In this document: one piece after another, positions 1-37,535 of the stretch
How positions within the stretch are numbered: position 1 is the first letter of the stretch
How the letters are laid out: each line of letters starts with the position of its first letter
IMG/VR virus record: IMGVR_UViG_3300037485_000570
Coordinates: 1 to 37,535 of that record
Reading direction: 5' to 3' (one strand)
DNA: 37,535 nucleotides
DNA from: a virus
Lineage: Duplodnaviria > Caudoviricetes
Notes under the pieces: generated by a model
What the model saw: the letters and a program-made list of their open reading frames with translations, nothing else
What the model was told of the DNA's origin: nothing
Database searches by the model: none
Position numbers and translations under genes: made by a program

Positions 1-238
1 GATTGATCTGAGCCAGATTCGCCAAGTTGGTGTTGGCGGTGATCTGTATTTGGTTCTAAATTTTGAAGTTGCTGCTGGTGGCACTACGCCCACCATCACC
101 GTGGCTTTGCTGACCGATGATAACGTCGGCTTTGCAAGCGCGGCGACGCTGATCACTTACATGAGCGCTGTTACCACTCCTGGTGCCAGTTCTCAGTTGG
201 TGTTTCCGTTGCCGTATCAGGGTTTGGAGCGCTTCATT
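1..238. repeat. Terminal direct repeat, copy 1 (circular overlap)
   Basis: 1-238 matches 37298-37535 except T111 vs A37408. It falls mid-gene, so it is most likely an assembly overlap of a 37,297-bp circle. Confidence 0.95.
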
Positions 239-349
239 CGCTTGGCTTACACCCAGGGCGGCACCACACCTACCACTACGCTGTCGGCTCATATTGTGCA
301 TACTCCGCAGTATGACATCAAGACGCCTTCTGGCTTCACGGTGGCGTAA
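2..349 (+). CDS. Capsid cement/decoration protein (Bbp16-like), 3' part; gene starts at 37221 and crosses the origin
   Basis: Frame is continuous with MILDRENAFSQSQALTGTTLVPSTDVIDLS at 37221; joined length 141 aa. Directly follows the major capsid gene. STDVIDL and RFIRLAYT motifs resemble Bbp16. Confidence 0.75.
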   Translation: MDLSQIRQVGVGGDLYLVLNFEVAAGGTTPTITVALLTDDNVGFASAATLITYMSAVTTPGASSQLVFPLPYQGLERFIRLAYTQGGTTPTTTLSAHIVHTPQYDIKTPSGFTVA

Positions 350-540
350 TGAGGCAACGCGCCACAAAGCCTGGAGTCCTGTCGAACCCTTACCAGTATG
401 TTGAGGCTGGTCAGGAGTTCGACCGGGACGAGCGCATGAGTTGGGCTGTTCCTGTTGTGGAAGAGCCTGCTCCAGAGTCGCCCGATAAAAAGCGAAAAGG
501 CAAAAAGTCCGGCGATTCTGATGGCGATACTCTGATCTAG
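349..540 (+). CDS. Hypothetical protein (63 aa)
   Basis: TAATG overlap with the upstream gene; lies in the structural operon. Confidence 0.65.
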   Translation: MRQRATKPGVLSNPYQYVEAGQEFDRDERMSWAVPVVEEPAPESPDKKRKGKKSGDSDGDTLI

Positions 541-579
541 GTCTGTGTCATAATTGCCGGATAATACGGGGGCGCGTTT

Positions 580-1233
580 ATGCCGAGCAAGATTGAAATT
601 GCAAACCGGGCGCTGACCAAGGTCGGCGCTGAATCTATTATGTCGCTCACCGACAATGTGAAGCGCGCCCAGATCATGAACTCCATGTTCGACATGATCA
701 TGGACGCCGAGCTTCGACGCAATCGGTGGAAGTTTTCAATCAGGCGCGACAGTTTGCCTGCGCTTGTTTCGGCTCCTGCCTGGGGTTATTCATACGCTTA
801 CCAGTTACCTGCTGACTTTCTTGCTTTGGTGCAGGTCAACGATTTTTATGTGCGTGGTTTGAAGCAGAGAGCGCCTTGGTCAGTCGAGGGTGGTCAAATC
901 CTGACCGACTTTTCTGCTCCGTTAAAAATTCGTTATGTTGCGAAAGTATCCAGCATCGATCTTCTCGATCCTCTTTTTGTCGAGGTACTGGCTTGCAAGC
1001 TGGCGCTGGAATCGTGCGAGGCTTTGACGCAATCAGCGCAGAAACGGCAGCTTGCCTCCAATGAATACGATTTTGCTGTAAGCGAGGCGGCGCGTCAGGA
1101 CGCCATCGAAAACCCACCGGACGAGCTACCGTGGGGGTCTTGGATTGATTCTCGTGAAGGCATGGCGACAACGGCGACCGGCCCATCGGCTGGCTCTGTT
1201 GCTGATCTGCAGTCCGGCTGGGGTCTTTTGTGA
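580..1233 (+). CDS. Tail tubular protein A / head-tail adaptor (T7 gp11-like)
   Basis: SKIEIANRALTKVG, W-F and YAYQLPADFL motifs; position before tubular B. Confidence 0.8.
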   Translation: MPSKIEIANRALTKVGAESIMSLTDNVKRAQIMNSMFDMIMDAELRRNRWKFSIRRDSLPALVSAPAWGYSYAYQLPADFLALVQVNDFYVRGLKQRAPWSVEGGQILTDFSAPLKIRYVAKVSSIDLLDPLFVEVLACKLALESCEALTQSAQKRQLASNEYDFAVSEAARQDAIENPPDELPWGSWIDSREGMATTATGPSAGSVADLQSGWGLL

Positions 1234-3506
1234 GCAAGGCTTCACCGGCATTTACCAGTTTCAATTCTGGCGAATTCAGTCCGATGCTGTCTGCTCGGAT
1301 AGATTACGACCGCTATAAGAACGGCTGCGAAGCACTGCAGAACATGATACCGACCGTGCAAGGGCCAGCATTGCGGCGCGGCGGCACGCGGCATATTGCA
1401 TCGACAAAAGAAATCATTGGGCGTCAGGAAAAAGTCTACCTTCACCCGTTTGTGTTTAATGAGACCACGGCTTATGTGCTGGAGTTTGGCTCGCAGTACA
1501 TTCGGTTTTATACAAATAACGCTCAATTGCAGATCTCTAGCGTTCCTGTCGAGGTGGTCAGTCCTTATTCGCTGAATGATATCTTTGCAGCAAACGGCAC
1601 CTGTCGGCTGCGGTTCGCTCAGTCTGGCGACTTTCTCTACATCACTCACCCGTCGTACCAGCCTAGAATTTTGAAGCGCGTTACCGCGACTTCGTTTGTG
1701 CTTGATCTATTCGAACCGAAAGGTGGGCCATTCATTGGAGTCGATCCTGACATCACGACGACCGTCTGGTCATCTGGTGAGACTGGCAGCGTCACGCTGA
1801 CTGCTTCGACGTCAATATTTCAGGCCGGTCACGTTGGCACGCTTTTTTTAATTGAAAGAAAGAACGTCAGCGGGGTGATTGCTTGGGAGCCTGGAAAAGC
1901 TGTTAATTCGGGCGATCTTCGGCGCAGCGATTCTAAGATTTACTCCGCGCTGAATAGCACACACACTGGAGTCGTTAAGCCCGTGCATTCTTTTGGCGCA
2001 GAAAGTGACGGCGCGGTCAATTGGCAGTTCATGCATGCTGGTTATGGCTGGGCGCGAATAACATCGGTAACAAGCGGGACGGTGGCCAGTGCTACTGTCA
2101 TTTCTCGGATACCTTCTGACGCGGTTGGCTCTGGCAATGCGACGACACGATGGTCGTTTTCCGACTGGTCGTCTGTTGAAGGCTGGCCATCGTCCGTTGC
2201 TTTTTTCCGTGAGAGGCTGTGCTTTGCCCGTGGGCAGAACATCTGGATGTCGGTTGCTGCTGCGTTCGATGATTTTTCGTCTCGCAATGATTCCGGGGAA
2301 ATCACCGACGACATGGCTATCAGTCTGGAGGTAGCATCGGGTGAGTTGAATGCGATCCAATGGCTGCACGCGGACAGAATGCTTGTCGCTGGTACGGCTG
2401 GCGGCGAGTTTTCGATTGGTGAACTGACGAACGGCGATCCGCTAGGGCCTGGGAACGTTAAGGCCGAGATTGTCAGCGGCTACGGCTCGCGTGGTGTGCA
2501 GCCGATCAGGTCTGGTGACAGGTCGCTATTTGTTATGCCGTCTGGACGCAAGGTGCGCGAGATCGGGTTCGACTTCAGTCAGGACGGGTATCAGTCGAAG
2601 GATGTTACCGTCTTGTCAGACCACATCACTGACAGTGGCATTGTCGACATGGACTTTGCCATCGAGCCGTACTCTGTTGTTTGGTGCGTCCGGGCTGACG
2701 GCGTGCTGCTTGGCTTTACCTGGAACAACGAGGAACAGGTTCAGGGCTGGCATCGGCATTTGCTTGGTGGTTCTAGTGGCGTCAATTCTACGGACGTTCC
2801 TTGGGGCGTTGTTGAATCCGTGGCGGTCATTCCGAGGCCGAACGGTCGCGGCGATCAGGTTTGGATGAGCGTTCGTCGTGGGCCTCCAGATGGCTTGCCT
2901 ATTGCTCCCACGCGCGAAGTTGTTTATATGGAAGATCCGTTCATTGAAGAAAATAACGGCTATCCGGTTCCAATTCCTGCGGCGCGCGATCAGTTTTATG
3001 TGGACTCTGGAAGCACGCACACGCCTGGAGGCGAGGTCGTTTCCGGATTGTCTCGGCTGAATGGTCAGACTGTTGCTGTTCTGGCTGATGGCGCTCCGCA
3101 CCCGGATTGCGTTGTGAGTGGTGGCTCTATTACATTACAGCGCTCTGCTCAATGGGTGCAGGTTGGACTGCGCTACAGTTCGATATTGAAGCCCATGCGG
3201 ATTGAGGCTGGTGCTGCTGATGGCACGGCGCAAGGGAAAACGAAGAGAATCCATAAGGTTGTTTTCCGGCTGGTCAGTAGTTCAAGTTTCCGCTACGGGT
3301 CGCGGCCTGACAACATTTTGACTATGGAGTTCCGTACTGCTGCGAATCAGATGGATAGGGCAGTGCCGTTGTACACTGGTGATAAGCTGGTTGATTGGCC
3401 TGGTGGTTATGAGACTGATGGCTATATTTACATCGAGTCGGACAGTCCGACCGCGCTGGGCATCGCCGGTATATTCCCGCAAATCGTCACGCAAGACAGC
3501 AGATGA
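1230..3506 (+). CDS. Tail tubular protein B / nozzle (T7 gp12-like)
   Basis: 758 aa. SFNSGEFSP N-terminus, GWPSSVAFFRERL, QVQGWHRH, DQFYVDSG and HLxG-like GQTVAVLADG motifs. Confidence 0.85.
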   Translation: MSKASPAFTSFNSGEFSPMLSARIDYDRYKNGCEALQNMIPTVQGPALRRGGTRHIASTKEIIGRQEKVYLHPFVFNETTAYVLEFGSQYIRFYTNNAQLQISSVPVEVVSPYSLNDIFAANGTCRLRFAQSGDFLYITHPSYQPRILKRVTATSFVLDLFEPKGGPFIGVDPDITTTVWSSGETGSVTLTASTSIFQAGHVGTLFLIERKNVSGVIAWEPGKAVNSGDLRRSDSKIYSALNSTHTGVVKPVHSFGAESDGAVNWQFMHAGYGWARITSVTSGTVASATVISRIPSDAVGSGNATTRWSFSDWSSVEGWPSSVAFFRERLCFARGQNIWMSVAAAFDDFSSRNDSGEITDDMAISLEVASGELNAIQWLHADRMLVAGTAGGEFSIGELTNGDPLGPGNVKAEIVSGYGSRGVQPIRSGDRSLFVMPSGRKVREIGFDFSQDGYQSKDVTVLSDHITDSGIVDMDFAIEPYSVVWCVRADGVLLGFTWNNEEQVQGWHRHLLGGSSGVNSTDVPWGVVESVAVIPRPNGRGDQVWMSVRRGPPDGLPIAPTREVVYMEDPFIEENNGYPVPIPAARDQFYVDSGSTHTPGGEVVSGLSRLNGQTVAVLADGAPHPDCVVSGGSITLQRSAQWVQVGLRYSSILKPMRIEAGAADGTAQGKTKRIHKVVFRLVSSSSFRYGSRPDNILTMEFRTAANQMDRAVPLYTGDKLVDWPGGYETDGYIYIESDSPTALGIAGIFPQIVTQDSR

Positions 3507-3925
3507 GGCTGGTTAAGTTTTCTGCCGAGCATCTTGCCACCTTGCGGCTGCAGCGTTCTCAGGAAGGGATGTCGTCGATAATTTCCGACATTCGCTACGG
3601 TCAGTCTTTAGAGACGCCTTGGTCTTTCACTGGAGTTCATAACGACACAATCATTGGGTGTGCTGGCGCTGTTGAGCTATGGCCTGGCCGAGCTTGTTTG
3701 TGGGCGCTGTTGTCGGATGATGCTGGTCGTCATTTTCTGACAACCCACCGGGCTGTTGAAGGCTTTCTCAAGGTTGCGCCTTGGTCACGAATAGAAGCCA
3801 CCGTCGATGTCCGTTTTGAAGCTGGTCAGCGGTGGATCAGAATGCTTAATTTTCAACACGAGGGACGGCTTCGGCGTTATACTCCAGACGGTCAAGACCA
3901 CGACTTATTTTCAAGGGTGAAGTGA
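3503..3925 (+). CDS. GNAT-fold acetyltransferase-like virion protein (T7 gp13 position)
   Basis: RIEATVD...GQRWIRMLNFQHEGRLRRY resembles the GNAT C-terminal motif; conserved synteny in podoviruses. Confidence 0.7.
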   Translation: MRLVKFSAEHLATLRLQRSQEGMSSIISDIRYGQSLETPWSFTGVHNDTIIGCAGAVELWPGRACLWALLSDDAGRHFLTTHRAVEGFLKVAPWSRIEATVDVRFEAGQRWIRMLNFQHEGRLRRYTPDGQDHDLFSRVK

Positions 3926-4515
3926 TGGCAGCATTTGCAGTTCCTTTGATGATTGCTGGCACTGCTATTCAGGCTATTGGAGCTATCCAGCAAGGTAACG
4001 CGCAGGCCGCGCAATATCAGGCGCAGGCGCAGGGGCAAGAATATAACGCACGAGTTTCTCGTTCTCAGGCCGAGGCAGCTGGTCAGCAGTGGAGCGCCCG
4101 TGAGGACGCGCAACGTCGGCAGGCCAGGCAGATTTTGGGTAAGCAGCTGGCGGCTACGGCGCAGTCCGGCGTCAATCTGAACGGCTCGGCGGCTGATATA
4201 TTCCGCGAGTCCCTGGTCAATGCCGAGCAAGATGCTTTGAATATCCGCTACGAGGGCGAAATGACCCGGACGGGGCTGCTCAATCAGGCGCAGCTGTCTG
4301 ATTACGAGGCGTCTGCTTCTCGATCCGCGGCGAAGAGCGCGCGGCGCTCTGGCTATATGTCAGCTGCAGCGGCTATTGCCTCTGGTGGGTATGCATACTC
4401 AAAACTTCCAGCCGGAGCGCCAGCGGAGAGTGGCGGTGTCGGGCTTAAGGCTACTGGCGGTGGATTTGGTCTTAAAGGCAATGGCGGTGGTTTTGGTTTG
4501 AAATTGAGGTACTAA
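3925..4515 (+). CDS. Internal virion (ejection) protein, T7 gp14-like
   Basis: Hydrophobic N-terminus, Ala/Gln-rich coiled coil, AQSGVNLNGSA motif, Gly-rich tail; TGATG coupling to the upstream gene. Confidence 0.75.
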   Translation: MAAFAVPLMIAGTAIQAIGAIQQGNAQAAQYQAQAQGQEYNARVSRSQAEAAGQQWSAREDAQRRQARQILGKQLAATAQSGVNLNGSAADIFRESLVNAEQDALNIRYEGEMTRTGLLNQAQLSDYEASASRSAAKSARRSGYMSAAAAIASGGYAYSKLPAGAPAESGGVGLKATGGGFGLKGNGGGFGLKLRY

Positions 4516-4516
4516 A

Positions 4517-7285
4517 ATGCCACGAATTCCCGTCTACGAACAACGCACAACAGTTTCAAATTTAGGGCCAGCGCCAAGAGCCAGCGGCATTCCCGTGGGT
4601 TCTGTTGCGTCTGGGTTGAACGATCTCGGGCGCACTATTGGGGCGATCTCTGCCGACATGCTGCGTGTCCAGGAACAACAGCGCGAGGAAGATGCTGCGG
4701 TTGCGGCGACAACATCGCTGGCCGAGGGGAGGCTGCATTGGGCAAAACGTTTACAGTCGCTGTCGGACGAATGGACGCCTGATAAGCCTGGCGCGTACGA
4801 GACCTTTGAGTCCGAGTACAAGGATTGGGCTGGAAAGCAGATCGAGGCGGCTGGCACACCAAAAGTCAAGAATGCCATGCGCGAGCGTTTGGCTGGTTTG
4901 CAGTCTGATTTCGGATTGAATGCTTTCAAAATCGACCGCGATAAACGTATTGACCACAATGTCGGTCTTTTTGACCGGACTATTCGCGCATCGACCGATG
5001 CCGTGTTTGCAGACCCGTCGCAGCGCGCGAAAGTTCTGGACGATCTTCGGTCTGGCCTTGACTCTCTAACCATTAATAGCGACCGCAAGGCGGCGATTTC
5101 TATCAAGGTGCAGGACGAGATAAACAGCGCAGCCGAACAAGGCGAGCGCGCCAAGGTTGGCGACAATGCGTACCTGGCTCGGCGTGTGAGACTGGTGCCT
5201 GAGACCACCGGGGGAGTTCCTGCGGCGGCTCCGGCTGTTGAGCCACGTGCTGCCGCTGTGTCCGGCTTCGATGCCGTTGTCGCCATGACATTGAAGCATG
5301 AGGGCGGCTATGCGGCCAGCGATGGCAACACTGGCGCGCCTGTAAACTTTGGCATTAACCAGGCTGCGAATCCTGATGTGGACGTGAAAAACCTCACCCG
5401 CGAGGGTGCGGTAAATCTCTACCGAGATCGCTACTGGAATGCCATCGACGGCGACAAGCTGCCGCCTGCGCTTCAAGCCACGGCATTCGATGCTGCGGTG
5501 AATCAAGGCCCTGGCAACGCGAACAAGTGGATCGCTGAGTCTGGTGGTGATCCTGTAAAGTTTAACCAGTTACGTCGCGCCCATTACGAGTCGCTATTGG
5601 CTAAACCAGAGTTTTCTCGTTTTCGCAAGACTTGGATGGGTCGGCTGGAGCAGTACGAAAACATGGCCGAGACTGGTTCCGCGGTCACTCCGATAACTAT
5701 CGGCGGCATGCGTGCCGAGTTCTTGCCTGACGACCAGTTGCCCGAGTCGTTTCTTGGGCTATCGATACCGCAGCGCATGGCAATCTTGCGCGAGGCCGAG
5801 CAGGGTGCGCGTCAGCAATCTGCCGTGCAGACCGATGCTTTGCGCCAGCGTCTGGCTGATGCTGCTGCAATGGCGCGAGACGGGGTTGTCGACCCGAAGC
5901 CGATCACTCCCGAAGAGTTCTCTATCCTTGGCGACAAGGCACCAGGCGCGTCGCAGGAGTACCAGCGCACCCAGGTGATGGCGCAGGACATATCGCAGTT
6001 CAAAACCGCGCCTAACGATCAGCTGATCGGCATTGCTACTGGCGCGACGAGACGGGCGCAGCCTGGTGCTGGCTATGCTGCCGAGGATCAGCGGGACGAG
6101 ATACGTCAGCAGGCGGCGGGGCGCGTGCTCGAGCAGCGTTCTAAAGACCCGGCTGGCTATGTATCGAAAACGATACCGCAGGTAACGCAGGCATGGCGAG
6201 TGGCACTATCGGCGCAGGGTGAAAATCGTCCGGAAATGATTCGGCAGGCGGTGGCTCAGACGCTCGCGGCGCAGTGGGTTCTTGGTATTTCCGAACCGCG
6301 CATCTTGTCTGGTTCAATGTTGCAGGATTTGCACGGTCGAATCATGAAAGCCAGCCGACCGGAAGATGCGGCGAATATGGTGGCAATGATGGAGCAGGAG
6401 TACGGAAAAGACTATTTCCCGAAGGTGATGGACGAGTTGGTGCGTTCCGACAAAAACATACCGCCTGCGTTCATGATCATTCCGTCGCTGACAGACCCTG
6501 CAGCACGCGAGCATGTTTCTGCATTGTCTGTCGCGGACAAGAACGAGCTTAAAGGAACGATTGAGACCCAGGACGTTCGTGCGATTGGCGATGCCGCGAG
6601 AAAGTATGCTGCTGATCTGGCTCGCACCATGCCTCCTGTTGGCGCTTCTGGCATTAGGCTGGTGGCTTCCTATCAGGACATGATCGAGCGTATCGCTTTT
6701 GAGCGGATGCGGACGGGTAAGTCGACGAACGCTAACGATGCAGCCAAGGACGGCTACACTTTGCTGCTGGGTAATTTTGAGCTTGACGGCAATATCCGGG
6801 TTCCGACCGGGACAGATATGCGCGCTGTCAGGAAAAATGCGGACGTGCGACTATCTACTGAGGTTACAGAAAATCTGCAGCAGTCGGATGTTCCTCCGGA
6901 CATTTCGCGCGCCTATACCTCTGCCGAAGCGCTGGAGCAATGGCGCGGGATTGTTCGTTCCAATGGTGTCTGGTACTCGAACAGTGACAATACCGGGCTT
7001 GATCTTTGGGCGCGGGGCGATAATGGAGTTTTGTATCGCGTCAAACGGGACGACGTTCAGGTATCGTATTCATTTGATGAGTTGAAGCGCGAGCCGGAAA
7101 TAGTCAGGAGGGCGCGCGCTGGCAACATTCAGCCTAACGACTTGGATAAGGCACTCGCCACGGGTGATATGCGTCTGTATGAACGTATGCGCGTCGAGCA
7201 GCGTGCGGCGCAGGTTCGTCGTGAGAATGAGTCTGCGCGCCAGTACCAGACTGATAAAGCTAGACAGCAAATAGGCAGGCCATGA
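4517..7285 (+). CDS. Internal virion (ejection) protein with embedded GH108 lysozyme domain
   Basis: MPRIPVY start typical of these ejection proteins. LKHEGGY...NFGI...YRDRYW...FDAAVNQG at about 5270-5650 is a GH108 signature. Confidence 0.8.
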   Translation: MPRIPVYEQRTTVSNLGPAPRASGIPVGSVASGLNDLGRTIGAISADMLRVQEQQREEDAAVAATTSLAEGRLHWAKRLQSLSDEWTPDKPGAYETFESEYKDWAGKQIEAAGTPKVKNAMRERLAGLQSDFGLNAFKIDRDKRIDHNVGLFDRTIRASTDAVFADPSQRAKVLDDLRSGLDSLTINSDRKAAISIKVQDEINSAAEQGERAKVGDNAYLARRVRLVPETTGGVPAAAPAVEPRAAAVSGFDAVVAMTLKHEGGYAASDGNTGAPVNFGINQAANPDVDVKNLTREGAVNLYRDRYWNAIDGDKLPPALQATAFDAAVNQGPGNANKWIAESGGDPVKFNQLRRAHYESLLAKPEFSRFRKTWMGRLEQYENMAETGSAVTPITIGGMRAEFLPDDQLPESFLGLSIPQRMAILREAEQGARQQSAVQTDALRQRLADAAAMARDGVVDPKPITPEEFSILGDKAPGASQEYQRTQVMAQDISQFKTAPNDQLIGIATGATRRAQPGAGYAAEDQRDEIRQQAAGRVLEQRSKDPAGYVSKTIPQVTQAWRVALSAQGENRPEMIRQAVAQTLAAQWVLGISEPRILSGSMLQDLHGRIMKASRPEDAANMVAMMEQEYGKDYFPKVMDELVRSDKNIPPAFMIIPSLTDPAAREHVSALSVADKNELKGTIETQDVRAIGDAARKYAADLARTMPPVGASGIRLVASYQDMIERIAFERMRTGKSTNANDAAKDGYTLLLGNFELDGNIRVPTGTDMRAVRKNADVRLSTEVTENLQQSDVPPDISRAYTSAEALEQWRGIVRSNGVWYSNSDNTGLDLWARGDNGVLYRVKRDDVQVSYSFDELKREPEIVRRARAGNIQPNDLDKALATGDMRLYERMRVEQRAAQVRRENESARQYQTDKARQQIGRP

Positions 7286-10200
7286 AATTTTATTATGACG
7301 ACAATCGCGGGACAGACCAGTTTTCGCTTCAGGATTTCGAGCCTTCTTTTGGCGCAAAGATGGGCGCTGCTGTTGATGAGGCTTGGCTGGAGTCATACGG
7401 CCCGACGTTGACTGATTGGCTTCGTTCGCGCGATGACGGTTCACCTAAGTTGTCTGCACAGGACGCTGCTTCGCGTATCAAATCATCGGGCTTGCGCGTC
7501 AATCTTACCCCTAAAGACGGCGAATACTCATCTCGACAATTGGACGTCATCCTTGAACGTCAGCGCGAGTTGACCAAAGCAAAGGACGTTCGGGAGCGAA
7601 CTCCTTGGGATTTGGGTTCACCTTTGCGCGGCGTGGCAATGTTTGGCGCTGGTATTGCCGACCCGATAAACTTGGCCACGGCTTTTTTTCCGTGGACGAG
7701 GCTCGTGGGTGGTATGCGCGGGATTCGCGCTGCGACCGAGTCTGCTAGTGCAGTCACAAGGTTTGGCGCTCGTGCTGCGGTTGGTGCTGCCGATGCTGGC
7801 ATTTCCACAGCGGTCATTGAGCCGTTCTACTACGGTATGCGCCAGAGCTTGGGCGATGATTACACTGCCGTCGATTCAATGGCAAACATCGCATTTGGAG
7901 CGGCTTTCGGCGGCGGCATTCACTCCATTGGCGGTGTTGGCGTGGATATGTTCCGTCGCGCTATGGGTATGCAGCAGCCTTGGCAGGCTAATGTCGCGCC
8001 TGCTGTCACTGGTGATGCGATTATTCCACCACCGGCCAGTATGCTCATGGGGCGCGATGTGTCTGTTCGCGTCGGTGACCAGTACGAACCCGGGCAGTGG
8101 GCTGTCGTGGATGCAGACACTCTGACAGCCACAGTTGATAAGGCCGACAATCAGTTTCGTGACCGTGGCCGTGCTGCGTATCAGGCCGAAATTACGGCGC
8201 GTGCGAATGCGCTAGACCCGGCGCTGGTGCTGTCTGTCGATACGCCATTGATGGATGTAGGGACACCCACCATTGCTGCTGACGGGCGCATCATCGGAGG
8301 TAACGGGCGCACGCTGTTCATCCAGCGCGCCTACGAGATAGGCAAGGCTGGCGACTACCGTGCCGAGCTTGAGCGGCGTTTGGCCGATCTGGGTATCGAT
8401 CCGGAGGCTGTACGCGGCATGAGCCGTCCTGTCTTGGTGCGTAGGTTGTCCATGAACGTGGACGTCAAGCGCGCGGCGATGCTGTCAAATGAGGGCGGCA
8501 GCACTGCCATGTCGCCACTAGAGCAGGCCAAGGTGGATTCTGAGCGTCTTGGTGATGCCCAGCTTGAGACCGATGCCGATGGGAATCTTGACACGGCTGG
8601 AAACCGGGCGGCGATCCGTCGCTGGGTAAATGAGCAGCCGGAAGGCCAGCGCAATGTTCTAATGACCGAGGATGGCCGTCTGTCTGCGTCTGGGTTGCAG
8701 CGCTTGCGGAATGCGGTTCTGTTCAAAGCCTACGGCGACTCGCCAACACTTGCCCGGCTGATTGAGGCCACGGATGTCGGAAGCAGGAATGTCGCTGCAG
8801 CACTGGCGCGCACGGCTGGCGTTGTTGCTGATGCCGAGGGTTCAATATCTCGCGGCGAGCTGCACCCGTTATCAATTGCGGCTGACATTCGCATGGCGGT
8901 CGAGCAGTTCGACAATCTTCGCCGTCAAGGAATGAAGGTTGCGGACTATCTGGCGCAGATTGACATGCTGGGCGACCCGCTGACACCAGAGGGGCGGTTG
9001 CTGCTTGACTTCATGAGCCGGAACATCGTCAGTTCACGTCGGATAGGTGATGCCATTTCAGGCTACTACGCCAAGCTGCAAGAGGCGGGGAACCCTGGGC
9101 AGGGCGATATGTTCGGCGGCGTATCGCCAGATAAGATGGGGATGCTTCGCGCTGCTACCGAGGCCGTGGACTCTGAACCGCTAAATGCTGCCGAAACGGT
9201 TGCGATTATCTCACCGGATACGCGCGAGGCTGCTCTCGGCACGGCTGTTGGCCAGGCGATTGATGGCCGGTCTATTGATGTAGTTGCCATCGTAAACACC
9301 GACCCGGCGGTTGGCGGTACGTCAACGGCTGCGGATGTTGTTGCCTCGGCAGAACGAAACCAGCAGCCAGAGGCCATTCGCACTGCCGATTTTGATGCGG
9401 CGGCGGCGGTTGATCGTCGTCTTGCGACCGCGCCGAAATGGGACGCGCTGTCCGATGCCGAGGCTGCGAGTGCCGAAGCTGAAACACTGCTAAACGACAC
9501 CATCAAGGCTGGCGATCAGGCGTTTAAGTATTCGCGTGGTGATGGTCAAGATGGCACGCCTATTGGCGACGCGCAGATTGTCAACGTGGACGGTGTTGAA
9601 CGCCCTGCGCTGAACTCTAATGGTCGGACGATTCATCCGACTGTGGAGGGCGTGCGGAACTTCTGGCGCTGGTTCGGTGACTCGAAAGTGGTGGACGCCG
9701 AGGGTAGGCCTGTCGTCGTCTATCACGGCACAGACAAGAAGTTCACGAAGATCAATCTAAAGAAGGGCGCGCAAGGTCTTTTCTGGTTTACGTCTGACAA
9801 GTCGGCAATTGAGGCCGGCGAGGTCGGCGCCGCTGGTAAGGGCGTCATCATGGAGATGTATGCCAAGATTGAAGGCCCTGCTAATTGGAAGCAATACGAT
9901 CAGTTGATGCTCGACGAGTTCAAGTCGCGCGGACTCGACGGGGCGATCCTCCCCGAGTCAGGCGGCACGTTCGTCGGCTTCATCATAGACAAACCCACCC
10001 AAATTAAATCAGCCACCGGCAACGTTGGCACGTTCGATCCCACGAACCCCGATATCCGCTACAGCCGCGAAATCCCGCTGTACCAACAAGGCATCACGGG
10101 ACAGCCAGCGGTCGACGTCATAGAAACCTCGATTCGACAATCGTTTGGCGACGCAACCGACGCCCTGCTCCAGCGCGGTCAAATCCAGATTGTTGCGACT

Positions 10201-13200
10201 CCTGCTGATATTCCTGGCGGGCCACATCCTGGCGATGTCAAAGCTGCAACGGCACCGGACGGCATTGTGTATATGGTGGCATCCAACATCAGCGAGGCGG
10301 ACGCTCGCGGGCTGGTTCTGCACGAGGTTGGTGTGCATGTCGGCATGGAGCAGATGCTTGGGAAGGACGTTTTTCAGTCTGTCTTGGGTCAGTTGGATGA
10401 CGCGATCATGCGCGGCGATGATTGGGCGCAGGCGGCTCGTGATGCCGTTCCTAAAGGGACAAATCCGGCGCACGTTCGGGAAGAGCAGCTGGCCTACCTG
10501 GTGCAGAATGCGCCCGACCTGATAGCTGCTGCCAAGGATGCCGGTGCTCGTGAGCGATTGGTTGCTTTGTATGACGCCATCCTTGCGGCGGTGCGTGCCT
10601 GGGCTTATCGCACGTTCGAGTTTGCCCGGGAGCGTATGACGCTGACCGAGGCCGATTTTCGCGCGATGGCTGTGGCTGCGCTGCATGATGCTGTTCGCCG
10701 TGGTGAGCGTGCTGGTGTTGGGGCTATGGCTCCGGCTCCGGCTGCTCGCTCGGTTGGTGGGTTGGCTGATGCTTACACAAGAGGTGGCGATCAATTATCA
10801 GAGGCTTTGTCTGATATAGAGGCTCTCGTCGCCAAGTATAAGGATGAATTTCCTTCCTACTATAAAGGCTCATTGCCTGATGCCAATCGTGGCGCGGCTC
10901 GTATTGTTGAGAAATACTGGAACGAACTATCCGGTCGGACTCAGGAGTTTATTGGGCCGCGCGTTGCGCGCGACTGGGAAACGGGAGAGCAGATTCAGGC
11001 TGTTGATAGTGTTCGCGGTACTCATATTTTTGATTTGTATCAGGAACTTGAGAACCGAGAGTTTGTCAGCAACGGTTCCGTTGGCGGCGCGCAGTTGTTT
11101 GCTCTGGATGGTGGGCAGACTGCGACCGCTTTTGATGCGCAGGCAGCATTTGAGAAATACGGCGGGAATGGTGATATTGATGAATCGACAGACATCACTG
11201 CAAAATCAAACGCATTTTCTGACATGGCAGAGGCTGATGGTTATAGCGTTGCTGGGCGTGGCGATAAATACCTGACTATAAAAAAATTCTTTGGGAAAAC
11301 TGAGGATGGGTACGATAAGGAAGTTATCTTAAATGTCAGAATTTCCGATCATTCAAATATAAACCGCGCGCAACATTTTGGCGAGCTTGATATAAATATT
11401 GCCCCTGACGACGGGCATCAACGGCATACGTTTAAAAACGCTCTGGATATAATTCGCTCCGCTTATGTTGACGAAGATTTGAAAACTGTTATACCTGGTT
11501 CTTCTAGCGTCAGTCTTTACCAGTACTCTCGCGGCTCAGTGCCAGATCCGTCTACATCTAAGGACGAGATGAAATCGGCGGACGAGGCCGTCAAGCGCGC
11601 AAAGTCTTATGCTTCCGTGCTGAGGGCTGCTGCTGACAAGCTGGAAAACGATGCGCAGGCTGCTGCGGCCATGCGTGCTGCGCTGCCGGACATTACGCCA
11701 CAAGAGATTGACGATCTTCTCGGTCAGCTTCGCAAACAAGTAACGGGGCTGCGGTCTATGGCTCGTGCTACTCGCTCGATGCTGGACGCGGAGGGCACTG
11801 CGGCTGGTATGCAGGACGAGGCCATGCGCGCTGCAGATATGCTGGCTAATAATTTGCAAATGGCGGCGGCAATCGAGAAGCGCAACGCGGCGCTGAACCT
11901 GAACGTTCGCCTGAAGGCTTCATCGTTTGTGAACCAGTTCCGCGACAAGGGTCTGGATTTTGAGGGCTTTGCTGCGCTGTTGGCTGGCAGTCAGCGCGTT
12001 CGCTCTGGTGCTCGGTTATCGGTCGATGCTGAGTACAAGGGTTTTCGTGGTGAGTGGATGGGCGGCATGATTGCCGACATCGAGAAGCTGGGGCTTTGGC
12101 GCGAGTTTGTTGACGGGGCTTTTGACCGGGACATCTACGACGCTTTGCACCGGATGGGGACAGAATCGCCGGACTTCACCGGACTTCCGAAGGAAGCGGT
12201 CGATCTGGCAAAAGTGGTCAACAAATACCAGACCGATGCACGCAATACGCGGAACAGGTTTGGCGCTTGGATTCGTGACCTTAAAGGGTACATCACTCGT
12301 CAGTCGCACGATATGTTCAAGATCAGAGACGCTGGTGAGCAGGATTGGGTCGCTTACGTCAAGGAGCGCATTGACGTTGCCAAAATGACCAGGCTCGGGC
12401 TGATCTCGGAAAATGATCCGATGAGTTCGCTTCGCACAATGTACGACGACTTCGCGGCTGGCGTACACATGAAGGCGGTGGCGGGTGAGGATGACACTGC
12501 TGCGTTTGGTGTTGGCTCCAATCTTGCCAAGCGGGAATCCGTCAGCCGGGTTCTGTACTTCAAGGATGGCATCGCTGCGTTTGAGTATAACGAGCGCTTT
12601 GGTCAGGGTCGTCTAGCTGACAGCGTGCTGTCCGGTCTGGAGGCTTCGGCGCGTTCCGCTGCCCTGTTGAAAACCCTGGGGACAAATCCAGAGGCGACAC
12701 TGACTCGGCTCTTAAATGAGTACGAGAACAGCCTGGTCGGTGATCCTGCTCGTCGGTCAAAGTTTCGCACGCAACGCGGCGCGATTATGAATATGCTGGC
12801 GCAGGTAGATGGTTCCACGCTTATTCCCGGAAACGTCACGGCGGCAAAGGTTGGCTCGTTTGTGCGCGCATGGACGGCGATGACTCGTCTGGGTGGCGCG
12901 CTGATTTCGTCGTCTACTGATCTGGCTGGTTATGGTGCAGAGCTTCGCTATCAGGGGAACAAGAATCTATTTTCCGGCGTGCTGGATGGTATCGGGCGCG
13001 CGACGCAGGGTCGCGCCAAAGGTGAGCAGCGCCAGGTGCTGGCTTCGCTGGGCGTGTTCCATGAATCGGTTATTGGCGCGGTTGCTGCCCGGTTCGATTC
13101 GCCAGAGCTGACCGGGCGAATGGCTTGGGGTATGCAGCAATTCTTCAAATGGAACGGCCTGAACTGGTGGACTGAATCCTTGCGCGATGGAGCGGCTTTG

Positions 13201-14196
13201 TCGCACTCTCACTACTTGGCGCAAAATGCCGGGAAGTCATTTGACAAGCTGAACGGCGAGCTTCAGCGCTTGTTGTCGCTTTACAACATTGACGCTGGGA
13301 AGTGGGACTTGCTGCGACTTGGCACCATGAAAATGGCAGACGGTCGCGCCTACATGACGCCTGACGCGCTGGCTACCGTTCCTCGGGCTGCTCTTGAGAA
13401 CTACATCCAACTGGCGGGTCGGACGGTCAACGATGCGACTGTTCAGAACCTGCTGGACGATTTGTCTCAGGCTTTGCGTGTCATGTCGGTTGATCGCGCC
13501 CACCATGCGGTTCTTGAGCCAAATGCGCGTTCTAGGACGTGGATGCTGCGCGGCACGAAGCCTGGCACGGTTCCCGGTGAGATTCTTAGGTATATCGGCC
13601 AGTTTAAGTCGTTTTCTGTCGCAATGATCCAGATGGTGCTCGGGCGCGAGATTTACGGGCGCGGCTACGACACCTTGGGTGAGTACCTGAAAAAAGGCAA
13701 AGGCGACATGCTGGGTCTGGCCACAATGATCGGTCTGTACACCGCGTTTGGTTATGCGGCGATGTCGATCAAAGACATGCTGAAAGGGCGCGAACCGAGG
13801 CCGGTTGATGATCCACGGACGTGGTATGCAGCAATGGCGCAGGGCGGCGGTCTTGGTTTGTACGGCGATTTTCTGTTTGGTGAATATTCACGCATGGGCA
13901 GGACGTTTACCGCGTCACTGGCTGGCCCGGTAATCGGGAATCTGGATACGCTTGCCGATCTAATGACTCGGGCGCGCAATGGTGACGATATGGCTGGTTC
14001 TGCATTCAAGGCGCTACTAGACAACACACCGTTTATGAACCTGTTTTATCTGCGCCCCGTTTTGGACTACCTCGTTCTGTACCAAATTCAGGAGGCGCTG
14101 AACCCTGGGTTCTTGCGGCGAATGGAGGGGCGTATTATGCGCGATAACGGGCAGGATTTCATTTTCCCGCCATCTCAATTCGCGGCCGGGGTGTAG
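7282..14196 (+). CDS. Giant polyvalent internal virion/ejection protein (2304 aa): ddrB-like ParB, ADP-ribosyltransferase-like, zincin-like and other domains
   Basis: GTPTIAADGRIIGGNGR (ParB-like); FWRWFGDSKVVDAEGRPVVVYHGT...QIKSATGNVGTFD (polyvalent-protein ART); LHEVGVH (zincin-like). C-terminal QFKSF...GGGLGLYGDFLF resembles podovirus large ejection proteins. Confidence 0.8.
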   Translation: MKFYYDDNRGTDQFSLQDFEPSFGAKMGAAVDEAWLESYGPTLTDWLRSRDDGSPKLSAQDAASRIKSSGLRVNLTPKDGEYSSRQLDVILERQRELTKAKDVRERTPWDLGSPLRGVAMFGAGIADPINLATAFFPWTRLVGGMRGIRAATESASAVTRFGARAAVGAADAGISTAVIEPFYYGMRQSLGDDYTAVDSMANIAFGAAFGGGIHSIGGVGVDMFRRAMGMQQPWQANVAPAVTGDAIIPPPASMLMGRDVSVRVGDQYEPGQWAVVDADTLTATVDKADNQFRDRGRAAYQAEITARANALDPALVLSVDTPLMDVGTPTIAADGRIIGGNGRTLFIQRAYEIGKAGDYRAELERRLADLGIDPEAVRGMSRPVLVRRLSMNVDVKRAAMLSNEGGSTAMSPLEQAKVDSERLGDAQLETDADGNLDTAGNRAAIRRWVNEQPEGQRNVLMTEDGRLSASGLQRLRNAVLFKAYGDSPTLARLIEATDVGSRNVAAALARTAGVVADAEGSISRGELHPLSIAADIRMAVEQFDNLRRQGMKVADYLAQIDMLGDPLTPEGRLLLDFMSRNIVSSRRIGDAISGYYAKLQEAGNPGQGDMFGGVSPDKMGMLRAATEAVDSEPLNAAETVAIISPDTREAALGTAVGQAIDGRSIDVVAIVNTDPAVGGTSTAADVVASAERNQQPEAIRTADFDAAAAVDRRLATAPKWDALSDAEAASAEAETLLNDTIKAGDQAFKYSRGDGQDGTPIGDAQIVNVDGVERPALNSNGRTIHPTVEGVRNFWRWFGDSKVVDAEGRPVVVYHGTDKKFTKINLKKGAQGLFWFTSDKSAIEAGEVGAAGKGVIMEMYAKIEGPANWKQYDQLMLDEFKSRGLDGAILPESGGTFVGFIIDKPTQIKSATGNVGTFDPTNPDIRYSREIPLYQQGITGQPAVDVIETSIRQSFGDATDALLQRGQIQIVATPADIPGGPHPGDVKAATAPDGIVYMVASNISEADARGLVLHEVGVHVGMEQMLGKDVFQSVLGQLDDAIMRGDDWAQAARDAVPKGTNPAHVREEQLAYLVQNAPDLIAAAKDAGARERLVALYDAILAAVRAWAYRTFEFARERMTLTEADFRAMAVAALHDAVRRGERAGVGAMAPAPAARSVGGLADAYTRGGDQLSEALSDIEALVAKYKDEFPSYYKGSLPDANRGAARIVEKYWNELSGRTQEFIGPRVARDWETGEQIQAVDSVRGTHIFDLYQELENREFVSNGSVGGAQLFALDGGQTATAFDAQAAFEKYGGNGDIDESTDITAKSNAFSDMAEADGYSVAGRGDKYLTIKKFFGKTEDGYDKEVILNVRISDHSNINRAQHFGELDINIAPDDGHQRHTFKNALDIIRSAYVDEDLKTVIPGSSSVSLYQYSRGSVPDPSTSKDEMKSADEAVKRAKSYASVLRAAADKLENDAQAAAAMRAALPDITPQEIDDLLGQLRKQVTGLRSMARATRSMLDAEGTAAGMQDEAMRAADMLANNLQMAAAIEKRNAALNLNVRLKASSFVNQFRDKGLDFEGFAALLAGSQRVRSGARLSVDAEYKGFRGEWMGGMIADIEKLGLWREFVDGAFDRDIYDALHRMGTESPDFTGLPKEAVDLAKVVNKYQTDARNTRNRFGAWIRDLKGYITRQSHDMFKIRDAGEQDWVAYVKERIDVAKMTRLGLISENDPMSSLRTMYDDFAAGVHMKAVAGEDDTAAFGVGSNLAKRESVSRVLYFKDGIAAFEYNERFGQGRLADSVLSGLEASARSAALLKTLGTNPEATLTRLLNEYENSLVGDPARRSKFRTQRGAIMNMLAQVDGSTLIPGNVTAAKVGSFVRAWTAMTRLGGALISSSTDLAGYGAELRYQGNKNLFSGVLDGIGRATQGRAKGEQRQVLASLGVFHESVIGAVAARFDSPELTGRMAWGMQQFFKWNGLNWWTESLRDGAALSHSHYLAQNAGKSFDKLNGELQRLLSLYNIDAGKWDLLRLGTMKMADGRAYMTPDALATVPRAALENYIQLAGRTVNDATVQNLLDDLSQALRVMSVDRAHHAVLEPNARSRTWMLRGTKPGTVPGEILRYIGQFKSFSVAMIQMVLGREIYGRGYDTLGEYLKKGKGDMLGLATMIGLYTAFGYAAMSIKDMLKGREPRPVDDPRTWYAAMAQGGGLGLYGDFLFGEYSRMGRTFTASLAGPVIGNLDTLADLMTRARNGDDMAGSAFKALLDNTPFMNLFYLRPVLDYLVLYQIQEALNPGFLRRMEGRIMRDNGQDFIFPPSQFAAGV

Positions 14197-14210
14197 CGTT
14201 TTTCATATCA
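14192..14210. promoter_or_regulatory. 19-bp operator-like site overlapping a putative tail-fibre promoter
   Basis: TGTAGCGTTTTTCATATCA. TAGCGT-17 bp-TAGAAT with extended -10 TG. Confidence 0.5.
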
Positions 14211-14243
14211 TGTTGCTAGAATCTCACTGTTCGAGGGGTTGCG

Positions 14244-15758
14244 ATGACCGTTAGTACATCCGTTTATAAAGCAGGGCCTTACGCTGGCTCCGGTACGACC
14301 GGGCCGTTTACGGTCACGTTTCGCTTTTTGGCAAATTCTCATTTGCGCGTAATAAAGACCAGCACGACTGGCTCTGAGACTACGCTAAATCTTGGTGTTG
14401 ATTATTCAGTGACCGGGGCTGGTGGCGCTTCCGGCACAGTCACTCTCACGTCGCCATTGCTTACCGGCGAGAAGCTGACAATCGTTCGGAATGTTCCATT
14501 GACGCAAGAAACCGACTATGTGTTCGATGATTCATTTCAGGCTGAATCTCACGAGCAAGCGCTCGACAAGCTGACTATGATTACCCAGCAGCTGGCTGAA
14601 GAAGTCGACCGGGCTGTTAAGGTGTCGCCGTCATCGACCGACGACCCGGATGCCTTGATTGCCTCTATCAAAACGTCCGAGCAGAATGCGGCGGCTTCTG
14701 CTGCGTCTGCTGCGGCATCGTATGACCAATTTGATGACAGGTATTTGGGCGCTAAGACAAGCAATCCTACCTTGGATAATGATGGCAATGCTTTACAGGT
14801 AGGAGCGGAATATTGGAACAGTGTGTCTAATGAGCGTCGCACATGGACTGGCAGCGCATGGGTTTCTTCTATTACAGTGGTTCCTGATAATAGTGTTACA
14901 ACTACTAAACTGGCTGATGCGTCGGTGACAACTGCGAAGCTGGCTGGTGCGTCGGTGACAACTGCGAAGCTGGCTGATGGTGCCGCAGTTGGGGCAAAAT
15001 TAGGCTCAAAGATTCAGTCAATTTCTGCCTCGGTTTCTGGTAATGCTTTAACTATTTCTGCGTCATTGCTTTCTTTGGACTTTAGAAGCACAACATTAGG
15101 CTCCGGAACAGTAACGACTGTTACCGGAACCCCTGCCAATTTGGTCATTTCGTCAGGTTCTACATTAGGTACTGTAAATGCGGTGCAATCTGATATTGCT
15201 GTATTGGCAATAAATAATGCAGGCACGATTGAACTTGCTGCGGTAAACCTTGCGGGGGGCACTCGGCTTGATGAAGCTAATTTGATTACTACAACTGCCG
15301 AGGGTGGGGCAGGAGCGGCTGATAGCTCAACCGTTATTTACTCAACTACTGCACGAACGAACGTAGCTTATAGAGTTGTTGGGATTATACGCTCGACACA
15401 AGCAACAGCAGGAACTTGGGCGACTGCGCCGAGTTTGATTCAAGGGGCTGGTGGACAAGCTATAACTGCAATGGGTAGTATTGGCTATGGTCAGACTTGG
15501 CAGGATGTTTCAGGAAGCAGGACTCTCGGAACGACTTATTACAACACTACAGGGAAGCCGATTCAGGTTGCCGTTTCTGCAAGCTGTTCAAGTGGAACGG
15601 GCGTAATGACAGCAACTGTAAACAGTCTAGGTATCCAGTCCAATTCTGCTGCGGCTGCATTTAATACGACTATGGTTTTCATAGTTCCGGCTGGTGCTAG
15701 TTACACAAGTGACATTACAGCCACTAAAGTTTTGTCGTCTTGGTATGAACTTCGTTAA
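14244..15758 (+). CDS. Tail fibre protein
   Basis: T7 gp17-like N-terminal anchor (GPFTVTFRFL...HEQALDKLTM), FDDRYLGAK linker, C-terminal GYGQTWQDV...YYNTTGKPIQV...WYELR receptor-binding-type end. Confidence 0.9.
   Translation: MTVSTSVYKAGPYAGSGTTGPFTVTFRFLANSHLRVIKTSTTGSETTLNLGVDYSVTGAGGASGTVTLTSPLLTGEKLTIVRNVPLTQETDYVFDDSFQAESHEQALDKLTMITQQLAEEVDRAVKVSPSSTDDPDALIASIKTSEQNAAASAASAAASYDQFDDRYLGAKTSNPTLDNDGNALQVGAEYWNSVSNERRTWTGSAWVSSITVVPDNSVTTTKLADASVTTAKLAGASVTTAKLADGAAVGAKLGSKIQSISASVSGNALTISASLLSLDFRSTTLGSGTVTTVTGTPANLVISSGSTLGTVNAVQSDIAVLAINNAGTIELAAVNLAGGTRLDEANLITTTAEGGAGAADSSTVIYSTTARTNVAYRVVGIIRSTQATAGTWATAPSLIQGAGGQAITAMGSIGYGQTWQDVSGSRTLGTTYYNTTGKPIQVAVSASCSSGTGVMTATVNSLGIQSNSAAAAFNTTMVFIVPAGASYTSDITATKVLSSWYELR
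14886..15005 (+). repeat. 30-bp coding tandem repeat in tail fibre (xxSVTTAKLA, about 4 units)
   Basis: DNSVTTTKLA DASVTTAKLA GASVTTAKLA DGAAVGAKLG; the middle two units are near-identical in DNA. Confidence 0.85.
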
Positions 15759-15768
15759 GGAAACCAAA

Positions 15769-16158
15769 ATGCCCTACTACAAAGCACCCGACAATTCACT
15801 GCACTTTCTCGAAGATAACGCTTATGCTTATTTGCTTCCGGCTGGCGCAATTCAGATTACAGAGGCTGAGGCTGATGCAATACGTGCGGCAGAATTAACT
15901 AACCCGCCACCCGTTCCTGTCATTACAAGCGTCACAATGCGACAGGCACGTCTGGCGCTATTGCAACAAGGCTTGCTCACTCAAGTCAATAATGCAGTCG
16001 CATCAATGCCGGGCGCTCAAGGCGATGCGGTACGTATTGAGTGGGAATTTTCTAGTACTGTTGAGCGAAACAGACCGCTTGTTCAGTCTTTATCCGCGAC
16101 ACTTGGGATGACATCTCAACAACTCGATGACTTATTTGCACTAGCAGCGACACTATGA
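15769..16158 (+). CDS. Tail fibre assembly/chaperone-like protein
   Basis: AAGGA RBS then ATG at 15769. VTMRQARLAL...IEWE...LDDLFALAATL motif is typical downstream of tail fibres. Confidence 0.7.
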   Translation: MPYYKAPDNSLHFLEDNAYAYLLPAGAIQITEAEADAIRAAELTNPPPVPVITSVTMRQARLALLQQGLLTQVNNAVASMPGAQGDAVRIEWEFSSTVERNRPLVQSLSATLGMTSQQLDDLFALAATL

Positions 16159-16673
16159 AGATCGCCTGCTACATCGGATCGCACAAAAATGACAGGCTTT
16201 CTGTTCGGCTTGGTTGGTCGCTTGTTAGGTTTGTGCAGCGCGGACATTTTTGCAACGTCACGCATGTCGAGGCTATACTTGCTGAGTATGATGACGGCAC
16301 GTTTGATATTGGCAGTTCGTCATTGCGTGACGGCGGCGTCCGTATAAAATATCGAGTGCATCTAAATCCTGAGAACTGGCTAATTATTGACGTGCCGGTT
16401 TTTAGCACTCTGCATGCGGTGCGCTGGTTCAATAAGCACAATGGTGAAAAGTACGACACGCTCGGCGCGTTTGCTTCGGCGTTTCCGTTTCGTTTAAATA
16501 GTAGAAATAAGTGGTTTTGCAACGAGGCGGTTGGAGCGGCGGCTGGTCTTAATAGTCCGGAAATTTTTGGGCCAGCGCAGTTTGCCAGCGTTTGTGCAAC
16601 ATTAGGTAATGTGGTTTTGCCAAAGAAAGAAGTAAAGTTTTCGAGGGGTGGTGTTATATGGTCGACCCAATAG
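16155..16673 (+). CDS. Permuted papain-like (NlpC/P60, YiiX-type) peptidase/amidase
   Basis: N-terminal THVE histidine, KYD, and C-terminal KWFCNE cysteine in permuted order. Confidence 0.65.
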   Translation: MKIACYIGSHKNDRLSVRLGWSLVRFVQRGHFCNVTHVEAILAEYDDGTFDIGSSSLRDGGVRIKYRVHLNPENWLIIDVPVFSTLHAVRWFNKHNGEKYDTLGAFASAFPFRLNSRNKWFCNEAVGAAAGLNSPEIFGPAQFASVCATLGNVVLPKKEVKFSRGGVIWSTQ

Positions 16674-16927
16674 ACCCGCGCGAGTTGCGGTGGAAGTATT
16701 CTTCACTCAATGAGGAACATCCTGGCGGGATCGACCCGGTAAAGTACGGCGTTCTTTGGCAGCGCGTCCAGGAAATGGACAAAAAGATCGATAAGATGGA
16801 ATCTAAGATCGAGGAATTGCTGGCGCTTGCAAATCGTGGGCGCGGCGGTTTGTGGATGGGTATGACGTTTATTTCAGTTTCTTCTGCGATTGTTGGCTAT
16901 ATCATCAGTATTTTTCTTAAGCGATAG
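16658..16927 (+). CDS. Small coiled-coil membrane protein (holin/antiholin-like)
   Basis: Coiled coil then RGRGGLW plus one C-terminal TM helix; immediately before the endolysin. Confidence 0.6.
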   Translation: MVDPIDPRELRWKYSSLNEEHPGGIDPVKYGVLWQRVQEMDKKIDKMESKIEELLALANRGRGGLWMGMTFISVSSAIVGYIISIFLKR

Positions 16928-16936
16928 GGGCTTGCT

Positions 16937-17413
16937 ATGAATTTTGATCAAGCGTTTGATGTTCTGCTTAAGCATGAGGGCGACTACAGCGATCATGCTG
17001 ACGATCCTGGCGGTCGGACGCGATTTGGTATCACCGAGGCCGTTGCGCGAAAGCACGGCTATACTGGTGATATGCGCCAGCTTCCCGTGAGTGCGGCAAA
17101 GGCAATCTATCGTGCAGACTATTGGGACGCTGTTCGTGCAGATGATCTGCCTGCTGAGATTCGCTACGTTGTATTTGATGGCGCGGTAAATTCTGGAGTT
17201 GGTCAGTCTGTTCGTTGGGTTCAGCGTGCCTTGGACGTTGCTGACGATGGACGTATCGGGCCAGTGACTTTGGCGGCTGCTCGTGCTGCTGATGGGAAGA
17301 GTTTGAAGGCTGCTATTTTGGCGCAGCGTCTGCGTTTCATGACGCGCCTGTCGAACTGGCCTTCGTTCTCGCGCGGCTGGGCTGTTCGTATTGCTGATTT
17401 GATGGAGGGTTAG
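16937..17413 (+). CDS. Endolysin, glycoside hydrolase family 108 with peptidoglycan-binding region
   Basis: FDQAFDVLLKHEGDY..DPGGRTRFGIT, YRADYW, FDGAVNSG, DGRIGPVTL, FSRGWAVR. Confidence 0.92.
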   Translation: MNFDQAFDVLLKHEGDYSDHADDPGGRTRFGITEAVARKHGYTGDMRQLPVSAAKAIYRADYWDAVRADDLPAEIRYVVFDGAVNSGVGQSVRWVQRALDVADDGRIGPVTLAAARAADGKSLKAAILAQRLRFMTRLSNWPSFSRGWAVRIADLMEG

Positions 17414-17944
17414 ATGGACCCGGTTTCTATTGCTATGACTCTCGCGCCCTACGCGCCCAAAATTATCAAATGGCTTTCTGGTAGCGATAAAGCCGAGCAA
17501 GCGGCAGAGCAGGTCGTCCAGGTGGCTCAAGCAATCACCGGGAAAGACGACGCTTTGCAAGCTGTTGAAGCGATCAAGGCAGATCCGGCTCTTGCGCTTC
17601 AGTTTCGTCAGTCCGTTATGGCGAACGAGCGAGAGTGGGATGCTATGTATTTGGTAGACCGGCAAAACGCGCGCGCACGCGATACAGAGTACGTCAAAGC
17701 TGGGCGGCAAAACTGGCGCGCCGATGTTCTAGCTGTTTTGGCCGTGGGTGGGCTTGTAGTTTGCGTTTGGTTTATCGCTCGTGACGCTGATCTTCCTGAA
17801 CGTGCGGTCAATGCCATTATGTTTGTGGCTGGCGTTCTGGCTGCGGCTGTTCGTGACGTTTACTCGTTTGAGTTCGGCTCAAGTCGTGGCAGTCGTGATA
17901 AAGACAACGTTCTTGCATCTATGCGAAACAAGGGAGGCGTATGA
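17414..17944 (+). CDS. Holin (GTA/3TM-holin-like)
   Basis: DRQNARAR motif, two C-terminal TM helices and FEFGSSRGS; adjacent to the endolysin. Confidence 0.7.
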   Translation: MDPVSIAMTLAPYAPKIIKWLSGSDKAEQAAEQVVQVAQAITGKDDALQAVEAIKADPALALQFRQSVMANEREWDAMYLVDRQNARARDTEYVKAGRQNWRADVLAVLAVGGLVVCVWFIARDADLPERAVNAIMFVAGVLAAAVRDVYSFEFGSSRGSRDKDNVLASMRNKGGV

Positions 17945-17995
17945 CGCAAAGAGTACCGGCTGCCGTAGGCAGTCCGGTGCAGCGACGGGTTAGCC
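17939..17995 (-). mobile_element. attC-like integron recombination site (57 bp; R' and L' boxes degenerate)
   Basis: Minus strand: GGCTAAC-CCGTC-GCTGCACCGG-ACTGCCTACGGCAG-CCGGTACTC-TTTGC-GTCATAC, i.e. R'', 5-nt spacer, L'', central hairpin, L', R'. Confidence 0.7.
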
Positions 17996-18028
17996 GGAAC
18001 CCTTGACGCCGGCAAAACGAAAGGAAAT

Positions 18029-18277
18029 ATGGAACCGAACCTGAACTTTGGCGAAGCACTGCAACTGCTCAAAGACGGCAAGAAGGTTGCGCGACGCGGC
18101 TGGAATGGCAAGGGCCTGTGGCTTGAACTGCAGGTGCCCGATGCTCACAGCAAGATGACCCTGCCCTACATCTTCATGAGCTACCCGGCCGACGCGCAAA
18201 ACACGCCGGGCGCCCGCGTGCCGTGGCTGGCCTCGCAGACGGACGTGCTGGGCGACGACTGGCACCGCGTGCCCTAA
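18029..18277 (+). CDS. tad2: DUF2829 / Tad2-like Thoeris anti-defence (signal-sponge) protein
   Basis: NFGEALQLLKDGKKVARRGWNGKG and PWLASQTDVLGDDW are DUF2829 hallmarks; GAAAGGA RBS. Confidence 0.8.
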   Translation: MEPNLNFGEALQLLKDGKKVARRGWNGKGLWLELQVPDAHSKMTLPYIFMSYPADAQNTPGARVPWLASQTDVLGDDWHRVP

Positions 18278-18287
18278 ACGACGCAAT

Positions 18288-18314
18288 GCCGGCACCGCGT
18301 GTATTGGTGCCGGC
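18288..18314. terminator. GC-rich hairpin at the convergence of late and early transcription units
   Basis: GCCGGCACC-9 nt-GGTGCCGGC perfect 9-bp stem; no U-tract, so terminator function is uncertain. Confidence 0.4.
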
Positions 18315-18493
18315 TAACAGGGATCAGTGTCGTTCGCTGCGCTGGGGTCGAGCAGATCGGTCAGTAGTTTCTCGGCTGCGATAATGGTGGATGCCAGGAA
18401 AATAACTGCTTGTTCTTTCTTGCCTGTTTCGAGCAGATTGGGCAGTCGTCTGGCGGCTTCTTGAATTTTGATTAAATGTTCGGCTTGGTTCAT
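18314..18493 (-). CDS. Hypothetical protein (59 aa, not in ORF track)
   Basis: MNQAEHLIKIQEAARRLPNLLETGKKEQAVIFLASTIIAAEKLLTDLLDPSAANDTDPC; AAGGA RBS; TAG stop lies inside GTTAGCC. Confidence 0.65.
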   Translation of the reverse strand: MNQAEHLIKIQEAARRLPNLLETGKKEQAVIFLASTIIAAEKLLTDLLDPSAANDTDPC

Positions 18494-18512
18494 GGCTGTC
18501 CTTGGTCAGTAG

Positions 18513-18578
18513 TTATCTGGTCGGGTATCGTTTGTTTTCACGCGCTTTGCGGCGGTCGTTGCGGGTTGGTTTGGTCAT
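18513..18578 (-). CDS. Arg/Lys-rich 21-aa peptide
   Basis: MTKPTRNDRRKARENKRYPTR; GAGAGG RBS; fills the gap between two operon genes. Confidence 0.45.
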   Translation of the reverse strand: MTKPTRNDRRKARENKRYPTR

Positions 18579-18581
18579 TTC

Positions 18582-18866
18582 TCACCTCTCGTCCCAAATG
18601 TCGAGTTCAGCGCAAACCGCCTCCATTCCCGGCCTCGCCTTATAAGTGACCAGTTCGCCACGATCATCAATGGCCGTGACGCGGCGGTAAGCCTGGCCAG
18701 GAAGAATGCACCACTTATCAGCCTCGGCTGCCTCGACTAATAGGCGCTGGTCTGCTGTTTCGCAATGCGCGGCTGTGTATCCAGACTTCAGCCACTGTGC
18801 GCTGGCGTCGCAGCGGTGCTGCTTTTTTGCAGTCACAATCTTGTCAGACAAAATTCTGTCAGTCAT
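18582..18866 (-). CDS. Hypothetical early protein
   Basis: ATGA-coupled operon gene; AKKQHRC...CILPGQAY motif is common in phage small proteins. Confidence 0.7.
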   Translation of the reverse strand: MTDRILSDKIVTAKKQHRCDASAQWLKSGYTAAHCETADQRLLVEAAEADKWCILPGQAYRRVTAIDDRGELVTYKARPGMEAVCAELDIWDER

Positions 18867-19111
18867 TTTTCACCCCTTGCTAGTATGGCTTCCTCAATAT
18901 CTTCAGCGTCTCTACCAGCGGCCACTTCGCTACAAAGTGCGGCACGTAGGGCATCGGCTTCGGAGCCGAGAAAATCAAAAAGGGTCTCAAACCTGTTAAT
19001 CCAAATGGTGTCTGTAATTTTCCCTTGTTCATTTGCCGCTTCGAGCGTGATGATTGCGGCCTCAATCGTTGTTAGCGCCTGTTGTGCGGCTTCTCTAAGT
19101 TTGTCAGTCAT
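18863..19111 (-). CDS. Hypothetical early protein
   Basis: Overlapping start/stop with both neighbours. Confidence 0.7.
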   Translation of the reverse strand: MTDKLREAAQQALTTIEAAIITLEAANEQGKITDTIWINRFETLFDFLGSEADALRAALCSEVAAGRDAEDIEEAILARGEK

Positions 19112-19434
19112 TCTTCATACCCTTCCATTATCAAATCAGCACATTCATGTAAAGCATCGAAAGCAAGTGGGCTTCGTCCGTTTGCTTCTGCGTAACATAG
19201 CTCGGCACACTCTTTGCGTACTTTTGCTTCAAAAGTTTTTTCGCGCTCATCATGCGAAGTCTGGTCAGACATCACTGCTCTAGCCAATGCTTCACAAGTT
19301 GTCAGCTTATTTTTCAGCTTGTCGTGCAGCGGTTCCCAGTATTCCATGTCAACAGAAGTTGTTTCAAAGTTTGGGTTTTCGACTAGCTGCTCAATTAGTC
19401 GCAGCTTTATTTCAAGCCTGTCGTCTTTACTCAT
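19108..19434 (-). CDS. Hypothetical early protein
   Basis: Overlapping start/stop with neighbours; CEALARAVMSDQ motif. Confidence 0.7.
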   Translation of the reverse strand: MSKDDRLEIKLRLIEQLVENPNFETTSVDMEYWEPLHDKLKNKLTTCEALARAVMSDQTSHDEREKTFEAKVRKECAELCYAEANGRSPLAFDALHECADLIMEGYEE

Positions 19435-19642
19435 TTTGCCCCCATTCCTGTTCTAGTGTAATCGTTGGCGATGCGTCACAAGAGTCGGCCAGGTATGTGA
19501 TCGTTGCCACAAAAATCACACCAATGATTGCAACGACGCGATTTTCTATCGACCATTGACTTGGGTCTATTTGCCAAAAGACAAACGATGTTGTCAGGTA
19601 CGATACCGCGATTGGCAGTATTACAAGTTTCATCATTTTCAT
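19427..19642 (-). CDS. Small two-TM membrane protein
   Basis: AAGGA RBS, MKMMKLVILP start, two hydrophobic segments around DPSQWS. Confidence 0.65.
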   Translation of the reverse strand: MKMMKLVILPIAVSYLTTSFVFWQIDPSQWSIENRVVAIIGVIFVATITYLADSCDASPTITLEQEWGQNE

Positions 19643-19655
19643 TTCATTCCTTTTC

Positions 19656-19712
19656 ACATAACTTAACGTTTAAGCGGATTCGCTACGCTCACCACTGAAC
19701 TCGGCGTTAGGC
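19656..19712 (+). mobile_element. attC-like integron recombination site (57 bp)
   Basis: ACATAAC-TTAAC-GTTTAAGCGG-ATTCGCTACGCTCA-CCACTGAAC-TCGGC-GTTAGGC: R''/L''/L'/R' layout with an extra base in L''; intergenic. Confidence 0.8.
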
Positions 19713-19886
19713 CACACGGCCCCGCTTCCACGCGCGCAGCCAGTACGGCAGCCGCAGTGCCAGCGCCATCAAGATAAACGGCAAAGCCCACCATCTGGAT
19801 TCCGACGCCAACCACACGTTGGCAAGCACTATTTGCGCCCAGAAAGCCATATCTTCGGCAGTTGTTGGGTTTCCCATCATTTTCAT
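19707..19886 (-). CDS. Small Trp-rich membrane protein (59 aa, not in ORF track)
   Basis: MKMMGNPTTAEDMAFWAQIVLANVWLASESRWWALPFILMALALRLPYWLRAWKRGRVA; AAAGGA RBS; TAA stop lies inside GCCTAAC of the attC-like site. Confidence 0.7.
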   Translation of the reverse strand: MKMMGNPTTAEDMAFWAQIVLANVWLASESRWWALPFILMALALRLPYWLRAWKRGRVA

Positions 19887-20281
19887 TTCATTCCTTTCAA
19901 GTATCGTTTAAGCCTCATTGAGGGCATTCTTCTGTGGCGCGTCTTTTTTTCTTGGTTCTGTGGCGCGTCTTTTTTTCTTGGATAGAATTGGTTAATGAAC
20001 GGCGAATCAATTTGAGTGTAATCGCGCTTCGGAATTCTTGGATGGTAAACCCAACAAAAAATGGAGCAGCCTCCTCGATACACTTCGCTTTGCAGGTAAA
20101 AAACGCGCCTGTAGCCAAGGAAGTTCATAAAGCGCCACCAAAATGTGCGCTTGCTTATGTTTATGTCATTCATTTTTGCTTTCAGCGCTTCAAGTAGTTC
20201 GCGCTCATCTGCTCGTACTTTTGCTTCGAGTAATTCAGCGAAGCGAAACATCTGTTCTGTGCGCTTGCTTATGTCATTCAT
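19883..20281 (-). CDS. Hypothetical protein, apparently chimeric
   Basis: AAAGGA RBS; internal duplication of its own start (MNDISKRT / MNDINISKRT). Confidence 0.6.
   Translation of the reverse strand: MNDISKRTEQMFRFAELLEAKVRADERELLEALKAKMNDINISKRTFWWRFMNFLGYRRVFYLQSEVYRGGCSIFCWVYHPRIPKRDYTQIDSPFINQFYPRKKDAPQNQEKKTRHRRMPSMRLKRYLKGMK
19930..19981. repeat. Perfect 26-bp tandem duplication
   Basis: TTCTGTGGCGCGTCTTTTTTTCTTGG x2. Confidence 0.9.
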
Positions 20282-20291
20282 TTCATTCCTT

Positions 20292-20531
20292 TCAAGCGGG
20301 AGGCTCTAATCGAGCATCCCAATTTTTTGAGAAACTGAACGGCAGGCGACCGTAAATCATGGCCAGCCTGCGTTCCTCTGTGCTCAGTTCGCACTGGCGT
20401 ACTGCCTTCCTGGGCGGTGGCGGTGTCACGCTGTCCTGTTTGACCACGGTTTGCTTCACCACGGCCTGTTTGACCACGGACTGCTTCACCACGGACTGTT
20501 TCGCCACAGGTTTACCCATCAAATAGATCAT
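20292..20531 (-). CDS. Hypothetical protein with 5-aa repeats (xVVKQ)
   Basis: VAKQ SVVKQ SVVKQ AVVKQ TVVKQ, encoded by 15-bp repeats at about 20436-20510. Confidence 0.65.
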   Translation of the reverse strand: MIYLMGKPVAKQSVVKQSVVKQAVVKQTVVKQDSVTPPPPRKAVRQCELSTEERRLAMIYGRLPFSFSKNWDARLEPPA

Positions 20532-20722
20532 TTCATGTTCCCGAGAAGCCAGTCATCGACGTCTTGTTTTCGGTATCTGATTGCGCTTCGGCGGCCTTCG
20601 CCCATCTTGATAAACCTGGGGCCTTGGCCGAGGAACCGCCAGCGCTCCAGTGTGCCGATGTGGACTTGAAGCGCTTCAGCGACCTGCTCGGGTGTCATGA
20701 TGTCAGGGGCGGTTGTGATCAT
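20528..20722 (-). CDS. AlpA/excisionase-like helix-turn-helix protein
   Basis: MTPEQVAEALQVHIGTLERWR..GQGPRFIK...IRYRKQDVDDWL. Confidence 0.85.
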   Translation of the reverse strand: MITTAPDIMTPEQVAEALQVHIGTLERWRFLGQGPRFIKMGEGRRSAIRYRKQDVDDWLLGNMK

Positions 20723-20732
20723 GGCTGCTCTC

Positions 20733-21572
20733 TCAGATGGGCGAGTCATCGGTCTGCGGCATCTCGGCGGTCTGCGGCATCTCGATCACGTTGTCGTCTT
20801 GCGCTTGTTCTGGCTTTGACGGCGCTGCATCGGCTACACGCTGCAGCCTGCTCGGGCGCTTCGCTGCTGGCTCTGCGGCTGGCTCTGCGGCTTCTTGCTG
20901 GGCTGGAGCGGTTTCCGTGGCGGGTGGCATAAAAAGATCGTCGTCCTCGCGGATCACACCGTCGATGTCAGTGCTTAGTGGCAGACGCTTGGCATGGCGG
21001 CGCACCACGGTTTTCTTGGCCATCTCAGCAAAATCGGTGACCCAGGGGCCGGACTGACCGGAGCGGCTGCGGCGGCGTATCGCTTCGACATCCTCGACCG
21101 ACATCACCTCGCGGGACTTTTCGCCGTCCTTCATGGTCACGATGCTGTACACGGCGATCATCTTGCCCCGGCTGGCCAGCGTCGGCTTGTGAGTGATGTG
21201 CTCGTCGTCGCCCAGGCAGAAGTCGAAGCTGTCGTTTTCGTAGACTGCTTGGACTGACCAGGTGCTGATCTCGCCAGAGTTGCGGACTAGTTTCATGATT
21301 CCGGCGACCATCGGCATCCACTGTGCCTGGTCCTTGAAGGTAACGATGGCACCTTCTCGACCGTCCGGCATCAGACCCATCTGCGCGGCTTTTGTGGCGG
21401 CTGCGAACAGCGTCCGGCGGTCAGCCTGCATAAGCTGCGGGTTGGTCTGGACGGCGGTCAGTGTCGTGCGGACAAAGCGTTCGACCGGGACGTGAGACGG
21501 TAGCGCGGCTTTGAATTGTGGAGCCATTTTTTCGATGGCGGTTCGTACTTCTACTACTGCTGTGCTGCTCAT
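20733..21572 (-). CDS. recT: RecT-family single-strand annealing recombinase
   Basis: FKAALPSHVPVERFVR, AQMGLMPDGRE, GPWVTDFAEMAKKTVVRRHAKRLPLS; AAGGAG RBS before ATG 21572. Confidence 0.92.
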   Translation of the reverse strand: MSSTAVVEVRTAIEKMAPQFKAALPSHVPVERFVRTTLTAVQTNPQLMQADRRTLFAAATKAAQMGLMPDGREGAIVTFKDQAQWMPMVAGIMKLVRNSGEISTWSVQAVYENDSFDFCLGDDEHITHKPTLASRGKMIAVYSIVTMKDGEKSREVMSVEDVEAIRRRSRSGQSGPWVTDFAEMAKKTVVRRHAKRLPLSTDIDGVIREDDDLFMPPATETAPAQQEAAEPAAEPAAKRPSRLQRVADAAPSKPEQAQDDNVIEMPQTAEMPQTDDSPI

Positions 21573-21597
21573 ACTTGCTCCTTGGTTGGTTGGTTGG

Positions 21598-21616
21598 TGT
21601 TGCGATTTTCGCATCA
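21598..21616. promoter_or_regulatory. 19-bp palindromic operator upstream of recT
   Basis: TGTTGCGATTTTCGCATCA, adjoining a minus-strand TATACT (21616-21621). Confidence 0.7.
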
Positions 21617-21623
21617 GTATAAC

Positions 21624-22580
21624 CTAGTTTTTGCGGCTTGTGTTGGTTATTCTCATGTTTCTGTAGCCTTTTCGTCCACCATACGTCTGGCCGACCATGT
21701 CGGCGGTGATCACTGTTGGCGGCGTATCCGCGATCATACTGGCGCTTATTTTCCAGCCTTGTCCGATGACTTTCTCGGCATCGCCAATTGCGGTAAGCAG
21801 CATTGCTTTGGCGATCTCGGCGTCGTCTTTGGCGTTGTCTGCCAGCGCTTTGGCCGTTTTGTAGTTGGTCACCATCGTTTCGATATTCGCATCGTTGCTG
21901 GCATCAAGGACTTTACCTGGGTCAGCGTACTGGTGCAGCCGGATCACTGCCTGGGCATCGTCGGGCATGATTGGCGGCGGTTCCTCACCGGCAGCGACCG
22001 TGCGCCAGAATTCTGCGACCCGGTGACGTATGGCGCGGATCACTTCCTCGTCGCGCTCTCGCTCTATCACTACCGTTCTGTTGCCACCGATCAGTGCGCC
22101 GATGTAAGCGCGCTTGAGACCGGACACGGCCATTTGGTGCTGCACTTGCATTTCGATATGCTCGGGCGCTTCGACCGTGCCGTCGTCGTGCTCGATCCAG
22201 CCGTCGCGGAATGCCATGTAGTCGACGTTTTTGATCTCAAGGTGCGCTGCTCCGTCCGGGTGATTGGTGATCAGAAAGTCAAAAGAGGCTCCGATCCGTG
22301 CGTCCGGGTCGCGCATGTATTCTTTCATCGGGCGTATTTCCCATCCACGCTCCTCGGCGATGCCGTGCGCGATGGCGGACTCCAAGCGGTTGCCCCACTT
22401 CATGCGCTCGTTGGCTTTGAATTCCGGCGCTGTGCCGCTGTGTTTGCGATGCCACAGCTCGTAATGGGTCACGTAGGGCGACATACCAAAAAGGGCGGCA
22501 GATTCGGTGCTGGTCACGTCACGCTGGCGGTGCGCCAGCCATTCTGCCTCGGTAGTGTATTGGATTACTTCTGTTGTCAT
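21624..22580 (-). CDS. YqaJ-like (lambda-type) exonuclease
   Basis: EWLAHR...TSTESAALFG.SPY, WGNRLE, GASFD, LEIKN, QVQHQMAVSG; paired with RecT. Confidence 0.9.
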   Translation of the reverse strand: MTTEVIQYTTEAEWLAHRQRDVTSTESAALFGMSPYVTHYELWHRKHSGTAPEFKANERMKWGNRLESAIAHGIAEERGWEIRPMKEYMRDPDARIGASFDFLITNHPDGAAHLEIKNVDYMAFRDGWIEHDDGTVEAPEHIEMQVQHQMAVSGLKRAYIGALIGGNRTVVIERERDEEVIRAIRHRVAEFWRTVAAGEEPPPIMPDDAQAVIRLHQYADPGKVLDASNDANIETMVTNYKTAKALADNAKDDAEIAKAMLLTAIGDAEKVIGQGWKISASMIADTPPTVITADMVGQTYGGRKGYRNMRITNTSRKN

Positions 22581-22765
22581 TTCATGCACTCCCAATACTT
22601 GCCGTTGAATACTGGCTTGCCACCGTTTTTTACGCACAATGCGCGGTATTCTTCTGATGCAGGGTCTTTAACAGTGAAAACACTATGCGCGAATGCAAAA
22701 AATACAAAACTAGAAGCCACCGCAATTACCACTGTAATTACAGTTTCAAAAATAGCATCTTTCAT
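22577..22765 (-). CDS. Small membrane protein
   Basis: N-terminal TM helix and C..GG...WEC motif; ATGA coupling. Confidence 0.65.
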   Translation of the reverse strand: MKDAIFETVITVVIAVASSFVFFAFAHSVFTVKDPASEEYRALCVKNGGKPVFNGKYWECMK

Positions 22766-23133
22766 GTGTTTTTTTCCTTTAGTTTGGCTTCAATGGCTCG
22801 GGCAAACGCGATCATTGCCTCGCCAACAATGACGATGCCGCGCTGATCTGCGGTCTGTCTGATCTCCTCCTCATCCGTCAGCCCTTGCCATTCGCGTTGT
22901 TGTGGGGTGGTGTAGAGCCGAGCACCGATCGGAATGTCTTCCGGGTTTATGAGCCACGCAAAATAGCGCCCCAAAGGGGTGTGCCAGACAATGCCCGCAG
23001 CCACTGGCTCCTGCTCTGGCTGCGCTAGTCGTTCGCGTAGGGCTGTCGCCAGTTTTGTGGGGTAAGCAAAGTTACCTCCCACCAAAAAATCTAGCGCTTG
23101 CTGCATTATTTCTCGGTCAATTTTGTCAGTCAT
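22762..23133 (-). CDS. Hypothetical phage protein
   Basis: LAQPEQEPVA...LYTTP..REWQGLTDEE...FARAIEAKLKEKN, a pattern I associate with betaproteobacterial phages. Confidence 0.75.
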   Translation of the reverse strand: MTDKIDREIMQQALDFLVGGNFAYPTKLATALRERLAQPEQEPVAAGIVWHTPLGRYFAWLINPEDIPIGARLYTTPQQREWQGLTDEEEIRQTADQRGIVIVGEAMIAFARAIEAKLKEKNT

Positions 23134-23434
23134 TTAATGCACTCCCAATTTCAGCAGCAGCTTTGACGATGGCGCGGCGGGTGGCACACATCCAATCGTC
23201 GGAGTTATCGCAAATGCGAATCTCACCACCATCTGCGTGTGCCTCTCGCAGAGATACTCTCATCCCGAGGTGCATTGCCAGCCGCTGTGCATCGCCATCG
23301 TCGGTGAGCGGGTTCCATAACTTGTCGTCAACCAGCGGTGCGCCTTTGTCGTGCCAATCTTTGCCCCACTTTAAGCTGTACCCAGCCGCCCTCGCAGCCA
23401 GTTCTAGCAGTTCGCGGTCAGTCGTGTCAGTCAT
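23126..23434 (-). CDS. Conserved hypothetical phage protein
   Basis: TDRELLELAARAAG...WNPLTDDGDA.RLA...TRRAIVKAAAEIG. Confidence 0.75.
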   Translation of the reverse strand: MTDTTDRELLELAARAAGYSLKWGKDWHDKGAPLVDDKLWNPLTDDGDAQRLAMHLGMRVSLREAHADGGEIRICDNSDDWMCATRRAIVKAAAEIGSALND

Positions 23435-23718
23435 TTTTTTTCCTTCCTGCTTCTTGGTGCAATAAACAGAGGTTTTTCAATTGTGTAGAAGCGTTTGCCT
23501 GACGACGCGTACTTAGCCAGCAGTGTGGCGCTCATATCTGCTTCGGATGCGCTGGCGTAAATTGCTACCACTTCTACGCTTTCTTGAAAGTGTAGACGCA
23601 ACGATTCAGGGACTGTGACTGTGTTTGTGTTTGGTGGGTCGTTGTCAATCTCAGTTGATTGAGACACAGGAAATTGACCGCGATTAACCATAACTACGTA
23701 TGCTGTTTTTGCGCTCAT
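23431..23718 (-). CDS. Hypothetical protein
   Basis: ATGA-coupled in the early operon. Confidence 0.6.
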   Translation of the reverse strand: MSAKTAYVVMVNRGQFPVSQSTEIDNDPPNTNTVTVPESLRLHFQESVEVVAIYASASEADMSATLLAKYASSGKRFYTIEKPLFIAPRSRKEKK

Positions 23719-23897
23719 AAGACCCCCGCGACGCCAAGGCCAACAATCACAGCAAATCCGATCAAACAGACAACCAGCACTATTCGGTCTGCTAATGAGT
23801 TTTCCTCACCTAAAAGAGCGCTCTGCAGGCGCTCCATGTCTGGGTCTGGTACGTACGCTTGTTTACGCACGTATGCGGAGCCTATTTTTACTTTCAT
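23715..23897 (-). CDS. Small membrane protein, first gene of the leftward early operon
   Basis: AAAGGA RBS, MKVKIGSAY...DMERLQSALL plus a C-terminal TM helix. Confidence 0.7.
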   Translation of the reverse strand: MKVKIGSAYVRKQAYVPDPDMERLQSALLGEENSLADRIVLVVCLIGFAVIVGLGVAGVL

Positions 23898-23942
23898 CTT
23901 AATTCCTTTACCCCGAATTCCGTCGGGCGGCGGTGCAACGGG

Positions 23943-23985
23943 CGTTGCGATAATCGCATCATGCCACAAAATTATAATTAGTCAA
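23943..23985 (-). promoter_or_regulatory. Leftward early promoter with overlapping 19-bp operator
   Basis: Minus strand TTGACT-16 bp-CATGAT with extended -10 TG; operator CGTTGCGATAATCGCATCA at 23943-23961. Confidence 0.65.
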
Positions 23986-24039
23986 CACATAGCCTTATTG
24001 CTTTGTGTGGTTATTTGCTGTGTTGCGCTGGCGCTACAT

Positions 24040-24192
24040 TCACGGCTGGATCAGTAAGACGGGCGCTGCCCATTCCAGGCCGGCTTCGGTGATTCGACTC
24101 GACTGGTGTATTGCGTACTTTCCTTGGGCGTAGCCTAGGCGCGGGTATGCGACCGTCATCATTCCACCAGCCATGCGTTGCTGATGCCACAT
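24040..24192 (-). pseudogene. Remnant of a CI-like repressor (C-terminal end only, 50 aa)
   Basis: ...RLGYAQGKYAIHQSSRITEAGLEWAAPVLLIQP resembles the end of phage CI S24-type domains; divergent from the cro-like gene; no HTH present. Confidence 0.55.
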
Positions 24193-24210
24193 CTAGCGAG
24201 GCTTGGCAAT

Positions 24211-24229
24211 CGTTGTTATAATCACAACA
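24211..24229. promoter_or_regulatory. 19-bp operator overlapping the extended -10 (TGtTATAAT) of the cro-like gene
   Basis: CGTTGTTATAATCACAACA. Confidence 0.6.
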
Positions 24230-24249
24230 CCTAAACTCTAATTTTAATC

Positions 24250-24489
24250 ATGACCCCTGCTGACAAAGTGATCGAAGTTTTTGGTGGCATCCGTGCCGTA
24301 GCGAAGCTAGTCGGGCGAAATCCCTCGAGCATCCAGCGCTGGAAGAAGCCTCGCTCAGAGCGCGGGACGGGCGGCGCTGTGCCTACCGCGTGCCAGGGTA
24401 GGCTGCTGGCAATTGCGCGCGAGCGGGGTATCACGCTGACAGCTGACGACCTGATCATGACAACCGATACGCGCAACCACGTGGTTTGA
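24250..24489 (+). CDS. Cro-like HTH transcriptional regulator
   Basis: VIEVFGGIRAVAKLVGRNPSSIQRW...GGAVP...ITLTADDL; first gene of the rightward operon. Confidence 0.85.
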   Translation: MTPADKVIEVFGGIRAVAKLVGRNPSSIQRWKKPRSERGTGGAVPTACQGRLLAIARERGITLTADDLIMTTDTRNHVV

Positions 24490-24492
24490 CGT

Positions 24493-25071
24493 ATGACGAT
24501 GGTAGAAATTACATGCAAGTGCTGTGTCTTGCAAAAGCCAGAGGACCAGTTCCATCTCAGGAAAGAAACTGGACGCCGCAGGACTACGTGCAAGCAGTGC
24601 TGGCGGGTCAAGACAGACGCTTGGGCTAAAGCCAATATTGAGCGACGTCGCGCCATTTCGCTGAAGTGGGCCAAGGCGAATCCTGAGTATTTGAAAAACA
24701 AGAAAACTGAGTACAGGGCAAAAGATCCTGTGCGTATGAGGAAGTGGGCGATTGAAAACCCCGAAAAAATGAAGGCGTGCCAAGATCGGTGGTATGAAAA
24801 CAACAAGGAAAAAAAAGCGGAGCATGCCGCAAACCGTCGGGCGCGTATGCGGAATGCCGTTCCGTCGTGGGCGAACAGGTTTTTTGTTGAGGAAGCGTAC
24901 CGCCTTGCAAAACTTCGGACGCAGATGTTCGGCTTCCGATGGGAAGTCGATCACATCGTCCCGTTGGCTGGCAAGTTGGTTTGCGGGTTGCACGTAGAGA
25001 CGAACCTGCGGGTTATCCCTTGCACCGAAAACAGAGTGAAAGGCCACCACCGATGGCCTGACATGCCATGA
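24493..25071 (+). CDS. HNH endonuclease with N-terminal zinc finger
   Basis: CxxC...CKQC, basic repeats, WEVDHIVPLAGKLVCGLHVETNLRVIPCTENRVKGH. Confidence 0.9.
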   Translation: MTMVEITCKCCVLQKPEDQFHLRKETGRRRTTCKQCWRVKTDAWAKANIERRRAISLKWAKANPEYLKNKKTEYRAKDPVRMRKWAIENPEKMKACQDRWYENNKEKKAEHAANRRARMRNAVPSWANRFFVEEAYRLAKLRTQMFGFRWEVDHIVPLAGKLVCGLHVETNLRVIPCTENRVKGHHRWPDMP

Positions 25072-26474
25072 ACCTCCGCCATCGCCAGATCAAAGCGGTG
25101 GAAGACGTCACCGCGGCATACCGTGCAGGCTATAGGGCGCCTGTCATGATCGCGCCTACTGGATTCGGCAAGACCCACACCAGCGTCACGATCATTCGCC
25201 GCGCGCTCGACAAGGGCAAGCGGGTTTGGTTCCTGGCGCACCTCAAAGAGATTCTGAACGCGACGTCTGAAAAACTGTTTGCCGAGGGCATCCAGCATGG
25301 GTGGATCGCTGCCGGCCGGATCGTTGATCGGAGACAGGCTGTGCAGGTTTGCATGGTGCAGACCTTGGTTCGGCGGCTTGATCGGTATGCGCCACCCGAT
25401 CTGATGATCGTCGACGAGGCGCATTTGACCGTTGCCCAGACTTATCAGTCCATTTTCGAGTGGGCAAAAGCTGGTCCGAAATACGGTCGGCCTGGCGGCG
25501 CTCATCTGCTGCACCTGACTGCCACCCCCCAGCGGCTCGATGGGCGCGGCATGGGTGAGGTGGCCGACATTCTGATCCCGACCTGCACCACGGGCGAGCT
25601 GATCGAGGAAGGGTTGCTGTCGCCCATCCGGTATTTTGCCCCCAGCGCGCCGGATCTGCAGGCGGTTCGCAAGGTGGCCGGCGAGTTCAACCAGGGCGAT
25701 CTGGCGGACGTGATGGACAAACCAAAAATCACCGGCTCGGCAGTCGCGCACTATCGCAAGCTGGCGCAGGGGCGGCCTGCTATCGCGTTCTGCGTTTCCA
25801 TCCAGCACGCCGAGCATGTGGCCGCCGAGTTCCGTGCTGCCGGGTATCGCGCCGTTGCCATCTCGGGTGAGTCCGATGCCGTCGAGCGTGATGCAGCGCT
25901 GCGCGATGTGCAGGCTGGCCGGGTGGACGTGGTGTGCAACTGCGCGCTGTGGGTGGCCGGCGTCGATGCGCCAGCGGTGTCGTGCATCATCCTGTTGTCG
26001 CCCACCCATTCGGTGACGAAGTATCTCCAGTCGGTGGGCCGTGGTCTGCGGACGCACCCCGGAAAACATGACTGCGTGATCCTCGATCATGCCGGCAATG
26101 CGCTCCGGCACGGCTTACCAACCGATCCGCGCGAGTGGTCGCTGGAGGGTTCGGGCGCCAAGAAGACGGGGCAAAAATCCGAGGTGCCGGTGAAGGTGTG
26201 CCCGTCGTGTTTCGCCACAGTCCATTCGGCCACGACCCACTGTTCCTGTGGCCACCAGTTCGTCACCCAAGCCCGCGAGGTTGACCACGTCGATGGCGAT
26301 CTTCAGGAAGTCGATCCGAGCCTGGTGCGGAGGCAGCAGCTGCACAAGCAGAGTAAGGCCAAAACCGAAGCCGACTTGGTGGCGATTGGACGCTCTCGCG
26401 GGATGAAGCGGCCTGAACTGTGGGCCCGGCACGTGATGCGCGCGCGCATGGCGAAGTATGGGGCGCGGGCATGA
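25068..26474 (+). CDS. SF2 DEAD/DEAH-box helicase with C-terminal zinc ribbon
   Basis: APTGFGKT, IVDEAH, LTATP, QSVGRGLR, ILDHAGN, CPSC...CSCG. Confidence 0.93.
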   Translation: MNLRHRQIKAVEDVTAAYRAGYRAPVMIAPTGFGKTHTSVTIIRRALDKGKRVWFLAHLKEILNATSEKLFAEGIQHGWIAAGRIVDRRQAVQVCMVQTLVRRLDRYAPPDLMIVDEAHLTVAQTYQSIFEWAKAGPKYGRPGGAHLLHLTATPQRLDGRGMGEVADILIPTCTTGELIEEGLLSPIRYFAPSAPDLQAVRKVAGEFNQGDLADVMDKPKITGSAVAHYRKLAQGRPAIAFCVSIQHAEHVAAEFRAAGYRAVAISGESDAVERDAALRDVQAGRVDVVCNCALWVAGVDAPAVSCIILLSPTHSVTKYLQSVGRGLRTHPGKHDCVILDHAGNALRHGLPTDPREWSLEGSGAKKTGQKSEVPVKVCPSCFATVHSATTHCSCGHQFVTQAREVDHVDGDLQEVDPSLVRRQQLHKQSKAKTEADLVAIGRSRGMKRPELWARHVMRARMAKYGARA

Positions 26475-26716
26475 CCTGCCTCGGCTGCCAGCGGTGCGAG
26501 ACCGGGCCGATGGTCACTCTGATCTCTGGTCAGCAGGTCTGTAACTACTGCCCCGACTGGCGGGTTGAGTGCGAGGCGCGTCACGTCGCGTCGATGGAAA
26601 CACTGCGCGAGCGGCGTGAATATTTACAGCACGTACATCAGAAGCGCGGCTCCGAGGCGTATCTCGAAATTGCTGGGCTGGTGAAGCAAATATGGGATCG
26701 GCGGTCGGATGCGTGA
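26471..26716 (+). CDS. Small Cys-rich hypothetical protein
   Basis: ATGA overlap with the helicase; MTCLGCQRC...WRVECEAR. Confidence 0.7.
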   Translation: MTCLGCQRCETGPMVTLISGQQVCNYCPDWRVECEARHVASMETLRERREYLQHVHQKRGSEAYLEIAGLVKQIWDRRSDA

Positions 26717-27029
26717 GTCTGACTTGATGCGCTCGATCATGCTTGCCTTGTCTGGCGCTGGTCACTTCGTCTTTCGCTGCAATGTTGGGCTTTTCTACAC
26801 CAAGGATGGACGTCCGGTGAGGGCTGGGCTGCCTACCGGGTTCAGTGACTTGGCCGGACATCGTGCAGGCGATGCGCGTGCTTTTTACATCGAGGTCAAG
26901 TCGCAGAATGGGCACGTAAGCACCGAGCAGCGCGATTTTATCAACGCTATGCAAAAAAGAGGCGCTTTGTCCGGTGTGGCGCGGTCAGTGTCCGATGCCC
27001 TGGACATCGTATCTGGCCGGTCGATCTGA
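26709..27029 (+). CDS. VRR-NUC domain nuclease (putative resolvase)
   Basis: FRCNVG, GFSDL, FYIEVK...STEQRDF, ARSVSDA. Confidence 0.9.
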   Translation: MRESDLMRSIMLALSGAGHFVFRCNVGLFYTKDGRPVRAGLPTGFSDLAGHRAGDARAFYIEVKSQNGHVSTEQRDFINAMQKRGALSGVARSVSDALDIVSGRSI

Positions 27030-27045
27030 TGCGTTTTTCGCACCA
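27027..27045. promoter_or_regulatory. 19-bp operator-like site at a putative promoter
   Basis: TGATGCGTTTTTCGCACCA; ATGCGT-17 bp-TACATT, plus TATACT at 27064-27069. Confidence 0.6.
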
Positions 27046-27075
27046 TTTTCCTACATTCTGAGTTATACTCGAATC

Positions 27076-27128
27076 ACACGGGATAGGGTCGCTCCCGAAA
27101 AGACGCTTCATCACCGTCCTGCCCGTGT
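27076..27128 (+). ncRNA. C4/CI-like structured antisense RNA candidate
   Basis: ACACGGG/CCCGTGT closing stem enclosing GGG-TCGCT-CCC and GACG-CTTCATCAC-CGTC hairpins joined by GAAAA; loop is complementary to GTGATG just downstream. Confidence 0.55.
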
Positions 27129-27146
27129 ACCACTAGTGATGCTTCT

Positions 27147-28241
27147 TTGATGGGGAAGATTTTGGATATTATTACTTTTGGTGATTGCCGTGACACTATG
27201 CGTCGCTGGGCGGCTGATGGTGTACGTGCTCAGACTTGTGTTACAAGCCCACCTTATTTCGGACTACGCGACTACGGTCATCCCGGTCAGATTGGCCTGG
27301 AAAAAACCCCAGAGGAATACATTGCGGCGATGGTCGAGGTGTTTCGATGCGTTAAGGATGTGCTGGCCGATGACGGAACGCTGTGGCTGAACATCGGGGA
27401 TAGCTATGTGGGTGCGATGAGCCAGCACAAGGACAGCGGCAGCTTTGGCGAGACATCGTGCATCAGCAAAAAAACCAAAAGCGGCATACCGCAGACAGGT
27501 CGAGTTGAGCGCAACCGTTTACTGAGAGAGAACGGCCTAAAGCCCAAGGACCTGATCGGCATCCCTTGGATGCTGGCCTTCGCCCTTCGTGCTGATGGTT
27601 GGTATCTGCGCCAGGACATCATCTGGCACAAGCCGAACCCGATGCCCGAGAGCGTGCGCGACCGCTGTACGAAGGCGCACGAATACATATTTCTGTTGTC
27701 AAAGTCGGAACGGTATTTTTTTGACAGCGAGGCGATCAAAGAACCTGCTGTCACGAAAGAGAATAGACCCGCCGGTATCGTTCGGGATCGTGTTTTCCAA
27801 TACGATTCTAAGCAGGCCGAGCCAAGAAAACAGCGCAGTAAGCGCGACACATTCAAGCGCGACAACAGCAAACGTGAGCAACCTATTCCAGGTCAAGATT
27901 ACGGAACACACCGGCCAGATAGAGAGGAATCATCCTACGACACAGACACCCGAAATCGCCGTAGCGTATGGACAGTCGCCACCCGGCCATACAAAGGCGC
28001 GCACTTCGCTACTTTCCCACCCGCGCTGATCGAGCCATGCATCTTGGCTGGCAGTCGTCCTGGCGACATTGTGCTTGACCCATTCATGGGCAGCGGCACG
28101 ACTGCAGCAGTGTCCGTGCAGCATGGTAGGCATTATCTTGGCTGTGAGTTGAATCCGGAATACGGCGACTTGCAGCGCGAGCGCATTGATGCGGTTTCCG
28201 CATCGCGCCATCAGCTTGGTCTGAATCTGGAGGCTGTATGA
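27147..28241 (+). CDS. DNA methyltransferase, N4-C/N6-A beta class (orphan)
   Basis: VTSPPY, DIIWHKPNPMPES, HFATFP, VLDPFMGSGTT. True start may be ATG 27150 or TTG 27162. Confidence 0.93.
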   Translation: MMGKILDIITFGDCRDTMRRWAADGVRAQTCVTSPPYFGLRDYGHPGQIGLEKTPEEYIAAMVEVFRCVKDVLADDGTLWLNIGDSYVGAMSQHKDSGSFGETSCISKKTKSGIPQTGRVERNRLLRENGLKPKDLIGIPWMLAFALRADGWYLRQDIIWHKPNPMPESVRDRCTKAHEYIFLLSKSERYFFDSEAIKEPAVTKENRPAGIVRDRVFQYDSKQAEPRKQRSKRDTFKRDNSKREQPIPGQDYGTHRPDREESSYDTDTRNRRSVWTVATRPYKGAHFATFPPALIEPCILAGSRPGDIVLDPFMGSGTTAAVSVQHGRHYLGCELNPEYGDLQRERIDAVSASRHQLGLNLEAV

Positions 28242-30490
28242 GCCATGCGGACCAATTCAGGGCAGCTATTGCTGCAGCTGGGCTGACGCCACCGGATCAA
28301 ATCATCGGCGACGGCAAGCTGCACAGATTCAGCACAAACGGCAAACCGCGCGACGAGGCTGGCTACTACATATTTCACGATGACGACCGTCCGGCTGGAG
28401 CTTTTGGCTGCTGGCGTTCTCAGATCAGCGGGAGTTGGAAGGCCGATTCACATGCCGAGTTTACGCCAGAGCAGCGCAAGGAGTGGGCAGATCGCAAGCG
28501 TCAGATTGAGGAGCAGCGCGAGGCCGAGAGGCAGGCTGCTACTGCGCGTGCGGCTGAGACGGCGGCTAAGATGTGGGAGGCAGGTCATGACGCTGCGGAT
28601 CGCGCGCACGACTACCTGTCGCGCAAGAAAATACCGGGCATCGGCGCACGTGTGCTGCGTGATATGCTGCTGATACCCATGCGTCTTGCGCCCGGCGCGC
28701 TGTGTGGCTTGCAGGTCATCCAGCCGGACGGCAGTCGTAAATTTCTAACCGGCACGCCGGCTGGTGGCGCATATACCACCATCGGCAGGCCGACTAAAAC
28801 GGGGCCGATAGTGATCTGCGAGGGCTACGCCACGGGCGTGTCGATCCACTTGGCCACAGGTTATTGTGTGGTGGTGGCGTTCTCGGCGGGTAATTTGTCG
28901 GCTGTGGCGGCTAAGATCAGGGCGGCTTTGCCTGACGCTGTGATGGTCATTGCGGCGGACGATGATTTTAAGACGGACGGCAATCCTGGGCTATCGCGCT
29001 CGCGTGAGGCATCTGTGGCCGTGTCTGGTCTGGTGGCCATACCGCACTGGTCTGGTGACCGTGGCGATGGCACTGATTTTAATGACCTGCACAGCATGGA
29101 GGGCATCGAGGCCGTTCGTGCCTGCTTTGACGATCCAGCGCCGCCTGCGCCTGATACTATAGAGCCGGACAAGGCGCAGAGTGTCCAGGCCGGGCAGCCA
29201 AAAAACCGCGCCAGCAGCGCAGTCGCGTCGTCTCCTGCGTCGGGCGCTGCATCTCTCGTTGATTATTACGCACCGTTGCCGGACACCAACGATAAAGGGA
29301 AGCCACTCGCCACCATCGAAAACGTTGCCGAGATATGTCGGCGTTTGTCTATCGTGGTGCGCTACAACGTCATCAGTAAACAAGAAGAGATACTCATACC
29401 GCGCGCCGGGTTTTCTATCGACAATCGCCAGAATGCCAGCCTTTCCTGGCTGCTGTCAGAGTGCGCGAAGTTCCGACTGCCCGTCGACCGCGTGCCGGAC
29501 TTTGTGACGTACCTGGCTGACAAAAATCAATATAACCCGGTAGCTCAGTGGATCACCAGCAAACCGTGGGACGGGCGCGACAGGCTGGCTGATCTGGTGG
29601 CCACGGTGCGTGCTCGGTCTGAGTCCTTTGATGCGCGCGTGGCCGAGATGAAGCGGGTGTTCATTAAGCGCTGGATGATCTCGGCTGTGGCTGCTGCCTT
29701 CTGTCCGACCGGCGTGTCGGCGCATGGCGTTCTGGTGTTTCAGGGTGCTCAGTATGTCGGAAAGACGAAGTGGTTTAAGTCGCTAGTTCCAGCCGAGCTT
29801 GGTGTGCTCAAGGACGGGATGCTGCTGCGACCGGACGACCGTGACAGCGTCATGAAGTGCGTGTCGAATTGGCTGGTGGAGCTGGGCGAGATCGATGCGA
29901 CATTCCGCAAATCAGACGTGGCGGCGCTGAAATCCTTTCTCACAAGCGACCGGGACGTGCTTCGGAAAGCATACGCTCGGCGCGAGTCAGAGTTTGCCAG
30001 GCGTACTGTATTTTTTGCCAGTGTGAACCCCAAGAACTATTTACACGACGACACTGGAAACCGGCGCTACTGGACGATTGAGGTGGAGTCGTTGGACTAT
30101 AACCACTCCATTGATATGCAGCAGTGCTGGGCGCAAATCTACGAGCAGCTGTACGTGCCGGGCGAGAGCTGGTTCCTGACGGCGCGGGAGTTGGAAACCC
30201 TCAACAGCCACAACGAGGATTTCCTTGTGATCGACCCCATCGAGGATTTGATCACAAAAAAACTGCGATGGGACGACCCGAAGAGCGCCTGGAATTGGAC
30301 GACAGCCACCGAGGTTTTAGTGACACTTGGTAGGCAGAACTGCACTAAGGCGGAGGTGACCAAGGCCGGGTTGGTGTTGCGAAAATTGAACGGGGATTCT
30401 TGGAAGCGTACCGGAGCGGCTCGTTTACTGCTTGTTCCTGACACCTTTAAGGACACCTTTGGGCGATGTGTCAGTGATTCAGGATATTGA
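28238..30490 (+). CDS. Primase-helicase (TOPRIM plus VirE/VapE-type SF3 ATPase)
   Basis: ICEGYATG, IAADDD, DFNDL (TOPRIM); QGAQYVGKT, LVELGE, LRKAY, DDTGNRRYW (VirE-like). Confidence 0.9.
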   Translation: MSHADQFRAAIAAAGLTPPDQIIGDGKLHRFSTNGKPRDEAGYYIFHDDDRPAGAFGCWRSQISGSWKADSHAEFTPEQRKEWADRKRQIEEQREAERQAATARAAETAAKMWEAGHDAADRAHDYLSRKKIPGIGARVLRDMLLIPMRLAPGALCGLQVIQPDGSRKFLTGTPAGGAYTTIGRPTKTGPIVICEGYATGVSIHLATGYCVVVAFSAGNLSAVAAKIRAALPDAVMVIAADDDFKTDGNPGLSRSREASVAVSGLVAIPHWSGDRGDGTDFNDLHSMEGIEAVRACFDDPAPPAPDTIEPDKAQSVQAGQPKNRASSAVASSPASGAASLVDYYAPLPDTNDKGKPLATIENVAEICRRLSIVVRYNVISKQEEILIPRAGFSIDNRQNASLSWLLSECAKFRLPVDRVPDFVTYLADKNQYNPVAQWITSKPWDGRDRLADLVATVRARSESFDARVAEMKRVFIKRWMISAVAAAFCPTGVSAHGVLVFQGAQYVGKTKWFKSLVPAELGVLKDGMLLRPDDRDSVMKCVSNWLVELGEIDATFRKSDVAALKSFLTSDRDVLRKAYARRESEFARRTVFFASVNPKNYLHDDTGNRRYWTIEVESLDYNHSIDMQQCWAQIYEQLYVPGESWFLTARELETLNSHNEDFLVIDPIEDLITKKLRWDDPKSAWNWTTATEVLVTLGRQNCTKAEVTKAGLVLRKLNGDSWKRTGAARLLLVPDTFKDTFGRCVSDSGY

Positions 30491-30640
30491 TTTTATTGGG
30501 AAAAAGACACTATGACACCTAATGACACTATATATATATGTATTATATAAATATAAGGGGGAAGGGTAGGCGTAAGGGGCGCGCACACGAAACGGGCGCG
30601 TAATAGGAAAAGCTGGTCATGGCGTCATTGGTTGTCATTG
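30438..30640. other. Putative replication origin
   Basis: GACAC iterons left of an AT-only tract (about 30529-30556) and three inverted GTCAT copies to the right; directly after the primase-helicase. Confidence 0.55.
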
Positions 30641-30656
30641 GCGATTCTGGCTGTGA

Positions 30657-30675
30657 TATTGCGATTTTCACATCA
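30657..30675. promoter_or_regulatory. 19-bp operator-like site at the putative late (terminase) promoter
   Basis: TATTGCGATTTTCACATCA; TTGCGA-18 bp-TAACAT. Confidence 0.6.
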
Positions 30676-30694
30676 CTTGGGGTAACATCTGACT

Positions 30695-30787
30695 ATGGAA
30701 ACACTGGAGTACCTTCTGTACATGATCGCCGTGCCGGTTTGCTACGTGCTGCTGGTGGAGATCATCGACCGCATGGGGATGCGCTGA
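30695..30787 (+). CDS. 30-aa single-TM peptide
   Basis: METLEYLLYMIAVPVCYVLLVEIIDRMGMR; TGATG-coupled to terS. Confidence 0.5.
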   Translation: METLEYLLYMIAVPVCYVLLVEIIDRMGMR

Positions 30788-31257
30788 TGGCTGGCAAGCG
30801 CAGAACCGTCGAGGAGCGCGCGGATATTGCCGACAAGGTGATTGAGCGCATCGCGTCTGAAACGGACGGCCTGAGAGCGATCTGTGCCGACTATGGCGTG
30901 TCGGCTAGTCGGTTTATGGATTGGGTCGATAAGTCCCCGGAACTCGCGGAACGGTACGCGCGCGCGAAACGACTGCAGGCCGAGTTGCTGGCCGCTGAGA
31001 TTGTCGCCATTGCTGATGAGGTTGAAGTTGAGGCGAAATACCAAGGCGAGGACATAAAGCTCGATCTCAGTGCAAACACCATTGCCCGTAACAGGCTGCG
31101 CGTGGATGCCCGCAAGTGGGTGGCCTCCAAGCTGCTGCCAAAGGTCTACGGCGACAAACTCGCCATTGGCGGCGCGGAGGATCTGCCGCCGGTGCAGACC
31201 AACGTCGTGCTGGAACCGTCCGAGGCTTACAAGCGGATGCTCGGGGGTGGTGCGTGA
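30787..31257 (+). CDS. terS: Terminase small subunit (Sf6 gp1-like)
   Basis: LRAIC...FMDW...YARAK...EIVAIAD...RLRVDARKWVASKLLPKVYGDK. Confidence 0.88.
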   Translation: MAGKRRTVEERADIADKVIERIASETDGLRAICADYGVSASRFMDWVDKSPELAERYARAKRLQAELLAAEIVAIADEVEVEAKYQGEDIKLDLSANTIARNRLRVDARKWVASKLLPKVYGDKLAIGGAEDLPPVQTNVVLEPSEAYKRMLGGGA

Positions 31258-31472
31258 GCCAGTCTCGCCTGATGTCCGTGGTTGAGTCCGTGACTAATGT
31301 GGCCGTTGGCTATGGCGTTGCTGTCGGCACTCAGATGGCTGTTTTCCCGTTTTTTGGCATCGAGGCCAGCCTGTCGGATAACCTCGCCATCGGCGCGATC
31401 TTCACGGTTGTGTCGCTGGTGCGTTCCTACGCGCTGCGTCGTCTGTTCAATCGGTGGACTCGTCGTGCCTGA
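31254..31472 (+). CDS. Small conserved two-TM phage protein
   Basis: GTGA overlap with terS; QSRLMSVVESVTNVAVGY...VSLVRSYALRRLFN. Confidence 0.75.
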   Translation: MSQSRLMSVVESVTNVAVGYGVAVGTQMAVFPFFGIEASLSDNLAIGAIFTVVSLVRSYALRRLFNRWTRRA

Positions 31473-32961
31473 TCTTGACTGGCGTGCGCCTGACTATGCG
31501 CCCGTTTTCAAGCAGCGCATCGAGCGTTTGAGGCGCTTACGCGCTGACCCGTCCGTGCTGGCGGGCGTAAAAAAGCACTATGCAGACCATCCGGTCGACT
31601 TCATCAACGATTGGGGTATGACCTTTGATCCGCGCAACATCGAGCGCGACATCGAGGGCGTGACGCCATTCCTGCTGTTTCCGCGCCAGGCTGAGTTCGT
31701 TGATTGGGTGGTGTCTCGCTGGCTTGGCCGTGAGGATGGCCTTGTCGAGAAGTCGCGCGACATGGGCGTGTCTTGGCTTTGCGTGGCGATTGCTGTCTGG
31801 ATGTGGCTGTTCAAGCCTGGCACCGTGATCGGGTTCGGCTCGCGCAAGGAGGAGTACGTCGACAAGCTGGGCGACCCGAAGTCGTTATTCTGGAAGGCGC
31901 GGCAGTTCATTGCTTTGCTTCCTGCCGAGTTCCAGCCTGTTGGCTACATCGAGCGCACTCATGCGCCGGCCATGCGGATCATCAATCCCGAGAATGGCTC
32001 GGCGATTGTTGGTGAGTCTGGCGACAACATCGGGCGTGGCAACCGGACATCGATCTACTTTAAGGACGAGAGCGCGTTCTACGAGCGTCCCGAGGCGATT
32101 GACGCTGCCTTGTCCCAGACATCAAACTGCAAGATTGACGTTTCTACGCCTAATGGCGCTGGCAATCCGTTTTATCGTAAGCGTATGTCCGGTCGCATTC
32201 CGGTGTTCGTATTCGACTGGAAGGATGACCCGCGCAAGGATCAGGCTTGGTACGACAAGCAGTGCTCTACGCTCGATCCGGTGATTGTGGCGCAGGAAAT
32301 CGACCGCGACTACACCGCGTCCGTGTCGAATGCCTTCATCTCTGGCGACATCGTGACGTCCTGCCTGTCCCGTGGCCCGGCGGACATTCGCGCGGTTGGA
32401 CCGCTCCAGGTGGGCGTGGACGTGGCCAGGTTTGGTGACGACAAGACCGTGATCACGTTCAGGCAGGGGCGCGTCGTGTATCCCCAGATCGTGTTCGGCA
32501 AGGTGGACGTTGTCGACGTTGCTGGTCGCGTGAAAGACGCAATCGAGGGATGGGGCGTCAAGCCTGGCCAGATTGCCGTCGATACGATTGGCATCGGCGC
32601 GGGTGTGGCTGACATGCTGCGGCGCTGGTATCCGATGATTGTGACGGACGTCAATTCGTCGGTGCGTCTGTCCGATGGGCAGAACTACAATCTTCGCGCC
32701 CGAATGTGGCGTGATATGCGAGAGTTCCTGAAAAACGGCGCGTCGCTACCCAATGATCCCGACTTATCGACCGAGCTGACCGCGCTGCAATACGAGTATC
32801 GTGGCGGCGAGTTGCTGATGGAATCGAAGGACGATGCCAAGAAGCGGGGCGTCCGTTCACCTGACCGCGCAGACTCTCTGGCATTGACATTTGCCGTGCC
32901 TGTGCGAGAATTAGGCGTTATTCAGACGCATGCCGTTGTTGATTACCCCATTTTTTCTTAG
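31465..32961 (+). CDS. terL: Terminase large subunit
   Basis: EKSRDMGVSW (Walker A), FKDESA (Walker B), STPNG, GVDVARFGDD and SPDRADSLALTF nuclease motifs; GTG start at 31465. Confidence 0.93.
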   Translation: MPDLDWRAPDYAPVFKQRIERLRRLRADPSVLAGVKKHYADHPVDFINDWGMTFDPRNIERDIEGVTPFLLFPRQAEFVDWVVSRWLGREDGLVEKSRDMGVSWLCVAIAVWMWLFKPGTVIGFGSRKEEYVDKLGDPKSLFWKARQFIALLPAEFQPVGYIERTHAPAMRIINPENGSAIVGESGDNIGRGNRTSIYFKDESAFYERPEAIDAALSQTSNCKIDVSTPNGAGNPFYRKRMSGRIPVFVFDWKDDPRKDQAWYDKQCSTLDPVIVAQEIDRDYTASVSNAFISGDIVTSCLSRGPADIRAVGPLQVGVDVARFGDDKTVITFRQGRVVYPQIVFGKVDVVDVAGRVKDAIEGWGVKPGQIAVDTIGIGAGVADMLRRWYPMIVTDVNSSVRLSDGQNYNLRARMWRDMREFLKNGASLPNDPDLSTELTALQYEYRGGELLMESKDDAKKRGVRSPDRADSLALTFAVPVRELGVIQTHAVVDYPIFS

Positions 32962-32969
32962 GAGTTGCT

Positions 32970-33179
32970 ATGGGAGGAATATTTAGCCGTCCATCAGTAC
33001 CGCCACCGCCACAGCCTGTTGAAATGCCGAAGGTTCCGGTTGTCGATAATACCATCGTCGAGCGCAATGCTGCCGACATGCTACGGCGCAGGCGAGGTCG
33101 TGCTGCGACCGTTCTGGCTGGTGAAACTGGCACTGGACAAATGTCCAGCAATGGCACCACGCCTGTTCTTGGCGGCTGA
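32970..33179 (+). CDS. Small virion-associated protein upstream of portal
   Basis: AGGAG RBS; Pro-rich, then RRRRGRAATVL, ending LGG; conserved position in BPP-1/T7-like phages. Confidence 0.75.
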   Translation: MGGIFSRPSVPPPPQPVEMPKVPVVDNTIVERNAADMLRRRRGRAATVLAGETGTGQMSSNGTTPVLGG

Positions 33180-33181
33180 TC

Positions 33182-34852
33182 ATGGCAGATTCTCGGGCGA
33201 GTGACGTTCTTGACAAGCACGAGCGCATGCGTCAGCAGCGCGTGCATTTTGAGACTACTTGGCAAGACATTGCCGAACGGATGATTCCGCGAAAGGCTGA
33301 ATTTCGTCGTCAGCGTGGTCGTTCGACTGACATCAAAGGTGAGCGCAAGACTGAGAAGATATTCGACGCGGCACCGGCTTTGGCGCTGGATCGTTTTGCT
33401 GCAGCCATGCACTCGCTGGTCACGCCTCGGAACCAGCAGTGGCACAATCTAAAACCGCGCGATCCGGATTTGGCCGAGGACATCGAGGTCAAGCGCTATC
33501 TGGAGGCGGTAAACAAGCGGCTGTTTTCTGCGCGCTACTCGTCAAACTTCGACAACCAGGTGCATGAGAGCTACTTCAATGCTGGCGCATTCGGCAACAT
33601 GGGGCTGTTCATTGGCGACCGCCTTGGCCGTGAGATTTACTACCGTTGCGTTCCTGTCGAGCAGCTGTTCTTCATGGAGAACGAGTTCGGCGTTGTCGAC
33701 CTTGTGCATCGTGAATTCCCGATGACGGCGCGTCAGGCGGCTGAAAAGTTCGGACTGGACAAGCTGCCGTCCGTAATCAAGCACGCAGCCGAGAAGCGAC
33801 CCGAGCAGGAGTTCTGGTTTTTGCATTGTGTAAAACCGCGCGAGGACGCTGACGTTAGTCGTCGTGATTATCGCGGCATGGCGTTCGTGTCGTATTTCGT
33901 GTCGATTGAAAGCCGAGATGTTGTAAGCGAGGGCGGTTTTCGCTCTTTCCCCTACGCGATCAGTCGGTATTCGGTCACATCGGGCGAGGTGTATGGGCGC
34001 GGCCCCGCTTCGCTGGTGTTGCCGGACGTGAACATGCTCAACGAAATGAACCGCACCACGATACAGGCTGCCCAGCTGTCTGTGCTGCCACCGTTGCTGG
34101 CTCATCGTGACGGCGTACTTGACACGATTCGGCTCACACCGTCGGCCATCAATTACGGCGGCCTCGATAGCAATGGTCGACAAATGATCCAGCCGATGGC
34201 CGTGGGTGGGAATCCCAACATTGGTCTTGAGCTGATGGATCAGAAGCGTCGGCTCATCAACGATGCTTTTTGGAACACCCTGTTCCAGATTCTGGTCGAT
34301 GCGCCCAACATGACCGCGACTGAGGCCATGCTGCGTGCTCAAGAGAAGGGTGCTTTACTCGCTCCGACTGCCAGCCGGATAGAGACCGAATACTTGTCGC
34401 CATGCATCGAGCGCGAGCTGGACATCCTGGCGGCTGCTGGCGAAATACCGCCTATGCCGGACGCTCTGATCGAGGCTGGTGGCCTGTTCGAGATCGAGTT
34501 CAGCAGTCCGTTGGAGCGTGCGCGGCGTGCCGAAGAAGGCGTCGCAATCCTTCGCACGTTCGAGCAACTGGCACCGATGGCATCGGTTTCCGGCCCGAGC
34601 GTATTCCGTCGCTTCAACATGGACGAGGCGTCGAAAGTGCTGGCAGAAATTAACGGGGTACCTTCCTCTATTCTGCTGTCTGACGAAGAGCTGGAGCAGG
34701 TCAAGGTGCAGGAAGCGCAGCAGGCAGAGATGGCGAACGTGTTGCAGGCGGCTCCGGTAGCGGCATCGGCTGCGAAGGATTTGGCGGCGGCTCAATCGCT
34801 GGCTGCCTCGCAGCCGAACCAGATGCTGCCTAATCTTGGTCTGCCCGCATGA
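33182..34852 (+). CDS. Portal (head-to-tail connector) protein
   Basis: 556 aa; GEVYGRGP, MTATEAMLRAQEK, IEFSSPL (T7 gp8/Bbp21-like). Confidence 0.92.
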   Translation: MADSRASDVLDKHERMRQQRVHFETTWQDIAERMIPRKAEFRRQRGRSTDIKGERKTEKIFDAAPALALDRFAAAMHSLVTPRNQQWHNLKPRDPDLAEDIEVKRYLEAVNKRLFSARYSSNFDNQVHESYFNAGAFGNMGLFIGDRLGREIYYRCVPVEQLFFMENEFGVVDLVHREFPMTARQAAEKFGLDKLPSVIKHAAEKRPEQEFWFLHCVKPREDADVSRRDYRGMAFVSYFVSIESRDVVSEGGFRSFPYAISRYSVTSGEVYGRGPASLVLPDVNMLNEMNRTTIQAAQLSVLPPLLAHRDGVLDTIRLTPSAINYGGLDSNGRQMIQPMAVGGNPNIGLELMDQKRRLINDAFWNTLFQILVDAPNMTATEAMLRAQEKGALLAPTASRIETEYLSPCIERELDILAAAGEIPPMPDALIEAGGLFEIEFSSPLERARRAEEGVAILRTFEQLAPMASVSGPSVFRRFNMDEASKVLAEINGVPSSILLSDEELEQVKVQEAQQAEMANVLQAAPVAASAAKDLAAAQSLAASQPNQMLPNLGLPA

Positions 34853-35115
34853 AGTCGCTTTACGAGCGGTTTTGGAATCGTCGCAAGGCGTACCGCGAAG
34901 TTTTTGGAGGTGAGGCTGGCACTCGGGTGCTGGCTGATTTGCGCGGGTTTTGCTGCGCTGATTCCAGCTGCGTCGTTGTCGGCAAGGACGGCAAGATCGA
35001 CACACACGCGACGTTGTTGGCAGAGGGTCGTCGCGAGGTATGGCTCAAAATCGTGGAAACACTGAACCTGACTGACGAGACTCTGCTCAAACTTAAGGAG
35101 ATTGAAGATGTCTGA
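34849..35115 (+). CDS. Bbp19-like small protein
   Basis: YREVF...GTRVLADL..FC...EGRREVWL. Confidence 0.75.
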   Translation: MKSLYERFWNRRKAYREVFGGEAGTRVLADLRGFCCADSSCVVVGKDGKIDTHATLLAEGRREVWLKIVETLNLTDETLLKLKEIEDV

Positions 35116-35830
35116 AACCACCGCGCCTGTTGCGCCTTTGACCGCATTGTCTGCTATTGCTGGTGACCAGCCTGCCGAGACTGCTGCTGCGCCAGGTGTT
35201 GCGCCTGATGCAAGCACTAGCCAGCCTGCTGATTCAACCACCACTACCGAACCTGCTGCTGACGAAGCGCCAGCCGTCAAATTGCCAGGCAAGGATGCCA
35301 CGCCCGAGCAATGGTCGGAGTTCTACAAGCAAATCGGCGCACCGGACAAAGCCGAGGCATACGAGCTTCCGTTGCCGGAGGGTGATAGCGGCGAGTTCGC
35401 CAAGACCGCCAGTGAATGGTTCAAGGAAGCCGGGCTGCTACCGCAGCAAGCGAAGGCGCTGGCGACCCGATGGAACGAGTTCACCTTGGCTCAACAGAAA
35501 GCCTATGAGGTATCTGAGCAGGCTCGCATACAGGCGCTGGACGTAAAAAACAAGGAAGAGGACGCATCTTTACGCACCGAGTGGGGTCAAAAGCACGACG
35601 GCAATCTGGAGCTTGCCCGTCGCGCGGCTCGTCAGTTCTTCCCGAAGGATAAGGTGTCCGATGTAGTCACGGCTCTGGAGGACAAGCTGGGCTACGCCGA
35701 AACCATTAAGCTGCTTCACAGCATTGGCAAGGGTCTTGCCGAGCATGATGCGCCTGGGCTTGGTCATCAAACTGGAGGCGGCAGGAAGTCCATTGCTGAG
35801 GTTCTGTACGGAGGCACGTCGCCGTCTTAA
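35108..35830 (+). CDS. Capsid scaffolding protein
   Basis: Acidic, Ala/Pro-rich N-terminus; PDKAEAYEL, LRTEWG, AEVLYG; located between portal and capsid genes. Confidence 0.8.
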   Translation: MSETTAPVAPLTALSAIAGDQPAETAAAPGVAPDASTSQPADSTTTTEPAADEAPAVKLPGKDATPEQWSEFYKQIGAPDKAEAYELPLPEGDSGEFAKTASEWFKEAGLLPQQAKALATRWNEFTLAQQKAYEVSEQARIQALDVKNKEEDASLRTEWGQKHDGNLELARRAARQFFPKDKVSDVVTALEDKLGYAETIKLLHSIGKGLAEHDAPGLGHQTGGGRKSIAEVLYGGTSPS

Positions 35831-35831
35831 G

Positions 35832-36080
35832 ATGCCGAACCCGAAGCAGTTGCCGAAAATAACAGGCACGCGCGTGCCAATGACGAACAGGTTTTCGTTC
35901 GGTGCGCGCTTTGGGTATCCGTGGGATACGATGCGTTTGGGTGATTTTTTCATAGTCCCCGAGTCCATGCGTACAGCAGAAATGGTGCGTCAGGCAGCAT
36001 CGCGGCGGGGCTCTCGACATGGCGAGCGGTATCAAACCAAACTGACCGATGGCGGCATCATGGTGGTGCGAATAAAATAA
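35832..36080 (+). CDS. Small putative DNA-binding protein
   Basis: YPWDTMRLGDFFIVP...GIMVVRI motif of a small basic phage family. Confidence 0.6.
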   Translation: MPNPKQLPKITGTRVPMTNRFSFGARFGYPWDTMRLGDFFIVPESMRTAEMVRQAASRRGSRHGERYQTKLTDGGIMVVRIK

Positions 36081-36084
36081 TGAG

Positions 36085-36122
36085 TTGACAGCGTTGCGTT
36101 GTTTTTATCTCTGGAATATGCT
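36085..36122 (+). promoter_or_regulatory. Putative promoter for the major capsid gene
   Basis: TTGCGT-17 bp-TATGCT, with TTGACA just upstream; intergenic. Confidence 0.45.
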
Positions 36123-36188
36123 TCGCGCAGTAGAGTGATTTCCACCTACCAATTTACGCCGACCGGCGCTAACCTTTCGGAGTAGTTT

Positions 36189-37205
36189 ATGGCAACCATT
36201 GGCTTTTCCGCGCTGACCCTGACCGATTGGGCAAGGCGCCGTGATCCCGACGACCGGGTCGCATCGATTATTGAACTTTTAAATCAATCCAACGAGGTAT
36301 TGCAGGACATGCTGTGGGTTGAGGGCAACCTACCCACTGGCCACCGCACCACCGTGCGTACTGGCTTGCCTGCGGTAGCATGGCGAAAGCTGAACTATGG
36401 CGTTCCGCAGTCCAAGTCCACGACCGTGCAGGTCGATGACGCTTGCGGCATGCTGGAGGCTTTTGGTCAGGTCGACAAGGATTTGGCCGAGCTAAACGGC
36501 ACGACCGCGCAGTTCCGCTTGTCTGAAAACATGGCTTTCATTGAGTCCATGAACCAGGCGATGGCATCGACTTTGATCTATGGCGACAGCGAGCAGAACC
36601 CGGAGCGTTTCTTGGGCTTGGCTTCGCGCTATTCGACTATTTCCGGCGCGAATAACGGGCAGAACATCCTGTCGGCTGGCACCGTAACTGGTGGTGACGG
36701 CACTTCGATCTGGCTGATCGGCTGGGGTGAGAACACTGTTCACGGCATCTATCCGAAAGGTTCGACCGCTGGTCTGATTCATGAGGATTTGGGTCTGGAT
36801 ACCGTGAACGATGCAGTTGGTGGCAAATACCGCGCATACCTGGATCGTTATCAGTGGAAGTGCGGCTTGGCTTTGCGTGACTGGCGCTATGTTGTTCGCG
36901 GCGCAAACATCGACGTGTCTGCCTTGGTTGCTGATACCGCTGGTACTTCGGTTCGTATCATTGAACTGATGAGCCGTATGATCGACCGCATCCCGTCTTT
37001 TGGTATGTGCAAGCCTGCCTTTTACATGAACCGCACTGTGTTCTCGATGCTTCGCGTTCATGCGCTGAACCGTTCAGCGAATGCTTTGGGTCTTGAGCAG
37101 GCAATGGATCAATTCGGAAACCCGATCCGCGGTAACCTGTCGTTCCTGGGTATTCCTATCCGCCGAGTGGACGCGATCCTGTCCAACGAAGCACAAATCT
37201 CTTAA
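36189..37205 (+). CDS. Major capsid protein (BPP-1 Bbp17-like)
   Basis: LTLTDWA, IIELLNQSNEVLQD, GHRTTVRTGLP, DWRYVVRGANID, FLGIPIRRVDAIL. Confidence 0.92.
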   Translation: MATIGFSALTLTDWARRRDPDDRVASIIELLNQSNEVLQDMLWVEGNLPTGHRTTVRTGLPAVAWRKLNYGVPQSKSTTVQVDDACGMLEAFGQVDKDLAELNGTTAQFRLSENMAFIESMNQAMASTLIYGDSEQNPERFLGLASRYSTISGANNGQNILSAGTVTGGDGTSIWLIGWGENTVHGIYPKGSTAGLIHEDLGLDTVNDAVGGKYRAYLDRYQWKCGLALRDWRYVVRGANIDVSALVADTAGTSVRIIELMSRMIDRIPSFGMCKPAFYMNRTVFSMLRVHALNRSANALGLEQAMDQFGNPIRGNLSFLGIPIRRVDAILSNEAQIS

Positions 37206-37220
37206 TGGCGAGGTGACATT

Positions 37221-37535
37221 ATGATTCTGGATCGTGAAAATGCTTTCAGCCAGTCGCAGGCTTTGACCGGCACTACTCTTGTGCCATCGACCGATGTGAT
37301 TGATCTGAGCCAGATTCGCCAAGTTGGTGTTGGCGGTGATCTGTATTTGGTTCTAAATTTTGAAGTTGCTGCTGGTGGCACTACGCCCACCATCACCGTG
37401 GCTTTGCAGACCGATGATAACGTCGGCTTTGCAAGCGCGGCGACGCTGATCACTTACATGAGCGCTGTTACCACTCCTGGTGCCAGTTCTCAGTTGGTGT
37501 TTCCGTTGCCGTATCAGGGTTTGGAGCGCTTCATT
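37221..37535 (+). CDS. Capsid cement protein (Bbp16-like), 5' part; continues across the origin to 349
   Basis: GAGGT RBS, ATG 37221, frame open to the window end. Confidence 0.75.
   Translation, partial: MILDRENAFSQSQALTGTTLVPSTDVIDLSQIRQVGVGGDLYLVLNFEVAAGGTTPTITVALQTDDNVGFASAATLITYMSAVTTPGASSQLVFPLPYQGLERFI
37298..37535. repeat. Terminal direct repeat, copy 2
   Basis: Matches 1-238 with one substitution. Confidence 0.95.

Follow-up and report, generated by a model that had tools for sequence, protein, structure and literature searches.

A Tad2-family gene at the late-gene end of a phage genome, probably stranded there from the inverted cassette array of another phage

Organization of the Tad2 locus

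The window, by which the whole stretch of DNA that was analysed is meant, is a viral record of 37,535 bases with a CheckV completeness of 97%. Profile searches identified genes for portal, capsid, nozzle, RecT, YqaJ, helicase and primase, the coding region of RecT and YqaJ lying at 20733-22637. A second GH108 domain is part of a 922-aa protein of the virion region (4517-7285). A profile search of this 97% complete, 37.5-kb record gave no PF00589 recombinase and thus no sign of the intI gene of a complete integron, as the first-pass annotation of this DNA had reported. The Tad2 locus is the meeting point of the + strand late genes and the - strand early genes, and contains the following features, together with a second attC-like site further into the early region:

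17414-17944, + strand: holin-like ORF of 176 aa, directly after a GH108 endolysin; phage backbone
17931-17960, + strand: start of a truncated tail-fibre-like gene, with its RBS and initial codons (ATG at 17941); phage backbone, holding the supposed R' and L'
17941-18006, + strand: hybrid frame of 21 codons, beginning at the former start of the tail gene and running on through the attC arm; stop 22 bases before the Tad2 start
17955-17960, + strand: 6-bp microhomology ACCGGC at the left junction
17955-17996, - strand (top strand of the site): attC remnant with R'', spacer, L'' and inner stem-loop; outer L', spacer and R' missing
17989-18028, + strand: leader of the cassette, reaching from the R'' core to the RBS and including the left arm of a 13-bp terminal inverted repeat
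18029-18277, + strand: Tad2-family gene, 82 aa (PF11195), inverted relative to attC
18288-18318, + strand: 3' hairpin (stem 18288-18314; fold z -3.6) and terminal core GGCTAAC (G|TTAGCC on the - strand)
18314-18493, - strand: backbone ORF of 59 aa, its end altered by the insertion and its stop inside the core
18319-18322, + strand: four bases outside the core, absent from the empty allele; backbone resumes at 18323
19656-19712, + strand: second attC-like site (27.2 bits), also present in L081/G001

The holin-like ORF has a single hydrophobic segment, matches PHROG 1544 (function not assigned) and is a putative holin; it is 99% identical to its counterpart in L081, a near-identical phage without the Tad2 gene. 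The 59-aa ORF ends in DTDPC before its stop in the window, versus DTDI in relatives. No sigma-70-like promoter was found in 17400-18900, and coverage in the RNA run X15 was confined to the flanks of the locus. The 21-codon hybrid frame may have a role in expression. A variable early-gene block (18582-19418) adjoins the locus, starting at 18581/18582, and differs among the window, G001 and several sequencing runs.

The Tad2-family gene

The identification of the 82-aa ORF as DUF2829/Tad2 held up in an HMM search, in which it scored 80 bits against PF11195 (curated cut-off 25; E 2e-22), and it matched the Tad2 sequences of the PDB at E 1e-13 to 1e-9. The structure model of the protein had a pLDDT of 91.6 and a TM score of 0.80 to SPO1 Tad2 (8WJE). 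In HgmTad2, residues W21, N22 and G23 and residues W87, L88, S90, T92 and D93 contact gcADPR, according to the available text of the preprint (bioRxiv 10.1101/2023.11.15.567273). Their counterparts here are W25, N26 and G27 and W66, L67, S69, T71 and D72, paired by the motifs WNG and WLxSxTD and not by superposing the ligand. The protein thus resembles the described Tad2 proteins (SPO1 gp34.65, HgmTad2, MoTad2) in family score, fold and gcADPR-pocket residues; at 82 aa it is as short as SPO1 Tad2, while there are forms of 101-104 aa in the available text of that preprint, with a long insertion that binds cyclic dinucleotides. The protein is predicted to form the Tad2 tetramer, bind gcADPR and block Thoeris. 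The GC3 of the gene is 0.82, versus 0.48-0.50 for the lysis genes.

Most Tad2 genes lie outside cassettes: none of 79 other viral loci showed a cassette context, and 5 of 80 metagenome loci did. Four of these five (L107, L150, L153 and L159) have the gene flanked by two complete attC sites, and in the fifth (L160) it follows one attC. A quick Tad2 tree of 78 columns left 58 of 102 branches open and did not resolve a single cassette clade, so no claim about a clade is made. The closest relative, L001 (L001:1347-1640; 83% DNA identity), keeps both cores, has lost the attC and lies among structural genes; it is a second stranded Tad2 copy. A blastn search of the cassette unit against cultured phages returned 14 records, all matching within the ORF, and the shell around it was found in none of them.

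Cassette-derived elements around the gene

Many of the elements that had been noted from the sequence alone are where they were placed. The core G|TTAGCCG lies at 18318-18311 on the - strand, R'' (CGGCTAAC) lies at 17996-17989, and the two belong to an inverted repeat of 12/13 bp (17989-18001 and 18306-18318) that was the only such pair obtained from the 122 GTTRR starts of the window's + strand. The RBS, the ORF at 18029-18277 (+) and the 9-bp hairpin at 18288-18314, which has no T run, are likewise present. The arm of the attC site with R'', spacer, L'' and inner stem is preserved, being identical to the intact L093 site at 47 of 48 positions over 17955-18002. The leader is similar in L091 and L093, and also in L001, whose DNA similarity begins at window position 17985. 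At the 3' end, the same 33 bases stand behind an Acb4-like gene in L226 (assigned by likeness to PF13876 matches), and near-identical ones behind the Tad1-like genes of L091 and L093.

A single ORF is therefore enclosed by a core and its complementary inverse core, the same shell is found with other sponge genes, and relatives of the gene lie between two attC sites. This bears out the proposal that the gene derives from an attC-type cassette. Its direction is not the usual one, in which a cassette gene ends at R'': the ORF is on the bottom strand, with its start 33 bases behind R'', and is inverted. A standard cassette on the + strand was also considered and rejected, there being no attC after the 3' core.

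The attC-like site was examined with a model of bacterial sites. Reference sites came from regions beside TIGR02249 integrases in 19 bacterial genomes, where pattern detection gave 121 sites on the strand of the array and 5 on the opposite strand. Alignment of 49 sites of 57-72 bases with a hand-set structure, in which 89% of the cells were paired, gave the model. The 57-bp site that had been proposed (17939-17995) scored 20.1 bits (rough E 0.0046), far below the intact copies of the same attC type in L093 (56.7 bits) and L091 (55.2 bits), and two of its L-box pairs are broken in the alignment. A score was thus obtained, but with a poor predicted fold. The pairing probability of the R box was 0.04 versus 0.89 in L093, the R' of the window being GTC, derived from the backbone; that of the outer L'' was 0.02-0.45 versus 0.92-0.97, and the extrahelical base of L'' is no longer reliably unpaired in the predicted DNA fold. 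Intact sites can also fold the R box weakly (0.26 in L091, as well as 0.06 in the second window site), so the fold alone is no proof of immobility. The resemblance to attC is real on the R'' side, but 17939-17960 is also found in phages without the Tad2 gene, and the site is therefore a hybrid.

A CALIN is defined by two or more attC sites within 3 kb and no intI. In the window, the second attC-like site lies 1.66 kb away on the opposite strand; these sites scored 27.2 and 20.1 bits on our own 49-site model, and one of the two is the hybrid. The bottom strand of the second site and the genes are both on the minus strand, so the arrangement is again inverted. Upstream, an ORF at 19707-19886 stops inside the core, and a 71-aa membrane-like ORF begins just behind R''. 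A strict pattern detector reported no attC on either strand of the window, the second site included. On a matrix for attI sites, the best window site reached 3.0 bits versus 7.6-21 for host sites, and the right end of the unit was rejected as an attI at -17.4 bits. The intact L093 attC had no blastn match among plasmids. Lone attC-like sites near score thresholds may thus be hybrids and not footprints of integrase insertion.

Empty alleles and junctions

Comparison with L081, a 14-kb record that is collinear with the window and in which PF11195 has no match, showed what was gained. Over 16900-17960 the two are 99.8% identical; L081 then has 41 different bases in place of the gene and matches the window again from 18323. 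A piece of 362 bp (17961-18322) therefore stands in place of 41 bp in near-identical phages, and the segment that had been taken as the inserted unit, 17945-18317, was wrongly bounded. Eight sequencing runs (X1-X5, X8, X13 and X15; Logan contigs), of which X2, X4, X5 and X8 come from other studies, were compared at the joint. In X2, X5 and X8, contigs bridge 17960 to 18323 with the 41-base filler, which X4 shows as loose ends on both sides. X3 bridges the joint with a longer filler of about 220 bases, so there is more than one empty allele at this site. X13 and X15 had no bridge across the joint, and in X1, which may be the run that the window came from, the entire stretch is in one contig. 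The recipient allele is essentially known from X2, whose flanks each show a single difference from the window; it contains no G|TT target that matches either end of the insert.

The sequence to the left of the gene belongs to the phage backbone. Positions 17931-17960 are identical in L081, and 28 of these 30 bases agree with the start region, RBS included, of a Gly-rich ORF of 236 aa in L176 (one of three matches) that belongs to PF21722 and a tail-fibre PHROG. In L082 a similar tail-gene start directly follows the holin-like gene. Identity to the backbone stops at 17960 and identity to the intact attC of L091, L093 and L095 starts at 17955, as does that of a separate attC contig in run X4, so the two partners share the six bases 17955-17960. 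No microhomology was demonstrable at the right junction, where the four bases that follow the core are found neither in L081 nor in L216. Neither junction, at 17955-17960 and at 18322/18323, falls at a G|TT as in an insertion by IntI.

These breakpoints contradict the first-pass annotation, which had placed an IntI insertion exactly at the stop codon of the holin gene. The empty site that it predicted, the holin stop joined to CAGGGATC, occurs in none of L081, X2, X3, X4, X5 and X8; instead, the empty allele retains ATGACGCAAAGAGTACCGGC plus 41 other bases (L081, X2, X5 and X8). The GTCATAC that had been read as a decayed R' is the reverse complement of the stop/start overlap with the downstream tail gene, so there is no need for an original TAA stop. 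The suggestion that the cassette is locked in does stand: L' and R' are missing, and the unit is therefore probably not excisable.

Donor cassettes and their arrays

An exact 22-mer of the attC arm was found on six viral contigs, and all six carry a complete attC with L' and R' intact. Among these cassettes, L091 and L093 share the attC arm, the leader and the 3' hairpin with the window and carry Tad1-like genes (E 1e-12 to Tad1 in the PDB). The exact donor of the Tad2 piece was not found, the closest sequence being L001. Most leader-type cassettes show a terminal complementarity of 8-13 bases, and each end can form a local hairpin that starts at the core.

The polarity of the genes was recorded at 124 distinct sites on viral, metagenome and small genome contigs, a set that includes the two sites of the window and about 30 picked by means of the leader: 88 were inverted, 5 standard, 26 uncalled and 5 at an edge. 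The 121 bacterial sites beside intI gave 49 standard, 13 inverted and 59 uncalled. There is thus a family of cassettes with the order attC, leader, gene, hairpin and core, in which the genes are inverted and the same shell holds several sponge families.

Several of the arrays end in a site of the host attI type. With the attI matrix, which was built from 12 candidates hand-picked from 15 beside intI after the motif had been noticed in phage ends, scores of at least 6 bits were obtained for 7 of 26 cassette ends without a following attC (L205, L204, L189, L190, L150, L203 and L191), for none of 39 ends with a following attC and for none of 2,547 background sites. No integrase was found in the six of these seven records that were searched. 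TIGR02249 was found in none of 25 viral records, consisting of 24 with such sites or cassette remnants and one chance pattern match; 6 of them are at least 90% complete. The arrays would have been filled and shuffled by integrases of the host, supplied in trans and working on attC and attI-like sites. The arrays L091/L196 and L092/L197 share one end (after 3390-3623 and 1546-1968) that is neither attC nor attI and is possibly another docking site.

Cargo of the shared shell

The leader pattern identified 37 viral loci, of which five were dropped (four were not cassettes and one was cut by a contig end). The remaining 32 carried Tad2 (three, and one broken), Acb4 (PF13876; five), Sequestin (PF21825; two), Tad1 (two), an RyR domain (one), an exoribonuclease (five), an 85-aa family (seven) or other cargo (six); family names follow two preprints as far as their available text goes (bioRxiv 10.1101/2025.07.12.664507 and 10.64898/2026.05.28.727677). 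Sponge-type cargo was present in 13 of the 32 leader cassettes, which were collected with a pattern designed on Tad1 and Tad2 cassettes, versus 1 of 58 neighbouring cassettes classified by Pfam alone. Without the Tad1 and Tad2 rows the counts were 8 of 26 versus 1 of 58 (p 3e-4, with rows that are not independent).

The commonest cargo of this sponge-type shell was the 85-aa family (L179:1711-1968 and six near-identical copies). It matches the N-terminal half of PHROG 872, of which Tad2 is the C-terminal half, and its best PDB match had an E of 0.055. The family is a candidate new antagonist. Other cargo includes acyl-carrier-like, Mom-family and Lar restriction-alleviation proteins (L186:2594-2866, L095:759-1277 and L090:483-833), and several DNA methylases were seen among the cassettes. 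Searches for candidate anti-defence genes can use the leader as a simple DNA tag.

Origin of the Tad2 piece

With neither junction at a core, the evidence favours recombination between the backbone and a donor phage. The locus is probably best explained as a 362-bp piece, consisting of the Tad2-family gene and half of an attC, that was copied from the inverted array of another phage by short-homology recombination, took the place of 41 bp where the late genes end, and lost its mobility. A phage bearing such an array would have co-infected, or resided in, the same host as the window phage, and the stretch from the middle of an attC to four bases past the core would have been taken up by recombination where the late operon ends and where the truncated tail gene was presumably already present. 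RecT and YqaJ of the phage itself, or a similar route, could have served for the jump; the six shared bases are no proof of RecT action. The Tad2 gene would now face the late transcript and be read from it.

A route in two steps is unlikely. It would begin with the insertion of a complete cassette by IntI at a secondary site near 18318, after which a deletion through microhomology would have taken away the R' half of the attC along with 41 bp of backbone. The right junction does lie only four bases from the core, and a deletion of this kind would produce a left junction like the one seen. On this route, however, 18319-18322 would have to be target DNA, whereas L081, L216 and X2, which is near-isogenic, all have different bases there and offer no matching GTT; the right end, in addition, scored -17.4 on the attI matrix. 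Insertion by IntI exactly at the holin stop, followed by decay of R' and L', deserves almost no credence: GTCATAC does resemble an R', has the right spacing to R'' and lies in a stretch that reaches 20.1 bits, but 17939-17960 is unchanged in all empty alleles, where it is the start of the tail gene, and the empty site that this reading predicts is in none of them, so that it is refuted. It is also highly improbable that the cassette-bearing allele is ancestral and was lost by the relatives. Two alleles alone give no direction, but the filler continues the reading of the tail gene (MTQRVPASM versus MTQKVPASM in L176), the DTDI ending of L081 is also present in L216, a more distant phage, and the filled allele was whole in one of the eight runs.

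The donor might have been a cassette of a host chromosomal integron and not another phage. The attC type scores 55-60 bits on the bacterial integron model, the leader occurs on six GTDB genome contigs, and IntI is encoded in two of five such genomes tested. These GTDB matches, however, are on contigs of 1-11 kb, of which those with several sites show inverted genes of the kinds found at viral loci, while arrays beside intI are mostly standard in polarity where called; a sponge gene, moreover, would counter the defence of the host itself. A host donor is therefore very unlikely, and the array of another phage is preferred as the source.

A wider reading, which has about an even chance of being right, is that there is a mirror image of the integron among phages, with inverted cassettes in early operons, host-type attI ends and a borrowed host integrase. 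One lineage of it, marked by the leader hairpin and long terminal inverted repeats, would be a shared library of immune-signal antagonists (Tad1, Tad2, Acb4, Sequestin and the RyR domain), whose unnamed cargo, above all the 85-aa family, would be undiscovered antagonists. Other phages would draw on this library through ordinary recombination, and single genes would become fixed in their late operons, as in the window. This suggests that phages store counter-defence genes in integron format, turned so that phage transcription reads them. The window locus shows, at base resolution and against near-isogenic empty alleles, the exit of a cassette gene that became fixed in a phage backbone.

Comparison with known systems

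Integrons serve bacteria as stores of anti-phage genes. When a cassette enters a secondary site, the crossover takes place at the core and no target DNA is lost. Unlike secondary or attG insertions, the window has both junctions off the cores and 41 bp replaced. It does share with cassettes at secondary and attG sites, as far as they are described in the available text of a paper that cites them (Loot et al. 2024, cited in PMC12901181), a lone cassette-derived gene outside an integron. The locus is a stranded remnant of a real variant of phage integron cassettes that apparently has not been published: inverted phage arrays with sponge cargo were not found in a literature search with thin coverage of subscription journals.

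Sedentary chromosomal integrons, described as anti-phage libraries in the available text of a preprint (bioRxiv 10.1101/2024.07.02.601686), are likewise arrays of arms-race cassettes and use the same types of attC and attI. The donor family of the phages is their mirror image, in that its genes are inverted, its cargo is counter-defence and it has no integrase.

The closest comparison is with the clusters of attC sites in phages reported by Qi et al. 2023 (PMC9892861), who in the available text showed activity of IntI1 on five sites. Those phages, like the window, have attC sites without intI, and phage attC sites were recombined by IntI1 in their assay; methyltransferase cargo was read as counter-defence, and illegitimate recombination was raised as a route into phage genomes. 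Their arrays are described as typical or mosaic, and systematic inversion, host-type attI ends without intI and sponge cargo do not appear in the available text of that paper. The site in the window differs from the sites described there in being a hybrid of two half-sites, one from a cassette and one from the phage backbone.

Follow-up and report, generated by a model that had tools for sequence, protein, structure and literature searches.

Reversed attC sites and the probable exchange of gene cassettes in a freshwater podophage and its relatives

Introduction

Integrons have been viewed as bacterial libraries and, lately, as stores of anti-phage genes. Whether phages also make use of integron cassettes is the question raised by two 57-bp sites in the phage genome studied here. 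The original prediction described them as attC-like sites, both inverted relative to their genes, and proposed that phages of this group draw accessory genes from a pool of reverse-orientation cassettes mobilised by an integrase supplied in trans. We ask here whether the sites are attC sites, whether related phages differ by whole cassettes, and which enzyme might move them.

Results

A freshwater podophage with two decayed attC sites

The window, i. e. the whole stretch of DNA analysed (37,535 bases), is an entire virus record, 97% complete. It encodes a podophage tail, capsid, terminase and primase, as well as RecT- and RecE-like proteins (20733..22637, minus strand; PHROG 148 and 434). A late operon on the plus strand and an early accessory operon on the minus strand converge near position 18300. 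At least half of the words of the region were present in 13 other sequencing runs, 12 of them freshwater metagenomes and one a fungus metagenome; RNA runs contained small shares of these words only. The largest share occurred in a sediment run, which may be the source. The phage is a freshwater podophage. Among cultured phages no close relative was found, and a single weak match to site 2 was recorded. No tyrosine recombinase (PF00589) was detected in the window genome at E≤1, and as intI is absent in cis, the locus is not a complete integron.

Both sites were recovered exactly as predicted, at 57 bp each. Site 1 (17939..17995) has its attC top strand on the minus strand, with R'' GGCTAAC, L'' GCTGCACC and a degenerate R', GTCATAC. 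Site 2 (19656..19712) has its top strand on the plus strand, with R'' ACATAAC, R' GTTAGGC and partly mismatched L boxes. Aligned without gaps, the sites have 29 of 57 positions in common, a value matched by 1 of 100,000 shuffles, and the words common to both are precisely those announced (ACGC, AG, GG, CGTAG, TCCG, CG and GTTA). A stop codon overlaps the start of each site, and an RBS-like stretch and then a gene come after it. At site 1 the stop is the TGA of a 176-aa gene, the last of the lysis block (17414..17944, plus strand), and the gene that follows is Tad2-like (see below). At site 2 it is the TAA of a 59-aa gene (19707..19886, minus strand), which lies inside R'; a 71-aa gene without PHROG or Pfam family (19427..19642, minus strand) starts directly after R''.

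A covariance model was built from 17 bacterial attC sites devoid of the two seed motifs, after removal of two junk rows from the alignment and omission of eight loci with reversed genes. At E≤5 the window contained 4 matches to this model, site 2 ranking first (plus strand, 26.4 bits, E = 8×10−4) and site 1 second (minus strand, 20.1 bits, E = 0.019), these E-values being rough. On its gene strand site 2 scored 10.5 bits only, and site 1 matched on the minus strand only. At both sites, which belong to convergent operons, these strand scores place the attC top strand antisense to the genes, as had been claimed, and the recombining (bottom) strand is the coding strand. Two attC grammars of our own missed both sites (the second at its threshold), and it was the covariance model that recovered them. 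Covariation in the bacterial alignment was 0.283, against 0.107 after shuffling, a difference which does not count as support since the sites were picked for pairing.

The claim that the stems differ while pairing is kept held in part. An L''/L' pairing with an extra base is present at both sites, with mismatches, where intact relatives pair fully. The R'' (..AAC) and R' (GTT..) cores are both present at site 2, and at site 1 the invariant GTT reads GTC. At site 1, the L'/spacer part is damaged and 1 nt short, an intact family member in L002 measuring 58 bp. Neither site folds better than shuffled sequences (z between −0.9 and −1.7); the full attC hairpin is the minimum-energy fold of neither, the R box being missing, yet it is the minimum-energy structure in 3 of 4 intact relatives folded (the L002, L032 and L161 sites). 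The two sites fall in different attC sequence families, so that their equal length is partly incidental. We conclude that both are real attC sites, that both are decayed, and that site 1 is chimeric. They do not form one array: they lie 1.66 kb apart, on opposite strands and in separate operons. The attC sites of a CALIN normally lie on the same strand. In the available text of Qi et al. (PMC9892861), a CALIN is at least two attC sites within 3 kb, without intI.

Polarity, cores and cargo in other phages

A survey of viral sequences was carried out with seeds from both sites and our own scanner; the bacterial set was collected with the site-2 seed, 11 of its 91 loci having short flanks. Gene strands were assigned with a caller of our own, validated solely on the window; two genes were missed there, the tail-fibre gene and one of 172 aa. 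Among 109 unique viral sites, 86 were reversed, 1 was classical and 22 were uncalled, so that 86 of the 87 called sites were reversed. The consistent gene-antisense orientation expected by the original prediction is thus found in viruses, and bacteria show the opposite: of 107 sites, 82 were called, 64 as classical and 18 as reversed, which leaves 25 uncalled. Fisher's test gave p = 1×10−28 for the difference, bearing in mind that sites are not independent; counted per locus, the ratio of reversed to classical was 36:1 in viruses and 7:45, with 3 ties, in bacteria. One small-gene family accounts for 26 of the 64 classical bacterial sites, and 9 of the 18 reversed ones sit among phage-type genes. 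A second, unrelated seed of class-1 type returned 80 sites in 31 loci (53 reversed, 13 classical, 14 uncalled, i. e. 53/66 called), with 10 of the 13 classical sites in records having their own IntI.

In an integron cassette, R'' is complementary to the core at the cassette start. Of 51 pairs, 34 showed such a match across the gene, whereas only 5 matched within the site's own attC (permutation mean 5.2, maximum 16); with the second seed, the match across the gene was seen in 31 of 43 pairs, and a match to the site's own R' in 0 of 43 (8 loci left out). Of 93 viral cases, 31 have the stop codon of the neighbouring gene inside the R' core, as at site 2; insertion at TAA|C therefore spares the upstream gene.

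As for the proposal that phages of this group use cassettes, it does not hold for the group as a whole: among 74 RecT relatives other than sister phages, no more than 2 had attC sites (these being reversed in 6 cases out of 6), while unrelated phage families share the cassette pool. Most of the variation in the early region is without attC. PHROG matches were obtained for 20 of 61 reversed-cassette proteins, including methyltransferases and Mom, and the other 41 had no PHROG family; Pfam, applied to 30 reversed-cassette proteins, added Tad2-like and Acb2/Tad1-hairpin matches. Within the L003/L008 family, attC bodies that are identical switch partner on the R'' side too, which shows homologous exchange inside the repeat. 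RBS repeats were also seen to mark exchange points.

A 327-bp cassette is present or absent at site 2

Polymorphism had been expected to break at G|TT, and this was borne out at site 2. Its crossover point, 19706|19707, is exactly where sister phages hold a 327-bp cassette. Nine haplotypes carried site 2; the identical insert was found in four (L028, L250, L251 and L263), and the five others were empty. The insert starts with TTCGGC and contains one reversed gene, of 76 aa; at its other end it has an intact attC of its own, whose R'' (GCCGAAC) complements the unusual start core GTTCGGC at 7 of 7 bases. The empty form retains the body of site 2, which fixes the crossover end, as the extra-base asymmetry predicts. 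The polymorphism was seen again in sequencing runs, with insert ends in X7 and a bridged empty form in X5. The two ends of the indel match at 9 of 10 bases, so that deletion by microhomology would yield the same product, and flank haplotypes did not tell gain from loss.

The Tad2-like cassette at site 1

Site 1 stands in front of a Tad2-like (DUF2829) gene of 82 aa (18029..18277, plus strand), which matches Pfam PF11195 (E = 2×10−22, 80 bits for a cut-off of 25) and whose protein resembles solved Tad2 chains (E from 3×10−13 to 8×10−11). From these matches, the product is predicted to be an immune-signal sponge. Next comes, between the convergent operons, a 9-bp GC-rich inverted repeat (18288..18314), not in the list of our terminator scan; a similar hairpin also follows Tad2 in the L013 cassette. 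The cassette-start core GTTAGCC (18312..18318, minus strand) complements the R'' of site 1 at 7 of 7 bases and includes the stop codon (TAG) of the 59-aa gene that converges here. The pair GTTAGCC/GGCTAAC is also the core pair of the intact L013 Tad2 cassette.

In sister phages, positions 17939-17960 are kept and the 362-bp segment 17961..18322, made of two thirds of site 1, the leader, the Tad2-like gene, the hairpin and the core, is swapped for 41 other bases. This allele was found in L058, L250, L251 and L263 and in runs X7, which shows its joint, and X12, which shows a loose end; run X5 is without cover over the Tad2-like gene, which proves nothing alone. Contrary to expectation, the boundary of presence and absence at site 1 is not at G|TT. 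One end lies in CCGGC inside the hairpin, the other 4 bases past the core. This was therefore not a clean IntI reaction, and the cassette was spliced in or out otherwise. The exchange probably took place by RecET-type annealing, and the RecT- and RecE-like genes of the phage are a candidate cause of the imprecise junctions. No donor was found for the Tad2 cassette of the window; the nearest sequence (L268, 83%) has kept only the two cores. In addition, none of 59 distinct loci of Tad2 relatives had an attC nearby, the relatives being mostly outside cassettes.

Insertion of a Tad2-like cassette at a bare G|TT

The strongest single result came from sister phage L161, whose RecT is 95% identical to that of the window. 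At window position 24227|24228, this phage holds a 382-bp cassette, with a Tad2-like gene preceded by its attC and co-directional with the operon there. The target in the window (24226..24228, minus strand) is a bare G|TT without attC, preceded within a few bases by a TATAAT hexamer on the plus strand. The expected break at G|TT is thus seen at this second place too. The cassette has exact ends, with an overlap of only 3 bp at the insertion point, and its R'' complements its start core at 7 of 7 bases. The arrays of L013 and L016 contain a cassette to which it is letter-identical (100%). In the record of L013 (G004), capsid and portal belong to families other than those of the window, and 6 small accessory proteins are all that it was found to share with the window; no recombinase-like protein is common to the two. 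The site at 24227 was empty in 4 of 4 runs, so that the L161 cassette represents a gain. In the available text of 10.1101/2022.09.11.507474, 5'-GWT-3' is the attG consensus for IntI insertion outside integrons, a consensus that the GTT at 24227 fits. The Tad2 cassette was not found as a whole in the plasmid collection.

Source of the integrase

Full IntI was encoded in 5 of 48 viral records, four with classical polarity (L363, L369, L383 and L388) and one ambiguous (L364). None of these 48 records combined a reversed array with IntI. A tyrosine recombinase was present in 6 of 49 viral records, none of the six reaching the IntI cut-off in the stretches scanned, and was absent from 9 of 14 near-complete viral records. 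Among bacteria, 26 of 42 genomes containing the site-2 motif encoded a full IntI and none of 14 controls did; the attC families of the phages are those of IntI-bearing bacteria. An IntI match, with an internal stop, was present in 1 of 5 genomes of the order Burkholderiales carrying a related capsid gene.

According to the available parts of PMC11023631 and 10.1101/2022.09.11.507474, the substrate of IntI is the bottom strand in its folded form, recombined at AA|C; in the available text of PMC9892861, attC1 and attC2 of phage PH101 are recombined by IntI1 on the bottom strand. We placed both PH101 sites on the plus strand among genes annotated on the minus strand, i. e. they are reversed; in the virulent phage TJE1, attC polarity is classical. 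Since IntI is common in bacteria with the attC motif and absent from the reversed-array phages tested, and since PH101 sites are recombined, we infer that host IntI acts in trans. The proposed pool of cassettes with an integrase in trans is thus upheld by the indels at G|TT, the polarity and the lack of an integrase in cis, and its enzyme is suggested by these comparisons.

Discussion

The observations to be explained are the two sites and their polarity, two exact indels at G|TT, one cassette identical in two unrelated families, and a window genome with no tyrosine recombinase. In our preferred reading, to which we give roughly two chances in three, the window sites are decayed attC of back-to-front cassettes, sister phages differ by whole cassettes at G|TT, and host IntI moves these cassettes between co-infecting phages. 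In a back-to-front cassette the attC stands upstream of the gene, the recombining strand being the coding strand. A host-encoded IntI would fold this strand and cut it at AA|C, excising cassette circles from the DNA of a co-infecting phage or prophage. Such a circle could then go into another attC or a bare GWT site, and selection would retain insertions that disrupt nothing and let the new gene be transcribed along with its neighbours, namely those at a TAA|C stop or downstream of a promoter. Owing to the reversed polarity, cassettes of phages may not be expressed from host integrons, nor those of hosts from phage arrays. Once inserted, the sites would decay, and RecET-type exchange would move pieces too, probably so at site 1. 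Against this reading, the window sites are, on paper, poor IntI substrates.

The same cassettes and crossover could be served by a phage-borne enzyme, an IntI or Xer-like recombinase of a co-infecting phage. The near-fixed polarity in phages could be explained by a phage-borne platform equipped with a docking site, and six of 49 viral records do have a tyrosine recombinase. However, none of the six passed for an IntI in the stretches scanned, most near-complete records did without any, no reversed array among the 48 records came with IntI, the window and G004 share no candidate, and the attC families are those of IntI-bearing bacteria; we consider a phage-borne enzyme unlikely. A different possibility is that the sites are fossils of old captures, current differences being due to recombination of RecET type, by homology or microhomology, with the hairpins serving as repeats. 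The decay of both window sites, the RecE and RecT encoded by the phage, the imprecise junctions at site 1, the microhomology at the site-2 indel, the attC bodies swapped on both flanks in one family and the exchange points at RBS repeats would all fit. Homology cannot, however, account for the L161 insertion, given its short overlap, exact ends and full identity to a cassette of an unrelated phage, and 65 of 94 pairs show core complementarity across the gene, for which circular intermediates are needed. As an account of the current differences, fossil sites are quite improbable.

Finally, terminators, REP-like repeats or RNA processing hairpins could merely resemble attC. The sites are intergenic, and attC are thought to hold weak terminators (available text of PMC9892861). 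The original prediction would have fallen with a better match to such elements, but neither site matches an Rfam family or is listed as terminator-like by our scan, the attC model scores each on one strand, and the indels break at G|TT. This explanation is largely refuted, and its chances are very slim.

If phages trade Tad2-like, Acb2/Tad1-hairpin, Mom and methyltransferase cassettes with IntI, a shuffling device of the host serves both sides of the conflict, and a site-specific route is added to phage mosaicism. Reversed cassettes would also be a cheap finder of candidate counter-defence genes, given the 41 of 61 proteins without PHROG family. A wider scheme can be put forward tentatively, and we would not bet on it: a mirror-image integron economy, in which a large pool of reversed phage-gene cassettes, rich in counter-defence, would be moved between unrelated phages by host IntI, with polarity silencing each side. 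If it were true, new cassettes would arise from the landing of an attC at TAA|C and a later excision at the next one, a route relevant to how genes come by their attC sites, which is still an open question.

How far do these elements resemble known systems? The window sites behave like integron cassettes when examined as cassettes, and are neither an integron nor of classical polarity. They share with integron cassettes the R''/L''/L'/R' anatomy, in which one arm has extra bases, a crossover at G|TT and core complementarity across the cassette. They differ in that attC stands before the gene, with the recombining strand as coding strand, in the lack of an intI/attI/Pc platform, and in a cargo of phage accessory genes.

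Phage attC sites as such are already known. In the available text of Qi et al. (2023; PMC9892861), 21 cases are reported in 10,705 genomes, and the PH101 and TJE1 arrays are called typical. Those sites, too, occur in phages without intI and with a methyltransferase cargo, and are recombined by IntI1 on the bottom strand, as may be the case for the sites described here; gene-antisense polarity, natural G|TT indels and phage-to-phage transfer were not found in that text. Nor was a systematic reversed polarity of phage attC found in the available parts of the literature consulted (PMC9892861, whose figures or Dryad annotation could show strands, PMC11023631, PMC12901181, PMC5737381, PMC8618304, PMC13323075, 10.1101/2022.09.11.507474, 10.1101/2023.05.01.538930, 10.1101/2024.07.02.601686 and 10.64898/2026.03.17.712381).

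Two further comparisons concern the Tad2-like cassettes. The window protein resembles the Tad2/DUF2829 anti-Thoeris sponge (available text of 10.1101/2023.05.01.538930), on the strength of a PF11195 score above cut-off and similarity to solved chains; it differs in that its gene is carried as a reversed cassette, and binding of gcADPR and inhibition of Thoeris are putative. The L161 insertion resembles attG insertion (Loot et al., 10.1101/2022.09.11.507474, available text) in its bare GWT target and, putatively, in expression from a resident promoter and later loss of attC. Insertion at attG was shown for bacterial chromosomes in the laboratory, whereas L161 is a natural case in a phage genome.

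Repeats, genome ends and a possible relic in the window

In the early region of the window, the accessory operon carried on the minus strand, RBS/start modules of 21–23 bp are repeated at gene borders (19631-19653, 19875-19897 and 20270-20292, and also at 22576 and 23129). Some exchange points of the sister phages, the close relatives of the window phage, coincide with these repeats. Both ends of the window (50-200 and 37350-37535) hold the same sequence, with 118-176 identical to 37415-37473, which suggests a circularly permuted complete genome. Where the converging 59-aa gene ends, 18319-18350 contains words resembling an attC loop and an L' box, possibly the relic of an older attC.

The nearest relative of the window's Tad2-like gene (18029..18277, plus strand) lies in another record (L268:1340-1650). 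There, GTTAGCC before the gene and GCCTAAC after it are both kept, and no attC body is present around the gene. This core pair is a possible scar of a domesticated cassette.

attC sites in bacteria and phages

Among bacterial sites, one family of 67–72 aa genes, widespread in Betaproteobacteria and others, runs 43 bases into an attC of the family of site 2 (19656..19712), as seen in L066, L072, L073, L079, L083, L090 and 20 more; R' is often broken in the attC thus entered. Four bacterial loci (L067, L074, L088, L110) hold reversed arrays or sites amid genes typical of phages (RecE, SSB, Mom, methyltransferase, portal), and prophages may therefore serve as a reservoir.

In phages, the reversed cassettes of L001, L002 and L047 carry PHROG 2428 cargo, whose L047 member contains an Acb2/Tad1 hairpin domain over the Pfam cut-off. 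In the complete phage G003 (locus L354), where no tyrosine recombinase was found, attC sites occur on either strand (4218-4283 and 11444-15099), and every one of them faces against the genes around it. In phage PH101 (NC_029094; L361:30919-32987), three attC sites have their top strand on plus while all surrounding annotated genes are on minus; PMC9892861 reports IntI1 validation for two of the three.
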